Assembly (NCBI GenBank): GCA_040880525.1
Contig: JBBDIG010000024.1
Span: 12,522-76,521 of the forward strand
Source of the DNA: Bacteroidia bacterium
Lineage (GTDB): Bacteria; Bacteroidota; Bacteroidia; CAILMK01; JBBDIG01
Reading direction: 5' to 3'
DNA: 64,000 nucleotides
The stretch's first letter is position 1; the number at the start of each line of letters is the position of its first letter. Position numbers and translations under genes: made by a program. Below are positions 1 through 64,000 of this stretch, piece by piece. Below the pieces are notes generated by a model that made no database searches, was not told the DNA's origin, and worked only from the letters and a program-made list of their open reading frames with translations.

Positions 1-624
1 GGCATTGAGCAATTTACCGGAGCGGGAGTTTACTATGGCGCAGCGATGACGGAGGCAAACTCCTGCAGAGACAAGGATGTCTATATAATTGGTGGAGGAA
101 ATTCAGCCGGCCAGGCCGCCATGCACATAGCCAATTATGCCAGTCAGGTTTTTATCATTATCAGGGGCGAGAACCTTTCTGCAAGCATGAGCCAATACCT
201 GATTGATCAGATCGATAATACACAAAACGTGAGCATTATCAATAGAACTCAGGTAGAGGAGGCCATCGGAAATGGCAGGCTCGAAAAATTGCGGTTGAAG
301 AATTTAGATACCGGAAAAACACATGAAGCAGGATTGGGCGCGCTCTTCGTATTTATTGGCGCGAAGCCGTATACTGAATGGATATCCCTGGAATTGTATA
401 AAGATGATAAAGGATTTATTGAAACCGGTCGTGATCTTATGAGGCGCGAAGGCTTTAAAAAGATCTGGAAACTGAATCGTGAGCCATTTTTTCTGGAGAC
501 CTGCTCTCCGGGCATTTTTGCATCAGGCGATGTTCGTTCTGGCGCCATGAACCGGGTGGCATCTGCGGTAGGTGAAGGCGCGATGGCCATCAAATTTGTG
601 CATCAATACCTGGCTGAAAACTAA
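1..624 (+). CDS. NAD(P)/FAD-dependent oxidoreductase, thioredoxin-reductase-like (5' partial, continues upstream of window)
   Basis: The reading frame is open from base 1. It carries a GGGNSAGQAA dinucleotide-binding motif and a C-terminal GDV...G.GAMA motif typical of TrxR-family flavoproteins. The position where the CxxC redox motif normally sits reads GAAMTE, so this may be a TrxR-like ferredoxin reductase or oxidoreductase. Confidence 0.7.
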   Translation, partial: GIEQFTGAGVYYGAAMTEANSCRDKDVYIIGGGNSAGQAAMHIANYASQVFIIIRGENLSASMSQYLIDQIDNTQNVSIINRTQVEEAIGNGRLEKLRLKNLDTGKTHEAGLGALFVFIGAKPYTEWISLELYKDDKGFIETGRDLMRREGFKKIWKLNREPFFLETCSPGIFASGDVRSGAMNRVASAVGEGAMAIKFVHQYLAEN

Positions 625-671
625 GGAGCTAACAGAGGTTTAGAGGCTATCCAAATATAAATGAATTTCAC

Positions 672-1400
672 TTAAAGCCAGAAGTGATAAATATGGCTAC
701 TCCGGTCTAATTCAAATCCCAGCTTCCGATAAAATATGGTAGCCTTATTCTCTTCCTGGGTAGCTACTTCCACTTGCTCAAGCCCGTTTTTTAAAAACCA
801 TTTATCCGCTTCGTGAAGAAGATGAAGCCCGATACCTTCACCCCGCATGGCAGCAGCAACGGCAATCAATCCTATAGCACCCCGGCCATTCTTTTCCTTC
901 AGCGTTACCATGCCCATTATATCCTCATTTTCCTGATATACGAGTACGGTTTTGGCGAATTTCCGCAGGGTAGAATTCCGCATCCATAAATGATAAAGTT
1001 CTCTGAATTTCTTCCCTGGGATATTAGGATCTGTTTTGAACCGGGAATAGCGACCGCTGCTAACGGCCAGGTCCAGAAGGTTTTGGTCAGGTTCGCTTTC
1101 AGGATACTCTGAGATTCCGATGTGGCTCCGAATATTTTCCGTAAGGTTTTTATCGAGCCTTTTAACGAAGGTTACTCTCCGGTCTGCCAGGAAACCATTA
1201 TACGCTTTGAGTATCTCGTCCGGCAATTCTGTATCAGGATCTTTAGCCCAATATACGAGTTTCACTTCCTGGTCTTTGAGCTTTTGGAGCACTGCTTTAA
1301 TATGTTCAGCCTCAAGCTTTTTATTGGAGATACTGGCGACTTTAAACCCAAAGAAGCTGGAGTCCCAATTGAGTATTTGATATTCTTGCATTCCCTTCAC
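672..1400 (-). CDS. GNAT family N-acetyltransferase, WecD (dTDP-fucosamine acetyltransferase)-like
   Basis: The N-terminus has the 'W..SFFG' motif seen in WecD-type proteins. The C-terminal GNAT core reads 'IGLIAVAAAMRGEGIGLHLL...ATIFYRKLGF'. Confidence 0.6.
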   Translation of the reverse strand: MKGMQEYQILNWDSSFFGFKVASISNKKLEAEHIKAVLQKLKDQEVKLVYWAKDPDTELPDEILKAYNGFLADRRVTFVKRLDKNLTENIRSHIGISEYPESEPDQNLLDLAVSSGRYSRFKTDPNIPGKKFRELYHLWMRNSTLRKFAKTVLVYQENEDIMGMVTLKEKNGRGAIGLIAVAAAMRGEGIGLHLLHEADKWFLKNGLEQVEVATQEENKATIFYRKLGFELDRSSHIYHFWL

Positions 1401-1515
1401 AACTTCAATACAGGAGTAGCCGGCAGAAACGGCCTTTTGCCTGCAACAGAATGACTACTTAAAAATTAACGATACCCGTGAAACAGGGGGGATGGAGAGG
1501 ATTTCCGGTCAGCAG

Positions 1516-1725
1516 TTAATTACACGATATTGTATGGCTTGTTTCAGGAGTGGCAAGCGCTGCCGAAACAATAATAGGCTCCTCTTCTATACCTTTGCCG
1601 AATTTTGGACAATTGCAGTCCTTATTTAACTTCAGGCTTTTGCAGCCAGATAGCGCGAAGGCTGATGAAAGTGCGATAAGAATTACTATTTTTTTCAAAA
1701 CCATTTTTTTGATTATTGAGGGCAA
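1516..1725 (-). CDS. small putative lipoprotein (signal peptide + LSGC lipobox, Cys-rich)
   Basis: The ORF has a hydrophobic N-terminus followed by 'ALSGC'. It is short and has no recognisable domain. Confidence 0.3.
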   Translation of the reverse strand: MPSIIKKMVLKKIVILIALSSAFALSGCKSLKLNKDCNCPKFGKGIEEEPIIVSAALATPETSHTISCN

Positions 1726-1764
1726 AAACCCTGCACTACCTAAATTAGTTCAAACCGATCTATA

Positions 1765-2694
1765 ATGAATCTTTTTTTTGTGTTTTTTAAAGGAATGGCA
1801 ATGGGAGCCGCAAACGTCATTCCCGGTGTTTCAGGCGGAACGATTGCGTTTATTACAGGCATTTACGAGCGCCTGATCAATGCCATCAAGTCATTCGACC
1901 TTGAAGCTGCGAAGTTACTCCTGGCGGGTAAATTCAAAGCTTTTGTTATACATGTTGATCTCTATTTTCTGATTGCACTTTTTGCCGGTATCGGACTTAG
2001 CATCGTAAGTCTTGCCAAATTACTTGAGTTTCTGCTACTTAATTTCGAGGTGCTGACCATGGCATTTTTCTTTGGCCTCATCATCTCTTCCGTGTTGCTG
2101 GTAGGTAAGCAGGTAGAGCGTTGGGGCGTTATCACCGTGCTGATGTTCATTATCGGTACTGCTGTGGCTGCCGGCATTGCCTTTCTTAATCCCGCTACTG
2201 CTGACGACAGTTTTTTCTACCTCTTCCTCTGTGGAGTCGTGGCCATTTGCAGCATGATCCTGCCGGGCTTGTCAGGTTCGTTTGTGTTGTTGATTATGGG
2301 CAATTACCTGCTGGTGCTCGGGGCTATTGGCCGTTTTGATATGGACATACTCATTCCTCTCGGTATTGGATGCGTTATTGGCCTGGTGGCTTTTTCCTAT
2401 CTGTTGGCTTTTATTTTTAAGCACTTTAAAGATGCCACCATCGCTATTCTCACTGGGTTCGTATTCGGTTCTCTTGTTATCATCTGGCCGTGGAAAGAAA
2501 CGGAATACATGAAGGACGAGGGAGGCACTTTCGTAACCAAAGAAAACGGTGACTTGATAGAAGCGGGGTTTTTGTGGCATTTGCCGGGTATGAATATGGA
2601 GTTTCTTCTTGCTGTGCTGCTGATCGCAGCCGGAGCCCTGGCGGTTTATTTTATTGAAAAATCAGGGGAGAAAAGGGTACCCGAGGCAAAATGA
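1765..2694 (+). CDS. DUF368 family membrane protein (PopT-type polyprenyl-phosphate transporter family)
   Basis: The N-terminal motif 'GMAMGAANVIPGVSGGTIAFITGIYERLI' is the DUF368 signature. The protein is polytopic and hydrophobic throughout. Confidence 0.75.
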   Translation: MNLFFVFFKGMAMGAANVIPGVSGGTIAFITGIYERLINAIKSFDLEAAKLLLAGKFKAFVIHVDLYFLIALFAGIGLSIVSLAKLLEFLLLNFEVLTMAFFFGLIISSVLLVGKQVERWGVITVLMFIIGTAVAAGIAFLNPATADDSFFYLFLCGVVAICSMILPGLSGSFVLLIMGNYLLVLGAIGRFDMDILIPLGIGCVIGLVAFSYLLAFIFKHFKDATIAILTGFVFGSLVIIWPWKETEYMKDEGGTFVTKENGDLIEAGFLWHLPGMNMEFLLAVLLIAAGALAVYFIEKSGEKRVPEAK

Positions 2695-3473
2695 AAAAGC
2701 TCGGCCTCATTGGGTTTCCACTTTCGCATTCGCATTCAAAGCAATATTGGGAGCAGAAATTTAGCAGTGAAGGCATTAGCGGCTACGGCTATTCACTTTA
2801 TCCGCTTGCGTCAATAGAGGAGTTTCCGATGCTTTTGAAGCGCGAGCCTGAACTCGCAGGACTGAATGTCACCATTCCGTATAAAGAATCCATTCTTGCT
2901 TATCTGAATGAACTGGATAGCGAGGCCGAAGCTGTACGAGCCGTGAATACCATAAGCTTGCAACAGAAGGGAGGCAAATTATGGTGCAAAGGTTTTAATA
3001 CGGATCTGTATGGTTTCAGGCAAAGTTTCGAAAAGAAATTCGACCCTGCCATTCACAAAAAAGCCCTGGTCCTGGGAAGTGGTGGTGCAAGTAAAGCCGT
3101 GCGCTACGTTTTGGACCGGCTTGATATTCCGTTTGCAGTTGTTTCAAGATATGCAGGAAAGGGAGACTTTTCCTATGATGATATAGATGAAGAAACAATG
3201 AGGGGTCACCAGGTGATCATCAATGCCACGCCAGTCGGAATGTATCCCAATGAGCAGTCGCTGCCACCGCTTCCCTACCAATTTCTGACACCGGACCATT
3301 ACCTGTTTGATTTGGTCTATAATCCGGCAGAAACGGCATTTTTAGCAAAAGGAAAGGAGCATGGCACCACGGTGCAGAATGGCCTTGGGATGCTGCACCT
3401 CCAGGCGGACAGGGCCTGGGAGATTTGGAACCTCCAGTCGCGGTCAGACGGTTCTAAACCGTCAAGCCGCTAA
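2691..3473 (+). CDS. aroE: shikimate 5-dehydrogenase
   Basis: The N-terminus reads 'GLIGFPLSHSHSKQYW', which is the shikimate-binding motif. 'GSGGASKAV' is the NADP-binding motif. The start overlaps the upstream gene by 4 bp. Confidence 0.8.
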   Translation: MKKLGLIGFPLSHSHSKQYWEQKFSSEGISGYGYSLYPLASIEEFPMLLKREPELAGLNVTIPYKESILAYLNELDSEAEAVRAVNTISLQQKGGKLWCKGFNTDLYGFRQSFEKKFDPAIHKKALVLGSGGASKAVRYVLDRLDIPFAVVSRYAGKGDFSYDDIDEETMRGHQVIINATPVGMYPNEQSLPPLPYQFLTPDHYLFDLVYNPAETAFLAKGKEHGTTVQNGLGMLHLQADRAWEIWNLQSRSDGSKPSSR

Positions 3474-3527
3474 AGCCAGGATTCGCGTCTTTTCTTCAGG
3501 ATAATACACTAAAGAAATCCTCTGAAT

Positions 3528-4238
3528 TTAAAGGACAAATCCAAATGCTATCCATGCCATTTCTCTTCTGTATTGTATCGCGCTACCACCGATGTTCCAG
3601 AGGAGTTCACCCCTATACCCACTCGTACTGAAACTTCGGTATCCCACCATAATCACCACCGGGCGTTTATTCAAATCAAACTCAACCCCGGTTGAAGCGG
3701 ATACGAATCCCTTTCTTTTCTCCGATTCACTTGAAGTACTTGGGTATGAATCAAAGTAGTACGGTCTAAGAACCTGTACTCCTGATATTTTATAATCATA
3801 GGAGAAAAGTATTCCCGCATGAGCGGCCATTATAAGTTGTAAGGAGGGAGAAAGTGGATAGCAATAAACCAAACCTACCGGAGAAACGGAAAATGTGGTA
3901 GCATTAGAACTGAATGAGTTTTCAAATTTATACGCTGTCTGTCCAGATGGTTTGTTATTGACAAATGAACCTTCCAGCCTGAAAGTACCCATTTCTGCCA
4001 GCACAGAATAGGAAAGACCTTTCCAAATACGGAAATCCGTTTGGAACCCGCCCGTGGTGCCAAGATTAACCGGATTACTAAAAGAATTTCCATCAAGCAA
4101 AGGTTTTGATTCTTTTATAACCTGGATCCGGTTTATTGAAGGACCGGCATAAAATGTCATTATGATTTTTCTTTCCTCGTTTTGAGAAAGAAGCAACAGA
4201 GGAATAGCTATTAAGACAAGGGGCAAAAACTTTTTCAT
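3528..4238 (-). CDS. outer-membrane beta-barrel protein, hypothetical
   Basis: A signal peptide is followed by alternating hydrophobic beta-strand character, and the protein ends in an aromatic-rich C-terminus. Confidence 0.45.
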   Translation of the reverse strand: MKKFLPLVLIAIPLLLLSQNEERKIIMTFYAGPSINRIQVIKESKPLLDGNSFSNPVNLGTTGGFQTDFRIWKGLSYSVLAEMGTFRLEGSFVNNKPSGQTAYKFENSFSSNATTFSVSPVGLVYCYPLSPSLQLIMAAHAGILFSYDYKISGVQVLRPYYFDSYPSTSSESEKRKGFVSASTGVEFDLNKRPVVIMVGYRSFSTSGYRGELLWNIGGSAIQYRREMAWIAFGFVL

Positions 4239-4388
4239 TTCGATTACCGAATTTGATTATGGCTTATCAAAGATAAAAATATCAATAACCGCTTTTCGAA
4301 CTATCAGTCAATTGGCATAGGCGCGGTCAGACGGGTCCAAGCCGTCAGGCCGCTAAAGGCTACTATCTCTTTTTCTCCCTTTCAATTC

Positions 4389-6413
4389 TCAATACCCTAC
4401 CAGCTCCACCAGTGCTTTCTCAAACCGGCTTTTTGCAAGAAAATTCGCTTCAAGCTTAGGTGCCATCGGAACTGGCGTATCCAGGCTCGCTACCCGTTTC
4501 ACCGGTGCGTCTAAATGCTCAAAACAGTGTTCGCTAATCCAGGCTGCGATTTCTCCGCCTATTCCGCCCGTCAGCGTATCCTCATGCAGGATAATCGCTT
4601 TTCCGGTTTTCAGCACAGATTGTTTCACGGCCTCCTGGTCCCACGGCAAAAGGGTGCGTAAGTCAATGAGGTCCGCTGATATTCCGGGGTGTATGTTCAG
4701 CACCTCAAGCGCCCAGTGTACGCCCGCTCCGTAGGTGATGATGCTCACCTCATCTCCGTTGCGCCAGCACCTTGCCTTTCCTAATTCTATGGTATAATAG
4801 TCGTCAAAAATTTCCTCCGAAATGCTGCGGTACAAGGCTTTGTGCTCAAAGAACATCACCGGGTTAGGATCTTCAATACTGGCGGCCAGCAATCCCTTGG
4901 CATCGGAAGGGGAGGAGGGATACACCACCTTCAGGCCGGGAGTATGGAAAAACCAGGCTTCGTTGGACTGCGAATGGAATGGCCCTGCGCCAACGCCTGC
5001 TCCTGTTGGCATCCGCACCACAACATCTGCATTTTGCCCCCAGCGATAATGGATTTTTGCGAGGTTATTTATTATCTGGTTAAAACCGCAGGTTACGAAG
5101 TCTGCAAACTGCATTTCAATTACAGATTTGTAGCCTTCTATGCTTAGACCCAGGCCCATGCCCAGGATTGCTGATTCGCAAAGCGGAGTATTTCGCACCC
5201 GTTCCCGGCCAAACTGCTCAAGAAATCCTTCCGTTACTTTAAATACTCCACCATATTCAGCTACATCCTGCCCCATGATGATGAGGTTCTCGTAGCGTTC
5301 CATGCTCTGCCGCAGCCCGTCAGAAACCGCATCCACCAATCGTTTCTTTGTTTTAGCAGAGGACGCAGGGGCAATAAGAAAATCATTTTCCTGATGAGTG
5401 GCCGCATCTCCCTTCTCCCTTAGAAAAGTATGCTCGTGATAAATATCTGCGAGTTCTGCTGCTGTATGTGCTTCGGCATCTTTTTCATCAAGCGCCTCAT
5501 TCAATGTATTATCAATTTCCGAAGCCATTTCTTTTCGCAAATCTGCAATGGCTTCCAGCGTCAACAACCCTTGTTCCTGTAGATATTCCTGATAATTGCT
5601 GACCGGGTCTTTCTTGCCCCACTCGTCAAATAGCGCCTGCGGTACATACTTCACGCCCGAGGCCTCCTCATGTCCGCGCATTCTGAAGGTCATGCACTCC
5701 AGCAATACCGGACGAGGATTTTCGAGAATTTCTTCCTTTAGAATATTGATGGTGTTAAAGACTTCGAGGATGTTGTTGCCATCAATTTGCACGCCCTCCA
5801 TGCCATACCCGGCTGCCCGGCCTTTCAAATCATCTGTTGCAAATTGCTCCCGCGAAGGCGTGGAGAGGCCATAGCCATTGTTTTCTATAAGAAATATGAT
5901 GGGCAGGTTCCAGACGGCCGCCACATTCAGCGCCTCATGAAATTCCCCCTCGCTGGTTCCGCCCTCTCCCGTAAAGGCCACGGTAATCTTCTTCTCCGCT
6001 TTAAGCTTTTTGCCCAAGGCAATGCCTGCACCCACACTCAACTGCGGCCCCAGGTGGCTAATCATTCCAACGATATGATGGGGCGTGCTGCCGAAGTGAA
6101 ACGAGCGTTCGCGGCCCTTGGAGAAGCCGCTATACTTTCCCTGAAGCTGCGCAAATAGCTTTTCGAGCGGCATTTTCCTGCCAGTAAAAACGCCAAGATT
6201 GCGATGCAAAGGCAGGATAAATTCGTCCTGATCCAGGGCTTGCGTCACGCCCACCGAAATGGCCTCCTGCCCGATGCCCGAAAACCATTTGCTGATGCGA
6301 CCCTTTCGCAGCAGGAGCAGCATTTTTTCTTCGATCATCCTGGGCAGCAGCAGGGCGCGGTATAAGAAAAGCAGCTTTTCATCACTCAGGCTGCCACGGT
6401 CGTAGTTCATCAT
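4389..6413 (-). CDS. 2-oxoacid (branched-chain/pyruvate-type) dehydrogenase E1 component, fused alpha+beta subunits, TPP-dependent
   Basis: The N-terminal half resembles the E1 alpha subunit (TPP-binding region 'GEGGTSEGEFHEALNVAAVWNLPIIFLIENNGYGLSTP'). The C-terminal half resembles the transketolase-like E1 beta subunit ('FADFVTCGFNQIINNLAKIHYRWG', 'VVYPSSPSDAKGLL'). Confidence 0.85.
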   Translation of the reverse strand: MMNYDRGSLSDEKLLFLYRALLLPRMIEEKMLLLLRKGRISKWFSGIGQEAISVGVTQALDQDEFILPLHRNLGVFTGRKMPLEKLFAQLQGKYSGFSKGRERSFHFGSTPHHIVGMISHLGPQLSVGAGIALGKKLKAEKKITVAFTGEGGTSEGEFHEALNVAAVWNLPIIFLIENNGYGLSTPSREQFATDDLKGRAAGYGMEGVQIDGNNILEVFNTINILKEEILENPRPVLLECMTFRMRGHEEASGVKYVPQALFDEWGKKDPVSNYQEYLQEQGLLTLEAIADLRKEMASEIDNTLNEALDEKDAEAHTAAELADIYHEHTFLREKGDAATHQENDFLIAPASSAKTKKRLVDAVSDGLRQSMERYENLIIMGQDVAEYGGVFKVTEGFLEQFGRERVRNTPLCESAILGMGLGLSIEGYKSVIEMQFADFVTCGFNQIINNLAKIHYRWGQNADVVVRMPTGAGVGAGPFHSQSNEAWFFHTPGLKVVYPSSPSDAKGLLAASIEDPNPVMFFEHKALYRSISEEIFDDYYTIELGKARCWRNGDEVSIITYGAGVHWALEVLNIHPGISADLIDLRTLLPWDQEAVKQSVLKTGKAIILHEDTLTGGIGGEIAAWISEHCFEHLDAPVKRVASLDTPVPMAPKLEANFLAKSRFEKALVELVGY

Positions 6414-6543
6414 TGGAATAAGGAAGTTTTTGCGGGGGCAAAATTAGGGAGAAAGCGGGGGAGGAGTGGGGCGGGGTTGGGAAGTCTAAAAGATTAATAT
6501 AAACCATCATTTTAATATGGTTTATATCCTGTGTGTGAAGTAG

Positions 6544-7686
6544 TTAGTTTATTATCACTTTTTTAGTAATAAGTTTTTCATTGATTTTAATTCGAATAAA
6601 ATACATTCCTTTAGCCAATCCTGACACATTGATCTCGTTTTTTTGTCCATATACCTTTACAGTTTTCCCGTTTGAATCCATTATCTCCACCGATTTTGGG
6701 ATTTGAGTGAATTTTAATACGTTGTTAGTTGGGTTTGGAAACAAACCTATTAAATGAGAGGTATTTATTCCAGGCTTTGGAAATGAAACTCCAGAATATC
6801 TCCAAACTCCTTCATACAATGTGCTCACGATTATGGATCTGTTATGAATGACAAAGTCTGAAATAAAATTACCTAAAAAACTTGAGTTGTGAGAGGTCCA
6901 TGTGTTGCCAGTATCGGAAGATAAAAAAATGCTTTTACCCCATGTTCCGCTGAGCATTTTATCACCAGCCATAGTTACAGTTGTCACAAAATCCTCAGTT
7001 ATTCCGTTGCTTGATTTAATCCAAGTCTTTCCATAATTTTCTGATTTATAAAATCCATCTATGGTACCTGCTATTACAAGCGAATCGAAAATTTTTATGG
7101 AATTCGTTTGAATATTAACTCCACTTGGAGGGTTCCACGTGCTTCCTCCATCCGAAGACATAAAAATACCAATGTATGTTCCGGCAAAGATGGCTTGAGA
7201 GTTTATAGCTAATGATAAAGCATTCAAATTTTTTAAACCATTATTGATTGCGGTCCAGCTCGAACCGTTGTTCAATGATTTAAAGACGCCTCCACCAGCC
7301 GTGCCTACATAAAGAATGGAACCTAAAGCTACTATATCCCTTATGTCTAGATTAGTAAGCCCATTGTTTATAGGTGTCCATGACGAACCATTGTTGTCTG
7401 ATAAGAACAGACCATTCCATGTCCCCGCATAGATATTCCCCTGATTGGTTTCGATGACCCTAACTACTCTTTCAGATAGTCCGGTATTTATAGAATTCCA
7501 CGTCAATCCATTATCTGTTGAAAGGAATATTCCGTCAAAATCGGTTCCAACATAAAGATTAGTTTCATCACTTGCTACACATCTGGCTTTAACATCGGAG
7601 AGTCCTAATAAGTCCCATTGTGCAATCGCATGAAGGGAGTAAAAAATTGATAGAAATATTGTTAATAGTTGTTTCATGGCTTTCAA
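6544..7686 (-). CDS. BNR/sortilin-repeat protein with T9SS C-terminal sorting domain
   Basis: It has a signal peptide and repeated 'S.DGG.SW' BNR-like motifs. The C-terminal ~80 aa ('LFPNPTNNVLKF...GMYFIRIKIN') look like a Por secretion CTD. Confidence 0.7.
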   Translation of the reverse strand: MKAMKQLLTIFLSIFYSLHAIAQWDLLGLSDVKARCVASDETNLYVGTDFDGIFLSTDNGLTWNSINTGLSERVVRVIETNQGNIYAGTWNGLFLSDNNGSSWTPINNGLTNLDIRDIVALGSILYVGTAGGGVFKSLNNGSSWTAINNGLKNLNALSLAINSQAIFAGTYIGIFMSSDGGSTWNPPSGVNIQTNSIKIFDSLVIAGTIDGFYKSENYGKTWIKSSNGITEDFVTTVTMAGDKMLSGTWGKSIFLSSDTGNTWTSHNSSFLGNFISDFVIHNRSIIVSTLYEGVWRYSGVSFPKPGINTSHLIGLFPNPTNNVLKFTQIPKSVEIMDSNGKTVKVYGQKNEINVSGLAKGMYFIRIKINEKLITKKVIIN

Positions 7687-7695
7687 TTTTAGCTA

Positions 7696-8229
7696 TTAAT
7701 TTGTAGATAAGTCAAAGCGACCCTCTGTAATATGAATGATCTCCCCCCTGTCGTCAATGGCTGTGAACTCAAAGGTTCCGGCAAGGATGTTATTTTGGAA
7801 ATACTTTACCGTTACCCAGCCTTTATGATCTTCGTTTGTTGAATATTTAGATTCTGCTAAGACATAATTTTCCACAGGAATGTAAAAGTATCCAACGCTT
7901 TTTTCATATTGATTTAATTCCTTCGCAAAATTTAAAGACTCAAAAATGAATTTAAGTGAAATGCTTGCCTTTAGGGGTTTTTCTTCGTTAGCATTTATGT
8001 AGATCAAAGTATCACTACCGGATAATATCCAGTAATAGTCAACTCCTTTCGGACTCATTGGGTTATTATCCATTACACCTTCAGCAATAAATACCTCTCC
8101 GCTTATTTTGCAGGCAAAGATATTTTTCCCTTCCTGGGTGTAAGGAGGCAGTTGCGGTTTGGGCGGTTCCTTTTTGCAGCCACTAACCAGCGTTGCAAGG
8201 AACAGTGTCAGGAGTGCTATTGATTTCAT
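7696..8229 (-). CDS. lipoprotein, hypothetical (tandem paralog 1)
   Basis: 'MKSIALLTLFLATLVSGC' is a lipoprotein signal. It is a paralog of the ORF at 8408-8941. Confidence 0.6.
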   Translation of the reverse strand: MKSIALLTLFLATLVSGCKKEPPKPQLPPYTQEGKNIFACKISGEVFIAEGVMDNNPMSPKGVDYYWILSGSDTLIYINANEEKPLKASISLKFIFESLNFAKELNQYEKSVGYFYIPVENYVLAESKYSTNEDHKGWVTVKYFQNNILAGTFEFTAIDDRGEIIHITEGRFDLSTN

Positions 8230-8407
8230 CTTTTCATGCTTTACTGAGTGAATGAGCGCTATTCAAAATGTACAAATTTGATTTGTGTCGTTTCTTTTGC
8301 ATTATCAGGAATAAGGCGCTCATTCTGAGCAAATGTTTGGTGAGAAAAAGCAAAGCTGTCAAGTATTAAAAAGGTATAAGTTGTTTCATGGATTTCAGTG
8401 TTAGCTA

Positions 8408-8941
8408 TTATTTTGTGAAGAAGTCAAATCGTCCGTCTGTAACATGAATAATCTCTCCCCGGTCGTCAATGGCTGTGAATTCAAATGTTCCTGCAAGGAT
8501 GTTGTTTTGGAAATATTTTACCTGCACCCAGCCCTTATGCTCATCAGTTGTCTTGAAAATTGATTCAGCAAAAACATAATTTTCAACGGGTATGGAGATT
8601 CTGGCTACTGAATTTTCCTTTTGATTTAATTCAAATGTGTCTTTTATTAATGTATAGACAAAATCAACTGATACACTTGCCTCCGTTGGTTTTTTTTCCA
8701 CTGCTCTTATCTCCACTATCGTATCATTTCCCCAAACCATATAGTTATTGTCTGTTCCTTTCGGACTCATGGTATTCTTATCCATTACACCTTCAGCAAC
8801 GAATACTTCCCCATTTATTTTGCAGGCAAAGATATTTTTCCCTTCCTGGGTGTAAGGAGGCAGTTGCGGTTCAGGCAGGTCCTTTTTGCAGCCGTTTATC
8901 AGCGTTGCAAGAAACAGTGTCAGGAGGGCTATTGATTTCAT
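8408..8941 (-). CDS. lipoprotein, hypothetical (tandem paralog 2)
   Basis: 'MKSIALLTLFLATLINGC' is a lipoprotein signal. The N- and C-termini are near-identical to the ORF at 7696-8229. Confidence 0.6.
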   Translation of the reverse strand: MKSIALLTLFLATLINGCKKDLPEPQLPPYTQEGKNIFACKINGEVFVAEGVMDKNTMSPKGTDNNYMVWGNDTIVEIRAVEKKPTEASVSVDFVYTLIKDTFELNQKENSVARISIPVENYVFAESIFKTTDEHKGWVQVKYFQNNILAGTFEFTAIDDRGEIIHVTDGRFDFFTK

Positions 8942-9059
8942 CTTTTCATGCTTTTATGAGTGAATGAGCGTTATTCAAATGTACAAATTTGATTTGTGTC
9001 GTTTCTTTTGCATTGTCAGGAATAAGTCTCTCATCCTGAGCAAATGCTTTTTGAGAAAT

Positions 9060-10150
9060 CTTGAGCGTAGCGAAAGGTGTTGACTGTGGCAATCTGTAGC
9101 ACAACGAGCGTGCGTTGCGCTACAGATCGCCACGTCCTGCTTTTTCCGCTATCGCTCCAAAAGCACTCCTCGCGATGACAGTATGGAGATCGGAAGCCTA
9201 ACCCTAACGTCACTCTGATCGGAGCATAGCGGAGAGAAGAGTCTGGTGCTGAAATAACCGGGCGTGCAGCACACTACCAGATTCTTCGCTATCGCTCAGA
9301 ATGACGAGAGTTTTCCCACGCTGTCATTGCGAAGGAAACGACTTGAGCGCAGCGTAAGGTGTTGACTGTGGCAATCTGTGGCACAACGAGCGTGCGCTGA
9401 GCTACAGATTACCCACAGATCGCCACGTCCCGCTTTTTCCGCTATCGCTCCAAAAGCACTCCTCGCGATGACAGTATTGAGATTGGAAGCCTAACCCTAA
9501 CGTCACTCTGATCGGAGCATAGCGGAGAGAAGAGTCTGGTGCTGAAATAACCGGGCGTGCAGCACACTACCAGATTCTTCGCTATCGCTCAGAATGACGA
9601 GAGTTTTCCCACGCTGTCATTGCGAAGGAAACGACTTGAGCGCAGCGTAAGGTGTTGACTGTGGCAATCTGTGGCACAACGAACGTGCGCTGAACTACAG
9701 ATCACCATCAGATCACCACGTCCTGCTTTTTCCGCTTTCGCTGCAAAAGCATTCCTCGCGATGACAGTATAGAGATAGGCTGCCTAACCCTAACGTCATT
9801 CTGATCGCAGCACAGCGGAGAGAAGAGACTGGTGCTGGAATAACCGGGCGTGCAGCACACTCCCAGATTCTTCGCTATCGCTCAGAATGAGGAGAGTTTT
9901 CCCACGCTGTCATTGCGAAGGAAACGACTTGAGCGCAGCGTAAGGTGTTGACTGTGGCAATCTGTGGCACAACGAGCGTGCGCTGAGCTACAGATCACCA
10001 ACAGATCACCACGTCCCGCTTTCTCCGCTATCGCTCCAAAAGCACTCCTCGCGATGACAGTATGGAGATAGGCTGCCTAACCTCAACGTCACGCTGATCG
10101 GAGCGCAGCGGAGAGAAGAGTCTGGTGCTGGAATAACCGGGCGTGAAGTA
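9060..10150. repeat. tandem array of about 3.7 copies of a ~293-bp structured repeat with nested inverted repeats
   Basis: Unit starts ('cttgagcg[ct]agcg') fall at 9060, 9342, 9635 and 9928. The copies differ by only a few substitutions. Each unit contains long internal inverted repeats (for example 'cgtcactctgatcggagcatagcggagagaagagtctggtgctg' paired with 'cagcacactaccagattcttcgctatcgctcagaatgacg'). Confidence 0.9.
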
Positions 10151-10156
10151 AATTTA

Positions 10157-11065
10157 TTAGAATACCCTGCTAAACATTTGGCCGCCAAGGTCAGTCTTAT
10201 TTTGGTTCAATAAAAGAGTAAGCGCCAGTTGATGGCTCGCAAAAACATAATTATTACTTATAGGAAATTCATAATGGTATGATATCCTGATGACACCTTT
10301 TTGAATTCCGGTGAGTAAATAGATAGCCTCCATACTACCTTCCTCTAAAAAGACGCCTCCCGTAAACCAACCTTTGTGAGCTTGTATGCCGGTTAAAATC
10401 TTCCAGTTTGTTGACTTTTTTTCAAGAAGTACGGATGGGTTGATAACCCAACTTTTATCACCGGACGATAATTTATGCCAATAGCCACCCTGAAATCTAA
10501 AAACCCGGGGCTGTGGATTATCTCCGGAAAAAGTCCTCAGGATTGGACGGAATAAATTGTCCACACTTAATCCCCCGTAAAAGGTGTTTTTATAAAATAA
10601 AATACCAGTTCCCCAATTAATATAACTTTCGTGAGTTTCAAGATACCGGAGGTGGGAGGAAAGTGTTTCATCGGGAATTGTACTTTCAAAATAATTTGCC
10701 TTAACTCCTATGCGCATCGCCATCTTATCTGAAAACGAAATGCGGTAATTATACATCCCACCTACCGTGCTGTGTTTATCGAATGGCCAGCGATGATAGG
10801 AGGCGAAAAAGCCCAGGCCTCCACCCAATTGATCAAAGTGCTGATCATGGCTGCCAATCCATGCATCATTGGTTGCAGACAAAAAGCGTGACCAGCGTTG
10901 CATCCCACTCAGGGTTATCCGCGCATGTTCTGTGGTTCCGGCAAATGCGGGGTTTACCATCACGGGGAACGTCATTGGGTGCAGCAAACCCTCAATTTGA
11001 GCATATAAAGGGTTCGTGGTCAGTAACAGCGTGAATATCAGCAGGATTTTCATTATAGATGTCAT
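10157..11065 (-). CDS. type IX secretion system membrane protein, PorP/SprF family
   Basis: A signal peptide is followed by the PorP/SprF N-terminal signature '...NPAFAGT...LSGMQRWS'. The length is about 300 aa. Confidence 0.65.
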   Translation of the reverse strand: MTSIMKILLIFTLLLTTNPLYAQIEGLLHPMTFPVMVNPAFAGTTEHARITLSGMQRWSRFLSATNDAWIGSHDQHFDQLGGGLGFFASYHRWPFDKHSTVGGMYNYRISFSDKMAMRIGVKANYFESTIPDETLSSHLRYLETHESYINWGTGILFYKNTFYGGLSVDNLFRPILRTFSGDNPQPRVFRFQGGYWHKLSSGDKSWVINPSVLLEKKSTNWKILTGIQAHKGWFTGGVFLEEGSMEAIYLLTGIQKGVIRISYHYEFPISNNYVFASHQLALTLLLNQNKTDLGGQMFSRVF

Positions 11066-11189
11066 TGAGTGGTAAATTATAGGGTATTGAACATGCTTGA
11101 AAAGTTACCTTCTATTTTATAGGGCACAAGGAAGGTGTGAACAAGAAATTTTAATAATGAAGCAGCCGGGAACGCAGCCAACGCATTGT

Positions 11190-11440
11190 AGGATTCAGTA
11201 ATTACCGACAGAGGCTGAAGGACTGGTGGGGCGTGCAGCATGCCAGCATATTCTTCGGTGTCGCGCTGAATGACGAGGGATCCTTTCCTCCTGCCATTGC
11301 GAAGGAAAGGACTTAAGCGCCATCGAAAGGCGTTGACTGTGGCAATCTGTAGCCAAATGGAGGTGCGTTGGTCTACAGAACGCCACGTCCCACTTTCTTC
11401 GCTATCGCTCCGAATGCGGTCTTCGCGATGACATTACTGC
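11190..11440. repeat. diverged single copy of the same ~293-bp repeat family
   Basis: It shares 'gcattgcgaaggaaaggacttaagcgcc...ggcgttgactgtggcaatctgtagcc...cgccacgtcccactttcttcgctatcgctcc' with the array units. Confidence 0.75.
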
Positions 11441-11539
11441 GTCAGGCTGTGGCTTTTGTGGGAAAGATCAGGGATAAAGGGTTGAGGAATGTGAGCATTA
11501 ATTCCAGCAGGCGCCTAAATGATGCTAACGATCCTAAAC

Positions 11540-11926
11540 TCACCCCGCCACCATTCCCGCCACAACCTTCCCGCCCCAAACGGCCAGGATGCAGAGGAAT
11601 ACCTGCGCAGCTACGTATGCGGCAAAAGTGATCCAGCGGCCATGTTCCAGCATTTCGAATGACTCGAAGGCAAAGGAGGACATCGTGGTAAGGGAGCCAC
11701 AGAAACCCAGCGCTACCAGCATAAATTGTCGTTCTGAAAACAAACTGAATTGCAGGAAACCAAAAGCCATGATGCCGAAAAGGAAACTTCCCAGGAGGTT
11801 GACTGTGAGGGTTCCGAATGGCTTGTGCGGGAAATGGCCATGCATAAAATTGCTGATAAGCACCCGGAAAATGGCTCCGAAGAATCCTCCGGTTCCTATG
11901 ATCAGCAGGTTCATCAACGTGTTCAT
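11540..11926 (-). CDS. crcB: fluoride efflux channel CrcB/Fluc
   Basis: 'MNTLMNLLIIGTGGFFGAIFR...GFCGSLTTMSSF' is the CrcB signature. The start overlaps the upstream phosphatase gene by 4 bp (ATGA). Confidence 0.85.
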   Translation of the reverse strand: MNTLMNLLIIGTGGFFGAIFRVLISNFMHGHFPHKPFGTLTVNLLGSFLFGIMAFGFLQFSLFSERQFMLVALGFCGSLTTMSSFAFESFEMLEHGRWITFAAYVAAQVFLCILAVWGGKVVAGMVAG

Positions 11927-12558
11927 TCTTCTGCGTTTACCAGAATTTGGTTGAGGTGGGCGATGCAATTCTCCCGTGCAAGGGTTCGTCTTCCATCAGG
12001 TGAGATCGTAACCTGATACAGTCCAAGATTATGGTGCCTGAACTGCGACATATTTTGAAGAGGAAGCTGCAACAATTGACATAGGAAAATACGCATGGCC
12101 CGGCCATGCATACATACCAGTACGTTTTCATCATCCTCTCGCTGCATGATGAGGTCAATGACTTTTCGTTGACGCTTTGCTACGTCATCCGGGCTTTCTC
12201 CACCTTCTATCCCGTGGTGGGTTTCCCCCTTTTGCCACTTTATCACCAGTTCCTCATAATACGTTTTATGCAAATTGCTGATATGGCGTCCTTCAAAAGT
12301 GCCCCAGGAAATTTCATTTAGTCCGGGATGGCGTTCCGTAATTATATTATGGCCGGCAAAGGATTTTACAGATTCCTGTGATCTGAGTAGGGAGGAAACA
12401 TAGATTCTTGAGAATGGAATATGGCTATAATGATTGTAGAATGCCTCAGCTTGTTGCCGGCCTTTCTCATTCAGGCTCGTATCAATCCCAGAGCCCTGGA
12501 CGCAGCCAAGCCTGTTGTACTCCGTTTCTCCGTGCCTGATGATGAATATATTCTGCAT
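11923..12558 (-). CDS. histidine phosphatase family protein (phosphoglycerate-mutase-like)
   Basis: The N-terminus reads 'IFIIRHGETEYN', the RHG catalytic motif. Confidence 0.75.
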   Translation of the reverse strand: MQNIFIIRHGETEYNRLGCVQGSGIDTSLNEKGRQQAEAFYNHYSHIPFSRIYVSSLLRSQESVKSFAGHNIITERHPGLNEISWGTFEGRHISNLHKTYYEELVIKWQKGETHHGIEGGESPDDVAKRQRKVIDLIMQREDDENVLVCMHGRAMRIFLCQLLQLPLQNMSQFRHHNLGLYQVTISPDGRRTLARENCIAHLNQILVNAEE

Positions 12559-12708
12559 ATTTTTGTATTTACGTAAGAAGAATTTCCCAGTGCAAAGGAA
12601 GTGCTTCTGAAGGAAAAAATAATTTATTTGCTTTTACTATATTATTCAAAAGCAAATTATCTTTGCGAAATATTTATTTCAACCAAAAAATCGTTTTAAG
12701 ACCACGCC

Positions 12709-13146
12709 ATGAAGAACTTAAGCGCTTTTACCCTGCTCATGCTTGTGAGCTTGTTTTCCATAGAGTCAGCTCTCGCACAGCCCAAAGTTAAAGAGAATAC
12801 GGCTGTAGGAAAGTCCATAGAGTTTGACACTCAATCCTATGACTTTGGACATGTGGAGGCCGGGAATTACCCCGGCTACCGGTTTGTATTCGTAAACAAC
12901 AGTTCCAAGCGAGTGTCGGTAACCGGGTTTGGCCGGGTCTGTAACCTCACGGTTCCAGCCTATAGTCAGGAACCTATAGAGCCTGGAGAAAGCGGATTTG
13001 TTAAGATAGTGCTGAACCCCAGGGACCTGAACGGAAGTATCAGGAAAAATTTCCAGATAATATTTACGTATTCCGATGACGGACAGCAGATGAGAACAGG
13101 TAAGAATCTTATTGTAGAGGGCAATATCGTACCTGAGCAAATATAA
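12709..13146 (+). CDS. DUF1573 domain-containing secreted protein (paralog 1)
   Basis: It has a signal peptide. The DUF1573-like core reads 'FDTQSYDFGHVEAGNY...VCNLTVPAY...PIEPGESGFVKIVLNPRDLNG'. Confidence 0.65.
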   Translation: MKNLSAFTLLMLVSLFSIESALAQPKVKENTAVGKSIEFDTQSYDFGHVEAGNYPGYRFVFVNNSSKRVSVTGFGRVCNLTVPAYSQEPIEPGESGFVKIVLNPRDLNGSIRKNFQIIFTYSDDGQQMRTGKNLIVEGNIVPEQI

Positions 13147-13234
13147 ACTCCATCACCTGATGGATGTGCCTGCAAACTTTATGAATCCTGCCGGGGTTGA
13201 AATATCCTGACAGGATTTTTTATTATATAGCGAT

Positions 13235-13660
13235 ATGATCAATACCAATATTCCGCTATCCGACCTGAGAGAAATTACGAGAGGTACGATGGTGGAGACT
13301 CTGGGTATGGAGTTTATAGAATTAGGCCCGGAAATGCTGAAGATGCGAATGCCGGTTGACCATCGCACCCGGCAGCCACTTGGCCTCCTGCACGGAGGCG
13401 CCTCTGCAGCCCTGGCTGAAACCGTAGGAAGCATGGCAGCTCATCTTTATATAGATGATACCGAATATTATTGCGTGGGTATTGAGATAAAATGCAATCA
13501 CGTACGTGGAATTACTTCCGGATTCGTGATGGGAACGGCTACTCCCATTCATACCGGCAAAAGAACCCATGTATGGCAAATAGACATCACAGATGAAGAA
13601 CACATCCGGGTTGCATTTAGTACGCTTACTTTAGCGGTGCTTCCCAAAAAGAACAGATAG
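13235..13660 (+). CDS. hotdog-fold thioesterase, PaaI/YbdB/DHNA-CoA-thioesterase family
   Basis: 'LHGGASAALAETVGSMAA...GIEIKCNHVRG...GKRTHVWQIDITDE' is the PaaI-type motif. Confidence 0.75.
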   Translation: MINTNIPLSDLREITRGTMVETLGMEFIELGPEMLKMRMPVDHRTRQPLGLLHGGASAALAETVGSMAAHLYIDDTEYYCVGIEIKCNHVRGITSGFVMGTATPIHTGKRTHVWQIDITDEEHIRVAFSTLTLAVLPKKNR

Positions 13661-13740
13661 AAAGCAGGATTAAAATTGCGTACGTATAAACTTTTTTTGA
13701 GATACTTTATTAGTAGTATATCCTTAAACAGATAAAAAAA

Positions 13741-14205
13741 ATGAATAATAAAATTCTGGTTGTAATGACAGTGTCCTTGCTCTTAGTGTTTCAAACCGGC
13801 TGCGGAGTATTTGGAAACGGAGCCAAACAGGTGAATGGCAAAGACGTCAAGAAAGGGGCATTGGACATTGTTTTTGTAAAAGATAATTATGATTTTGGGG
13901 TAGTGGAGCAGGGAAATTATCCAGGCTATGAGTTCATATTCGTAAACAAAAGCGAAGTGCCTGTCCAGGTTCAGGAATTCAGAGGATGCAATCTCACGGT
14001 TCCTGCCTATAGTAAAGAAACCATCAATCCGCAGGATAGTGGTTTCTTTAAGCTCATTCTTAATCCGCGGGACATCAGCGGGAAGTTTCAGAAGAAGATG
14101 CAGCTTGTATTCAAATATGAAAAGAAAGGTGAGGATCAATATACTTATGAAGAGGTATATCTCACCGGCAAGGTGATAAGAGGCTATTCTTCCAAGCGTG
14201 AGTGA
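13741..14205 (+). CDS. DUF1573 domain-containing secreted protein (paralog 2)
   Basis: It has a signal peptide with a Cys lipobox-like 'QTGC'. The core reads 'YDFGVVEQGNYPGYEFIFVNKS...GCNLTVPAY...SGFFKLILNPRDISG'. Confidence 0.65.
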   Translation: MNNKILVVMTVSLLLVFQTGCGVFGNGAKQVNGKDVKKGALDIVFVKDNYDFGVVEQGNYPGYEFIFVNKSEVPVQVQEFRGCNLTVPAYSKETINPQDSGFFKLILNPRDISGKFQKKMQLVFKYEKKGEDQYTYEEVYLTGKVIRGYSSKRE

Positions 14206-14270
14206 GCCTGCCATGGAACTATTAGATTAATTAGATCAAATTAAATAGAGTTTTATCTCTTAAAATTTCA

Positions 14271-14305
14271 AGCCCGGCAACTTAATTCTGCTGGGCTTTT
14301 TTTTA
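14271..14305 (+). terminator. rho-independent terminator-like hairpin + T-run
   Basis: 'agcccggcaacttaattctgctgggct' is followed by 'tttttttt', directly after DUF1573 paralog 2. Confidence 0.6.
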
Positions 14306-14542
14306 TGCCTGAGCCTTGGTATATCATTAATTCAATGGGTTAAGTGAGGTTAGGATATTCAATTGTCGCTTGTTGTTCCGCAACCAAAAGCTATTATTCT
14401 GACACTAGAAAGATAGATTATGATACAGGTTTCAGAGCAAAGAGTGGTGCGCTTACTTTTGTAGCGATCAATGACGGAAGGGAAAACCCAGATTGGTCAA
14501 TAAGGGAAAATTTTTTGAATCAACGCGCTAAAATTTGATGTT

Positions 14543-15016
14543 ATGAAAAAAGTACACGCACTATCATTTTCGTTTGTTCTGCTAATGGTCGCAGGATCTT
14601 TTCAATCAGCTAACGCTCAGTTCTGGAACAAATTCAACCAGAATAACAAAGTAGGCGAAAGTGTAATTGAAATTAGTTTTGAGCAAATGCAACACGATTT
14701 CGGAAAAGTGGAAAGAGGCAACTATCCGGATTACACATTTGCCTTTAAGAACACCAGTGATAAGCCGGTAAAGGTGGTTGGCTTTGACAGAGCCTGCAAC
14801 GTTACTATTCCTGCTTATACCAAAGAGGTGATCCAGCCAGGTGAGGAAGGTTACTTCAAAGTGGTTTTTAACACCCGTGATATTAACGGTGAATTCCGCA
14901 AGCACATGAATGTGATCTTCACCTATCAGGATGAAATTACCAAGGAGCACGTGATGAGCAAGGAAATAGTGAAGCTTTCGGGAAGTGTAGCCCACGAGGT
15001 TGCCATCCAGGACTAA
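14543..15016 (+). CDS. DUF1573 domain-containing secreted protein (paralog 3)
   Basis: It has a signal peptide. The core reads 'HDFGKVERGNYPDYTFAFKNTSDKPVKVVGFDRACNVTIPAY...PGEEGYFKVVFNTRDINGEF'. Confidence 0.65.
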   Translation: MKKVHALSFSFVLLMVAGSFQSANAQFWNKFNQNNKVGESVIEISFEQMQHDFGKVERGNYPDYTFAFKNTSDKPVKVVGFDRACNVTIPAYTKEVIQPGEEGYFKVVFNTRDINGEFRKHMNVIFTYQDEITKEHVMSKEIVKLSGSVAHEVAIQD

Positions 15017-15020
15017 GCGC

Positions 15021-15665
15021 TTAGCTCAGCCGGAAATGCAGATATTTGATCGTTAAGCCCTCTGCCAGAAATTTCTTTTCATAAGTAGTTTGTATGGCGG
15101 TCAGATGATTAAGCATATTAGAATGATAAAGGTTATACGTGTATCCAAGCACGCTATAACCTTTTTCATTTAATACCTCCAGGCCATAATTAAAGAGGGC
15201 TTCATTGTCAGTTTTAAAATGCACCATGCTATTGGGCTCCAGTATCTGGCAGTAAAGATCCAGAAACCGGGGAGAGATCAATCTTTTCCCGGCTTTGCTT
15301 TTCCGGGGATACGGGTCAGGAAAAGTGATCCAGATTTCGCTGACTTCACCTTTCTCAAAAAAATCATCAATGCGCTCTATGAGGATGCGCAGAAAGGCTA
15401 CGTTGTACAGGTTCAAATCCAGGGCTTCTTTGGCTCCATTGTGTAAGCGAGGCCCTTTTACGTCTACTCCAATGAAATTATACTGCGGGTAGTGCTTCGC
15501 CAGATTAATGGTGTACTCACCCTTGCCGCAACCCAGTTCAAGAATTACCGGATGATCATTTTGAAAAACCTCCTTATTCCAGTTTCCTTTTAATGCTTTC
15601 GGTTCTTCAAACACATTGGGCATCGTTTTCAGTGCCAGGATCTTTTCTCGCTTTCTTCTTGCCAT
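15021..15665 (-). CDS. trmB: tRNA (guanine46-N7)-methyltransferase
   Basis: 'LELGCGKGEYTINLAKHYPQYNFIGVD...ITFPDPYPRK' is the TrmB signature. Confidence 0.85.
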   Translation of the reverse strand: MARRKREKILALKTMPNVFEEPKALKGNWNKEVFQNDHPVILELGCGKGEYTINLAKHYPQYNFIGVDVKGPRLHNGAKEALDLNLYNVAFLRILIERIDDFFEKGEVSEIWITFPDPYPRKSKAGKRLISPRFLDLYCQILEPNSMVHFKTDNEALFNYGLEVLNEKGYSVLGYTYNLYHSNMLNHLTAIQTTYEKKFLAEGLTIKYLHFRLS

Positions 15666-15685
15666 TTTGCCTTGTTTGGAAAATA

Positions 15686-17548
15686 TTACCGGCTTTCGCT
15701 TTGTGAATTTATTTCTTCTTCCACTTCCGAATCCGTTTTCGGTTGGTCCAGATCACCGATATATACAAGGATATCTCCTTCCTCTGAAAACAGGGACTGC
15801 CCGCTGAATGCTTCGATCCGGGCATCGCTTTTCTTGATGAAAAAAGGAATTAAATTGGGATTTGCATTTAGAAACGATTTCAGATCCGTTCCTTTTGGAA
15901 TTTCCATCTCCTGTAAATTTGGTTTTCGTCTGATGGCCTGGATGAGTTGAATGTAGTCAACGCTGGTTCCAAACAGCAGGTTTCGCGGTTTGATCAGCTC
16001 CTTAAACTCCATCTCACGCTGAGACATGAGGCGCAAGGTATGGTCCTCTCCAAACTCTTCACGGAATTTTCTCATTGCCAGAATATTGATTTCGGTATTG
16101 GAAGTGAGCGCGAACAGCCGGCCTTTATCGGCAAGGTCTATTTCCTCAAGCGCATCATCAGAAAGGATGCTCCCCTCATACACAGGCAGCCCCTGGGATT
16201 TGCTTTCCATAATATTGGAATGGGCTGTATCCGCAAGCAAAACTGGCACATCGTTATCTCTCAGGTATCTGGCCAGAAATCTGGCGATCTCATTAGCCCC
16301 CACAAAAAGAACTCCCTGCGGTTCTTTACGCGTGAGGCCCAGCCAACTCAAAACATATTTGGCTGAGCCACCCTGGAGTATTACAGTACCGATAATGATC
16401 AGAAAGGTAAGCGGAAGCAGTAACGCGGCATCCCGGTTTTCTGCCGGCAACACGGAAGTATCCTTCATGATCTCCAGCGAAAAAAGGGAAGCTACCGCAG
16501 CCGCCACAATCCCCCTCGGCCCAATCCATGAAATAAACACCTTTTCGCGAAAGCTCAGGTTAGAGCGAAAGGTGCTCATAAACACAGCCAGCGGCCTCAG
16601 CAGGAATATCACCACTAAGAAGAGGATAATGCTATTGAAGCCTAAGGACTCAATATCCTGGATTTGAATTCGGGATGAGAGAATGATAAAGAGAAGGGAA
16701 ATAAGAATGACGCTGATATCCTCTTTAAAGGAAAGGAGATTTTTTAGTTCCTCGATCCTCATATTTCCAAGGATCATTCCCATTAAGGTAACGGCCAATA
16801 AGCCGCTCTCATGATAAACCGCATCAGAAATAGCGAAGGTGCCGACAACCAGCGCCAGCGTAACAATATTTTTCAGGAAACCGGGCAGCAATCGTTTTCT
16901 GATCATAAAATAAAGGGCAAGGGCGCTGACAGTTCCGATGATAGCGCCTACCAGTATGGTGAGAAAGAAATTGGTGAAAAAAACCAGTGTGTATTCGTCA
17001 CCCGGCTTGCTGAAGCGAATGAACTCGTACACCAGCACTGCCACAAGTGCTCCAATAGGGTCAATGAGTATTCCCTCCCATTTAAGAACCGTATTGATAT
17101 TTTTTGTAGGCCTGATGTTTCTGAGGATGGGCGCAATAACGGTGGGACCGGTCACAATAATGAGCGCACCGAAGAGCAGTGAAATTTTCCAGTGCATCCC
17201 CAGGAGATAGTAGGCGGCAAGGCTTCCTCCAATCCAGGTGATGGCGGCACCGATGGTAAGCAGGTTCCTGACGGTATGGGCCAAATGCCGGATCTCCTTC
17301 AGCTTCAGGGTAAGCCCACCTTCAAATAATATTACGCCTACTGACAGCGCGACAAAGGCAAATAGCACATCACCGTTAAAAATGGCATCACCATCAATCA
17401 ACTTCTCACCGTCAGCCGTAATGAAAGTTGATAACGGGCCTACCATCAGGCCTATGATGATAAGAGGAAGAATTGCGGGCAGCTTCACCCTCCACGCAAG
17501 CCATTGTGAGAACATCCCTAGTACTAATATTGCCGCAAGCTCTATCAT
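15686..17548 (-). CDS. cation:proton (Na+/H+) antiporter, CPA1/NhaP-type, with C-terminal cytoplasmic regulatory domain
   Basis: An N-terminal polytopic Na_H_exchanger-like domain of about 400 aa is followed by a hydrophilic C-terminal region of about 200 aa. Confidence 0.75.
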   Translation of the reverse strand: MIELAAILVLGMFSQWLAWRVKLPAILPLIIIGLMVGPLSTFITADGEKLIDGDAIFNGDVLFAFVALSVGVILFEGGLTLKLKEIRHLAHTVRNLLTIGAAITWIGGSLAAYYLLGMHWKISLLFGALIIVTGPTVIAPILRNIRPTKNINTVLKWEGILIDPIGALVAVLVYEFIRFSKPGDEYTLVFFTNFFLTILVGAIIGTVSALALYFMIRKRLLPGFLKNIVTLALVVGTFAISDAVYHESGLLAVTLMGMILGNMRIEELKNLLSFKEDISVILISLLFIILSSRIQIQDIESLGFNSIILFLVVIFLLRPLAVFMSTFRSNLSFREKVFISWIGPRGIVAAAVASLFSLEIMKDTSVLPAENRDAALLLPLTFLIIIGTVILQGGSAKYVLSWLGLTRKEPQGVLFVGANEIARFLARYLRDNDVPVLLADTAHSNIMESKSQGLPVYEGSILSDDALEEIDLADKGRLFALTSNTEINILAMRKFREEFGEDHTLRLMSQREMEFKELIKPRNLLFGTSVDYIQLIQAIRRKPNLQEMEIPKGTDLKSFLNANPNLIPFFIKKSDARIEAFSGQSLFSEEGDILVYIGDLDQPKTDSEVEEEINSQSESR

Positions 17549-17674
17549 AGGTTAATTTTGGATTCTTTGGGTGTAATTTCCCGGTTCAAAACTATCCCCG
17601 GGCCCTTCAGATCATTGATTCTTCATCAAATTCTGAACAGGTATTTTTGCAAATATTGTAAATCACAGCATTAT

Positions 17675-18271
17675 ATGAAACTTATGAAATTCTTTGATCT
17701 CATAAAGAACAGGTTTTTTCCCGACCCAGCCAACCCGGCTCAACCTGTAATACACGAAGTGCTTAAAAGACGGCAGCTCGAACTTCAGCAGTACGAGGAG
17801 TGGAAAGCGGGTGGAGAACGGGCAAGTCTCACGGAATTTCTCTGCACTCAATATCACCGCAGCAAAAGTGAGCAGGAGGATCAGGCAATGGTGCGGGTTT
17901 TAACCACCGTTTCCTCCAAAGGTTTTCTCCTGAGATTTCCAGCCAGCGTACAAGCTGCCGGGTTTCAGCATTTCTTTGATTTGCTCAAAGATAAATTTTT
18001 AGAGGACGGTTACCGGCTTTATGCCTCTGACAGGAAGATTTACAACCGAAAGGAGTTTGCTGAAACCATAGAGCGGCATTATCTCAAGCCGAGCATAGAA
18101 CGAACCATGCCTTTTCCACTCGATCAGCGTTTTGGAAATATCAGTGTGGAATTGGTGAAGATCAATGACCGGCCCACGCACATCAAGCTATTGTGCAACA
18201 GTTACAGCGATGCGAAATATCTGGATGCCCAGGGAATGGACGAAATGATGGCGGTGATTTGCGGTGAATGA
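17675..18271 (+). CDS. hypothetical protein
   Basis: The ORF starts at MKLMKFFDL and is soluble. No recognisable motif was found. Confidence 0.4.
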   Translation: MKLMKFFDLIKNRFFPDPANPAQPVIHEVLKRRQLELQQYEEWKAGGERASLTEFLCTQYHRSKSEQEDQAMVRVLTTVSSKGFLLRFPASVQAAGFQHFFDLLKDKFLEDGYRLYASDRKIYNRKEFAETIERHYLKPSIERTMPFPLDQRFGNISVELVKINDRPTHIKLLCNSYSDAKYLDAQGMDEMMAVICGE

Positions 18272-18305
18272 TGAATTTGCAGATCATCGCAGCGATATAG
18301 CAGAA

Positions 18306-20516
18306 TTATTTGCTTTCAATTGTAAACAGAGGGGAGAACTTTATTTTACCCGTTTTCCGTACAAAAAATGCAGAGCAAAGACCAATATTGCCTTTTGCCA
18401 CTTGTTCACGAATGTAGGGGCTGCCCTCCACAATCCTGATTTTTGATTCGTTCAGGTTCCACAGGGTAATTTCATCAGCCAAAGTATTCAGATCTTCTTT
18501 CTCCAGCTTTTCCTTACTGAATGCCCCTGAATCAAGCGCAGGAGACAGCAACGGATGGAGGTAGGATTCTTTCCCTGCACGATAATTTTCCAGTGCCTCC
18601 TGAATAAATGAATTGCCGGAATTTCCCATAAGCAGAATTAATTTGGCCCCTTGCTTCCGGCAGGCAATTTCAGCACTGTAAATCGAATAGGCGCTCACCA
18701 GGTTGCCGGCAGTTCGTAACGGAATCAAATCTCCGATTCCTGTATTAAGAAGCATATTTAATGGCTCCCGCATATCTATGCTATTGACCACAGTAGCCAG
18801 CGGAGCTTCTTTAATGAAATCTATAAGTTCTTTATTCCGGTAACGCCTTGATACCAATTTGCCATCCACATAAAGCTGATTTCCTTCGATCATGTAATTC
18901 AGAATATCCTGCGGTGTGTGCAATTCTTTTTTCTCGGGAAGAGGTGTTTTAATTAAGTTCTTATTCTTATTGCTGCCATAGCTTTCCTTAAGGCCGGTTA
19001 TGACGACCTGGATATTGTTTTCAGGGGCAAATGTGTTTTCAAAATCATGTAATATTTCGATAATGTCCTGCTCTACATAGGTTGAAAATGTGGCATCAAT
19101 AATTACTCTTGAGTTTTTAGGAAGGCCCCACAATGTCTTTTTTATTGCTGGTTTATTAAGAAACGATACTTCGTTAGATAACTCCAGCCGGATGGCTTCC
19201 CCCTTTTTTGATTTAGAACTCTCAATGTAAAAGGGATTATAAAAATTACCCCTTAGTAAATAAAAAATGCTTACGGCAGTACCGATCATTACTCCGATCA
19301 GCACATCCGTGACCAGGATTCCGATGGTGGTGACAACGAAAGGGATGAACTGGTCCCAGCCTTTCAAAAACATGCTTCTGAAAATAGAAATAGAAGCAAG
19401 TTTGTACCCCACAACAAGCAGGATGGCCGCAAGGGATGCAAGGGGGATTAAATTGATAACCGGACTTATCGCTAAAACGCTGGCGAGCAATAATGTGCCA
19501 TGAAGAATGGTGGAAAGCCTGGTTTCAGCACCGGCCGCTATGTTTACCGAGCTCCTGACGATTACCGAAGTGATAGGTATGCCACCGATCAATCCTGCCA
19601 GCGTATTTCCTATTCCCTGCGCCACCAATTCGCGGTTGGGCGGGCTTCTCCTTTTATGCGGATCCAGGTTATCAGCCGCTTCTATAGCAAGCAAGGAAGC
19701 AATAGACGCAATCAGCGCAATGGTAAATGCATAGGTCCATACCTTAAAATTTGAGATGGAACTAAAATCAGGGAAGGTAACAGAGGAGGTAAATTCCTGC
19801 ACATCTGGTATGTTGACCAAATGATTTTCGTCAAGATAAAAATAGGGGGTAACATGCTTAAAAAATAAATTAATTAATACGCCAAAAAACACAACGAAAA
19901 GAAAAGAGGGCAAAAATTTAATATTCTTGAGAAAAGTTTTATCCCAATATATAAGTATTAATAATGAAAAAGTCGTTAATATGAGAGCGCCTGGCGATAT
20001 GGAATTAAAAACCACAAGAATCATATCTGGCGAAGTGAGGATAAAATCGCGGGAGTAGTCAGCCATACGGCTATCCAACTCCACTCCCAGGGCGTAAGGA
20101 ATTTGCGAAATAATGAGAATAAGACCGATGGCAGCCAGCAATCCTTTAATAATGCTGGTAGGCATATAATCCGCGATCATGCCGGCTTTTAACATTCCGA
20201 GTATGAACTGAAAGATACCGCCAATAGTCAGCGCCAGCAAAAAGACATCGAAGTTGCCGAGCTCCTTTATCGCAACCAGTACCACGGCTGTAAGGCTTGC
20301 GGCAGGTCCGCTTACGCTGATGTGCGACTGGCTGATGAAACCGATGACAATACCTCCGATAATGCCTGAAATGAGGCCGGAAATCAGAGGAGCTCCGGAG
20401 GCAAGCGCTATGCCCAGGCACAGCGGCAACGCTACTAAAAATACCACTAAACCTGCCGGGATGTCTTTATCCGGTCGGGAAAAAAGCGGCCTGCTTATGT
20501 CCTTAAAATTTGGCAT
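18306..20516 (-). CDS. SulP family inorganic anion transporter with C-terminal beta-carbonic-anhydrase-like domain (apparently lacking Zn ligands)
   Basis: The N-terminus carries the SulP signature ('PAGLVVFLVALPLCLGIALASGAPL...'). The C-terminal ~220 aa have a beta-CA-like layout, but 'SIDMR' replaces 'CxDxR' and 'GNSGNS' replaces 'HxxCG'. Confidence 0.7.
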   Translation of the reverse strand: MPNFKDISRPLFSRPDKDIPAGLVVFLVALPLCLGIALASGAPLISGLISGIIGGIVIGFISQSHISVSGPAASLTAVVLVAIKELGNFDVFLLALTIGGIFQFILGMLKAGMIADYMPTSIIKGLLAAIGLILIISQIPYALGVELDSRMADYSRDFILTSPDMILVVFNSISPGALILTTFSLLILIYWDKTFLKNIKFLPSFLFVVFFGVLINLFFKHVTPYFYLDENHLVNIPDVQEFTSSVTFPDFSSISNFKVWTYAFTIALIASIASLLAIEAADNLDPHKRRSPPNRELVAQGIGNTLAGLIGGIPITSVIVRSSVNIAAGAETRLSTILHGTLLLASVLAISPVINLIPLASLAAILLVVGYKLASISIFRSMFLKGWDQFIPFVVTTIGILVTDVLIGVMIGTAVSIFYLLRGNFYNPFYIESSKSKKGEAIRLELSNEVSFLNKPAIKKTLWGLPKNSRVIIDATFSTYVEQDIIEILHDFENTFAPENNIQVVITGLKESYGSNKNKNLIKTPLPEKKELHTPQDILNYMIEGNQLYVDGKLVSRRYRNKELIDFIKEAPLATVVNSIDMREPLNMLLNTGIGDLIPLRTAGNLVSAYSIYSAEIACRKQGAKLILLMGNSGNSFIQEALENYRAGKESYLHPLLSPALDSGAFSKEKLEKEDLNTLADEITLWNLNESKIRIVEGSPYIREQVAKGNIGLCSAFFVRKTGKIKFSPLFTIESK

Positions 20517-20810
20517 TCAGGAAATTTCAAGTATTCTATGGATGAAAATGTTCAATTGCTTTTCCGGCCCCGGATGTTCGTTAGGATAATAAGAAAAACT
20601 TAAAGGATTGAGTTACAGCCATGCATGAAGTGTGTTTATATTGGCAAACTCCAAATGCTCTTAACGCCTCGTATTCTCCTTGAGAATGCGTGATGCTATC
20701 TGGTGGCAAATTTAATCTTTGCCGGTTTGAACAAGGATAGAGTGAAAAAACTTCCTTCTTTTGCCTGATTCAATATTTGTTAATTTTACGACTTCAAATT
20801 TTACAACTCA

Positions 20811-21269
20811 ATGAAAAATCAACGATTCGACATTAAGACGGTCATCCAGGTTTTAAAACCGGCCAATGAAGTTTTTGAGGCTATTGTTGATCCTGAAGGG
20901 CTGACCCGTTACTTTATTTCAGAAAGCACTGGAAGGATGGAGCCGGGGAAGGAGCTTATCTGGCGGTTCCCTGAATTTGATATGGATGTGCCGGTACGGA
21001 TCGACAAAGTGGAGCAGGACAAGTTTATTTCCTTTTACTGGGATGCGGATGGAAAGGAGTATCCGGTGGAAATATCTTTAACACCGAATGGCCCTGAAGC
21101 GACTGTTGTTCGCATTACAGAAAAGGGAGGGGATAATGATGATGCAGGCATTAAATGGCTCAAAGAAAATACCGAGGGCTGGGCAAACTTCCTGGCATGC
21201 CTCAAAGCCTACCTCGAGTACGGAATTAATTTAAGGAAAGGTGCCTTTGATTTTAAACCTGAGAAATAG
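20811..21269 (+). CDS. SRPBCC family protein (AHSA1/polyketide-cyclase-like)
   Basis: It is about 150 aa. The N-terminal 'IKTVIQVLKPANEVFEAIVDPEGLTRYF' matches the SRPBCC fold signature. Confidence 0.55.
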   Translation: MKNQRFDIKTVIQVLKPANEVFEAIVDPEGLTRYFISESTGRMEPGKELIWRFPEFDMDVPVRIDKVEQDKFISFYWDADGKEYPVEISLTPNGPEATVVRITEKGGDNDDAGIKWLKENTEGWANFLACLKAYLEYGINLRKGAFDFKPEK

Positions 21270-21279
21270 ATTATAATTA

Positions 21280-22149
21280 TTGGGTTTTATTATAAAAATG
21301 GGAAAGGAAGATCAGATACCGCTGCACAATTTTACCAAAGATGACGAGGACAGTATTGCTTTTAAGCTGCATTCCCTCGAAAAGCGGAGTTACTATGATT
21401 TTACAGTGCCTCACCGGCATAATTACTTTGAGATATTTTTCTTTGAAGTGGGCGGAGGCTATCATCTTATTGACTTCGAGGAATTTGAGATACAGGATGG
21501 AAGTATTCATTTCGTGTCTCCAGGTCAGGTACATGTGCTGAAAAGAGCTCCCGGCTCTTATGGTTATATCGTCATTTTTTCTCGTGAATTTTTCTACAAA
21601 GCCACGCCTGATAACCGGCTCCTCTTCCGGCACCCGCTTTTGCACAATCGTACCAATTATCCCATCATAAAGCCGGTGCAAAAGCATTTTCAAGAATTGG
21701 TGAATTGCGTTACCAGGATGGGGCAGGAGCTCGCCCGCAACAGTCCCTACATGGAAGAATTAATGCGCCTTTATCTCCATGAAATGCTTTTCAGAAGTGC
21801 TGAAAACCTGGAACGGAAGCAACAGGAGCCGGATCTGGTCATGAGCTTTTTCGCCTTGCTGGAAACTCATTTCTATGAATGGCATTTCGTAACACAATAT
21901 GCAGACGAACTGGCCGTCTCTGACAGGCAGTTGGGGCATGAACTCAGCAACTCCACCGGAAAAACCACCCTGGAGCATATCGCGCAGCGCCTGATGCTGG
22001 AGGCAATGAGGCTTCTGCAATACAGCGAACTGAGCGTGAAGGAAATCGGCTTCCGGCTGGGATTTGACGACCCGGCCCATTTCGGCAAATTTTTTAAAAA
22101 GCACAGAAAAATTTCGCCTGGGGCATTCCGCAGTAAAAGCAATGAATAA
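21280..22149 (+). CDS. AraC family transcriptional regulator (cupin-like N-domain + HTH)
   Basis: The C-terminal HTH_AraC reads 'LSVKEIGFRLGFDDPAHFGKFFKKHRKISPGAFR'. The N-terminus is cupin-like ('HRHNYFEIFF...HFVSPGQVHV'). Confidence 0.8.
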   Translation: MGFIIKMGKEDQIPLHNFTKDDEDSIAFKLHSLEKRSYYDFTVPHRHNYFEIFFFEVGGGYHLIDFEEFEIQDGSIHFVSPGQVHVLKRAPGSYGYIVIFSREFFYKATPDNRLLFRHPLLHNRTNYPIIKPVQKHFQELVNCVTRMGQELARNSPYMEELMRLYLHEMLFRSAENLERKQQEPDLVMSFFALLETHFYEWHFVTQYADELAVSDRQLGHELSNSTGKTTLEHIAQRLMLEAMRLLQYSELSVKEIGFRLGFDDPAHFGKFFKKHRKISPGAFRSKSNE

Positions 22150-22237
22150 ATAAAAACAGGATTTACCATAGTTATGAATTAATATACTATTGTTAATATT
22201 TTGTGGTAAAGTAGTTTTGTTAAAAATATTAATCAAA

Positions 22238-23086
22238 ATGAAACTACGATACTTACTTCTTTCCCTGGCCCTGATCCCGGGGTACTCACTTTTGCACGGA
22301 CAAACCTCATTGCCTTATTACTCAGCCTTTGACGATGCTTCGCAGCAGGACGGCTGGGAGGAATACGAAACGGGCACAGACAGCGATCCTTACCACTGGA
22401 ATTTTGCATCATTTGCAGCCTACTCCCCTCCACATAGCCTGAATCACAACTATCCTGTGGGCGGCTCGGAGCGCACCGATGACTGGTTTGTATCACCCGA
22501 ATTCGATTTTAGCAATGGCGCTACTATAGATTCATTGCGGTATGTTTTCACAGGTTTCGGTACACCCATGGACGGAGATACGATCGCGATCTATCTTATT
22601 AATGGTTCGAAAGATCCGGAGACAGCCACAACCCGCACCATTCTTTACAATTTTACTGACAGCACCTATGAGAATGATAATGTTTGGCGAAAGCTGGAGG
22701 CATTGAATATTCCCGCCACCAGCGGACAAAGCCACATAGCATTCCGTTATACCACCATTGTGAACTGGCTGGATGTGAGACTGGATAATTTAAAGATCAG
22801 CGAAAAGCCCACTGGTATAAATGAACCGGCAGCAATCAATGAGGCGATTACTATATATCCAAATCCGGTTATCACAGAATTAACGGTAGCGTGGAATTTC
22901 AGATCTGAAGGAGCCACCATTACGCTGTTCAATATGAATGGAAAAGTGATGCAGCGCCAATTGATCGCAGGAGAATCTCAGCAGAAGCTTATCCTGGAAA
23001 CCGGTGGGTTAAAGCCGGGAATATATATGTTACAGGTTACCGGCACGTCAGGCCGTGTTTTTTCCAGAAGATTTTTGAAACAATAA
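22238..23086 (+). CDS. secreted protein with T9SS C-terminal sorting domain
   Basis: It has a signal peptide 'MKLRYLLLSLALIPGYSLLHGQ'. The C-terminal CTD reads 'ITIYPNPVITELTV...GIYMLQVTGTSGRVFSRRFLK'. Confidence 0.65.
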   Translation: MKLRYLLLSLALIPGYSLLHGQTSLPYYSAFDDASQQDGWEEYETGTDSDPYHWNFASFAAYSPPHSLNHNYPVGGSERTDDWFVSPEFDFSNGATIDSLRYVFTGFGTPMDGDTIAIYLINGSKDPETATTRTILYNFTDSTYENDNVWRKLEALNIPATSGQSHIAFRYTTIVNWLDVRLDNLKISEKPTGINEPAAINEAITIYPNPVITELTVAWNFRSEGATITLFNMNGKVMQRQLIAGESQQKLILETGGLKPGIYMLQVTGTSGRVFSRRFLKQ

Positions 23087-23153
23087 ATTATTTTAATGTA
23101 AAAAGTGATCTTAATATTCAAATTAGGATTGCATAAATTAAATAGTAAAACCA

Positions 23154-24056
23154 ATGAAAGTTTCGAGACGCACAGCCATAAAATCTTCTCTGCTAACTGG
23201 CCTGGGCCTGATGATGCCCGCAAGAATGATAGCGGATGAATGCCTAACAACGGCAGACATTGAAGGACCATATTATATACCCGGTTCTCCACACAGCAGC
23301 AAAATAGCATCATCCGGATCAGCGGGCACAAAGCTGTTCATCACAGGCAGCGTGTATGCTAACGATTGCACTACGCCCATAAAGGGTGCTGTGGTTGACG
23401 TGTGGCAGGCAAATGATGGTGGCGGATATGAGGATGAAAATTATCGCGGAATTATTAAGACAGATCAAACCGGGAAATATGCGTTTGAGTCAATTCTACC
23501 CGGCAAATACCTGAACGGTTCCCAATACCGGCCGCGCCACCTGCACTATAAGGTATCGGCTCCGGACATTATTCCCGGCCTCGTTCTCACCACCCAGATA
23601 TATTTTGAGGGCGATACCTCGATTCCTATAGATCCATGGGCCTCTGATCCTGATGCTGCAGAAAGGATCATTGCGCTGAGCACAGACCAGAACAATGCTG
23701 AGCATGGCGTGGCAGATATAGTGATAGACATTGATCCTGAGTTGGTGACCGGCACAGGCGCTCAGCCGGCTGAGATGGGAACCGGGATCGGCAGCATTAA
23801 GCCCAACCCGGTGCAGGAATCAGCAACCGTAATAATAGCGCTTGCACGGGCAGGCCGTGCATCTCTGAAAGTATATAATCTGGATGGCCGGGAAATAATG
23901 AAGGTGATTGAGAATAAAGCCATGAATGCAGGTGAGCACCGGCTGCCCTTTTTTGCACGGAACCAATATGGGCTGAAACTAAGCTCCGGCATCTATATTA
24001 TGAAGTTATGGCAGGAGGGTATTCCTGCAGATGTGAAGCGATTTGTAGTGCGTTGA
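23154..24056 (+). CDS. intradiol ring-cleavage dioxygenase-like protein with Tat signal and T9SS C-terminal sorting domain
   Basis: 'SRRTAIKSSLLTGLGLMMPA' is a twin-arginine signal. The dioxygenase core reads 'EGPYYIPGSP...GAVVDVWQANDGGGYED...YRPRHLHYKVSAP...TQIYFEGD'. The C-terminal ~80 aa form a T9SS CTD ('...GIYIMKLWQEG...'). Confidence 0.7.
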   Translation: MKVSRRTAIKSSLLTGLGLMMPARMIADECLTTADIEGPYYIPGSPHSSKIASSGSAGTKLFITGSVYANDCTTPIKGAVVDVWQANDGGGYEDENYRGIIKTDQTGKYAFESILPGKYLNGSQYRPRHLHYKVSAPDIIPGLVLTTQIYFEGDTSIPIDPWASDPDAAERIIALSTDQNNAEHGVADIVIDIDPELVTGTGAQPAEMGTGIGSIKPNPVQESATVIIALARAGRASLKVYNLDGREIMKVIENKAMNAGEHRLPFFARNQYGLKLSSGIYIMKLWQEGIPADVKRFVVR

Positions 24057-24513
24057 GATAAGACGTTTATCCTTTAATCCTATACTGTATTTAAGTTATC
24101 CGAAACAGGCCGGAAGCAGGTGATCCTGCTCCGGGCATTATATCCTTTCCTATTTCTTTATCCTCATCTCCGAGGGAACGGTTGCAGATCGCCTGCTTTT
24201 CCAGGCATCTTCAGCATCGTTTATCAGCGGGTTTTTTCGCTGATTTTAAATAAGAAATCCAAAACATTTCCCCTATTAGAATCCTTAGTGCTTACTGTTA
24301 AATTTGCACAAAAAGCATTGCAGCGTTGTCGTTTCAGGATTCGGTAAAATTAACTGTATGCCGCTGTTGAAGGGTTTGCGTCAGTGAGCATTTGGCGATT
24401 TCCCGGAATTTCCTGCTGCCGTATTGGTGCAACCGTTTATTGCACTGATACATCTCTCTTGGGCATTTTGCATTTATTTTTAAGATAGAATTTTTCACTA
24501 AACAAAAATTGAT

Positions 24514-25044
24514 ATGAGCCAACTTAAAATTTTTCTCCTGCTTACCCTGGGTGGAACCCTCCTGTTGGGTTGCGAAAGAAATACTGAATGGGAGGTTGAA
24601 GGGTATCAACCGGTTTACTCAGCAGATTCGGTTGCCATAAAATCCGTGGAAGCCCGCCCGGTGAAGAACCCCGGAAAGATTTATTATAAGGACAACTTCA
24701 TTTTTATAAATGAAAAAAGCCTGGGTGTTCACGTTATTGACAACACCGATCCTACCCATCCCAAGAATATTTCGTTCATCAGGATCCCCTATAACAGCGA
24801 TGTTTCTATTAAAGAGACTTACATGTATGCGAACAATGGGAATCATCTGGCAGTGATTGATATTTCAAATCCGCTCGCTGCGGTGGTAGTGAAGGAAGTG
24901 CAGAACGTGATAGACTTCGACAAGAATTCGCAGGATCTGTATCCACCAGAGCAGGGATTTTATTTTGATTGTGTAGATCCCGACAAAGGAATGGTGATAG
25001 GCTGGGAAAAAGCTGACCTGACCAATCCTCAATGTTTCCGCTAA
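24514..25044 (+). CDS. lipoprotein, LVIVD-repeat-like (beta-propeller) hypothetical
   Basis: It has the 'LLLGC' lipobox and 'LGVHVIDNTDPTHP...LAVIDISNP' repeats. Confidence 0.5.
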   Translation: MSQLKIFLLLTLGGTLLLGCERNTEWEVEGYQPVYSADSVAIKSVEARPVKNPGKIYYKDNFIFINEKSLGVHVIDNTDPTHPKNISFIRIPYNSDVSIKETYMYANNGNHLAVIDISNPLAAVVVKEVQNVIDFDKNSQDLYPPEQGFYFDCVDPDKGMVIGWEKADLTNPQCFR

Positions 25045-25074
25045 AAGTAAAAGATAACCTTAAAGAATAATAAG

Positions 25075-25866
25075 ATGAAGAAGATATTAATGCTAATGAT
25101 GATTGCGGCAGGGGCCTTTGCCTTTCAAGGCTGCAGCAAAGGAGATATGGACAGTCCCTCGCAAAGTCCCACACAAGGAAATACCGGAACCGGTGGAACT
25201 GGAACCGGTACGGGTGGGTCCATGGCGAGGTTTACCATAGCCAAAGATTTTTTGTACATCATCCAGAACGACCGTCTGGAGGTATTTTCTCTGGCGAATG
25301 CAGCCGAACCTGTACATTCTTCCGGGATGAAGTTACAAGGGAGTGAAATAGAAACCATTTTTGCTTTCCACGAATATTTGCTGATGGGAACCCGTTCAGG
25401 AATGCTGATCTACAGCATTACAAATCCGAGCCAGCCGGTATATGTTTCCACTTATGCACACATTCGCAGATGCGACCCCGTAGTGGCGCAGGGAAATTAT
25501 GCCTATGTCACGCTTCGCACGGGCACGGATTGCGGAGGCACACCGGTAAATGAACTTCAGGTGATTGATATCAGCAATATGAGTTCCCCAAGTTTGGTAA
25601 ACACATATCCGTTGAGCAATCCATTTGGCCTGGGCGTAGATGGCAACCACCTTTTTGTTTGTGATGGAACGGATGGTTTGAAAGTATTTGACAACGAGGA
25701 TCCGGAGAGCCTGGAAATGACCAACCATATTACCGGCATTGAAACTTTTGATGTGATTCCGTACAACAACTTGCTAATGGTGATTGGACCGGATGGTCTT
25801 AGCCAATATGACTACTCTGATATTAACTATCTCAAGTTGCTTTCTACAATTCCAGTGACCGAATAA
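25075..25866 (+). CDS. lipoprotein, LVIVD-repeat-containing hypothetical
   Basis: It has the 'AFQGC' lipobox and a Gly/Thr-rich linker 'GNTGTGGTGTGTGG'. It also has 'LQVIDISNMSSP', 'LFVCDGTDGLKVFDNEDP' repeats. Confidence 0.5.
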   Translation: MKKILMLMMIAAGAFAFQGCSKGDMDSPSQSPTQGNTGTGGTGTGTGGSMARFTIAKDFLYIIQNDRLEVFSLANAAEPVHSSGMKLQGSEIETIFAFHEYLLMGTRSGMLIYSITNPSQPVYVSTYAHIRRCDPVVAQGNYAYVTLRTGTDCGGTPVNELQVIDISNMSSPSLVNTYPLSNPFGLGVDGNHLFVCDGTDGLKVFDNEDPESLEMTNHITGIETFDVIPYNNLLMVIGPDGLSQYDYSDINYLKLLSTIPVTE

Positions 25867-26163
25867 GACTTATTTTTTATTCCTCTTATCTGTGGGCCTG
25901 AGTTCCGGAATATAAATCCGGAATTCAGGCTTTTTTATTTTGCCGTTGCCCTGCTGCAAAATTCCTGGCTTCCATTGATCCTTTCCAAACCAGATTTGTT
26001 CATCGGGGTAATGGCGGAACCAAATTTTGTGTTTCGGATTGCAGATGGTTTTGGAAGAAGCGAATTATAAGGATTAATTTTACAGCCGCTAATGAAGGTA
26101 CCTTCACTGTGTAAATGAAAGCAGGAAGCGAACGTATCAATCAAAAAAGATAAACCAGGAAAT

Positions 26164-27531
26164 ATGTCTGACTCAGTTGACCTTATCATGCCCAAGATGG
26201 GCGAAAGCATTGCAGAAGCTACCATTCTGAAATGGTTGAAAAAGGAAGGAGATGATATTAAAATTGACGAGCCCGTACTGGAAATAGCTACGGACAAGGT
26301 GGATTCAGAGGTGCCTTCACCTGTGGAAGGGAAGCTGGGAAAGATATTATTTCAGGAAGGTGATGTGGTGGCTGTGGGCGATTCTGTGGCTAAGATTATT
26401 ACAGCAGGCGGTGGAGCGGATTCCAGCGCTCCTGCACGGGAAGAAGCAGAAACGGAACCCGCAAGGGCAGAATCCGGATCCGGCAAGGAATCCCGCACGG
26501 CCAGTGCCTTAACTTCCGGTGAAACTAAAGGAGAGCTGAAGTCGCGCACTGAAGGCGGGAAATTTTATTCTCCGCTGGTGCTGAATATTGCCCGCAGAGA
26601 GGGAATTACTTCCGGAGAGTTGGAAGCAATGGAAGGCAGCGGCCGTGAAGGACGTGTTACAAAAAAAGACATCCTTGCGTACGTTAGCAACGGACGGAAA
26701 GCACAGGAAAAGCAGGAACAACCGGCACAATCCGCAGCCCCTGCAGGCCAGCCTTCTGATAAAATTACAGTTCAGGAGAAGCCGCAGGCAGGTATAAAAG
26801 AGATGGATGTGCCGCTTTATCCCGGTGATGAGATCATAGAAATGGACAGAATGCGGAAGCTCATTTCTGCGCACATGGTGCATTCCAAGCATACTTCTGC
26901 CCACGTCACCAGCATGGTAGAAGTGGACGTAACCAATCTTGTGAAATGGCGCGACAGGATCAAGAAGGATTTTGAGAAACGGGAAGGAGAGAAAATCACA
27001 TTTACGCCCATATTCATTGAGGCCCTTGCAAAGGCTATCCGCGATTTTCCGATGATCAATATTTCTGTAGCCGGAGATAAGATCATAAAGCGCAAAGCCA
27101 TTAATATCGGCATGGCGGCAGCTTTACCTTCCGGAAATCTGATCGTGCCCGTAATTCGCAATGCAGATGAGAAAAACCTGCTGGGACTGACGAAGGCTGT
27201 GAACGACCTGGCAAAACGTGCCCGCGAAAACAAATTAAAACCGGAAGAAATACAGGGCGGCACTTTTACGCTCACCAACGTAGGAACTTTCGGAAACGTG
27301 ATGGGAACTCCGGTCATCAACCAGCCCCAGGTAGCCATTATGGCTGCAGGAGCAATAAAGAAAAAGCCGGCAGTGCTCGAAACCGAAGATGGAGATGTTA
27401 TCGCCATTCGCCACATGATGTTCCTTTCACATGCTTACGACCATCGCGTTGTGGACGGAATGCTGGGCGGCAGTTTCGTGAGGCGCGTGGCAGACTACCT
27501 GGAGGCCTGGGACGTGAACCGGACATTGTAA
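26164..27531 (+). CDS. 2-oxoacid dehydrogenase E2 component (dihydrolipoyllysine-residue acyltransferase)
   Basis: The N-terminal lipoyl domain reads 'LEIATDKVDSEVPSP'. A Pro/Ala/Glu-rich linker and an E3-binding domain follow. The C-terminal catalytic domain carries 'SHAYDHRVVDG'. Confidence 0.85.
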   Translation: MSDSVDLIMPKMGESIAEATILKWLKKEGDDIKIDEPVLEIATDKVDSEVPSPVEGKLGKILFQEGDVVAVGDSVAKIITAGGGADSSAPAREEAETEPARAESGSGKESRTASALTSGETKGELKSRTEGGKFYSPLVLNIARREGITSGELEAMEGSGREGRVTKKDILAYVSNGRKAQEKQEQPAQSAAPAGQPSDKITVQEKPQAGIKEMDVPLYPGDEIIEMDRMRKLISAHMVHSKHTSAHVTSMVEVDVTNLVKWRDRIKKDFEKREGEKITFTPIFIEALAKAIRDFPMINISVAGDKIIKRKAINIGMAAALPSGNLIVPVIRNADEKNLLGLTKAVNDLAKRARENKLKPEEIQGGTFTLTNVGTFGNVMGTPVINQPQVAIMAAGAIKKKPAVLETEDGDVIAIRHMMFLSHAYDHRVVDGMLGGSFVRRVADYLEAWDVNRTL

Positions 27532-27584
27532 TTTCGATACAACCTTCTGAATTTGCTCAACTCCGGCCATTATCTGCCTGAAGT

Positions 27585-28619
27585 TCATCGCATTATTCTC
27601 CGTCTGTTCAACTCTCGTTGATACTTTCGTGCATTGATCAGATGCTGCGAGTAAGTTTTGGAGAACACGGAATAACCGGAAAAATCATCCCTGGCAACAA
27701 AATACAGGTAGTCATGATCTTCATGGTTCAGCACCGCATCAATGGTTACAGGATTAGCCAGGCAGATAGGCCCCGGTGGGAGGCCCGCGTATTTATAAGT
27801 GTTGTATCGGCTATCCACAAGTTTGTCCTTATTTAAAACCCGTTTTGCGTCAAAATTCTGAAGCGCCCATTTTAGCGTGGGATCCGCCTGCAGGGGCATT
27901 CCTATTCGCAAACGGTTGAGGTACACTCCGGCTATTTTTGGCATATCCTCTTTCCTGTTGGTTTCCTGCTGCACAATGGATGCAAGGATGTAAACCTCGC
28001 TTTGAGACAAGTCTGCTTCTTTTGCTTTCTGCATCCGCTCCGCTGTCCAGAACCTTTTGAACTCCACGGCCATTCGATCCAGAAATTCCTGCGCTGAAGT
28101 GTTCCAGAAAAACTGGTAGGTATTGGGCAGAAACATCACCATGATCTTTTCGGCATCAAATCCGTATTTAGCCTCCAGCAGCGTATCATTCTGCAAGAGC
28201 CGTATAATCTGCAGAGAATCGGTTTCCAAAGCCTGGCCCGCAATTTCAGCCAGATCTTCTTTTGTTCTGACGTTATATATCACCAGATCCACAGGCTCCT
28301 GGTTTCCTGAAAGCCGGAGATGGTTGATGAGTTCATTGTTTCCCATACCTTCCCTGAGCCGGAAACGCCCTGACTTAATGGCTGAGGGATATTTTTTCTG
28401 TTGCGCCACCCGGTCAAAAGTCTTGGCATTGAGGAGAAAATTATTGTGCTGAAGACTATCCAATACTTCCTGATAAGTAGCCCCTGTAGGAACATAAAGA
28501 AAGGGCGAGCCCTCTACCTGAACGTTAGGCTGGAAGGCATAATGATAAATAAACCAGGCACCTGTACCTCCCGCCAATAAGGCGAGCAGGAATATTAAAA
28601 TGAAAATTCTCTTTAACAA
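27585..28619 (-). CDS. mltG: endolytic murein transglycosylase MltG (YceG family)
   Basis: It has an N-terminal transmembrane segment. The YceG-like motifs are 'LASIVQQETNRKEDMPKIAGVYLNRL' and 'LPPGPICLANP'. Confidence 0.8.
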   Translation of the reverse strand: MLKRIFILIFLLALLAGGTGAWFIYHYAFQPNVQVEGSPFLYVPTGATYQEVLDSLQHNNFLLNAKTFDRVAQQKKYPSAIKSGRFRLREGMGNNELINHLRLSGNQEPVDLVIYNVRTKEDLAEIAGQALETDSLQIIRLLQNDTLLEAKYGFDAEKIMVMFLPNTYQFFWNTSAQEFLDRMAVEFKRFWTAERMQKAKEADLSQSEVYILASIVQQETNRKEDMPKIAGVYLNRLRIGMPLQADPTLKWALQNFDAKRVLNKDKLVDSRYNTYKYAGLPPGPICLANPVTIDAVLNHEDHDYLYFVARDDFSGYSVFSKTYSQHLINARKYQRELNRRRIMR

Positions 28620-28904
28620 AAAAACCGTTTTTTTTAGCGTATAACTTTATCTTCCAATATTTTGTAAAACATTCAAGAACACTGGACACATGAATACATT
28701 TACAATGATTTTATACAACAAATTGCCGCAGGATTCTGGTACTGATTTGCCAGGGAAAGAAATGCAAAAATAAAGCGTTTCCGGCCAGCGGGCCTGCGGC
28801 AACTCCGTGATGAATCAAAAAAGTATTTTTGCCAATAAAACTTCTTTTTTCCAAACAACCGTGTGTGGTTAAGGATTTGTAAGTTCAGTACTAAAGAAAT
28901 TTCA

Positions 28905-29435
28905 ATGAAAAATATATTGATGAATACCGTTTTAATATTGGCTGCCCTGCTTTTTTTTACAAGCTGTGGGGAATCCAATAAGCAAAGAGACACAAGCCGA
29001 CCGGAGGTGGATTATCCCGTTAACAAAGTAACCACTGAAACCACTCCTGTACAGGCCAAAGCAGAAAACAAAGACCTTATCGTTTACCTCACCTCGGCTC
29101 AGTTCCGGGAGTTGATCTTCGACTATCGCAACAATACCCAATGGAAATACAACGGAACGGAGCCCGCCATTGTAGATTTTTACGCTGACTGGTGCAGGCC
29201 CTGCAAAATGATGGAACCCACCCTCAGAAAGGTAGCCGCAGAATATGAGGGCCGGGTGAAGGTGTATAAAGTAGATACTGAAGCAGAAAAGGAGGTAGCT
29301 GCCAAGCTTCAGATCATGAGCCTGCCTTCCATTCTTTTTATTCCCGGTAATGGCGATCAGCCTCAAATGGCACAGGGCGCACTTCCCAAGGCATCATTCG
29401 ATCAGATGATCAATGAATTTCTGCTGGCCAAATAG
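28905..29435 (+). CDS. thioredoxin family lipoprotein
   Basis: It has the 'FFTSC' lipobox and the thioredoxin active site 'FYADWCRPCKMMEP'. Confidence 0.75.
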   Translation: MKNILMNTVLILAALLFFTSCGESNKQRDTSRPEVDYPVNKVTTETTPVQAKAENKDLIVYLTSAQFRELIFDYRNNTQWKYNGTEPAIVDFYADWCRPCKMMEPTLRKVAAEYEGRVKVYKVDTEAEKEVAAKLQIMSLPSILFIPGNGDQPQMAQGALPKASFDQMINEFLLAK

Positions 29436-29478
29436 AGCTGGCTTGCTGATTTTATTTTTCCAGGTCTAATCATTTTCC

Positions 29479-30762
29479 ATGAATTTTCAGAAAAGCCAGG
29501 CGCTTTTTTCAAGGGCTGAAAAACATCTTGTAGGTGGCGTCAACAGCCCCGTTCGTGCATTCAGATCGGTAGGTGGAAATCCGCTGATCATCAGGCGCGG
29601 GTCCGGTGCGTGGATTGAAGATGCTGACGGAAATCGCTACATTGATCTTGTAGGCAGCTACGGTCCGCTTATCCTCGGCCATTCCCATCCCACCATTACC
29701 AGTGCGCTCAATGAAGCGCTGAATAACGGGACCAGCTTTGGTGCAACTACTGAAATTGAAATAAAACTCGCTGAACTTGTTAAAGAAGCCTTTCCGGGAA
29801 TGGATAAGGTACGTTTCGTGAATTCGGGAACGGAAGCGGTGATGAGTGCCATTCGCCTGGCCCGCGGGTTTACCGGACGAAACAAGGTCATCAAGTTTGC
29901 CGGTTGCTACCACGGCCATTCTGATTTCCTTCTTGCGCAATCCGGGTCAGGCCTTATGACCTTCGGAATGCCGACCAGTGCAGGCGTGCCGGAAGGAACA
30001 GTGAAGGATACGTTAATAGCAAAATTCAATGATATAGAAAGCGTGGAAGCCATATTCCGGGAGCATGGAAAGGCTGTCGCGGCTGTTGTTACAGAACCCG
30101 TTGCAGGCAATATGGGAGTTGTTGTGCCGGAAAATGATTTTCTTAAAAAAGTACAGGAACTGTCGCACCGCTATGGGGCGCTGCTGGTGGTTGACGAAGT
30201 GATGAGCGGATTTCGTAAAAACTTTGGTGGAGCACAGGCAGAATTTGGTGTGGAGGCTGACATCACCTGTCTTGGGAAGATTATTGGCGGGGGCTTGCCG
30301 GTGGGGGCGTTTGGCGCGCGAGCCGAAATAATGGATAAACTTGCTCCCCTTGGTGGCGTATACCAGGCCGGGACATTGAGTGGTAACCCGCTTGCGATGA
30401 CGGCCGGATACTATACGCTGAAATATCTGCAGGAGCATCCCCAAGGCTATCAACATCTGATGCAGATGACTGAGCGCCTGGAAACGGGCATCAAAAAAGC
30501 CGTGGCCGATGCAGGTGCACCTGTCACGGTAAACCGGTTCGGCTCAATGATAAATCCCTTTTTTACTTCGCATCACGTCAAGGATTTTGATTCGGCATCC
30601 ACATCTGATACCGCAGCATTCGCCCGGTTCTTTTGGGGCCTCATCCAAAACGGGGTGTATATACCGCCCAGCCAGTTTGAAGCCTGGTTTGTACCTATGA
30701 TAATCCAGGAAGATGAGTTGGATAAAATAATTGCCGCAGTCAGGATTGCACTGAACGATTAA
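29479..30762 (+). CDS. hemL: glutamate-1-semialdehyde 2,1-aminomutase
   Basis: The N-terminus 'LFSRAEKHLVGGVNSPVRAF' and the class-III aminotransferase core (PLP lysine region 'LGKIIGGGLPVGAFG') match HemL. Confidence 0.85.
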   Translation: MNFQKSQALFSRAEKHLVGGVNSPVRAFRSVGGNPLIIRRGSGAWIEDADGNRYIDLVGSYGPLILGHSHPTITSALNEALNNGTSFGATTEIEIKLAELVKEAFPGMDKVRFVNSGTEAVMSAIRLARGFTGRNKVIKFAGCYHGHSDFLLAQSGSGLMTFGMPTSAGVPEGTVKDTLIAKFNDIESVEAIFREHGKAVAAVVTEPVAGNMGVVVPENDFLKKVQELSHRYGALLVVDEVMSGFRKNFGGAQAEFGVEADITCLGKIIGGGLPVGAFGARAEIMDKLAPLGGVYQAGTLSGNPLAMTAGYYTLKYLQEHPQGYQHLMQMTERLETGIKKAVADAGAPVTVNRFGSMINPFFTSHHVKDFDSASTSDTAAFARFFWGLIQNGVYIPPSQFEAWFVPMIIQEDELDKIIAAVRIALND

Positions 30763-31215
30763 ATCGGGAAGGTTCCCGGAGATTCTCCTTCTGCAGAAGG
30801 TCATTGTCGCGAGATACCCAAATGTAAGTCTGGCTTTCAGCCGGACAATTCGCGTCAGCGGATAATGTAAATGGGTCAATTTTCCGGGCGGAAGCCCAGC
30901 GTTATAAAATCACCGTCAATTTCGATTAGAAAATAAATATGGCGCACCTGTGCGGCTCATATTGAGGATTTCCTGTAGGCGCGGAAATATATTTTATTAT
31001 TTATGGGTTAAATTATAATTTAGGATGGAATGTAATGGATATTAATTATTTAAATTTATAAAATAAAATTCAAAAGCAATATTTAAAAAAATACTCAGAA
31101 TAAAAATAGCACTAAATTTAAAGGGTTATTTAATAAAAGACAATTGAATAAGTGCTGTTTCAAAATATGAAGAAAGCAATTTCCCTAAATTTTAAGCATT
31201 CGCTGAAAGGAAAAA

Positions 31216-31923
31216 TTATTGGACAAGTGTCCCTACCTGTTCGCCTTTCACCACGCGCAGGAGATTGCCCCGCTCATTCATGTCAAAAACAATAATGGGA
31301 ATGTTGTTTTGCTTGCATAGCGTAAAAGCCGTCATATCCATCACGTTGAGGTTTTTCTCGTAAGCTTCGTCAAATGTGAGGTTCGTATACTTCTCTGCCG
31401 TTAAATCTTTGAGCGGATCAGCAGTGTATATGCCATCCACACGGGTTCCTTTGAGGATGACATCGGCTTCAATCTCCACAGCCCTGAGTGCGGCTGCCGT
31501 ATCCGTGGTGAAATAAGGGTTACCGGTGCCCGCTGCAAAAATTACGATCCGGCCCTTTTCGAGGTGGCGAATGGCCCTGCGCCTGATGAAGGGCTCGCAG
31601 ATCTGCTCCATCTTAATGGCTGATTGCAGGCGCGTTTTCATGCCATGCGATTCTAAGGCAGTTTGAAGCGCCATGCCATTGATGACGGTGGCCAGCATTC
31701 CCATATAATCTGCCTGTGCCCGGTCTTCCATCCCACCCTTTACGGCCTCCAGCCCACGGAAAATATTGCCACCGCCTATCACGATACCTACCTCGTATTT
31801 TTCGGCTACCAGCGTCCGCATCTCATCAGCATATTGCTCAAGAACTTCAGAATTTATTCCGAAATTATTTTTCCCCATCAGGGCTTCTCCGCTCAGTTTA
31901 AGCAGAACTCGTTTATAGGCCAT
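31216..31923 (-). CDS. pyrH: UMP kinase
   Basis: '[13 protein letters not shown]...[12 protein letters not shown]' is the PyrH signature. Confidence 0.9.
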
Positions 31924-31964
31924 TATTCTTTATTTTTTTACTGAAACAGAAGGAAAAGCCACGG

Positions 31965-32004
31965 CAAAAAAAAGAGTTGCCGGAATCACCCGGCAACTCT
32001 TTTA
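31965..32004. terminator. bidirectional hairpin terminator (A-run/hairpin/T-run)
   Basis: 'aaaaaaaagagttgccggaatcacccggcaactctttt' lies just 3' of the minus-strand tRNA. Confidence 0.5.
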
Positions 32005-32024
32005 GCTTGCTTTATAGCAATGAG

Positions 32025-32097
32025 TCGGAGTGGCGAGACTCGAACTCGCGACCCCCAGCACCCCATGCTGGTACGCTACCAACTGCGCCACACCCCG
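32025..32097 (-). tRNA. tRNA-Pro (anticodon GGG)
   Basis: The reverse complement folds as a cloverleaf. The acceptor stem is CGGGGTG/CACTCCG. The anticodon stem CCAGC/GCTGG closes the loop ATGGGGT. The T-arm is GCGAG-TTCGAGT-CTCGC and the discriminator is A. Confidence 0.85.
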
Positions 32098-32226
32098 ATG
32101 AAAATTCAATAACGTAATATTTAAAAAGTGATGGTACAAAATTAACTGACCTGCCCCGGATTTGCCAATTTAAATCCAATGACACCTGAAAATGCCATCC
32201 TATGCATCGTTAGTAATTCACAGAAC

Positions 32227-33117
32227 TTATTTGTTACTCATTAATATTCTGAGTGCTTCATCTTCCTTGCCTTCAGCAATTAAATTTTTTGCCAGGTTGT
32301 GAAGTTTTGATTCCAGCATTACCCCATCATGTCCGTATTTCTCATAGATCTCCTTCATACCTGTGGAGTGGCGAACCATCTCCACCTCTGCTTCGGAAGG
32401 CAAGTGGGTGGCTTTTGCCAGGCGCGCCAGTTCATTTGCTGTGAAATGGCGGCTTTCGCGTATCCAAGCAGGCAGGCCGTCCATTCCAAGATTGTTGGTT
32501 CCACGTGGTGGGGCTACTTCAAATATGCCTTCCGAAACGCGACAATAGTAGCCTTCGGCAAGACGGGCAACCTGATCCATTTTTACGGGATCAATGCGGC
32601 CATTTTCTTTTAGCACGCTTTCGTCAATATGCACGTATACCACTTCGCAGATCACGAGGTTGCCGGCTCCACCTTCCTTTCCAAGATGAATAATATCTTT
32701 TACCACGCACTCTAGTTGCGCTTTGGCTTCCTTCACCCGGAAAGGTTTCACTTTGATGCTGTCAATAGGTGTGAGGGCGCTGCGCTCAAATTCATTTACA
32801 TCACGGTCATATTCAGTACTGGTGAGCACCATCTGGTTCAGAATGCTGTAGCTCACAATATTCACCACCACTTCGGGCACCTCCATTACATTCTCCAGGG
32901 TATGCTTCACGGTATTGTCCCGGCCCCTCCGTGCAGGTGAGAAAATGAGCGTTGGCGGATTGCTGCTGAAAATGTTGAAAAAACTAAACGGGGAAAGATT
33001 TGGATTTCCTGCCTTATCAATAGTGCTGGCGAATGCAATAGGCCGTGGCGCTACAGCTCCGAGCAACAACTGGTGGCGCTCTTTCAAATCCAAATCTTGC
33101 GGTTCAAATGACTTCAT
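32227..33117 (-). CDS. flavin reductase family protein (FMN-binding split-barrel) with C-terminal extension
   Basis: The N-terminal 'LLGAVAPRPIAFASTIDKAGNPNLSPFSFFN' matches the flavin reductase-like domain. Confidence 0.6.
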   Translation of the reverse strand: MKSFEPQDLDLKERHQLLLGAVAPRPIAFASTIDKAGNPNLSPFSFFNIFSSNPPTLIFSPARRGRDNTVKHTLENVMEVPEVVVNIVSYSILNQMVLTSTEYDRDVNEFERSALTPIDSIKVKPFRVKEAKAQLECVVKDIIHLGKEGGAGNLVICEVVYVHIDESVLKENGRIDPVKMDQVARLAEGYYCRVSEGIFEVAPPRGTNNLGMDGLPAWIRESRHFTANELARLAKATHLPSEAEVEMVRHSTGMKEIYEKYGHDGVMLESKLHNLAKNLIAEGKEDEALRILMSNK

Positions 33118-33180
33118 AAGGATTTCATATTTGCCTTCGCTTTAGGGACAGACGGACAGGCATTTGGCGGTGTCTGCGAG

Positions 33181-34185
33181 TTAAGTGTTCTTTTTCTGTT
33201 GAAATATAGAATAGGAAGTGTCTTCCATTTCCATGGTATTGCGCAGGAGTCCAAGTCCTTCCACTTCCAGTTCTACCTGGTCGCCATCGTTTAGCCACTG
33301 ATCTTCATGTTCAGGATTTTTGAGGCGGGCGGTGCCGTTCAATTCCAGGAAGCAGCCTGTGCCCACCGTACCTGAACCGATGATGTCCCCAGGCATCAGG
33401 TCTACTCCGTAAGAAACACGCTCAATGATCTCGGCAAAAGTCCAGTCCATATCTTTCAGGTTGCCACGGCTCACTTCTTTACCGTTTACCCGCGCGACCA
33501 TTTTCAGATCATAAGCATTTCCGGTGTGGCCGTTTTTAGCCGGGGTTTTATACTGTTCCAGTTCATCAGGGGTTACCAGCCAGGGCCCTATTATAGTAGA
33601 GAAATCTTTTCCTTTTGCAGGACCGAGGTTCAGCTTCATCTCCTCCATTTGCAGCCTGCGGGCACTTAGGTCGTTCATTATCATGTATCCAGCAATGTAA
33701 TCGTCTGCTTCTTCTGCGCGGATGTTCCGGCCATCTTTTCCAATCACTATCGCCACCTCCAGTTCAAAATCCAGCTTCTCGAAGTGGTCCGGCATCAGTT
33801 CAATTTCGCCTGGTCCCATTACCGCATTGTGGTTGGTAAAGTAAAATACCGGGAATTGATCAAATTCGGGGATCATCTCTACTCCACGGTTTCTGCGGGC
33901 GGTAGCTACATGCTGCCGAAAGGCATAAGCATCGCGGCAACTGGTGGGATAAGGCACCGGTGCCATCACGTCAAGCGTATTAAAATCCAGTGCCTTTTCA
34001 CTGTATTTTCCCTCCAGCAGCTTTTTGTTCAGCTTCCTGGCCCTCGGTATGGCATCTTCTTCCATGAGGAAATCCAGCATATTGTCCGGCATTCCCGGTT
34101 CTATTTCGTCCAACGGATATACGTTGCCATCGTGGTAAAATCCCAGCCGGTCGCAATCTCCGTCAAGGTAGGATACTAACTTCAT
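33181..34185 (-). CDS. fumarylacetoacetate hydrolase (FAH) family protein
   Basis: The FAH fold motifs are 'VFYFTNHNAVMGPGE...ELEVAIVIGKDGRNI' and 'IGSGTVGTGCFLE'. The start was chosen at MKLVSYLDG. Confidence 0.75.
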   Translation of the reverse strand: MKLVSYLDGDCDRLGFYHDGNVYPLDEIEPGMPDNMLDFLMEEDAIPRARKLNKKLLEGKYSEKALDFNTLDVMAPVPYPTSCRDAYAFRQHVATARRNRGVEMIPEFDQFPVFYFTNHNAVMGPGEIELMPDHFEKLDFELEVAIVIGKDGRNIRAEEADDYIAGYMIMNDLSARRLQMEEMKLNLGPAKGKDFSTIIGPWLVTPDELEQYKTPAKNGHTGNAYDLKMVARVNGKEVSRGNLKDMDWTFAEIIERVSYGVDLMPGDIIGSGTVGTGCFLELNGTARLKNPEHEDQWLNDGDQVELEVEGLGLLRNTMEMEDTSYSIFQQKKNT

Positions 34186-34335
34186 TTTTTCGTCTTTAGG
34201 TGTGGGTGATCTTTTTGATAATTTGCCTCGGGGATATTTCCCGAAGCTATTTAAACATTGCCCCCTGGAAATGTTTAAATCTCGTGGCAAAGGTAGAAAG
34301 GCAGAAGGAACCTTTTATAGCCGTAAACACCAGGT

Positions 34336-34500
34336 AATAGATGCTTCTAGGTTCAATGTTCAATGTTCCGAGTTCAACGTTCGATGTTCCGAGTTCAACG
34401 TTCAATGTTCGATGTTCACTGGTCAGTGGTCGATGCTTCGTAGAACACAGAACCCGGAACCCGGAACGCAGAACCCGGAACGCAGAACTCGTTTCAGTAT
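34336..34500. repeat. heptanucleotide-phased GTTC/GAAC repeat tract (imperfect long palindrome)
   Basis: The sequence (gttcNNN)x~10 runs into (NNNgaac)x~7, for example 'gttcaatgttcaatgttccgagttcaacgttcgat...agaacccggaacccggaacgcagaacccggaacgcagaac'. It sits in a divergent intergenic region. Confidence 0.85.
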
Positions 34501-34540
34501 AATTTGGTAATTCTGCGGAATCATTTCATAAAAAATTGTA

Positions 34541-34918
34541 TTGATGGAAGATTACAAAAAGGGAAGTTCGAACATGTTATTCGTGGTGCTTGGGGTGTTT
34601 ATCCTGCTTCTGGGAATCGTGTTCGCGTTACAGAATTCTCAGGTTACGCCCATTAAATTCCTGTTGTGGGAATTTCAGGGTTCACTCGCCCTTGTACTGG
34701 CCATAGTGTTTGTGGGTGGAGTATTGTTAGGGTTGTTCAGCATTATCAATAATGTATGGCGCAGAGACCGGATGATTTCCCGTCAGAAGAAGGAGATGAA
34801 AAATCTGAATGTGCAGATACAAACACTAAAAGAAGAAAAGGCTGCACTTCAAAACCAGGAGATTGATGGAGGCGGTAAACGCGGCTCTTCTGGTGGGATC
34901 AAGGATTTTACTGAATAG
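34541..34918 (+). CDS. LapA-family (DUF1049) inner-membrane protein
   Basis: Two transmembrane helices ('LFVVLGVFILLLGIVFALQN...', 'LALVLAIVFVGGVLLG') are followed by a coiled-coil tail. Confidence 0.6.
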   Translation: MMEDYKKGSSNMLFVVLGVFILLLGIVFALQNSQVTPIKFLLWEFQGSLALVLAIVFVGGVLLGLFSIINNVWRRDRMISRQKKEMKNLNVQIQTLKEEKAALQNQEIDGGGKRGSSGGIKDFTE

Positions 34919-35060
34919 AAAATGGGTGTCAGTTCTTAGAATTAAAACTATTATTTATGAATTGAAATGCAAGCCGAAAATGGAAAATTCAGCTCCAAAA
35001 TTTTGAACATCTTAATGAATTCCCGGTTTACTCTATAACAAACTCATAAAAAATAATCTC

Positions 35061-35267
35061 ATGGACGATCTAAGAATTAAAGGGAACTGGAACCAGACTA
35101 AAGGCAAACTCAAAGAAAAATGGGGCCAGCTAACGGATGACGATCTTACCTATTCCGAAGGACAAGAAGAACAACTTATTGGCAACATCCAGAAAAAGAC
35201 TGGAAAAGCAAGAGATGAAATCAGAGCTGAAATTCAGCGGCTGGACAGAGAAGCCAGCAAGGCTTGA
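35061..35267 (+). CDS. CsbD family stress-response protein
   Basis: 'IKGNWNQTKGKLKEKWGQLTDDDL...GKARDEI' is the CsbD-like motif. Confidence 0.75.
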   Translation: MDDLRIKGNWNQTKGKLKEKWGQLTDDDLTYSEGQEEQLIGNIQKKTGKARDEIRAEIQRLDREASKA

Positions 35268-35298
35268 TTGAGAGTCTAAGTTTATCTTGTTTGTAAGT

Positions 35299-35334
35299 AA
35301 AAACCGCTTTGGCAAATTGCCGGGCGGTTTTTTA
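35299..35334 (+). terminator. rho-independent terminator
   Basis: 'aaaaccgctttggcaaattgccgggcggtttttt' lies directly after csbD. Confidence 0.65.
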
Positions 35335-35520
35335 CATTTAGGCCTTGTTTACCCCCGGTCCAGGTGCCGGGTTCGAGGTTTGTATTGTATCTATTTTAGA
35401 AAAAACTATTTTTTAGGTAAGCCATTTTCGGGTGTTTATATGTGGCGGTTAAATTTTATCTGAGAATAAACTATTTTTTTAATAGTTATCAATATCTTTG
35501 GACGATAATTGAGCATTTAA

Positions 35521-36612
35521 ATGATAGCCTTACAAAATATAGCCGTTTGCCAACCCTTCATGCCTCCGATGGAAAGTTATACGGAGAAGCTACACGGCAT
35601 TTGGCAGCGAAACCGCATTACCAATAATGGCCCGCTGGTGAAGGAACTGGAGGAGGAACTACGTCAATATCTGAACGTGCCGTACCTGCACTTTGTGGCA
35701 AATGGTACGATAGCTTTACAAATAGCTATAAGGAGTCTGGAACTGAAAGGAGATGTTATTACTACACCATTTTCTTACGTAGCCTCTACTACTTCTATTA
35801 TCTGGGAGAATTGCCAGCCTCTTTTCGTGGATATAGATCCTTTGACGATGTGCATTGACCCGAAGAAAATTGAGGATGCCATCACGCCCGAAACTACGGC
35901 TATTGTTGCCACCCACGTATATGGCTATAGTTGCGATGTAGAGGCAATCAGAAGCATAGCGGATCGCCACGGCCTGAAGGTGATTTATGATGCGGCCCAT
36001 GCTTTTGGCTCCTCGTTCCAGGGGAGCTCACTGCTTAGCCATGGCGATGTAACTGCTGTAAGCTTTCATGCCACCAAGATTTTTCATACGGTGGAGGGCG
36101 GAGCGGTAATTACCCATAATGAGAAGCTGGCGGAGAAAATGTTCCTGATGAAAACGTTTGGTCACCGGGAGGAAGAATTCATTTGCGCAGGCATTAACGG
36201 AAAAAATTCGGAATTCCATGCGGCAATGGGCCTGTGTGTGCTCCCCTATGTAGAATCGTTGATTAAAGCGCGCAAGGAATTATGGGAGAGCTATTGCATC
36301 AACCTGGCGAATGCTGGCCTGGTGCTGCCCTATTTGCAATCCGGCCTGGATTACAACTATGCTTACTTTCCCGTCATTTTTCAATCGGATAAAGAGCTGC
36401 TTTACGTAAAAGAGCGGCTCCAGTCTGAAAACATTATTACCAGGAGATACTTCTACCCATCGCTGAACAAATTGCCATATTTAAAAGGAGCCGATTGTCC
36501 GGTGGCAGAAACGGTAGCCGAGCGGGTACTATGCCTGCCGCTTTATTCCGATCTGCAGATGGAGCAGGTAGCGTATATTTCATCTATTATTACTGAAGCT
36601 CTTAATCCATGA
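35521..36612 (+). CDS. DegT/DnrJ/EryC1/StrS family sugar aminotransferase (WecE/ArnB-like)
   Basis: The PLP-dependent layout includes '...LHFVANGTIALQIAI...GDVITTPFSYVASTTSI...PLFVDID...' and a Lys region 'SFHATKIFHTVEGG'. Confidence 0.8.
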   Translation: MIALQNIAVCQPFMPPMESYTEKLHGIWQRNRITNNGPLVKELEEELRQYLNVPYLHFVANGTIALQIAIRSLELKGDVITTPFSYVASTTSIIWENCQPLFVDIDPLTMCIDPKKIEDAITPETTAIVATHVYGYSCDVEAIRSIADRHGLKVIYDAAHAFGSSFQGSSLLSHGDVTAVSFHATKIFHTVEGGAVITHNEKLAEKMFLMKTFGHREEEFICAGINGKNSEFHAAMGLCVLPYVESLIKARKELWESYCINLANAGLVLPYLQSGLDYNYAYFPVIFQSDKELLYVKERLQSENIITRRYFYPSLNKLPYLKGADCPVAETVAERVLCLPLYSDLQMEQVAYISSIITEALNP

Positions 36613-37343
36613 GGATTGCCATCATGCAACCTTACCTCTTTGCGTATCCAGGCTATTTTGAGCTGCTGGCTTCTGTGGATAAATTTATCCTTTATGATGA
36701 TGTTAACTATATAAAAAATGGCTGGATAAACAGGAACCGGATCGCCATTAATGATCAACCCGTATATTTTACGGTGCCTCTTCAAAAACAAAGTTCATTC
36801 AGAACCATTGCTGAAACTTCTATTCATAAAAAGTTATACAGCCATTGGAAGCTTAAATTTCTGCTCACACTAAAGATGCAATATAGCCAGGCGCCTTATT
36901 ATTCGGAAGTATATGATTTAGTACAGAAAGTTATTGATCCGCCACCGGTCTCTATAGCTGCCCTGGCTGGGAAAAGTGTGGTGGCGGTGGCAGATTACCT
37001 GGGACTGGAAATTCCGGTTTCCCATAGCAGCGACAACCGGTACGGAAACCATGATTTAAAAGCAGAGAAGCGCGTACTGGATATTTGCAGGCAAGAAGGT
37101 GCAGATGAATATGTGAACAATGCTGGCGGCATCAAATTATATTCTCCCGCTATTTTTCAGGAGGCCGGAATTACGTTGCATTTTCTTCATCCCCGGTTGC
37201 TGACCTACGCGCAGCAGAAGGAACCATTTATTCCAAACCTCTCCATCCTGGATGCAATGATGCACCTTTCTCCTGAGCAGATCCAGGATTGGCTGCGGAA
37301 ATACCGGCTGCAAACACCCATCGAAAAACCAGTATTAAGATGA
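36609..37343 (+). CDS. WbqC-like family protein
   Basis: 'MRIAIMQPYLFAYPGYFELL...FILYDDVNYIKNGWINRNRI' is the WbqC signature. The start overlaps the DegT stop. Confidence 0.7.
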   Translation: MRIAIMQPYLFAYPGYFELLASVDKFILYDDVNYIKNGWINRNRIAINDQPVYFTVPLQKQSSFRTIAETSIHKKLYSHWKLKFLLTLKMQYSQAPYYSEVYDLVQKVIDPPPVSIAALAGKSVVAVADYLGLEIPVSHSSDNRYGNHDLKAEKRVLDICRQEGADEYVNNAGGIKLYSPAIFQEAGITLHFLHPRLLTYAQQKEPFIPNLSILDAMMHLSPEQIQDWLRKYRLQTPIEKPVLR

Positions 37344-38035
37344 CAAAAGAAAAAGCAAAGAAAATTGTGATTTTCGGAGCAAGCCAGTTGGCAAGCCTTG
37401 CTCATTTTTATTTTAAACATGATTCCCCGCATTCTGTGGTGGCTTTTACTGTGGACGCAGAATATTGCAGGAATGAAGAATATGAAAAGCTGCCCCTCGT
37501 GCCATTTGAAAAAGTACAGGAAATTTACCCTCCCTCAGAATATGCAATGTTTCTTCCCATCAGCTTCAAGCGGATGAGCCTGTTGCGCAGAGAAAAATAT
37601 GAGGCGGCTAAGGCCAAAGGATATGAGATCGTGAGTTATGTGAGTTCGAAAGCTACCACGTGGCCTGGCCTCGACATTGGAGAAAACTGTTTCATTTTCG
37701 AGGATAATACCATTCAGCCGTTCGTCAGGATCGGTGACAACTGTATTTTATGGAGTGGTAATCATATCGGCCACCATACTACCATTGGCAGCCATGTTTT
37801 TATCACTTCGCACGTAGTGATCTCCGGCTGTTGCCAGATTGGCGAGCATTCATTTTTTGGCGTTAATTCTACCGTACGTGATGAAACCGATATTGCGCCT
37901 TTTTCACTCATCGGAATGGGAGCCATCATTACCAGGGACACGGCTCCACAACAAATTGTATTAGGTGCAAAATCCAGCGCCATTGACAAGAAAAGCATTG
38001 AGTTGGACAGCATTTCGCATAAAACCGGGGGCTGA
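37340..38035 (+). CDS. sugar N/O-acetyltransferase, NeuD/PglD/VioB family (left-handed beta-helix)
   Basis: The N-terminus reads 'KIVIFGASQLA'. The hexapeptide repeats read 'IGDNCILWSGNHIGHHTTIGSHVFITSHVVISGCCQIGEHSFFGVNSTV'. Confidence 0.75.
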   Translation: MTKEKAKKIVIFGASQLASLAHFYFKHDSPHSVVAFTVDAEYCRNEEYEKLPLVPFEKVQEIYPPSEYAMFLPISFKRMSLLRREKYEAAKAKGYEIVSYVSSKATTWPGLDIGENCFIFEDNTIQPFVRIGDNCILWSGNHIGHHTTIGSHVFITSHVVISGCCQIGEHSFFGVNSTVRDETDIAPFSLIGMGAIITRDTAPQQIVLGAKSSAIDKKSIELDSISHKTGG

Positions 38036-38036
38036 T

Positions 38037-38966
38037 ATGTGGGAGAAAAAAGGGCTGATCTTTAATACAAATAAAAACCACGAATGGATGGTAAGCCATG
38101 CCTGCGTACCCACCGCATGGCAGAAGGATGCAGAAACCATCAGAATATTTTTTGCTCCGCGAAATGCCAAAGGACAAAGCATTCCCACTTTCCTGGATGT
38201 TGCCGCGGCCGATCCTTCCAAAGTCATTCACCTGCATGATGCCCCGATTATGAATCCGGGCGAAACGGGAACTTTTGATGACAGCGGCATTATGCCCTGT
38301 TCAATTACAGAACATGAAGGGCGGCTCTACCTGTACTATGTAGGCTGGAATCCTGCGGTTACGGTGCCCTACCGTAATTCCATAGGGCTGGCAGTGAGTG
38401 ATAACGGGGGTGTAACATTTCAGCGGCTATTCAAAGGACCGGTGGTAGACCGTAACCTGCACGAACCGTTTTTTACCGCTTCCCCCTGCGTATTGAAAGA
38501 GGGAGATCTATGGCGAATGTGGTATGCCTCTTCCACGGGATTCGTAATGGCCAATGGAAAACCGGAACCACTGTATGTTATTAAATACGCAACTTCTTCG
38601 GATGGCATCCATTGGCAGCGGCCCAATATTACCTGCATTCTTCCAAAATCAGAGTATGAAGCCAATGCCCGGCCTACAGTAATTATCGAAGGCGGGATCT
38701 ACAAGATGTGGTTCACCTACCGTGGCAGTTTTGATTATCGCGATGGCAAGGATAGCTACCGCATCGGCTATGCAGAATCTACAGATGGTATTGACTGGAA
38801 GCGAATGGATGAGCGAGCCGGGATCAACCTCTCTCCGGACGGCTGGGACAGCAAAATGCAAACTTATCCTGACGTGCTGCGGGTGGGAGAGGAGCTCTAT
38901 TTATTTTACAATGGAAATGGATTCGGCCGCACCGGAATTGGTTATGCGCGCTGGGTTCATGATTAA
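38037..38966 (+). CDS. 5-bladed beta-propeller glycosidase-like protein (GH43/GH32/GH130-like fold), hypothetical
   Basis: Recurring 'DGG..W.R' and 'lY.fY' blade-like motifs ('SDNGGVTFQR', 'SSDGIHWQR', 'STDGIDWKRMD') are typical of beta-propeller glycosidase folds. Confidence 0.45.
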   Translation: MWEKKGLIFNTNKNHEWMVSHACVPTAWQKDAETIRIFFAPRNAKGQSIPTFLDVAAADPSKVIHLHDAPIMNPGETGTFDDSGIMPCSITEHEGRLYLYYVGWNPAVTVPYRNSIGLAVSDNGGVTFQRLFKGPVVDRNLHEPFFTASPCVLKEGDLWRMWYASSTGFVMANGKPEPLYVIKYATSSDGIHWQRPNITCILPKSEYEANARPTVIIEGGIYKMWFTYRGSFDYRDGKDSYRIGYAESTDGIDWKRMDERAGINLSPDGWDSKMQTYPDVLRVGEELYLFYNGNGFGRTGIGYARWVHD

Positions 38967-38978
38967 AATTATTATTAA

Positions 38979-39647
38979 ATGAAATTACTCAAATACGATC
39001 TTGAGAAATTTAATTTTCCTGCCCTTATCGCGTCTTTCCTGAATGTGGAAAGTCTTGCAGATATGAAGGCGGAGAAAAATGAAGCCATAAAAAATGAAAA
39101 TTCTCTGTATAAAAATATGGAGCAATCCAAATGGTATAAACTTCTTTATAGCAAATTAAATTCTGGTGAAGGCGAGGCTTTTTATGAGATGTATGAAAAA
39201 TTTATTCAAGAAGTTATAAGACCGCAATACCCGGAGGCCATATTTTACCAGGCACGGCCCACCCACCGGATCCATTTCTCAAATGGCAGTGGCATCAGCC
39301 GCTTTCATCGCGACAGCGATTATGGCCATAACCTGGCTGAGGTGAACTACTCCGTTCCACAAACCCCGGCTTTTGATACCAATGCCATCTGGATTGAAAG
39401 CGAGGAGGGAAAAGCGGATTTTCAACCCATGAATATGCAACCTGGCCAATACGCTGAATTCAAAGGATGCAGCCTGATGCATGGTGCCAGGAAAAATGAA
39501 ACCGGGGCTACCCGCGTCTCCTTCGATTTCCGGGTCATGCCCGTTTCCGCTGCCCCTGACGTATACACAGACCAATCAAAATGGAGCGAGCAGGACAAGC
39601 AGAATCCATTGTTCCTCAATGCACATCAATTTGTCATTTGTAATTAG
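38979..39647 (+). CDS. hypothetical protein, putative Fe(II)/2-oxoglutarate-dependent oxygenase (PhyH-like)
   Basis: 'FHRDSDYGH' provides the HxD motif. 'LMHGARKN...RVSFDFR' provides the distal His plus Arg. Confidence 0.4.
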   Translation: MKLLKYDLEKFNFPALIASFLNVESLADMKAEKNEAIKNENSLYKNMEQSKWYKLLYSKLNSGEGEAFYEMYEKFIQEVIRPQYPEAIFYQARPTHRIHFSNGSGISRFHRDSDYGHNLAEVNYSVPQTPAFDTNAIWIESEEGKADFQPMNMQPGQYAEFKGCSLMHGARKNETGATRVSFDFRVMPVSAAPDVYTDQSKWSEQDKQNPLFLNAHQFVICN

Positions 39648-39692
39648 AACCCCATTTTTTAAGCATATTAAGAAGCAACGGCAGGTAAGTTT

Positions 39693-40634
39693 GTGCAGAT
39701 GCAAAATCCTAAAGTGACCGTCTCGGTCATCACCTACAATCAGGCAAAGTATGTGGAAAAGGCGCTGCAAAGCGTCCTCAGCCAGGAGGTGGATTTCGCT
39801 TATGAAATTCTGATCGGAGATGACTGCTCAACGGATGGCACAAGGGAGTTGCTAAAGCAATTTCAGCAATCCTTTCCTGATCGTATCCGGCTTTTTCTCC
39901 ATGAAAAAAAGTACCAGGGCGTACCGGGAAAACTCAGCATTGTCACAAACCTGGAAGCCGCAAAGGGAGAATACATAGCATTGCTTGATGGGGACGATTG
40001 GTGGGAAAGCAACAATAAACTCCAGGTACAGGCTGATTTCCTGGACCAGCATCAGGACTTCGCGCTCACCTTTCACAATACCAGCTTTCTGTGGGAAGAG
40101 AACCTGCATCCTGCATGGAGTTACAATGATCGCTACCACCATTATGGGAAAACAGCCGGATTCACCCACCAGGAGGTTGTGGCAGGATTGGATATAAATT
40201 CCTCCTCTATGATGTTCAGGCTCAGTGCTTTACTGCCAATCCCGGAGTGGTACTGGCAGGTGTATAATGGCGATTATGCAATGGCGCTGCTAACCTCCCG
40301 TCATGGCAAAGTGAAGTATTTCGAGGGCCTCACCTGCTGTTGTTTCAAGAATACCAGCAGCATGACGAGGGTAAGCGAGAATTCGCTGTGGGCCAATAGC
40401 ATTATGATTAAACAAAACCGGGCTTTTAAGAAGCATTTTAAGCGGGAGTATGCACCGGTTTTCCAGCAGCGAATTGCTGATCTGTATTTTAAGCGTGGAT
40501 TTATTCTTCGCAGAATAGGAAAGTATGCCGCTATGTCTGCAGCATTTGCAAGAGCCGCAGCCATTTCACCAACGACTGCCATTCACTACCTGAAGAAGAA
40601 ATTCAACAATAACGGAATAAAGCAGCAGGTGTGA
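39693..40634 (+). CDS. family 2 glycosyltransferase
   Basis: 'VSVITYNQAKYVEKALQSVLSQ...ILIGDDCSTDGT' and 'LLDGDDWW' are GT2 motifs. Confidence 0.8.
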   Translation: MQMQNPKVTVSVITYNQAKYVEKALQSVLSQEVDFAYEILIGDDCSTDGTRELLKQFQQSFPDRIRLFLHEKKYQGVPGKLSIVTNLEAAKGEYIALLDGDDWWESNNKLQVQADFLDQHQDFALTFHNTSFLWEENLHPAWSYNDRYHHYGKTAGFTHQEVVAGLDINSSSMMFRLSALLPIPEWYWQVYNGDYAMALLTSRHGKVKYFEGLTCCCFKNTSSMTRVSENSLWANSIMIKQNRAFKKHFKREYAPVFQQRIADLYFKRGFILRRIGKYAAMSAAFARAAAISPTTAIHYLKKKFNNNGIKQQV

Positions 40635-41578
40635 AAGTTAGTGTATCCATTATTACCTACAACCAGGAAAAATACATAGCTAAGGCCATTGAAAGCGTGC
40701 TGATGCAGGAAGTAGATTTTGACTACGAGATCATCATTGGAGACGATTGTTCAACGGACGGTACCCAAGCCATAATTGAAAAATACCGTCAGCAATACCC
40801 GGAGTTGATACGCTTTATAGCCCATAAGGAGCGCTATTCCGGAGTTCCGGGCCGCCTCAATTTAATCACGAATATTCAGGCTGCCAAAGGCGAATACGTA
40901 GCGCTGCTGGATGGAGACGATTACTGGCTGGACAAACATAAGCTCCAGCAGCAGGTAACGTTCCTGGACGAAAACCCGGATTACGTCATGTGTTTCCATG
41001 ATGCCATCGTGGAGTCTGATGAAAACAACCTCAAGCCTTTTCTCTACAGCAAGCAATTGCGCCTGTCTCCGGGAATGGTCGTGGAGCATAATGAACTGGT
41101 TTCGCGGTGCCTCATACCTGCTTCCTCCACGGTTTATCGCAGAAGTGTACTCAGCGAAATACCGGAGTGGTTCTGGGAAGTATACAGCGGCACCTGGATA
41201 TTGCAGATGCTGATCTCCAAAAAGGGACGCGTAAAATATTTCCATGACCTGAAGTACAGATATACTGTAAATAAAGGAAGCATTAGCCACAGGGATAAAT
41301 TGTCGCTGGATGTGAATCGCATTAAGATCCGCCAAACGAAGACGCTGCAAAAGCATTTCCCGGAAGTGCCGGGTTCTGTTTTTCGCCATAAGCTTGCGGC
41401 CCTTTATTTCAGACGCGCCATCTTCGCCAGCCACAGGAAAGACTTTCTGCGGGTATTATTATACCTTCTTAAAAGCGCACTGATTAACAGAAAAGCATTT
41501 ATGATTATGCTGAAGAAATACGGCAGCCGTGTAAACGGCAGAACTGGCGGTGCGATAGAAAACGGAGCACAGGAATAG
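40631..41578 (+). CDS. family 2 glycosyltransferase (tandem paralog, GTG start)
   Basis: 'VSIITYNQEKYIAKAIESVLMQ...IIIGDDCSTDGT' and 'LLDGDDYW' are GT2 motifs. It is about 50% identical to the upstream GT2. Confidence 0.75.
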   Translation: MKVSVSIITYNQEKYIAKAIESVLMQEVDFDYEIIIGDDCSTDGTQAIIEKYRQQYPELIRFIAHKERYSGVPGRLNLITNIQAAKGEYVALLDGDDYWLDKHKLQQQVTFLDENPDYVMCFHDAIVESDENNLKPFLYSKQLRLSPGMVVEHNELVSRCLIPASSTVYRRSVLSEIPEWFWEVYSGTWILQMLISKKGRVKYFHDLKYRYTVNKGSISHRDKLSLDVNRIKIRQTKTLQKHFPEVPGSVFRHKLAALYFRRAIFASHRKDFLRVLLYLLKSALINRKAFMIMLKKYGSRVNGRTGGAIENGAQE

Positions 41579-41717
41579 AAATAGCGGGTTAATTCAATCA
41601 TAGAATATTCCTCATTAAATTTAGAATTATAAAAAGGATGCTTCTACCCCTCCAATCTTTACCCGGCCGCTGATCCGGAACTATGCTACTTTTGAAAGCA
41701 TGAAAACTGAAGGGCAA

Positions 41718-42782
41718 ATGAAGAACACCCACATCGTTCTTGGCCTGATGAGCGGCACTTCTCTGGATGGGCTGGATGTGGCATTTTGCCGGTTTCGGTT
41801 TGATGGCCGCTGGCATTTCGAAATAGAAAAGGCCGAAACATTTAATTATACCGATGAATGGCGGCAGCGCCTGCAGGCACTCCCCTTTTCTTCTGCTCAT
41901 GAACTGGCCCTGGCAGATGTAGCCTATGGCCGGTTGCTGGGCGAAGTATCACAGCAATTTCTTGAGAGATACAACCTCAGGCCGGAACTGATAGCATCTC
42001 ATGGCCATACTGTTTTTCATGAACCGGAGCGGCATCTTAGCCTTCAAATCGGAGATGGGGCCGCCATTCATGCCCTGACGGGTTTGCCGGTGGTTTCCAA
42101 TTTCCGCAGCCTGGATGTTCATTTGGGAGGCCAGGGAGCGCCATTGGTTCCTATAGGGGATAAACTTCTTTTCGCAGAATATGAATATCTCCTCAATCTG
42201 GGCGGAATCGCTAATATTTCATTTGAAAGAAATGGCGAAAGAGTGGCTTTTGATATCTGTCCATGCAATTTGCTGCTAAACAGGCTGGCACAGGAAGTCG
42301 ACCGGCCTTATGATGAGGATGGGCGCATAGCCTCTTCAGGAATGGTCAAAGCGGAACTGCTAGATAAACTTGAGGAAGATGCATATCTGCGGCAGGCTCC
42401 ACCTAAATCTCTGGACAAGACGGCTGTGGAGGGCCAGTTCTTTCCGCTGCTGTTGGAATCAGGTTTTGCTGAGAATGACAGGCTGGCAACGGTAGTGGAG
42501 CATATTGCAATTCAGGTAGGCAATTCGCTGGGACCCGGCTCAAAAGGAAAAAAAATGCTGGTAACCGGTGGAGGCGCTTTCAACCGGTTTCTCATAGACC
42601 GGCTGCGAACCCATTGTGAGGCTGAAGTAGTGGTGCCTGAAAAGTCTCTGGTGGAATTTAAAGAAGCGCTGGTGTTTGCATTTTTAGGGTTGCTGAGAAT
42701 ACAACAGCAGGAGAACGTCCTTAGCAGTTGTACAGGCGCCAGCCGAAACAGCCTGAGCGGAGCGCTGTGGGGGAAGCGCTGA
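41718..42782 (+). CDS. anmK: anhydro-N-acetylmuramic acid kinase
   Basis: 'IVLGLMSGTSLDGLDVAFCRF' is the AnmK N-terminal signature. 'VTGGGAFNRFL' is near the C-terminus. Confidence 0.85.
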   Translation: MKNTHIVLGLMSGTSLDGLDVAFCRFRFDGRWHFEIEKAETFNYTDEWRQRLQALPFSSAHELALADVAYGRLLGEVSQQFLERYNLRPELIASHGHTVFHEPERHLSLQIGDGAAIHALTGLPVVSNFRSLDVHLGGQGAPLVPIGDKLLFAEYEYLLNLGGIANISFERNGERVAFDICPCNLLLNRLAQEVDRPYDEDGRIASSGMVKAELLDKLEEDAYLRQAPPKSLDKTAVEGQFFPLLLESGFAENDRLATVVEHIAIQVGNSLGPGSKGKKMLVTGGGAFNRFLIDRLRTHCEAEVVVPEKSLVEFKEALVFAFLGLLRIQQQENVLSSCTGASRNSLSGALWGKR

Positions 42783-42791
42783 CGATAGGTA

Positions 42792-43616
42792 TTACTTTTT
42801 TACCAGTGGAAGTTCCATTTCATCTACCATCCACCAGCCATCGTCATTCGTAAGGTGGATCCGTGCATTCGCTTTCATCCCGGTATGGGTGGTTTTTCCT
42901 TTGGGAAAGGCTTTGCAGGTAATCAGTATTTTGATGAATGCAGAACCTGAGTCACCCATTTGCAGATCCGTTACCCTTACGTCCTGCACTTCTATTGAAA
43001 AGTATGCATCAGAGAAATGAGTGAGGTACCGCTTCAGGTCTTTTCTCCTGGAAAACGTCAGGCCGTTGAATTTCAGGATTTTTGCAAAATGATACCATTG
43101 CTCATAATCCGGGTTCTGAAGCAGGTCCCTGGCCACTTGTGTCGCGGCGTCTACAACGTCTTCTGAATCATTTGGATGAAACTCTTCATAAGTGAAGCAC
43201 ATTTTCATCCCGGGTATGTCGTGGGCAATTACCTCCTGCTGCATCAGATCTTCGGTCATAAATCTGTACATTTCCTCCTCCGCCACTTCATGCAGCGAGT
43301 CCACTGCAATATTGTGTCTCTTCAGGAGCGACCGGAGTTTCCGCAATGAACTTTCAACATCCTTTGGCTCCAGATCTTTCAGTGGGACCAGATCCGGTTG
43401 GCCTATCACGTCAAATACTTTCCTGGCAGGCTCGTCTTCCATGCGCTGATGAAAGGACCGGATGTGATGCAGAAACTGCATTTCCACATCGGGTGGAAGT
43501 TCAGGGTTTCCCTCAATGAAAAAGGCCCCCAACTCCGCCTGGATCTTCAATTTTTCCACTTCAACTGCCTGACGCTGCTGTTCCATTCTGCTTTTTCCTT
43601 GTGGCATGTGTTTCAC
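42792..43616 (-). CDS. hypothetical protein (C-terminal NTF2-like/DUF4440-like region)
   Basis: No clear family could be assigned. The C-terminal region 'RVTDLQMGDSGSAFIKILITCKAF...IHLTNDDGWWMVDEMEL' resembles NTF2-like folds. Confidence 0.35.
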   Translation of the reverse strand: MKHMPQGKSRMEQQRQAVEVEKLKIQAELGAFFIEGNPELPPDVEMQFLHHIRSFHQRMEDEPARKVFDVIGQPDLVPLKDLEPKDVESSLRKLRSLLKRHNIAVDSLHEVAEEEMYRFMTEDLMQQEVIAHDIPGMKMCFTYEEFHPNDSEDVVDAATQVARDLLQNPDYEQWYHFAKILKFNGLTFSRRKDLKRYLTHFSDAYFSIEVQDVRVTDLQMGDSGSAFIKILITCKAFPKGKTTHTGMKANARIHLTNDDGWWMVDEMELPLVKK

Positions 43617-44204
43617 TGCGGTTTTTAATGAAGGGCAATTTAAGAAGAAGGCATGCGCTCCGGTTAATGGTTTTCAGGGATTTTGCCTGGTTATTACAAA
43701 TGTTTCTGAATGGGATATTTTTAATTCTGGTGATCATGTTTTGAGGGTGATTGTGTTTTGCGGATGGGAGCGCTTGGGCTGCTTGCTATAATAATTTCAT
43801 CCCTTCAGAATTTCCAAAAATTGATGAAAAAAATGGATGACAACATTTCCAACATTTCGATCCATACCCCCGGTTTCAACCGGGGGTATGAAGAATGCCG
43901 ACCCATAACCGTTTCAACGGTTTATTGTAGCGGCTAACCCTTCACTCCCAACCCTTCAAGGGTTTTGCTGCAACAATATATGATATCAATTGGATTTAAA
44001 GCGCTGATTTTTAGTATCAACGCAACAATCGCCAGGATAGATTTTCTGTATTGAGTTTAATAGTATCTTTGATAACGACTTCCCCGGAATTCATTTTTTT
44101 CACACCTAACATTAAAAGATAACCCTTATGAAAAATATGAATTCTTTCTTACGGCTTTTCGCAGCAGTTTGTCTTATCGTTATCCAGGGCAAGTTTATTA
44201 TCCA

Positions 44205-46898
44205 ATGAAATATTTAATGTTCATACTCCTTTCATTCCCCTCCTGCCTATTGGCGCAGGAGGGGAATGTCTGGATTTTTGGGAGTAAAAACGGCCTTGAC
44301 TTTAATACGGAACCCCCTACAGTTATAACCAATGGGGCATCGCTAGGTACGGCTTCTTGTGCCAGCTATTGTGACAGCCTGGGCAGGTTACTATTTTATT
44401 GTCTCGATGATTCGATATACAATAGGAATCATCAATTCATACCTGATGGGAAATTTGGACAGGAATCCGGTTCCTATTCCCAAGCCGCTATTATCCTTCC
44501 TGTTGTCGGCCAACCATCCCTGTATTATCTGTTTCTGGTAGATAATATTCTGGGCGGTGTTGGTGTTAAAAAGGACGGTGCTACCTATTCTGTTATAGAC
44601 ATGCGGTTGAATAATGGTTTAGGAGGAATTGCAACAAAGGAAGTACCTTTTTTTAAAAAAACCTGCCATAAAATCACGGCCATTCAGCATGTCAATCAAA
44701 AGGATTACTGGGTCATCACCCGGAGTGGGGACAGCCTCTTTGCCTTTCCAATTACGGAAGCTGGAATTGGCTCCCCCGTTACTTCCTATATGCCAGCCCT
44801 TGAAGGCATAGGAAATATAAAAGCTTCACGGGATGGGAAGATTTTGATCGAATGCAGTTCCACTTTTGACAGTTTTGTATATATCTACGATTTTGATCCG
44901 GGTTCAGGCGTTTTTTCCAATCAAAGCATCCTAGAGCAATTTATCCGTGAATTCAATCAAGAAACACTTTTCCGGTATCAGGATGCTACATTTTCACCCA
45001 ATGATTCTTTACTGTATATTGTAGGATATGGTCATGATAATAAAGGCCAAGTCTATAGTTCAAACCGACAGCCTCTGGCCCAATACCAGCGTTATGCACC
45101 GGATATAAAATCTACCCGGCATTGGGTGTTTCCTCCTGCTAATGATGGGTTTGCTTCACTTCAACTTGCACCCAATGGAAAAATTTATGTCAACCCTATT
45201 GGGCATGACCACATGGCGGTGATCCATTCTCCTGACTCTATAGGGGAGGCCATGCAGCTAGAATTTCAGTATATTGACTATCCCCAAAACCAGTATAGCC
45301 GCTTTGCCTTCCCCAACATCATCAATGCCTATAAATCCGTTAAATTCCGCTACACCCAAAACTGCAGCTACAGATATCAGAATGTATCTGACACCCAGTT
45401 CTTCAGCACCTACACCTGGTTCTTTGCCGATCATTTTACCGGGATTACCGACAGCGTTGAAGGGTTTGCACCCTCGTATCAATTTTCGCGCACGGGGAAA
45501 TACCTCGTGAAGCTGCGGGCCACCACGCCAGCGGGCTACAACCAGTGGTACAGTGACAGTGTGCTGTTTATTTCCCGCCCCCAGGCAACTTTTACCACAG
45601 AAGATACTACCGGCTGCCAGTGGTTGGGCTTCCGGTTTGCGGATGCATCCACCACCGATACCCTGGATACCACGCGCGGTGAAAGCTGGCTATGGCACTT
45701 CGGTGATGGCACCACCGGCACGGAACAAAATCCCACCCACATCTACACCGAAAACGGCAGCTATACCGTGAGCCTGATTTACAACAACGGCTTCTGTAGC
45801 GATACCATTACCAGAAAGCAGGTGGTAGAGATATTGCCTGCCCCCAAACCGGGCTTTTCGCTCAGTGCTGCTTCGGGCTGTGCGCCTTTCACTGCGCAAG
45901 TCACGGATCAATCGCAGGGGCAGGTAACGCACTATACCTACTACTACGGCCACCTCACCGGCCTTCATATTCCCGATCCGGAGATCAGCTTCCCCGAACC
46001 GGGCGATTTCTGGGTGCATCAAATTCTGCTCTCACCCACCGGCTGCATCACGCAAGATTCCGTGGCCGTGGATGTTTCAGATGGCTTCTCTGAAAATGAC
46101 AGCATTCATACGGTGGTAGCCACGGTTACAGCCAGCCAGCATGTATCGCTGCAATGGCAGCCGCACCCGCTGGCCCGGCTCTACCAAGTGTTCCGGCTGG
46201 ATGACGGCACTTTCACGGAGTTGGCAAAAACATCATTTACCGACTACACGGACCACGGTGCGCCCGTGGCAGCGCAGCCGGTAACCTACCGCATTACCGC
46301 CAGCGACAGTTGCGGCAAACAATCCTCTGCAGGCCGTGTGGCCACCACCATCCACCTTTCCGGAACCAGCCATGGCAATGAGTTCAACCTCATCCGCTTT
46401 TCGGCTTATGAAGAATGGCCCAATGGCGTTGGCCACTACACAATCGAGATTCAGCAGCCGGAGGGCACTTTCGATTCCGTAGCCTCTATGCCGCAACCCG
46501 TTGCAGATTACAAACTGGACTTCACACCCACAAACGGGCAATACCAAACCTGTTACCGCATAAAAGCCGTGAAGAAGGAGGGAAACTTTGTCAGCCTTAG
46601 CAACCGCCTGTGCCTGCCTTATCAGCCCACCGTCTGGGTGCCCACGGCCTTCAGCCCCAATGGTGACGGCTACAACGACACGTTCAGCGCCACCGCCATT
46701 GGCATCCATTCCTTCAAGATGGAAATCTACACCCGCTGGGGGGAGCAGGTATTTTCTTCAGGCGACCTTAACCAAAGCTGGGACGGCAGCATCAATGGAA
46801 AACCTGCACAGGCAGGCGTTTACCTCTACAAGTTGCGCGTATTCGGTAGCGACAATAAATACACAGAAAGCGAAGGGACGCTGTTGCTGGTGAAGTGA
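44205..46898 (+). CDS. large secreted PKD-domain protein with T9SS type-B (gliding-motility-associated) C-terminal domain
   Basis: It has a signal peptide 'MKYLMFILLSFPSCLLAQ'. A PKD-like segment reads 'WHFGDGTTGTEQNPTHIYTENGSYTVSLI'. The C-terminus 'PTAFSPNGDGYNDTF...YTRWGEQVF...WDGS...GVYLYKLRVFG' is a CHU_C/type-B CTD. Confidence 0.75.
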   Translation: MKYLMFILLSFPSCLLAQEGNVWIFGSKNGLDFNTEPPTVITNGASLGTASCASYCDSLGRLLFYCLDDSIYNRNHQFIPDGKFGQESGSYSQAAIILPVVGQPSLYYLFLVDNILGGVGVKKDGATYSVIDMRLNNGLGGIATKEVPFFKKTCHKITAIQHVNQKDYWVITRSGDSLFAFPITEAGIGSPVTSYMPALEGIGNIKASRDGKILIECSSTFDSFVYIYDFDPGSGVFSNQSILEQFIREFNQETLFRYQDATFSPNDSLLYIVGYGHDNKGQVYSSNRQPLAQYQRYAPDIKSTRHWVFPPANDGFASLQLAPNGKIYVNPIGHDHMAVIHSPDSIGEAMQLEFQYIDYPQNQYSRFAFPNIINAYKSVKFRYTQNCSYRYQNVSDTQFFSTYTWFFADHFTGITDSVEGFAPSYQFSRTGKYLVKLRATTPAGYNQWYSDSVLFISRPQATFTTEDTTGCQWLGFRFADASTTDTLDTTRGESWLWHFGDGTTGTEQNPTHIYTENGSYTVSLIYNNGFCSDTITRKQVVEILPAPKPGFSLSAASGCAPFTAQVTDQSQGQVTHYTYYYGHLTGLHIPDPEISFPEPGDFWVHQILLSPTGCITQDSVAVDVSDGFSENDSIHTVVATVTASQHVSLQWQPHPLARLYQVFRLDDGTFTELAKTSFTDYTDHGAPVAAQPVTYRITASDSCGKQSSAGRVATTIHLSGTSHGNEFNLIRFSAYEEWPNGVGHYTIEIQQPEGTFDSVASMPQPVADYKLDFTPTNGQYQTCYRIKAVKKEGNFVSLSNRLCLPYQPTVWVPTAFSPNGDGYNDTFSATAIGIHSFKMEIYTRWGEQVFSSGDLNQSWDGSINGKPAQAGVYLYKLRVFGSDNKYTESEGTLLLVK

Positions 46899-46922
46899 GT
46901 TTCCCCGTTCCGATTATATATA

Positions 46923-46954
46923 AGACCTTCAAGGTTTTAAAACCTTGAAGGTCT
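46923..46954 (+). terminator. strong hairpin terminator (14-bp perfect stem)
   Basis: 'agaccttcaaggttttaaaaccttgaaggtct' lies immediately after the large T9SS gene. Confidence 0.55.
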
Positions 46955-47240
46955 GAAGGCCGAATGGATCATCTCAGTTTTGTGAAGTTGCTATAAAGAA
47001 AAAATCAAGGATCTAACAATAACCTTATTTTCATTTCTTTAGATCTTTAAAACCTTAGTAGCACTGTAAATAGAAGTAAGCCAACCTTATTTTAGCTGCG
47101 TGAAACCACCTCATAAGCTTTTATTAATGAAGTTGGGAAAGACGGTCTCAAATATTTCCAATTAATTAAAAATAAAACCATATAACGATCCCATTAAATG
47201 TTATTCGATATTTAAATATTTATATTAATTTTTTAATTGC

Positions 47241-47780
47241 TCAAATTTTTTCTGCAATCCGGAGTATTGTTTTCCAGTTTCGGGTTGTAATGTCTTTTCC
47301 ATAAAATTTCTCCAGCGCTTCCATTCCTTTAGGTGTGCTGGTGACAGACAAATCCAGTACGCTGCAAATTTCTTTTTCCCGCACGTTTATGATGCTGAAG
47401 GATTGATCTTCAGCAATCCAGGGAAGATTTAGCGATACTCCGTGAGGTTCTTTCAGAAAGGATACATAGAGGCGAATGTCATCGGTCACTTTCACTTCCT
47501 TAAAAGGATCAGCTTTGACCAGTTTAATGATCGCTTCTGCTTTGCGAACCAAAACCGGTATGGCAAAACCAAAAGCTTTTTCAAGGTGAGCGGCTATCTT
47601 TTTCTCGAGCTTTTCCTCCTGGCCCCCGGCTCCCTTGAATATTACGTTACCGGAGTTTAGCAGGGTAATTATATTCTCAAAACCAAGCCTTTCCATTTCC
47701 TGGCGGAGAAGCGCCATCGGTACTTTATGGTGCCCGCCTACATTGATGCCCCTGAGCAGTGCGATAAACGTTTGTGCCAT
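47241..47780 (-). CDS. DUF1697 domain-containing protein
   Basis: 'FIALLRGINVGGHHKVPMALLR' is the DUF1697 signature. Confidence 0.7.
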   Translation of the reverse strand: MAQTFIALLRGINVGGHHKVPMALLRQEMERLGFENIITLLNSGNVIFKGAGGQEEKLEKKIAAHLEKAFGFAIPVLVRKAEAIIKLVKADPFKEVKVTDDIRLYVSFLKEPHGVSLNLPWIAEDQSFSIINVREKEICSVLDLSVTSTPKGMEALEKFYGKDITTRNWKTILRIAEKI

Positions 47781-47833
47781 CTTTTATTGCGTAATTAAAA
47801 GGCAAAGGAATGAAAAACGATAGGATTGCCCGG

Positions 47834-48187
47834 CTACTTTGCAGTTTTTGCAAGGTTCTCCATTACCCTTCTTTCTACCATCCGGCTTATCAGGTCAAAA
47901 GGAATGGGTTTATCAAGTGGAAATTGAATGGAACCTTTTCCTTGTTTATACTTTGAGAGTTCTTCAATAAACGCTTCGTGGCCTGATGGCGTGGCATAAA
48001 AACCAATATGATTTTTATAACCCGCAAAATATACGAGCGGTTTTCCATTGGTTTTGTAGCCAGGTATACCATAGCTGATGCCTTCAATACTATCCGGAGC
48101 TTTTTCTTTAATAATCGATCTGATCCTGTTCAGCAAGATCTGCACATTCCCGGGAAAATTGCTAATGTATTCATCTACAGATTTCAT
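47834..48187 (-). CDS. DUF1801 (YdhG-like) domain-containing protein
   Basis: 'VDEYISNFPGNVQILLNRIRSIIKEKAPDSIEGISYGIPGY' is the DUF1801 signature. Confidence 0.65.
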   Translation of the reverse strand: MKSVDEYISNFPGNVQILLNRIRSIIKEKAPDSIEGISYGIPGYKTNGKPLVYFAGYKNHIGFYATPSGHEAFIEELSKYKQGKGSIQFPLDKPIPFDLISRMVERRVMENLAKTAK

Positions 48188-48341
48188 AATTAAAACTATT
48201 GGTTAGTTATTCCAAAGCATTCTTTTTTATTTCGCAAATATTTGCATTAATTTTAACAAAAAGGTGTTAGCAAGAAAGTTTTACCGCCCTCAATTCCGCA
48301 CAAACCCTGAACTTCGCCCGCGAAAACACTATCCGAAAATA

Positions 48342-49082
48342 ATGTTGACACGCCAAACGCCCGGTACTTACATCTTCGAAATAGACAATGGCGAGGTTAT
48401 GCTCGTTGATAAACCGGAAGGGTGGACTTCGTTTGATGTGGTGAATAAGATTCGATACCGGGTGCCCTTCAAAAAGGTAGGCCATGCAGGAACCCTGGAT
48501 CCGCTGGCCACGGGGCTGCTGATTGTTTGTGCCGGCAAAATGACGCGGCAGATCCACACTTTTCAGGGGCTTGAGAAGGTTTATTCCGGCACCATCATCC
48601 TTGGGGCAGAGACGCCCTCTTTTGACCGCGAAACGGAGGTGAGCCGCGAGTTTCCGGTGGCGCACATTGCAGAGGCAGATATTATTGCTGCGGCAAGAGC
48701 AATGGAGGGCACCTTGATGCAGCAGCCTCCTGATTTCTCGGCATTGCAGCAGGGCGGGCAGCGGGCCTATAAGCGAGCCCGAAAAGGCGAAGCAGTAGCA
48801 TTGCAGCCACGCGAGGTGCATGTGGAATATTTCAGCATTACGGACGTGAAGATGCCGGAGGTGCATTTTGAAGTGAAGTGCAGCAAGGGTACCTACATCC
48901 GGGCGCTGGCGCGGGACCTGGGCCGCAACCTGCAAAGTGGCGGCTACCTGGGGAGCCTCAGGCGTACAGCAATTGGTGAGCATACGGTGGACGAGGCGCT
49001 GAGCATAGAGGCGCTGGCTCCGCGGTTGGAGGCATGGAGCGAACAGACGCGCATTATGCACGAACAATCGGAGGGAGATTAG
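48342..49082 (+). CDS. truB: tRNA pseudouridine(55) synthase
   Basis: 'MLVDKPEGWTSFDVVNKIR...GHAGTLDPLATGLLIVCAG' is the TruB catalytic Asp motif. Confidence 0.85.
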   Translation: MLTRQTPGTYIFEIDNGEVMLVDKPEGWTSFDVVNKIRYRVPFKKVGHAGTLDPLATGLLIVCAGKMTRQIHTFQGLEKVYSGTIILGAETPSFDRETEVSREFPVAHIAEADIIAAARAMEGTLMQQPPDFSALQQGGQRAYKRARKGEAVALQPREVHVEYFSITDVKMPEVHFEVKCSKGTYIRALARDLGRNLQSGGYLGSLRRTAIGEHTVDEALSIEALAPRLEAWSEQTRIMHEQSEGD

Positions 49083-49130
49083 CGGTTATTGCCCTAAATT
49101 GCCAGCCCTCACCGCTATGATTTTTATTAC

Positions 49131-50069
49131 ATGAAAATATTCAGAGGTTTAAAGGAACTACCCAGGATCACACGCCCCATCCTTACGGTGGGAACTTTTG
49201 ATGGCGTACACATCGGGCACCGGCAGATCCTCGACAGGCTCAACACGATTGCGGAAGCAGAGCAGGGCGAAAGCATGCTGATGACTTTCTGGCCGCATCC
49301 GCGCATGGTGCTCAACCCGGATGATGATTCGCTGAAATTGCTGAATACGCTGGACGAGCGGGCCGGCCTGCTGCGTGAGGCTGGACTGAAAAACCTGCTT
49401 ATCATTGAATTTACTATAGATTTTTCGCGCACCACTTCGCTGGAGTTTGTGCAGCAGATACTCGTGGATGCAATTGGTGTACATACACTGGTGATTGGTT
49501 ACGACCATCATTTTGGGAAAAACAGGGAAGGCTCGCTGGAGCAGTTGGCAGCTCTGGCACCCAAATATGGGTTTGCGCTGGAGGAGATATCAGCACAGCA
49601 AATTGATGATGTAAACGTGAGCAGTACAAAGATCCGCAAAGCACTGGAAGCCGGACAAATTGAGCAGGCAAATGAATTTCTTGGCTATAGTTATTTTCTT
49701 CAGGGAACGGTGGCAGCCGGTGAAAAGCTGGGCCGCCAATTGGGTTATCCTACCGCTAATATCCAATTAAACGAACCATATAAGCTGATCCCGGCTGATG
49801 GCGTGTATGTAGCCGAAATAATCATTGGAAATGAAAGTTGGTACGGAATGCTGAATACCGGCCTTAACCCGACTATTGAAGGGAAAGGCCGCACCATTGA
49901 GGTGCATATCTTCAATTTTACGGATGACATTTACGGAAAGGAAATTTGTATACGCTTTCTTTACCGGATGCGGGATGAAATTAAGTTCGAATCAGTTGAC
50001 GAACTGAAGGAGCAAATGGAGGCGGATCAGCACCATGCATTTGAATTGCTTGAAAAACACAAGACCTGA
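49131..50069 (+). CDS. ribF: bifunctional riboflavin kinase / FMN adenylyltransferase
   Basis: 'TVGTFDGVHIGHRQIL' is the FAD synthetase motif. 'GYPTANI' and 'EVHIFNFTDDIYGKEI' are the riboflavin kinase motifs. The truB-ribF order is conserved. Confidence 0.9.
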   Translation: MKIFRGLKELPRITRPILTVGTFDGVHIGHRQILDRLNTIAEAEQGESMLMTFWPHPRMVLNPDDDSLKLLNTLDERAGLLREAGLKNLLIIEFTIDFSRTTSLEFVQQILVDAIGVHTLVIGYDHHFGKNREGSLEQLAALAPKYGFALEEISAQQIDDVNVSSTKIRKALEAGQIEQANEFLGYSYFLQGTVAAGEKLGRQLGYPTANIQLNEPYKLIPADGVYVAEIIIGNESWYGMLNTGLNPTIEGKGRTIEVHIFNFTDDIYGKEICIRFLYRMRDEIKFESVDELKEQMEADQHHAFELLEKHKT

Positions 50070-50251
50070 GATTTAAAAAAAATCCGGACTTTAGACACAA
50101 AGGCTTCAGGACTCAAAGTAACCCAAAGTTTTATTTTAAATACAAGTGTATTCACCCCAGGGAAGTAAAGTTTGCTGAAGCCATATTTTCTTTTTGGTAA
50201 AACTCAGAATTCAACAAAAGCAGGCAGGGATATTCATCATTAGAATCCTGC

Positions 50252-50593
50252 TTATTTCTTTTTCTTTGTTCGCAGATATTTGGCAAATTCGTCTGTCAAT
50301 GTTTTTTTCCATAGCGGGAGTTTGTGAAGATAAGCTTCTCGGGCCATAAGGTGGGATGAAACCGGGGTGGTGAGAAGCAAAAATAAAATAATGAGAATCG
50401 CCTTAATAATAATAGGCACCGTATTAAAAAAAATACACGCCCCTATCAAAATCAGGCCGACCTTAAAGGTAACCGCCTTCGTTACCGCAGACATGCGCGT
50501 ATAAACGTCAGGGAGCCGGAAGAGCCCCAGGGAAGCGACAAACATGAGGAACACGCCTGCATAAACAAATACTAAAACCAGGATCTCTTTCAT
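50252..50593 (-). CDS. mrpG: Na+/H+ antiporter Mrp subunit G
   Basis: It is a small three-helix membrane protein in the last position of the mrp operon. Confidence 0.65.
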   Translation of the reverse strand: MKEILVLVFVYAGVFLMFVASLGLFRLPDVYTRMSAVTKAVTFKVGLILIGACIFFNTVPIIIKAILIILFLLLTTPVSSHLMAREAYLHKLPLWKKTLTDEFAKYLRTKKKK

Positions 50594-50865
50594 TCTTCTT
50601 TTTTTCGGTATTTAATATAATAAGCAAAAGCAACAATAGCGAAAAAGCCGATCAGCGCCAGCACCAGTGCCACATCCAGCAGCAGCGGTTCATTTGAATA
50701 AATTGAATAAATGGCAATCACGCCAATCAGGTTGGCAGTCATCAGGTCGAAGGTGATGACCCGGTCTACGAACTGCTTACCATACATGAACCGGATCATT
50801 GTAATGAGAAATGCCACGATAAGAGCTAAAAAGGCAACGAGCAAAAGAAATTCAAAATAGTTCAT
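50590..50865 (-). CDS. mrpF: Na+/H+ antiporter Mrp subunit F
   Basis: It is a 91-aa three-helix membrane protein. Its stop overlaps the next gene's start. Confidence 0.65.
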   Translation of the reverse strand: MNYFEFLLLVAFLALIVAFLITMIRFMYGKQFVDRVITFDLMTANLIGVIAIYSIYSNEPLLLDVALVLALIGFFAIVAFAYYIKYRKKEE

Positions 50866-51362
50866 CTTGTCATTTTTAGGATTCGTTTTTCAAAGCCCTC
50901 TTTTATTTGTCGTTTGGCTTCTTCAGGATCTTTATTGGGTACATTAATAATATGAAAAAAAAGAAATTTATGATCGTCACTTATTTCCAGCGTCAGTGTG
51001 CCGGGCGTGAGTGTAATGAGGTTGGCCAGCAGCGCAATTTCCACATCCGACTTTACCGTGAGTGGAAGCGCAAGTACGGCAGGTGTAAACTGAAGATCAG
51101 GAGTAATGACGTACCACACTATTTTTAAATTGCTTATAAATAATTCTTTTATAAAAAATATCATTAATAAAATAAAATAATAAAATTGGCGGAAATACTT
51201 TCTGCTATAAATAAAACTGGTGAGCCACAGAGATGTAAAGAAGCCGCAATAAATTGCAAATTCCCAAAGGCCAGCCATCACCGAATGTAATTCTTCATGA
51301 AGAAAAAAGCCGGTTATAATCACCACTAAGAGGTGGGCCACAAGTATTTTGAAACTATTCAT
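50862..51362 (-). CDS. mrpE: Na+/H+ antiporter Mrp subunit E
   Basis: Its size and position fit MnhE, with two N-terminal transmembrane helices and a soluble C-terminus. Confidence 0.65.
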   Translation of the reverse strand: MNSFKILVAHLLVVIITGFFLHEELHSVMAGLWEFAIYCGFFTSLWLTSFIYSRKYFRQFYYFILLMIFFIKELFISNLKIVWYVITPDLQFTPAVLALPLTVKSDVEIALLANLITLTPGTLTLEISDDHKFLFFHIINVPNKDPEEAKRQIKEGFEKRILKMTR

Positions 51363-52878
51363 CCGGTTGAAATTCTGGCTGCGTTAAAACTGCATTAATA
51401 TATTCGTCAGGGTTCATTAATTGTTCTGCTGCCAGAGTGGAATAGTGCATTAACGGGCCAGAGAACAAACCAATAAAAATGGTGCAAAGTGCCAGAACAA
51501 TGATGGGTGTAAGCATTTGCCAGTGAGATTTGAACAACACCGGCTCGCTGAATATCCGGTCGTTTTGCGTTGATGGATCACTTTTCCAAAAAGCAAAGTT
51601 CCAGATCTTGGTCATGGAAAATAAGGTAAGCAAACCGGTGATAATGGCCACTACCACAATGGTGTATTCCTGAATTTCAAAGCCCGCCTTTATGAGAATA
51701 AATTTAGACCAGAAGCCGGAAAGGGGCGGCAGTCCGGCAAGAGACAGAGCCGGGATGAGAAACAAAAGTGAAAGCAATGGAAAACTTTTATACAACCCTC
51801 CGATATATTCAAGTTCAGAAGAACCTTTAATTTTTTCTACAACACCGGATATCAGGAAAAGATTGGTTTTTACGATAATATGATGGATAATATAAAATAT
51901 GGCTCCGGCCAGCGCCAGCGGGGTAAAAAGCGCCAGGCCCATCACCATATATCCTATCTGGCTGATAATGTGGAAAGACAGGATTCGCCTCATTTGATTC
52001 ATGGCAACAGCGCCAAGCACGCCAGTAATCATCGTGAATCCTGCACCGGCCAGTAATATGGAATGCGTATAACTTACGTCATTCACAAAAATTAAAGTAA
52101 AAAATCTGATCAGCGAATAAACGCCCACTTTGGTAAGCAAACCGGCAAAAATGGCCGAAGTGGAAATAGGGGGCGTATGGTAAGAGGAAGGCAGCCAAAA
52201 GAAGACAGGAAACATCGCGGATTTCAGGGCAAAAGGAATCATGAAGAACACGGCAGCAACAGTGATCAAAGGATTTTCAGGATGCTCGCGGAAAAAGAGC
52301 GCTACATCTGCCATATTCAGGCTGCCGGTGATGCCGTATATCATGCCGGTTCCTGCCAGCAAAAAAGTGGAAGCAATGAAATTGAGCAGCATATATTTCA
52401 CGCCTCCTACAAGCTGATCACGCGTGCCGCCCAGGGTGAGCAATACAAAAGAAGAGATCAGCATTACCTCAAACCAAACGTACAGGTTGAAAATATCTCC
52501 GGCCAGGAAAGCTCCGTTTACGCCCATCAGGAGGAAATGAAAAAGGGCAAAAAACCCGAAACGGTTGCGGGCTTTGTCCATATCCTGCAAAGCATAAATG
52601 TTCACCATCAATCCCATCAGGCTGGTAATGCCCACCATCATGGCTGAGAATATATCCGCCACCACAGAAATACCAAAAGGCGCCTGCCAGCCGCCTGACT
52701 GCACAATCAGGATCCGGTGTTCTTCAACCATAAAAAATAAATATACAGAAGCCGCAAAAAGGATAATACTTCCGGCCATTGAAATTATTTTTTGCCATTC
52801 TTTATTTTTAAATAAGAGCAGGCAGCCAACGGCCGTCAGAAAAGGAAGAAGAATTGGGGCGAGTATTATTGCCTGCAT
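51355..52878 (-). CDS. mrpD: Na+/H+ antiporter Mrp subunit D (NuoN/NuoM-like)
   Basis: A 507-aa polytopic proton-pumping-subunit-like sequence. Confidence 0.8.
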   Translation of the reverse strand: MQAIILAPILLPFLTAVGCLLLFKNKEWQKIISMAGSIILFAASVYLFFMVEEHRILIVQSGGWQAPFGISVVADIFSAMMVGITSLMGLMVNIYALQDMDKARNRFGFFALFHFLLMGVNGAFLAGDIFNLYVWFEVMLISSFVLLTLGGTRDQLVGGVKYMLLNFIASTFLLAGTGMIYGITGSLNMADVALFFREHPENPLITVAAVFFMIPFALKSAMFPVFFWLPSSYHTPPISTSAIFAGLLTKVGVYSLIRFFTLIFVNDVSYTHSILLAGAGFTMITGVLGAVAMNQMRRILSFHIISQIGYMVMGLALFTPLALAGAIFYIIHHIIVKTNLFLISGVVEKIKGSSELEYIGGLYKSFPLLSLLFLIPALSLAGLPPLSGFWSKFILIKAGFEIQEYTIVVVAIITGLLTLFSMTKIWNFAFWKSDPSTQNDRIFSEPVLFKSHWQMLTPIIVLALCTIFIGLFSGPLMHYSTLAAEQLMNPDEYINAVLTQPEFQPDE

Positions 52879-52945
52879 TATTCGTTTAAGGCTTTAATTT
52901 CAGTTTTATTTAAATTATATATTTTTAATTTATAGATTAAATTAA

Positions 52946-53287
52946 CTATTTTTTCAAATCGTCAATCTCCTCAATTCCGGGCATATCGTATAGTTTCTTA
53001 AAAAGCGTGAGAGCAAATGCCTGGATGCCAAAACTAATTACCAGCGCGGTGAGAATCAGCGCCTGGGGCACCGGATCTGCAAAGGCTTCGAGTTGTGGCA
53101 GCGCTTCTTCATTTTCAATGATGGGAGCCTCCTCGCGGACAATTCTTCCGGCAGCAAAAATGAACAGAGCCGTGGCATTACTGATAATTACGATCCCAAT
53201 GATTAGCTTAACGAAATCGCGATGCAGCAATAAATAAACACCGGCTGTAAATAATATTCCCACTAATATGGATAACCAGACTTCCAT
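52946..53287 (-). CDS. mrpC: Na+/H+ antiporter Mrp subunit C (NuoK-like)
   Basis: A 113-aa protein with three transmembrane helices, for example 'LVGILFTAGVYLLL'. Confidence 0.75.
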   Translation of the reverse strand: MEVWLSILVGILFTAGVYLLLHRDFVKLIIGIVIISNATALFIFAAGRIVREEAPIIENEEALPQLEAFADPVPQALILTALVISFGIQAFALTLFKKLYDMPGIEEIDDLKK

Positions 53288-53289
53288 TT

Positions 53290-53700
53290 TTAATCACTTT
53301 GAATGTTTGGAAAGATTATTAACAAAACAGTCCCGATCACACACAAATAAACACCCATATCAAAAAACAATGGAGTGCCGGGGACGGGAAGGAAAGGCAC
53401 TTCCCAGTTGAGCCAAAGCCCGGTAAGGAAAGGCTGGCCCTGGAAAATAGCCGGAAGCCCGCTGGCAAATGCTATCAGGAGTCCTGCACTGATAATGGTG
53501 ACGGGGCTGAAGCGGATTCGCCTCAATACCCGCTTTACGTTCGTGGCAAAAGCGTATAGCACCAGCGCTGCTCCGCCCATCAGCCCTCCTGCAAACCCGC
53601 CACCTGGCAGATGGTGGCCTCTTGCAAGCAGATACACGGAAAACAGCAGCATGACAGGAACAATAAGTTTTGCGCTCACAGAGAGAATGAGGGAGTTCAT
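53290..53700 (-). CDS. mrpB: Na+/H+ antiporter Mrp subunit B
   Basis: The MnhB/DUF4040-like motif is 'GHHLPGGGFAGGLMGGAALVL'. Confidence 0.75.
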   Translation of the reverse strand: MNSLILSVSAKLIVPVMLLFSVYLLARGHHLPGGGFAGGLMGGAALVLYAFATNVKRVLRRIRFSPVTIISAGLLIAFASGLPAIFQGQPFLTGLWLNWEVPFLPVPGTPLFFDMGVYLCVIGTVLLIIFPNIQSD

Positions 53701-56009
53701 GCCTTTTCTTTTTTTCTGTTCATTGAAAGCCTGATAAGCGTGTAAACACCGAGGGCAGAAATAGCCAGGACGGTGATCTCACCAAACGTATCAAGTGCCC
53801 GGAAATCTACCAGGATCACGTTCACAATATTTCTTCCGTGCGCCTCTGTCAGGCTATTGGCTGCATAGAATTCCTTCAGTTTTGAATGGAGCGGATCATT
53901 CGTGAGGGAAAAAAGAATGGCGGTGATCATGGCACCGGCAGCCACTGATATTGCGGTATCACGCGCTATAGATATTCGGGATTTCCGTACTTCACGTTTC
54001 GGCATCCGGTGCAGGATCAGAACAAAAACCGTAATGGTAAGCGCATCAATTAAAATCCAGGTAATGGCGAGGTCCGGGGCTCCATATTCCAGAAAAATAA
54101 TGGAGACGATAATCCCCACAATGCCCAGAGAGAGCAGCGAGCCAATCCTGTGCGTTATGGCAAGAATAAATATCAGCGCCAGGATCATGACTACTCCCAG
54201 CACAACTTCAAAAACGTAGAGGTTGGTATCCGAAATATTAACCCTGAGCTCCGCCCGTGAAAAGAAAGTGTAGGCCATAGCAACTATAAAGGTGATAAAG
54301 CACACCATTATATAATATCGGAGATGTTCCCGTTGCAAAATCCGGGTTTGCCATGCGGCCACTTCTTTCAGTACCACCAGCGAATAATTATAAATTGATG
54401 AAGGCGTAAAACGCGGATATTTAAAGGATCGCTCTTCGCCCCATTTTTGGGATTTATGGTAAATTAAATAAATAATAAAGCCGGTTGCAAGAGAAATAAT
54501 GCTAAGCAATAACGCCTGGTTCCATCCATGCCATAGGGAAATGTTCAGCGGGTCAACTCCGGGAGAAATGGACGAGGCAGCTTGCGTGACCAGCGTTTGC
54601 ACCGAACCGGGAAAAACTCCTACCACCAACCCGGCAAGGGCAGGTAAAAGGGCGGGAAGGAAAAGCCAGGGAGTGATTTCTTTTATTGCCTCGTTACTAC
54701 CCTTTTTATTTTTACTGAAAAAAGTGCGATGCGTGAGGATGAGTGCGATAACCGTGAAAAGGGCTCCGGTAATGACCACTGCCGCCACCAAAAGCATTGA
54801 GTACTGCCGGGCTAAAAGCACTGATTCAATAAGCATTTCCTTGGCAATGAACCCGAACATCGGAATGATCCCGGCCAGCGAAAGTGCGGCTGCGGCTGCC
54901 ACTGCGAAGGATACCGGCATATTCCTGAAAAGACCTTCCGGCTGATCCTGTAGCTCGCGCGAACCGGTTTTGATTTCAATGATACCGGCAATCATGAAAA
55001 GTGCAGACTTATAAAAAGCATGTGCAATAACGTACACCAGGGCCGCAGCAATCGCGGCCTCCGAGCCTATTCCCAAAGAGAGCGTCATGATGCCTAATGC
55101 ACTGATGGTAGAATATGCCAGGATCTGTTTAAGGTCCGTAGCGCCAATGGCCATTGCCGCTCCCGTGAGCATGGTAAGCGCTCCAAAAACGGTGATCGTT
55201 CCGTTCCACAAAGGATCGCCTTCCAGAATTTGCGAGAAGCGGGCGATGAGAAAAATTCCGGCTTTTACCATTGTGGCTGAATGCAGAAAGGCGCTCACAG
55301 CCGTGGGCGCGGCCATCGCATTCGGTAGCCAGAAATGAAATGGTATCTGTGCAGATTTGGTGAACGCTCCCAGCAACACGCATATCACAATGGCCGCATA
55401 AACCGGAGAAGCCGTCAAATCGCCCTCCCATTGCAGGAGTTCGGAAATGGTGTAGGTTCCGGTTTCTCCTCCAAGCAGTACCAGGCCCGCCAGCAATGCG
55501 AGGCCGCCCAGAGCCGTCACCAGCAAACCCTGGAGAGCAGCCTTCCGGGCACTTTCCTTTTCATGGTCAAATCCTATGAGCAGGAAAGACGTTATGCTCG
55601 TTAATTCCCAAAATACCACCAGGGTGAGCACATTATCCGCCAGCACCAATCCAAGCATGGAACCCAGAAATGCAGTGAGGAAGATGAAAAACCGGATGTA
55701 ATACCGGTGATCGCGCATAGTATGGGCGGCATAAGCGAAAATAAGAACTCCTATGCCGCTGATAATCATGGCAAAGAGGAGGCTCAGGCCATCTAAATAA
55801 AATGCCAGTTCCAGGTTAAAGTATTCGTTCCAGCTTATGGCTTCCCGCAGCGGGGTTTGTCCGGATCTTTCAAGATTTTGCTGTAAAAACCATACGAATA
55901 TTCCCAGCGGCAGCAAGGCCAGGATATACCCGGTTTTTTGCCTGAAAAGCCGGGTGATGACGGGAATAAATATGGCGACAATAAATGCCAGGAGAACAGC
56001 TAAAGTCAT
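53697..56009 (-). CDS. mrpA: Na+/H+ antiporter Mrp subunit A (NuoL-like, with fused MrpB-like C-terminal domain)
   Basis: A 770-aa polytopic protein with a NuoL-like core. Its gene is transcribed first in the minus-strand operon. Confidence 0.8.
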   Translation of the reverse strand: MTLAVLLAFIVAIFIPVITRLFRQKTGYILALLPLGIFVWFLQQNLERSGQTPLREAISWNEYFNLELAFYLDGLSLLFAMIISGIGVLIFAYAAHTMRDHRYYIRFFIFLTAFLGSMLGLVLADNVLTLVVFWELTSITSFLLIGFDHEKESARKAALQGLLVTALGGLALLAGLVLLGGETGTYTISELLQWEGDLTASPVYAAIVICVLLGAFTKSAQIPFHFWLPNAMAAPTAVSAFLHSATMVKAGIFLIARFSQILEGDPLWNGTITVFGALTMLTGAAMAIGATDLKQILAYSTISALGIMTLSLGIGSEAAIAAALVYVIAHAFYKSALFMIAGIIEIKTGSRELQDQPEGLFRNMPVSFAVAAAAALSLAGIIPMFGFIAKEMLIESVLLARQYSMLLVAAVVITGALFTVIALILTHRTFFSKNKKGSNEAIKEITPWLFLPALLPALAGLVVGVFPGSVQTLVTQAASSISPGVDPLNISLWHGWNQALLLSIISLATGFIIYLIYHKSQKWGEERSFKYPRFTPSSIYNYSLVVLKEVAAWQTRILQREHLRYYIMVCFITFIVAMAYTFFSRAELRVNISDTNLYVFEVVLGVVMILALIFILAITHRIGSLLSLGIVGIIVSIIFLEYGAPDLAITWILIDALTITVFVLILHRMPKREVRKSRISIARDTAISVAAGAMITAILFSLTNDPLHSKLKEFYAANSLTEAHGRNIVNVILVDFRALDTFGEITVLAISALGVYTLIRLSMNRKKEKA

Positions 56010-56423
56010 TAGAACCTCATTTGGACTGCTATGGATGTAAGAGGGCCATCCGTGAAGCTTTCACAGTAACATCAATGATTTGCTTTGGTTTTAAGCAGGG
56101 AATTACTCCGGAGGTATTGCAAAGCCTTGTTTGCCGGATTTAAATTTTTCACTTAAACGGAAATTTTAAATATAATTATGTTATTCAATTTTTAATTAAA
56201 AACTAATATTTCCGTTTTGATATTTTCATAAAATGCTCAGGAAGGTTAGGCTAAGCGTTTTTTAAAAAATGAAAGGAGCCATTCATTATGCTGCTATCTT
56301 TGCGGGGGCTATTGCCAGAGGCTGTATTTGAAAAAAGTGAACCACCGGTTTTCATTACAATTGAATTATGAACATTGCCTGCACCCGTGTGCTTTATTAA
56401 TTGAATTTTAAATTTAAGGAAAG

Positions 56424-58049
56424 ATGGCTGATAAAGATGTTGAAACTATAAATAATGGATTTGAGCACCGGCTGGTATTGCGTACGCTTGAGGTCAAGGA
56501 TTTTGATGATATTAAACTGATCATGGACCAGGTGTATTCTAACATTGGCGGCTCATGGACAAGGAAGGAATATCTTTCTCAACTGAAGAAATTCCCGGAG
56601 GGCCAGATCTGCATTGAGGACAAAGGAACCGTTGTGGCTGCAGCGCTGAGCCTTATTGTGCTTTACAGCGATTTCGGGGACAAGCATACCTACGAAGAGA
56701 TCATCGGGAACGGCTCCTTTTCCACGCACGATCCTGATGGCGATACGCTGTACGGGGTGGATGTTTTTGTGCATCCTGAGTACCAGGGAATGCGGCTGGG
56801 AAGGAGGCTCTATGATGCCCGGAAAGAGATTTGTGAAAAGCTGAATCTCCGCGCCATCATTGCCGGAGGGAGAATTCCCGGCTACCTGAAATATTCAAAA
56901 GACCTGACACCACGGGAATATATTGAGCGGGTAAAGAATAAAGAGATCTACGATCCGATCCTGACATTTCAGATCAGCAATGATTTCCATGTGAGGCGAA
57001 TTCTTACTAATTATAATAAGAAAGATAAAGCTTCCAAGTCCTTTGCAACGCTACTGGAATGGATCAACATTTATTACGAAGAAAAGGAGAAACTTATCGG
57101 GGCCAAAAAAACTGTGGTGCGCATTGGCGTGGTGCAGTGGCAAATGCGGAGGGTTCGTGATTTTGAGGACCTGATGCAGCAGATTGAATTTTTTATTGAC
57201 ACAATGGGCAGCTACAATGCTGACTTTGTGGTGTTTCCTGAATTTTTTGCCGGGCCGCTCATGGCCCAGTATAATGAGGCTTCACCGGCTGATGCCATCC
57301 GTTCGCTGGCCGATTATTCTGAAAGGCTTCGGGAGCGGCTGCTCGATCTGGCTATTTCTTATAATACCAACATAATTGCCGGAAGCATGCCTGAATATGA
57401 GGATCATAAGCTTCGCAATGTTTCTTACCTGCTGAGGCGTGACGGAACCTGGGATGCCCAATACAAACTCCACGTAACGCCTGATGAGAAAAACTACTGG
57501 GGACTTCAGGGTGGCGATAAGCTGGTGGCTTTTGATACCGATGCCGGAAAGATAGGAATATTGATATGCTACGATGTGGAATTTCCTGAGTTATCGCGCA
57601 TTCTCAGCGACCAGGGAATGAAGATATTGTTTGTGCCCTATTGGACCGATACCAAGAATGCCTACCTGCGGGTGAGAAGATGCGCACAGGCCAGGGCCAT
57701 TGAAAATGAATGTTACGTGGTAATTACCGGCAGCGTTGGCAACCTGCCACGCGTGGAAAACATGGACATCCAGTATTCGCAGGCGGCAGTTTTTTCGCCA
57801 TCAGATTTTGCGTTTCCGCACGATGCTACTATCGCGGAGGCTACACCTAACACGGAGATGACGCTGATCGCTGATATTGACTTGGACTTGCTGAAGGAAC
57901 TGAATACGAAAGGAAGTGTGCGGAACCTGCAGGACAGGCGATTAGATCTTTACAACCTGGCCTGGACCTATAATGTGAAAACCGGCCAGGCGGAGAAGGT
58001 GAAAGAGGATAAGCAGGAAGTGGAGATTATTCAAAAAGAAGGGAAATAA
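56424..58049 (+). CDS. bifunctional GNAT N-acetyltransferase / carbon-nitrogen hydrolase (nitrilase superfamily) protein
   Basis: The N-terminal GNAT motif is 'VFVHPEYQGMRLGRRLY'. The C-terminal CN-hydrolase has a catalytic Cys region ('GILICYDVEFPE') and an 'RIGVVQW' start. Confidence 0.8.
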   Translation: MADKDVETINNGFEHRLVLRTLEVKDFDDIKLIMDQVYSNIGGSWTRKEYLSQLKKFPEGQICIEDKGTVVAAALSLIVLYSDFGDKHTYEEIIGNGSFSTHDPDGDTLYGVDVFVHPEYQGMRLGRRLYDARKEICEKLNLRAIIAGGRIPGYLKYSKDLTPREYIERVKNKEIYDPILTFQISNDFHVRRILTNYNKKDKASKSFATLLEWINIYYEEKEKLIGAKKTVVRIGVVQWQMRRVRDFEDLMQQIEFFIDTMGSYNADFVVFPEFFAGPLMAQYNEASPADAIRSLADYSERLRERLLDLAISYNTNIIAGSMPEYEDHKLRNVSYLLRRDGTWDAQYKLHVTPDEKNYWGLQGGDKLVAFDTDAGKIGILICYDVEFPELSRILSDQGMKILFVPYWTDTKNAYLRVRRCAQARAIENECYVVITGSVGNLPRVENMDIQYSQAAVFSPSDFAFPHDATIAEATPNTEMTLIADIDLDLLKELNTKGSVRNLQDRRLDLYNLAWTYNVKTGQAEKVKEDKQEVEIIQKEGK

Positions 58050-58788
58050 ACCAGAATTGCGAAAAGAGCTTATCGAAAGAACGGCTGATAATGGAGCGGT
58101 CAGGTTCCAGCACGTTCACCAGTCCGCGGCTGAGTTTTAATTCCGGAGAAAATTTGAAATAAGGGAAATACAGATCGAGCCCGAAACCGTATTCATAATA
58201 ATAATTATGAGGATACACATAAATTTCCGGCTTGTTTATGTTTCGGGCGCTGCCGGCATCCGAAGAAATATCATATCCATACTTCACGCCTGCTAATATA
58301 TAGTAGCGGATATTCCGGTGGCGGGTAGATTTAAATTTGATGCTCAGCGGAGCCTCCACCATTACTGATTCGATTTCCTTGAGGCTGCGGGGCGTGGTGT
58401 CGTTCAGGGTGTATTCTATTCCGCGCTGGGCAAGGATCAGGGTTGGTGTAAAGCGAAGGTCAAAATGCTCCCCGAGGCGGAAGTTGCTGATTGCTCCGAA
58501 CTGGATGCCGGGGTATCGCACCATGTTGATGCGTTGAACGCTGTCGGTGGCATAGAAATCCTCACTCAGTTCGTACCTGAAGTGCGCAGCATCCGTCCCG
58601 AAGAAAACGCCAAAATGGACCGGTTTCAGATCGTAAAACGGGGTGTTCATATTTTGTGCTACCAATTTGCCATTCGAGAAGAGCAGCAATAGGAGCAATA
58701 CCAGAAAGAGAATGCGGCAGATAATTACAGGCAAAGCGTTTAAAATGGAAATTAGCATACTAAAGTGTCGTAAGTACCCAATGTTCAA
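58027..58788 (-). CDS. outer-membrane beta-barrel protein, possibly PorT/SprT-like
   Basis: A signal/TM segment is followed by beta-strand-rich sequence with aromatic girdles. The PorT assignment is tentative. Confidence 0.4.
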   Translation of the reverse strand: MNIGYLRHFSMLISILNALPVIICRILFLVLLLLLLFSNGKLVAQNMNTPFYDLKPVHFGVFFGTDAAHFRYELSEDFYATDSVQRINMVRYPGIQFGAISNFRLGEHFDLRFTPTLILAQRGIEYTLNDTTPRSLKEIESVMVEAPLSIKFKSTRHRNIRYYILAGVKYGYDISSDAGSARNINKPEIYVYPHNYYYEYGFGLDLYFPYFKFSPELKLSRGLVNVLEPDRSIISRSFDKLFSQFWFISLLFE

Positions 58789-58896
58789 TTCCGTTGATAT
58801 TCAGAATTAAAAGGTTGCAAAATAAAATATTTCTATAGGTTGCCTGAATTTTTTATAAAATGAAAACAAATGCCGGAAATACATAAACGTGAATTT

Positions 58897-59625
58897 TTAC
58901 TTTTTGATACCGGTATAAACGGACGCGATACCAAACGTAAGCCTTTGCGTGCGGGGTGAAACGAAGCCTGCAAGCTCCAGCCTATTTTCAAAATCTTTAC
59001 CAGATGGAAAGGCATAAACAGATTCAGGCAGATAATCATACGCGCGTGAATTTTTTGAAACCAGCCTACCCACTGCGGGCAATACGTGCATGAAATATAA
59101 CTTGTACAATTGCCTGACAGGAAACTTAGGGGGCTGCGAAAATTCCAGTACTGCCAGCTTTCCACCGGGTTTTAATACGCGGTGAATTTCGCTAAGGCCC
59201 TTGTCCAGATTTTCAAAGTTTCGCACACCAAAGGCAACCATAGCCGCATCGAAGTGACCGTCAGCAAAAGGCAGGTCTTCGGAATCGGCCTGTTGCAGAT
59301 TGATCCTGTCCTGCAGCCCCTTTTTGCGGATCTTAATGATTCCTTTCTCCAGCATTCCGGCTGAGATGTCCACGCCAATGATTTTGCGGGGTTTCAGCTT
59401 CATTGCCTGTATCGCGAAATCCGCAGTTCCGGTGGCCACGTCCAGCAATATCTGCGGTTGATCCTGTTTTAGATGGGCAATGGCTTTATTTCGCCAAATG
59501 ATGTCAATGCCAAAAGAAAGAAGGTGGTTCAGAAAGTCGTAATAAGGAGAAATATTGTCGAACATCTGTTCCACCTGTTGCTTCTTTTTTTCTTTCGAGG
59601 CTTTATCAGGAACTACAGTTGCCAT
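58897..59625 (-). CDS. ubiE: demethylmenaquinone / ubiquinone C-methyltransferase
   Basis: 'ILLDVATGTADFAI' is the SAM-binding motif I. The 'VAFGVRNFENLDKGLSEIHRVLKPGGKLAVLEFSQP' region is UbiE/MenG-typical. Confidence 0.85.
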   Translation of the reverse strand: MATVVPDKASKEKKKQQVEQMFDNISPYYDFLNHLLSFGIDIIWRNKAIAHLKQDQPQILLDVATGTADFAIQAMKLKPRKIIGVDISAGMLEKGIIKIRKKGLQDRINLQQADSEDLPFADGHFDAAMVAFGVRNFENLDKGLSEIHRVLKPGGKLAVLEFSQPPKFPVRQLYKLYFMHVLPAVGRLVSKNSRAYDYLPESVYAFPSGKDFENRLELAGFVSPRTQRLTFGIASVYTGIKK

Positions 59626-59734
59626 TTATCATCAATTGATTTTTTGAATAAAAGGAATGCCAGCAGGGATGGTCCGCCAAAATTAACGCTAATAAACCGC
59701 TTAGCTTTGCTGCATATTCCGTTAAGCACTTCTT

Positions 59735-60334
59735 ATGAAAATTTCCTCAGCTACGTTCGTTATCAGCAGCACCAGTTACCAGGGCTGTCCGGCCCCTGAC
59801 AAACCTGAGTATGCATTTGTGGGGCGCAGCAATGTGGGAAAGTCTTCGCTCATAAATATGCTGGTAGGGCGCAAGAAACTCGCAAAAACATCATCCCACC
59901 CGGGTAAGACCCAAACGATAAATCATTTCCTGGTAAATGAAAATTGGTATCTGGTGGATCTGCCTGGCTACGGCTATGCTAAAATCTCGAAGAAAATGCG
60001 TGAAGAGTGGCAGGTCTTTATCCGGGACTATGTGCTCTACCGGGAAAATCTGGGTTGCGTCTTTGTGCTGGTAGATTCAAGCATTCCTCTCCAAAAAATT
60101 GACCTGGAGTTCCTGGAATGGCTTGGGGAAAAGGGAGTGGCTTTTGCGATAGTATTTACGAAAACGGATAAGGAGAAACGTAACATCATTAATAAGCACG
60201 TTGCAACATTCAAGGAACGGATTCTTGAAAACTGGGAGGAGCTTCCGCCTGTATTCCTCACATCGGCCGGAAAGAAAGAGGGAGCTGAAGAGATTCTCAC
60301 TTTTATTGAGGAAGTGAGCCGCCAGTTCGGGTAG
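59735..60334 (+). CDS. engB: ribosome biogenesis GTPase YsxC/EngB
   Basis: 'FVGRSNVGKSSLIN' is the P-loop. 'DLPGYGYA' is G3. 'TKTDK' is G4. Confidence 0.85.
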   Translation: MKISSATFVISSTSYQGCPAPDKPEYAFVGRSNVGKSSLINMLVGRKKLAKTSSHPGKTQTINHFLVNENWYLVDLPGYGYAKISKKMREEWQVFIRDYVLYRENLGCVFVLVDSSIPLQKIDLEFLEWLGEKGVAFAIVFTKTDKEKRNIINKHVATFKERILENWEELPPVFLTSAGKKEGAEEILTFIEEVSRQFG

Positions 60335-60506
60335 GGTTACTATTGAGTGGCACTCAAACCTCCGGTTTATGAACTGCCTTGGCGGTCTTATAAAGGTTCA
60401 TTTGCTATCCGGCATGTAATTGCAGACGTCTCGTCACGGGCTAGCAGCCTAAATAAACGACATTATCTCCCAACCTCTATTTTTGAATTTTGAAAAATTA
60501 TTGATT

Positions 60507-61778
60507 ATGATGACACCTGAAGTAATGGACAAGCGATACAGCAGTGATGAATTGATAGAAATGGAAGCGCAGTTTGGCGCGCACAATTATAAACCGCTGC
60601 CTGTGGTGCTTTCGCGCGGAGAGGGTGTTTTTGTATGGGATGTGGAAGGAAGCCGGTATTTCGATTTTCTTGCGGCCTATAGTTCACTTAACCAGGGTCA
60701 CTGCCATCCGCGCCTTGTAAAAGCGATGCGCGAACAGATAGGGACGCTGACGCTCACCTCGCGCGCGTTCTATAATGATATGCTGGGCCGGGCAGAAAAA
60801 TTCCTCGCTGAAACTTTTGGCTATGATAAAGTCCTCCTGATGAACTCCGGTGCAGAAGCAGTGGAAACGAGCATTAAGCTGGCCAGGCGCTGGGCCTACG
60901 ACACAAAAGGTATTGAGGAAAACAAGGCGAAAATTGTGGTGGCCGAAAACAACTTTCATGGCCGTACCACGGGTGTGATCAGCTTTTCAACGGATCCTTC
61001 CAGCAAGAAGCATTTCGGACCGTTTATGCCGGGATTTGAAGTTGTGCGATTTAATGATACCGAAGTTTTGGAGCGGGCATTTCAGGATGAGGCAGTTTGC
61101 GCATTTCTGGTGGAACCGATCCAGGGCGAAGCCGGTGTGCAGATCCCTGATCCCGGATATTTGAAGACAATCCGGGAGCTATGTGACCAATACAATGTAC
61201 TGCTCCTGGCAGATGAAATTCAGACCGGGTTGGGGAGAACGGGTAAAATGCTTGCCTGCGAACATGAGGACGTAAGGCCCGATGTGATATTGCTCGGCAA
61301 GGCGCTATCCGGAGGGATGATGCCGGTAAGTGCAGTACTCTGTGATGATTATATAATGATGAATATTAAGCCGGGTGAACATGGTTCTACCTATGGTGGC
61401 AATCCCCTTGGCGCTCGCATCGTTATTGAGGCTGTGCAGATCATTACAGAAACAGGACTCCTGGAAAAGGTGGCGACAATGGGGGAATATTTCAGGATGA
61501 GGATCCGGGATGCAGGTATTCCTTACCTGAGTGATGTACGCGGGAAAGGCTTGTTCAGTGCCATTGAAATTGACAATTCCAAGATTGAGGCCAGCGCCTA
61601 TGATATTTGCAAAATGCTGAAGGAAAATGGACTTCTGGCAAAGCAGACACATGGCAATATTATCCGCTTTGCCCCTCCTTTGATTATAACTCAGCCACAG
61701 CTTGAAGCTTGTTGCGAAATTATCATAAATACTTTGAGGGTGGCCGAGGAAGAAGATGGCCTCACCAGCTTGCCGTAA
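60507..61778 (+). CDS. rocD: ornithine--oxo-acid aminotransferase
   Basis: 'FGAHNYKPLPVVLSRGEGVFVWDVEGSRYFDFL...SLNQGHCHP' and the class-III aminotransferase core 'LLADEIQTGLGRTGK' match OAT. Only the start is uncertain, between 60483 and 60510. Confidence 0.8.
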   Translation: MMTPEVMDKRYSSDELIEMEAQFGAHNYKPLPVVLSRGEGVFVWDVEGSRYFDFLAAYSSLNQGHCHPRLVKAMREQIGTLTLTSRAFYNDMLGRAEKFLAETFGYDKVLLMNSGAEAVETSIKLARRWAYDTKGIEENKAKIVVAENNFHGRTTGVISFSTDPSSKKHFGPFMPGFEVVRFNDTEVLERAFQDEAVCAFLVEPIQGEAGVQIPDPGYLKTIRELCDQYNVLLLADEIQTGLGRTGKMLACEHEDVRPDVILLGKALSGGMMPVSAVLCDDYIMMNIKPGEHGSTYGGNPLGARIVIEAVQIITETGLLEKVATMGEYFRMRIRDAGIPYLSDVRGKGLFSAIEIDNSKIEASAYDICKMLKENGLLAKQTHGNIIRFAPPLIITQPQLEACCEIIINTLRVAEEEDGLTSLP

Positions 61779-62220
61779 TTTGGCTAAGGTATTCTAAATC
61801 TTACAAGGCCCCGGTCAATTCTTATATTTAGCACTGATCATCTAAATAAGATCCGGATAATAGGATATTTGTTCAGGCTTCGAATTGTGTTTCAAGCACA
61901 GGCCATTTGGAATAACTCCTGCTAAAATTTTATTTCAACCGTTGTGGATGTGTTTTCTTACATCCCGATCACTACCTGTGTCTGACCAAGAGAAATTTCT
62001 TAGAAAGGGCGTATTCCGCAGGAAAAGGGGTGCGAAGGAGGATATGGAGCCTTGAAATGAGCCGACCGGGCAGGGCAATTGAACAAATATTCTAATAAAA
62101 AAATAGTGATGTCTTACAAGTGTAAGCAAGAGAAACAGTAATAAAAAAGCTGCACATATTCATCAGGTAGTTTTGTCAGAGTTACTAAATCAATAATTCC
62201 AACCAACAAAACTTAATAGA

Positions 62221-63138
62221 ATGAATATGAAGCTAAAAATACTTGGACTTGCATGCTTGGCGCTACTCATGATCCAGTGCCAGAAAGAGGCGATGTTAAC
62301 CCCTTCAGGACCGGCAGCTCCGGTCAGGATTTCCTCTGACTACAATATGTTGGTTTTTGCAGATCAGGCAAGTTTCGACAGTACTATGAAAGTACTATTT
62401 AGCTATGAAAGCAAAGATCTTCACCTATGGGAAGAATCTATGAACTTCCATTCCATGAGAGCCTTTTACAATCCCATTCCTGAGGATTTAGGTGATACGC
62501 TTTTGGCTCCTCTTACAGAAATGGCACCTCAACCTGTAGAGGATCATTGGCTGGCCGCGATCCTAACGCCTGAAGGTTTTATGGGGATTGCAGATACGGT
62601 TTACCTTTTTACGAGGGATACCACTTATTCTTATGTCGACAATCAAGAGGTTAAAGCTTTCCCGATCAAGAGATATCTGATTACCCGCCCGGCTGATCCA
62701 GGGCTCATTTCCTGTGATGATGTAGCCGATTATGAATATAATGTCAAGATGTCGACAGTGAAAACTACGCTTAACGCAGGAATCCTTAAAACGCATTCCT
62801 GGGCGATTCGATTTAGCTTTTTCTATTCTTCCACGGGGGTTACAGTAGTTCATTACAAGGAAACACCTTACTATTTTCAGGGTACATGGAGTACATATTT
62901 AAAAGAAACACCTGCGGATTTTCTGGGACTGGAATGGAATATATGCTCGATTGAAGGGTATTGGGGATTTCCCAAAAGTCATGTAGGATCAATGCAGAAG
63001 TGGGGTCACTCAACCATTTCAAAAGTTGTGAGAACAGTAGTATTTGCAGATGTGGGAATTAAAGGCATCTATAAATCGGAGTATAATAATTCTTCGTATA
63101 GCGATAATGTCATAACACCTCAATATTATGGAATCTAA
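62221..63138 (+). CDS. hypothetical lipoprotein
   Basis: 'LGLACLALLMIQC' is a lipobox. No other motif was recognised. Confidence 0.4.
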   Translation: MNMKLKILGLACLALLMIQCQKEAMLTPSGPAAPVRISSDYNMLVFADQASFDSTMKVLFSYESKDLHLWEESMNFHSMRAFYNPIPEDLGDTLLAPLTEMAPQPVEDHWLAAILTPEGFMGIADTVYLFTRDTTYSYVDNQEVKAFPIKRYLITRPADPGLISCDDVADYEYNVKMSTVKTTLNAGILKTHSWAIRFSFFYSSTGVTVVHYKETPYYFQGTWSTYLKETPADFLGLEWNICSIEGYWGFPKSHVGSMQKWGHSTISKVVRTVVFADVGIKGIYKSEYNNSSYSDNVITPQYYGI

Positions 63139-63766
63139 AATGCCAGGCTGCCCTTTACTATTGAATCAAATAAAACCACTCTTAAGCATACTGTTCAGCT
63201 TGTGGTTTGTCTCTGGCTCTCCTGTTTTGGCCCAGGAAATATCGCTATATGACACGGCCATTGTTGAACAATATTCTGAGTCAACGGGGATTTCTTCCAG
63301 TGAGAGCGAACCCAGGCTCCAAAGGTCCAGGAATGTGGTGTATGCAGAGTTTCTTGGAATCAGCCACTTTGAGTCAATCAACTATGAACGGATTTTTTTT
63401 AGGAGCGGCAATGTGCATTTTTCAGGCAGGGCAGGAGTAAGCCTGATGGAGATTCTATTGGTGCGCTCCGCATCAGGTGAAAATCCAGGGAGCGGCCTCA
63501 ACTGTGGTATCGGGACTCCGGCATGGTTTCCGGTGTCGTTCAATGCGATGTATGGAAAGAAAAAGAATTTCCTTGAAGCAAATGTTGGGATGACCTTCAG
63601 CACACAGCCTGACCATGTACTCTTTCCTTCAGCCGGGCTGGCTTATCGTCACCAGGCCCTTGAGCGGGGAATATTCCTTCGGATAAGTTGCTACTCTATG
63701 TATACCTCTGTACTTGGTAAAGTATCGCTGAGACCCGGTTTGAGCGTGGGTTATGCGTTTGATTAA
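63128..63766 (+). CDS. hypothetical secreted/outer-membrane protein
   Basis: It has a signal peptide ('LLSILFSLWFVSGSPVLAQ'). The rest is beta-rich. Confidence 0.35.
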   Translation: MESKMPGCPLLLNQIKPLLSILFSLWFVSGSPVLAQEISLYDTAIVEQYSESTGISSSESEPRLQRSRNVVYAEFLGISHFESINYERIFFRSGNVHFSGRAGVSLMEILLVRSASGENPGSGLNCGIGTPAWFPVSFNAMYGKKKNFLEANVGMTFSTQPDHVLFPSAGLAYRHQALERGIFLRISCYSMYTSVLGKVSLRPGLSVGYAFD

Positions 63767-63791
63767 GAAATAGGTGAGACGGGCAGGAATG

Positions 63792-64000
63792 TTATCCTGC
63801 CGCTGCCAATTCCTTCTCCATTTTGAGCTTCTGGGTTTTAGCAGCGTCCACAAATTTTACAAAGAGCGGATGGGGTTCAGCCACCGTGCTTTGATATTCC
63901 GGATGAAATTGTGTTCCGATGAACCACGGATGGTTTTTCAATTCTATGATCTCCACAAGAGCTGAATCAGGATTGATGCCTGTAGCCAGCATGCCGGCCT
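63792..64000 (-). CDS. pyrG: CTP synthase, C-terminal glutamine-amidotransferase end (3' partial in window; gene continues beyond 64000)
   Basis: '[31 protein letters not shown]' is the conserved PyrG C-terminus. The ORF is open to the window edge. Confidence 0.75.

Follow-up and report, generated by a model that had tools for sequence, protein, structure and literature searches.

A Bacteroidia operon combining DegT, WbqC, acyltransferase and beta-propeller genes, predicted to make an acyl-aminoacyl amino sugar

The O antigen of E. coli O121 carries N-acetylglycine on Qui4N (PMC7685785; PMC3210612). The corresponding cluster reads rfbB-rfbA-DegT-WbqC-GNAT, the last three genes overlapping. 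Since the other genes of the cluster have, by our own reasoning, obvious roles, WbqC and the GNAT protein are left for the addition of glycine and for acetylation. The best NCBIfam match of this GNAT is RimI, an alpha-amine acetyltransferase, at a score far below the cutoff. Of 5426 complete E. coli genomes, only 13 have this wbqC; six are labelled O121 and one O103, the rest being listed without a serogroup. Shigella dysenteriae type 7 presumably has the same RmlB-RmlA-VioA-WbqC-GNAT O-antigen module. No described function was found in the literature searchable here for WbqC or for the beta-propeller discussed below, both of which are widespread families.

As in O121, DegT and WbqC genes that adjoin and overlap, with a gene for an N-acyltransferase next, occur in a Bacteroidia contig, of which a stretch of 64,000 nucleotides (the window) was analysed. 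The acyltransferase differs, being a 140-aa GNAT in O121 and a left-handed beta-helix, NeuD-like protein in the window. The propeller and the 2-oxoglutarate (2OG) oxygenase are additions of the window, and its genes lack adjoining rmlAB, wzx and wzy.

Reading of the ORFs between positions 35521 and 41578 gave seven co-directional, closely packed genes on the + strand, where the initial annotation had placed them, and the public assembly's gene call on identical DNA returns the same seven. The tight spacing and ATGA overlaps that it had described were confirmed: DegT and WbqC overlap at 36609-36612 and WbqC and the acyltransferase at 37340-37343. A 1-nt gap separates the acyltransferase stop codon from the propeller start, followed by gaps of 12 nt (propeller/ORF5) and about 45 nt (ORF5/GT2a) and by a GTGA overlap of the two glycosyltransferase genes (GT2a/GT2b) at 40631-40634. 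A putative Bacteroidota -7 promoter box, TATCTTTG (35493..35500, + strand; consensus TAnnTTTG), can be read 20 nt ahead of the DegT start, and a terminator-like hairpin (35308-35324) closes a CsbD-like gene upstream of the operon. The seven genes are a true operon of this Bacteroidota genome.

In a Pfam scan covering all non-shadow ORFs of the window of at least 150 aa except about five, no Wzx, Wzy, Wzz or ABC exporter was found, as initially noted, nor any RmlA or RmlB. The combination typical of canonical O-antigen or capsule clusters, Wzx/Wzy or Wzm/Wzt together with nucleotide-sugar precursor genes, is likewise absent among the scanned ORFs, and none of the seven operon proteins has a transmembrane segment. 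The earlier suggestion that this is not a standard O-antigen locus is correct for the layout of this genome but not for its relatives. In two of them a Wzm/Wzt ABC-transporter block borders these genes, and in others the core cassette lies in ABC- or Wzx-type loci; export and nucleotide-sugar precursor genes stand beside the homologous genes in loci L001, L002, L005, L033 and L034. In Chryseobacterium foetidum, RmlB and RmlA, each scoring above its equivalog cutoff, are encoded about 2-5 kb upstream of the cassette with three genes between. The operon is a surface-glycan locus of the ordinary kind.

Rufibacter, Chryseobacterium, Flavobacterium, Autumnicola and Tunicatimonas also have the order DegT-WbqC-acyltransferase-propeller, with a GT2 gene coming next, either immediately or with ORF5 in between. 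Among 16 loci seeded with the propeller, all have a DegT gene, 14 a left-handed beta-helix (LbH) acyltransferase and 12 WbqC. In 13 of the 14 loci with an LbH gene, the propeller gene comes immediately after it; two genes lie between them in the Myxococcota locus L018, and in L009 a GNAT gene replaces the LbH acyltransferase. This place beside the acyltransferase is kept across at least seven phyla. The propeller is found without WbqC in L007, L009 and L018, where the flanks are visible, and in the contig-edge locus L015, while WbqC is found without the propeller in E. coli O121 and Methylogaea; the propeller step would thus be independent of aminoacylation. The acyltransferase-propeller pair is a separate module present in many phyla, always with a DegT gene close by.

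Our preferred reading, to which we give a probability of about 0.5, is that the operon builds and installs a 4-amino-6-deoxy sugar bearing an acylated amino acid. The sugar would be destined for a surface glycan, and the genes that assemble and export this glycan would lie elsewhere in the genome. All seven initial family assignments hold, among them those of the propeller and the 2OG oxygenase, made from sequence alone. The initial proposal of an amino sugar that is N-acylated and perhaps hydroxylated also stands, but is narrowed here to a sugar that would be acyl-aminoacyl instead of plain acetamido.

The first gene (35521..36612, + strand) encodes a DegT/VioA-like PLP sugar aminotransferase of 363 aa, matching PF01041 with E 2.7e-86 (290.5 bits against a gathering threshold of 19.8). 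Its best NCBIfam model is DesI (TIGR04427, 247 bits against an equivalog cutoff of 650), its best match among solved proteins is DesI 2po3 (E 1.7e-49), and its identity to the aminotransferase of the O121 cluster is 42% across the full length. Its SFHATK motif aligns with SFHATK of the O121 enzyme, and the lysine is presumably the PLP-binding residue of the DegT family. From this orthology, the VioA/DesI-type enzyme is predicted to aminate dTDP-4-keto-6-deoxyglucose to dTDP-4-amino-4,6-dideoxyglucose (dTDP-Qui4N), and we infer that dTDP is the nucleotide carrier. Since the substrate is made by RmlA and RmlB and no rmlAB is present in the window, these two enzymes must be encoded outside it.

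The WbqC family protein (36609..37343, + strand, 244 aa) matches PF08889 with E 1.5e-64 (218.3 bits against a gathering threshold of 21.3) and is orthologous, at 38% identity, to the WbqC-family protein of the O121 cluster. Its predicted model is a compact Rossmann-type core that resembles BshC and class I aminoacyl-tRNA synthetases (aaRS), with the nucleotide-binding core of the aaRS/BshC/MshC class. Sequence similarity to any solved protein, BshC included, was not detectable, and no ATP-binding motif was identified; the position after strand 1, which we believe to be the place of HIGH, is occupied by an invariant MQPYxFxYxGY segment that is not a HIGH motif. WbqC is therefore classed as fold-related only, not as a member of these ligases. 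The initial annotation gave it no known role. Because of the O121 orthology, the predicted fold and the N-acetylglycyl-Qui4N of O121, WbqC is most likely an ATP-dependent ligase, which would activate an amino acid and couple it to the 4-amino group through an amide linkage; in that case the product would be acyl-aminoacyl rather than plain acetamido. Mycothiol synthesis, with the MshC ligase followed by the MshD acetyltransferase, and bacillithiol synthesis, with BshC, offer a parallel. However, WbqC, with 244 residues, does not reach half the length of BshC (540), and its acceptor would presumably be a nucleotide sugar bound for a polymer, whereas theirs is a small-molecule thiol. The ligase activity of BshC itself is not known to have been reconstituted in vitro.

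The third gene (37340..38035, + strand) encodes a NeuD/PglB/VioB-like N-acyltransferase of 231 aa whose TIGR03570 score, 160.8 bits, equals the cutoff (160.8) exactly; LpxA and LpxD are the next-best models, and Hexapep is matched with E 2e-20. It shares the hexapeptide-repeat beta-helix of NeuD, PglD, VioB and PerB but aligns to the solved members over the helix only, with E 7e-11 (VioB 7txp, the best) or weaker. It also differs from them in its own signatures, IQP and WSGNHxGH, invariant in 14 loci from at least seven phyla, and in standing nearly always directly upstream of a propeller gene within the propeller-seeded loci examined. This enzyme would transfer an acyl group, supplied by acyl-CoA or acyl-ACP, to a free amine, most likely the alpha-amine of the added amino acid, as for MshD in mycothiol and presumably for the GNAT in O121.

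The fourth gene (38037..38966, + strand), directly after the acyltransferase gene, so that translational coupling is possible, encodes a 309-aa cytoplasmic five-bladed beta-propeller that belongs to an unnamed family and in which neither a signal peptide nor a transmembrane segment was found. It has the five-bladed fold of GH130, and its nearest folds are GH137 and GH130. To the GH137 beta-L-arabinofuranosidase BT_0996, presumably a degrader of plant cell-wall pectin, identity is 14-16% and there is no other link. The membership in GH43 or GH130 initially considered was rejected, as no threshold was passed: the propeller falls below every curated family cutoff, with 22.1 against 26 for PF04041 (GH130), 52 against 450 for NF052550 and 25 against 550 for NF058598 (both GH130), and 16.9 against 32.2 for PF04616 (GH43). 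The Asp of the EDPR segment, which we take to be the GH130 catalytic residue, is not conserved: in a HMMER profile alignment whose blade register is ambiguous, a second search having used a different one, Arg212 aligns with this Asp of 7fip and 9fj8, and only 33 of 56 family representatives have Arg at position 212. The closest GH130 structural neighbours, the beta-1,2-mannoside phosphorylases Teth514_1788 and Uhgb_MS, have weak glycosyltransferase activity, their donors being sugar 1-phosphate and, weakly, GDP-mannose (PMC12814180). The window propeller is only 13-17% identical to them and differs in its biosynthetic context, with an acyltransferase adjoining. The propeller, with a glycoside-phosphorylase-like fold and a non-GH130 active site, would probably act on the same N-acylated nucleotide sugar; our best guess, for what is the weakest step of the scheme, is glycosyl or phosphate transfer at or near the anomeric phosphate or sugar, or presentation of the substrate to the acyltransferase.

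Several other readings can be weighed against these data. In a plain acetamido-sugar pathway, DegT and the NeuD-like enzyme would make dTDP-Qui4NAc as VioA and VioB do, and WbqC, the propeller and ORF5 would be accessory proteins whose roles are unrelated or non-catalytic. The acyltransferase could indeed acetylate Qui4N directly, leaving another role to WbqC: it reaches the NeuD/PglB/VioB cutoff, its best solved relative is VioB, and WbqC is missing from three loci with both propeller flanks visible and from contig-edge L015. We nevertheless consider this unlikely, given that the VioB match is confined to the helix region, that the WbqC gene overlaps both neighbours by ATGA and that its ortholog belongs to the one E. 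coli serogroup with N-acetylglycine on Qui4N. The conservation of the propeller (64-72% identity across Bacteroidota matches) and of the acyltransferase (72-75% among four Bacteroidota loci, 48% for a fifth, L012) moreover argues that both are enzymes. Quite improbable is the tailoring of a pseudaminic- or legionaminic-type nonulosonic acid instead of a 6-deoxyhexose, in which the 4-amino intermediate would give N7 of the nine-carbon sugar. NeuB is encoded in 6 of the 16 related loci, L005 (Flavobacterium) has NeuB, NeuC and NeuA, and L017 is a complete Pse-type locus (PseB-like, DegT, CMP-transferase fusion, PseG-like, NeuB) with acyltransferase-propeller-WbqC directly after it. The scanned ORFs of the window, however, include no NeuB, NeuA, NeuC or PseB-like gene, its DegT belongs to the VioA/DesI type and shares only 28% identity with the aminotransferase of L017, and the linked loci other than L005 come from other phyla with a different DegT subfamily.

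The remaining alternatives concern the destination of the glycan and the role of the propeller. Glycosylation of T9SS cargo or another glycoprotein in place of LPS or capsule, one of the initial proposals, is compatible with the proposed chemistry, and the window holds T9SS cargo and PorP/SprF genes (6544-7686, 10157-11065, 22190-23086, 44169-46898) and no exporter near the operon. Bacteroidota genomes generally carry numerous T9SS cargo genes, however, and the nearest T9SS gene is 2.6 kb away, with AnmK and an unrelated gene in between; there is no evidence connecting the operon with such cargo, and in relatives the same genes are neighbours of Wzx or of Wzm/Wzt, the latter with a Wzt_C domain, which are polysaccharide export systems. 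This destination therefore has a slim chance in our estimate. That the propeller is a catabolic hydrolase or phosphorylase lying by chance beside biosynthetic genes would agree with its weak GH130, GH43 and GH117 sequence matches and with structural neighbours that are nearly all catabolic glycosidases or phosphorylases. The absence of SusC/D or other catabolic genes nearby and of export signals, the scores below all family cutoffs, the conserved start just past the acyltransferase gene and the existence of a propeller fused to an FkbM-like methyltransferase (domain identified by eye from sequence) make it highly improbable.

Under the preferred reading of an acyl-aminoacyl amino sugar, the last three genes would complete and transfer the sugar. 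ORF5 (38979..39647, + strand, 222 aa) is an optional accessory gene for a small PhyH-like 2OG/Fe(II) oxygenase, so assigned by motif and weak profile matches, which may hydroxylate the side chain or the sugar. No Pfam or PDB profile match was obtained; TIGR04324, a 'sporadic carbohydrate cluster' oxygenase, is matched weakly and below cutoff (E 2.4e-6, 27 bits against 150). By hhalign, a weak match to PhyH neighbours was also obtained (E 1.6e-4, probability 50%); these come from other phyla, in whose related loci PhyH oxygenases recur. H110-x-D112, H168 and R179-x-S181, the iron triad and RxS 2OG-binding motif, are invariant in 42 homologues, and hhalign pairs all five residues with the same residues of the PhyH neighbours. 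ORF5 has this HxD...H triad and RxS in common with PhyH-type oxygenases and TIGR04324 but is much shorter. The family is small (about 132 homologues, all source-named members being Bacteroidota), and a precomputed PF05721 match is found in seven homologues among the matches listed. ORF5 also follows the propeller gene in L006, L033 and L034.

Two GT2 glycosyltransferases end the operon: GT2a (39693..40634, + strand), 313 aa from a GTG codon, for which the public gene call starts at 39699, and GT2b (40631..41578, + strand), 315 aa. Both match PF00535 (E 5e-23, 82.2 bits, and E 2e-28, 99.7 bits, respectively, against a cutoff of 23.3), both contain LLDGDD, a DxD motif, and at 41% identity they are paralogues. 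These soluble enzymes would act at the cytoplasmic face of the membrane, adding the finished sugar and one more residue to a lipid-linked acceptor. GT2b is of the type found after the cassette in relatives, with 39-44% identity to its counterparts in L001, L002, L005 and L006, where the GT2 gene comes after that of the propeller or ORF5.

The seven-gene operon at window positions 35521-41578 is best read as tailoring an acyl-aminoacyl 4-amino-6-deoxyhexose, with two dedicated GT2 transferases. All seven genes lie on the + strand, and the public gene call for this DNA, from a Bacteroidia MAG, shows the same set. By sequence reading, ATGA overlaps were mapped to positions 36609-36612 and 37340-37343 and a GTGA overlap to positions 40631-40634 (all + strand), with the other junctions being gaps of 1, 12 and about 45 nt. 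A terminator-like hairpin closes the CsbD-like gene upstream (35308-35324), and a putative promoter box, TATCTTTG, which we take to fit the Bacteroidota -7 consensus, is located 20 nt ahead of the first ATG, at 35493-35500. The downstream AnmK gene carries its own box, TACTTTTG, at 41687-41694, which makes 41578 the probable end of the operon. No transmembrane segments were found in any of the seven proteins. The GC content is 0.43-0.47 over the operon and 0.38-0.52 over the window, so composition gives no sign of recent horizontal transfer.

The DegT aminotransferase (PF01041, E 2.7e-86) and the WbqC protein (PF08889, E 1.5e-64) were assigned by Pfam, as were the two GT2 genes (PF00535 each), which are paralogues with 41% mutual identity. 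The third gene scores exactly the cutoff of the NeuD/PglB/VioB model; among solved enzymes the best match of this acyltransferase is VioB (E 7e-11), and the beta-helix alone aligns. The Pfam scan of the fifth gene, ORF5, gave zero matches. This protein weakly matches TIGR04324, a model for 2OG oxygenases of carbohydrate clusters; H110-x-D112, H168 and R179-x-S181 are invariant across 42 aligned homologues, and the same residues align with PhyH proteins of related loci. Profile searches of PDB sequences with ORF5 and with WbqC gave no useful match. Since these family assignments agree with it, the gene list of the initial annotation is correct; its interpretation is supported in part only.

The operon flanks are mainly housekeeping genes, with an FAA hydrolase, a LapA-domain gene and the CsbD-like gene upstream, and AnmK, a PKD/CHU_C T9SS cargo gene, TruB, RibF and an Mrp antiporter downstream. 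The initial annotation had noted the lack of Wzx/Wzy/Wzz or an ABC exporter in the window, and this holds for our Pfam scan, which took in most window ORFs of at least 150 aa: none of them encodes Wzx, Wzy, Wzz, Wzm, Wzt, RmlA, RmlB or NeuB. The operon thus stands alone in this genome, with no export genes found among the scanned ORFs. Three T9SS cargo genes (Por_Secre_tail or CHU_C sorting domains) and one PorP/SprF gene were identified by Pfam at 6544-7686, 10157-11065, 22190-23086 and 44169-46898. They are scattered through the window and none adjoins the operon.

The layout is different in relatives. Five genes, DegT, WbqC, acyltransferase, propeller and GT2, form a core that in Chryseobacterium foetidum follows an ABC transporter as well as RmlB and RmlA, which both exceed their cutoffs; in a Flavobacterium MAG this core lies inside an ABC-transporter locus that also carries NeuB, NeuC and NeuA, and in Rufibacter soli inside a Wzx-type locus. 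Elsewhere, therefore, the cassette is an ordinary component of polysaccharide loci, and in the window it lies apart from the export genes found with it in relatives. The proposal that this is not a standard O-antigen locus describes the arrangement in this genome; it does not extend to the relatives, whose exporter-containing polysaccharide loci hold the core. The window gene order is repeated in Tunicatimonas pelagia and, without the second GT2, in Autumnicola musiva. In both, the cassette is followed by a convergent block of GT, DegT, formyltransferase, FemAB-like aminoacyl transferase, GFO/IDH/MocA oxidoreductase, Wzt (Wzt_C domain-containing) and Wzm genes, conserved in two different Bacteroidota classes (related loci L033, 11644-18971, and L034, 12845-20172). 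This block suggests a second amino sugar, formylated or aminoacylated, and an export system recognising a chain-end cap.

We examined in detail 16 loci seeded with the propeller. DegT is present in all 16, the LbH acyltransferase in 14 and WbqC in 12; of the two loci lacking the LbH acyltransferase, one is cut by a contig edge, and in the other (L009) a GNAT gene stands in for it. The acyltransferase gene is directly 5' of the propeller gene in Bacteroidota, Nitrospirota, Alphaproteobacteria, Eremiobacterota, Acidobacteriota and Gemmatimonadota, the exception being the Myxococcota locus L018, with two intervening genes. The propeller gene starts a few nt past the N-acyltransferase stop codon or overlaps it, with or without WbqC in the locus. 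Four Bacteroidota loci show 72-75% identity for the acyltransferase and 65-69% for the propeller, and the more distant L012 shows 48% and 50%, respectively; for DegT and WbqC, the Bacteroidota loci show 46-54% and 35-47%. In E. coli O121 and in Methylogaea, WbqC likewise accompanies DegT, but no propeller is present with them; the unannotated WbqC neighbours in Methylogaea are not propellers. DegT with WbqC and N-acyltransferase with propeller are therefore two separable modules, which the window combines. Literature searches found a published function for neither. Recurrent partners elsewhere include PhyH oxygenases, TylF-type and class I methyltransferases, FkbH, phosphopantetheinyl transferase, a B12 radical-SAM enzyme and, in 6/16 loci, NeuB. 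One locus (L017) is a complete Pse-type nonulosonic-acid locus ending in acyltransferase-propeller-WbqC. In addition, FkbH-like, carrier-protein and phosphopantetheinyl-transferase genes adjoin the acyltransferase-propeller pair in L018 (5846-11580) and in another related locus, L001 (15680-18756), together with dehydratase, ketoreductase and B12 radical-SAM genes, an arrangement hinting that some lineages may assemble the acyl donor on a carrier protein.

For WbqC, the closest parallel is the O121 antigen, the E. coli O antigen bearing N-acetylglycine on 4-amino-4,6-dideoxyglucose (PMC7685785; PMC3210612). The O121:H19 cluster reads galF, tviB, epimerase, rfbB, rfbA, DegT, WbqC, GNAT, wzx, GT2, an LbH O-acetyltransferase-like gene, wzy, asnB, GT4, GT4 and gnd, and its DegT and WbqC proteins are 42% and 38% identical to those of the window. 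O121-type wbqC occurs in 13/5426 complete E. coli genomes, six of the 13 being labelled O121 and one O103. Because roles for the rest of the cluster are evident (precursor synthesis, assembly of a WecA-started four-sugar unit by three glycosyltransferases, amidation and export), by our reasoning WbqC and the GNAT would be left, by elimination, for glycine addition and acetylation. The nearest NCBIfam match of the GNAT is the alpha-amine acetyltransferase RimI, far below cutoff. In mycothiol synthesis, the MshC ligase acts first and the MshD acetyltransferase next; WbqC followed by an acyltransferase in O121 would parallel this order. The predicted WbqC model has a pLDDT of 95, with no sequence-level match to solved proteins. 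Some bacterial surface sugars bear amide-linked amino acids, which a review of E. coli O antigens lists for O91, O121, O167, O114, O110 and O63 (PMC7685785). Full-text literature searches returned no paper giving WbqC a function or naming an enzyme that attaches amide-linked amino acids to surface sugars, and queries on BshC-like ligases in O-antigen synthesis and on a viosamine-glycine ligase returned no functional report.

The propeller (38037-38966) belongs to a strongly conserved family. It has 6466 homologues, of which the best 120 are 63-72% identical and, where the source is named, all from Bacteroidota. An exhaustive search gave 865 clusters (50% identity) at E < 1e-30, with nearly all members stand-alone proteins of about 300-330 aa. 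No acyltransferase fusions were found in these clusters; the fusions found were P0484, a homologue whose N-terminal ~220 aa look by eye like an FkbM-type methyltransferase, and P0505, with an unassigned 120-aa N-terminus. The best-kept polar residues in 56 diverse representatives are R36, R42, D81, D/E143, K/R183, R229, R235, Y241, R256, D258, D271, N292 and N294, and H21 is kept in 47/56. Five other homologues (P0361, P0400, P0405, P0429 and P0446; 901 to 5844 aa) have up to 36 tandem propeller matches and seem to be a separate repeat-protein family; P0429, the sole one of these sequences read, has the same blade motif in tandem.

The initial annotation had called the propeller glycosidase/phosphorylase-like and named GH families 43 and 130 for a domain check. 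Two of the closest structural neighbours of the propeller, Teth514_1788 and Uhgb_MS, are GH130 enzymes that take mannose 1-phosphate and, to a weak extent, GDP-mannose as donor (PMC12814180), so this fold can bind nucleotide or phosphate sugars. True membership of GH130 or GH43 was rejected on the scores, all below the cutoffs of the GH130 and GH43 models, and on the Asp of the GH130 EDPR segment, which falls in the HMMER alignment on the poorly conserved Arg212. In that alignment, propeller blades III-IV match GH130 blades I-II, and blades I-II match GH130 residues 192-296; either a two-blade circular permutation or mere ambiguity between repeated blades could explain this, and the NCBIfam alignment to GH130 uses a different blade register. 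A catabolic role was likewise rejected, as was a nucleotide-sugar hydrolase of the NulO pathway: L017 already has a PseG-like gene, NeuC is present in L005 (Flavobacterium) and L007, and no NeuB was found in the window. Literature searches on propeller proteins of nonulosonic-acid clusters returned no functional report.

Beyond the tailoring of an acyl-aminoacyl 4-amino-6-deoxyhexose, a more specific joint reading is tentative, and we give it a probability of roughly 0.3. WbqC would found a group of compact ATP-dependent ligases that join amino acids onto amino sugars, fold-related to BshC and class I aaRS, and the acyltransferase-propeller pair would be a two-component, multi-phylum tailoring enzyme with a GH130/GH137-like biosynthetic propeller and a new active site. 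If so, WbqC would explain the amino-acid-decorated amino sugars of some O antigens and nonulosonic acids, and the propeller would constitute a new family of carbohydrate-active enzymes. A ligase function for WbqC would be directly testable with the E. coli O121 enzyme and would make glycan chemistry predictable in part from WbqC-containing loci. Defining the propeller reaction would extend to biosynthesis a fold known almost exclusively from enzymes that degrade glycans. Taken on its own, this genome offers a modest result, a surface-glycan tailoring operon apart from its export genes; of most use are a WbqC function that can be put directly to the test and a defined, conserved acyltransferase-propeller pair.

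Several other features of the window were observed. ORFs of 212-305 aa without a Pfam family are located at 42792-43616 (- strand; likewise without an NCBIfam match), 62221-63138 and 63128-63766. A VCA0040/DUF368-type gene, undecaprenyl-phosphate translocase-like, is found at 1765-2694, 33 kb from the operon. Finally, the divergent intergenic region between the FAA-hydrolase and LapA-domain genes (34351-34488) contains tandem arrays of the roughly complementary heptamers GTTCAAT (~10x) and AGAACCC (~7x), which fold as a single long imperfect hairpin (-53 kcal/mol, z -2.9).
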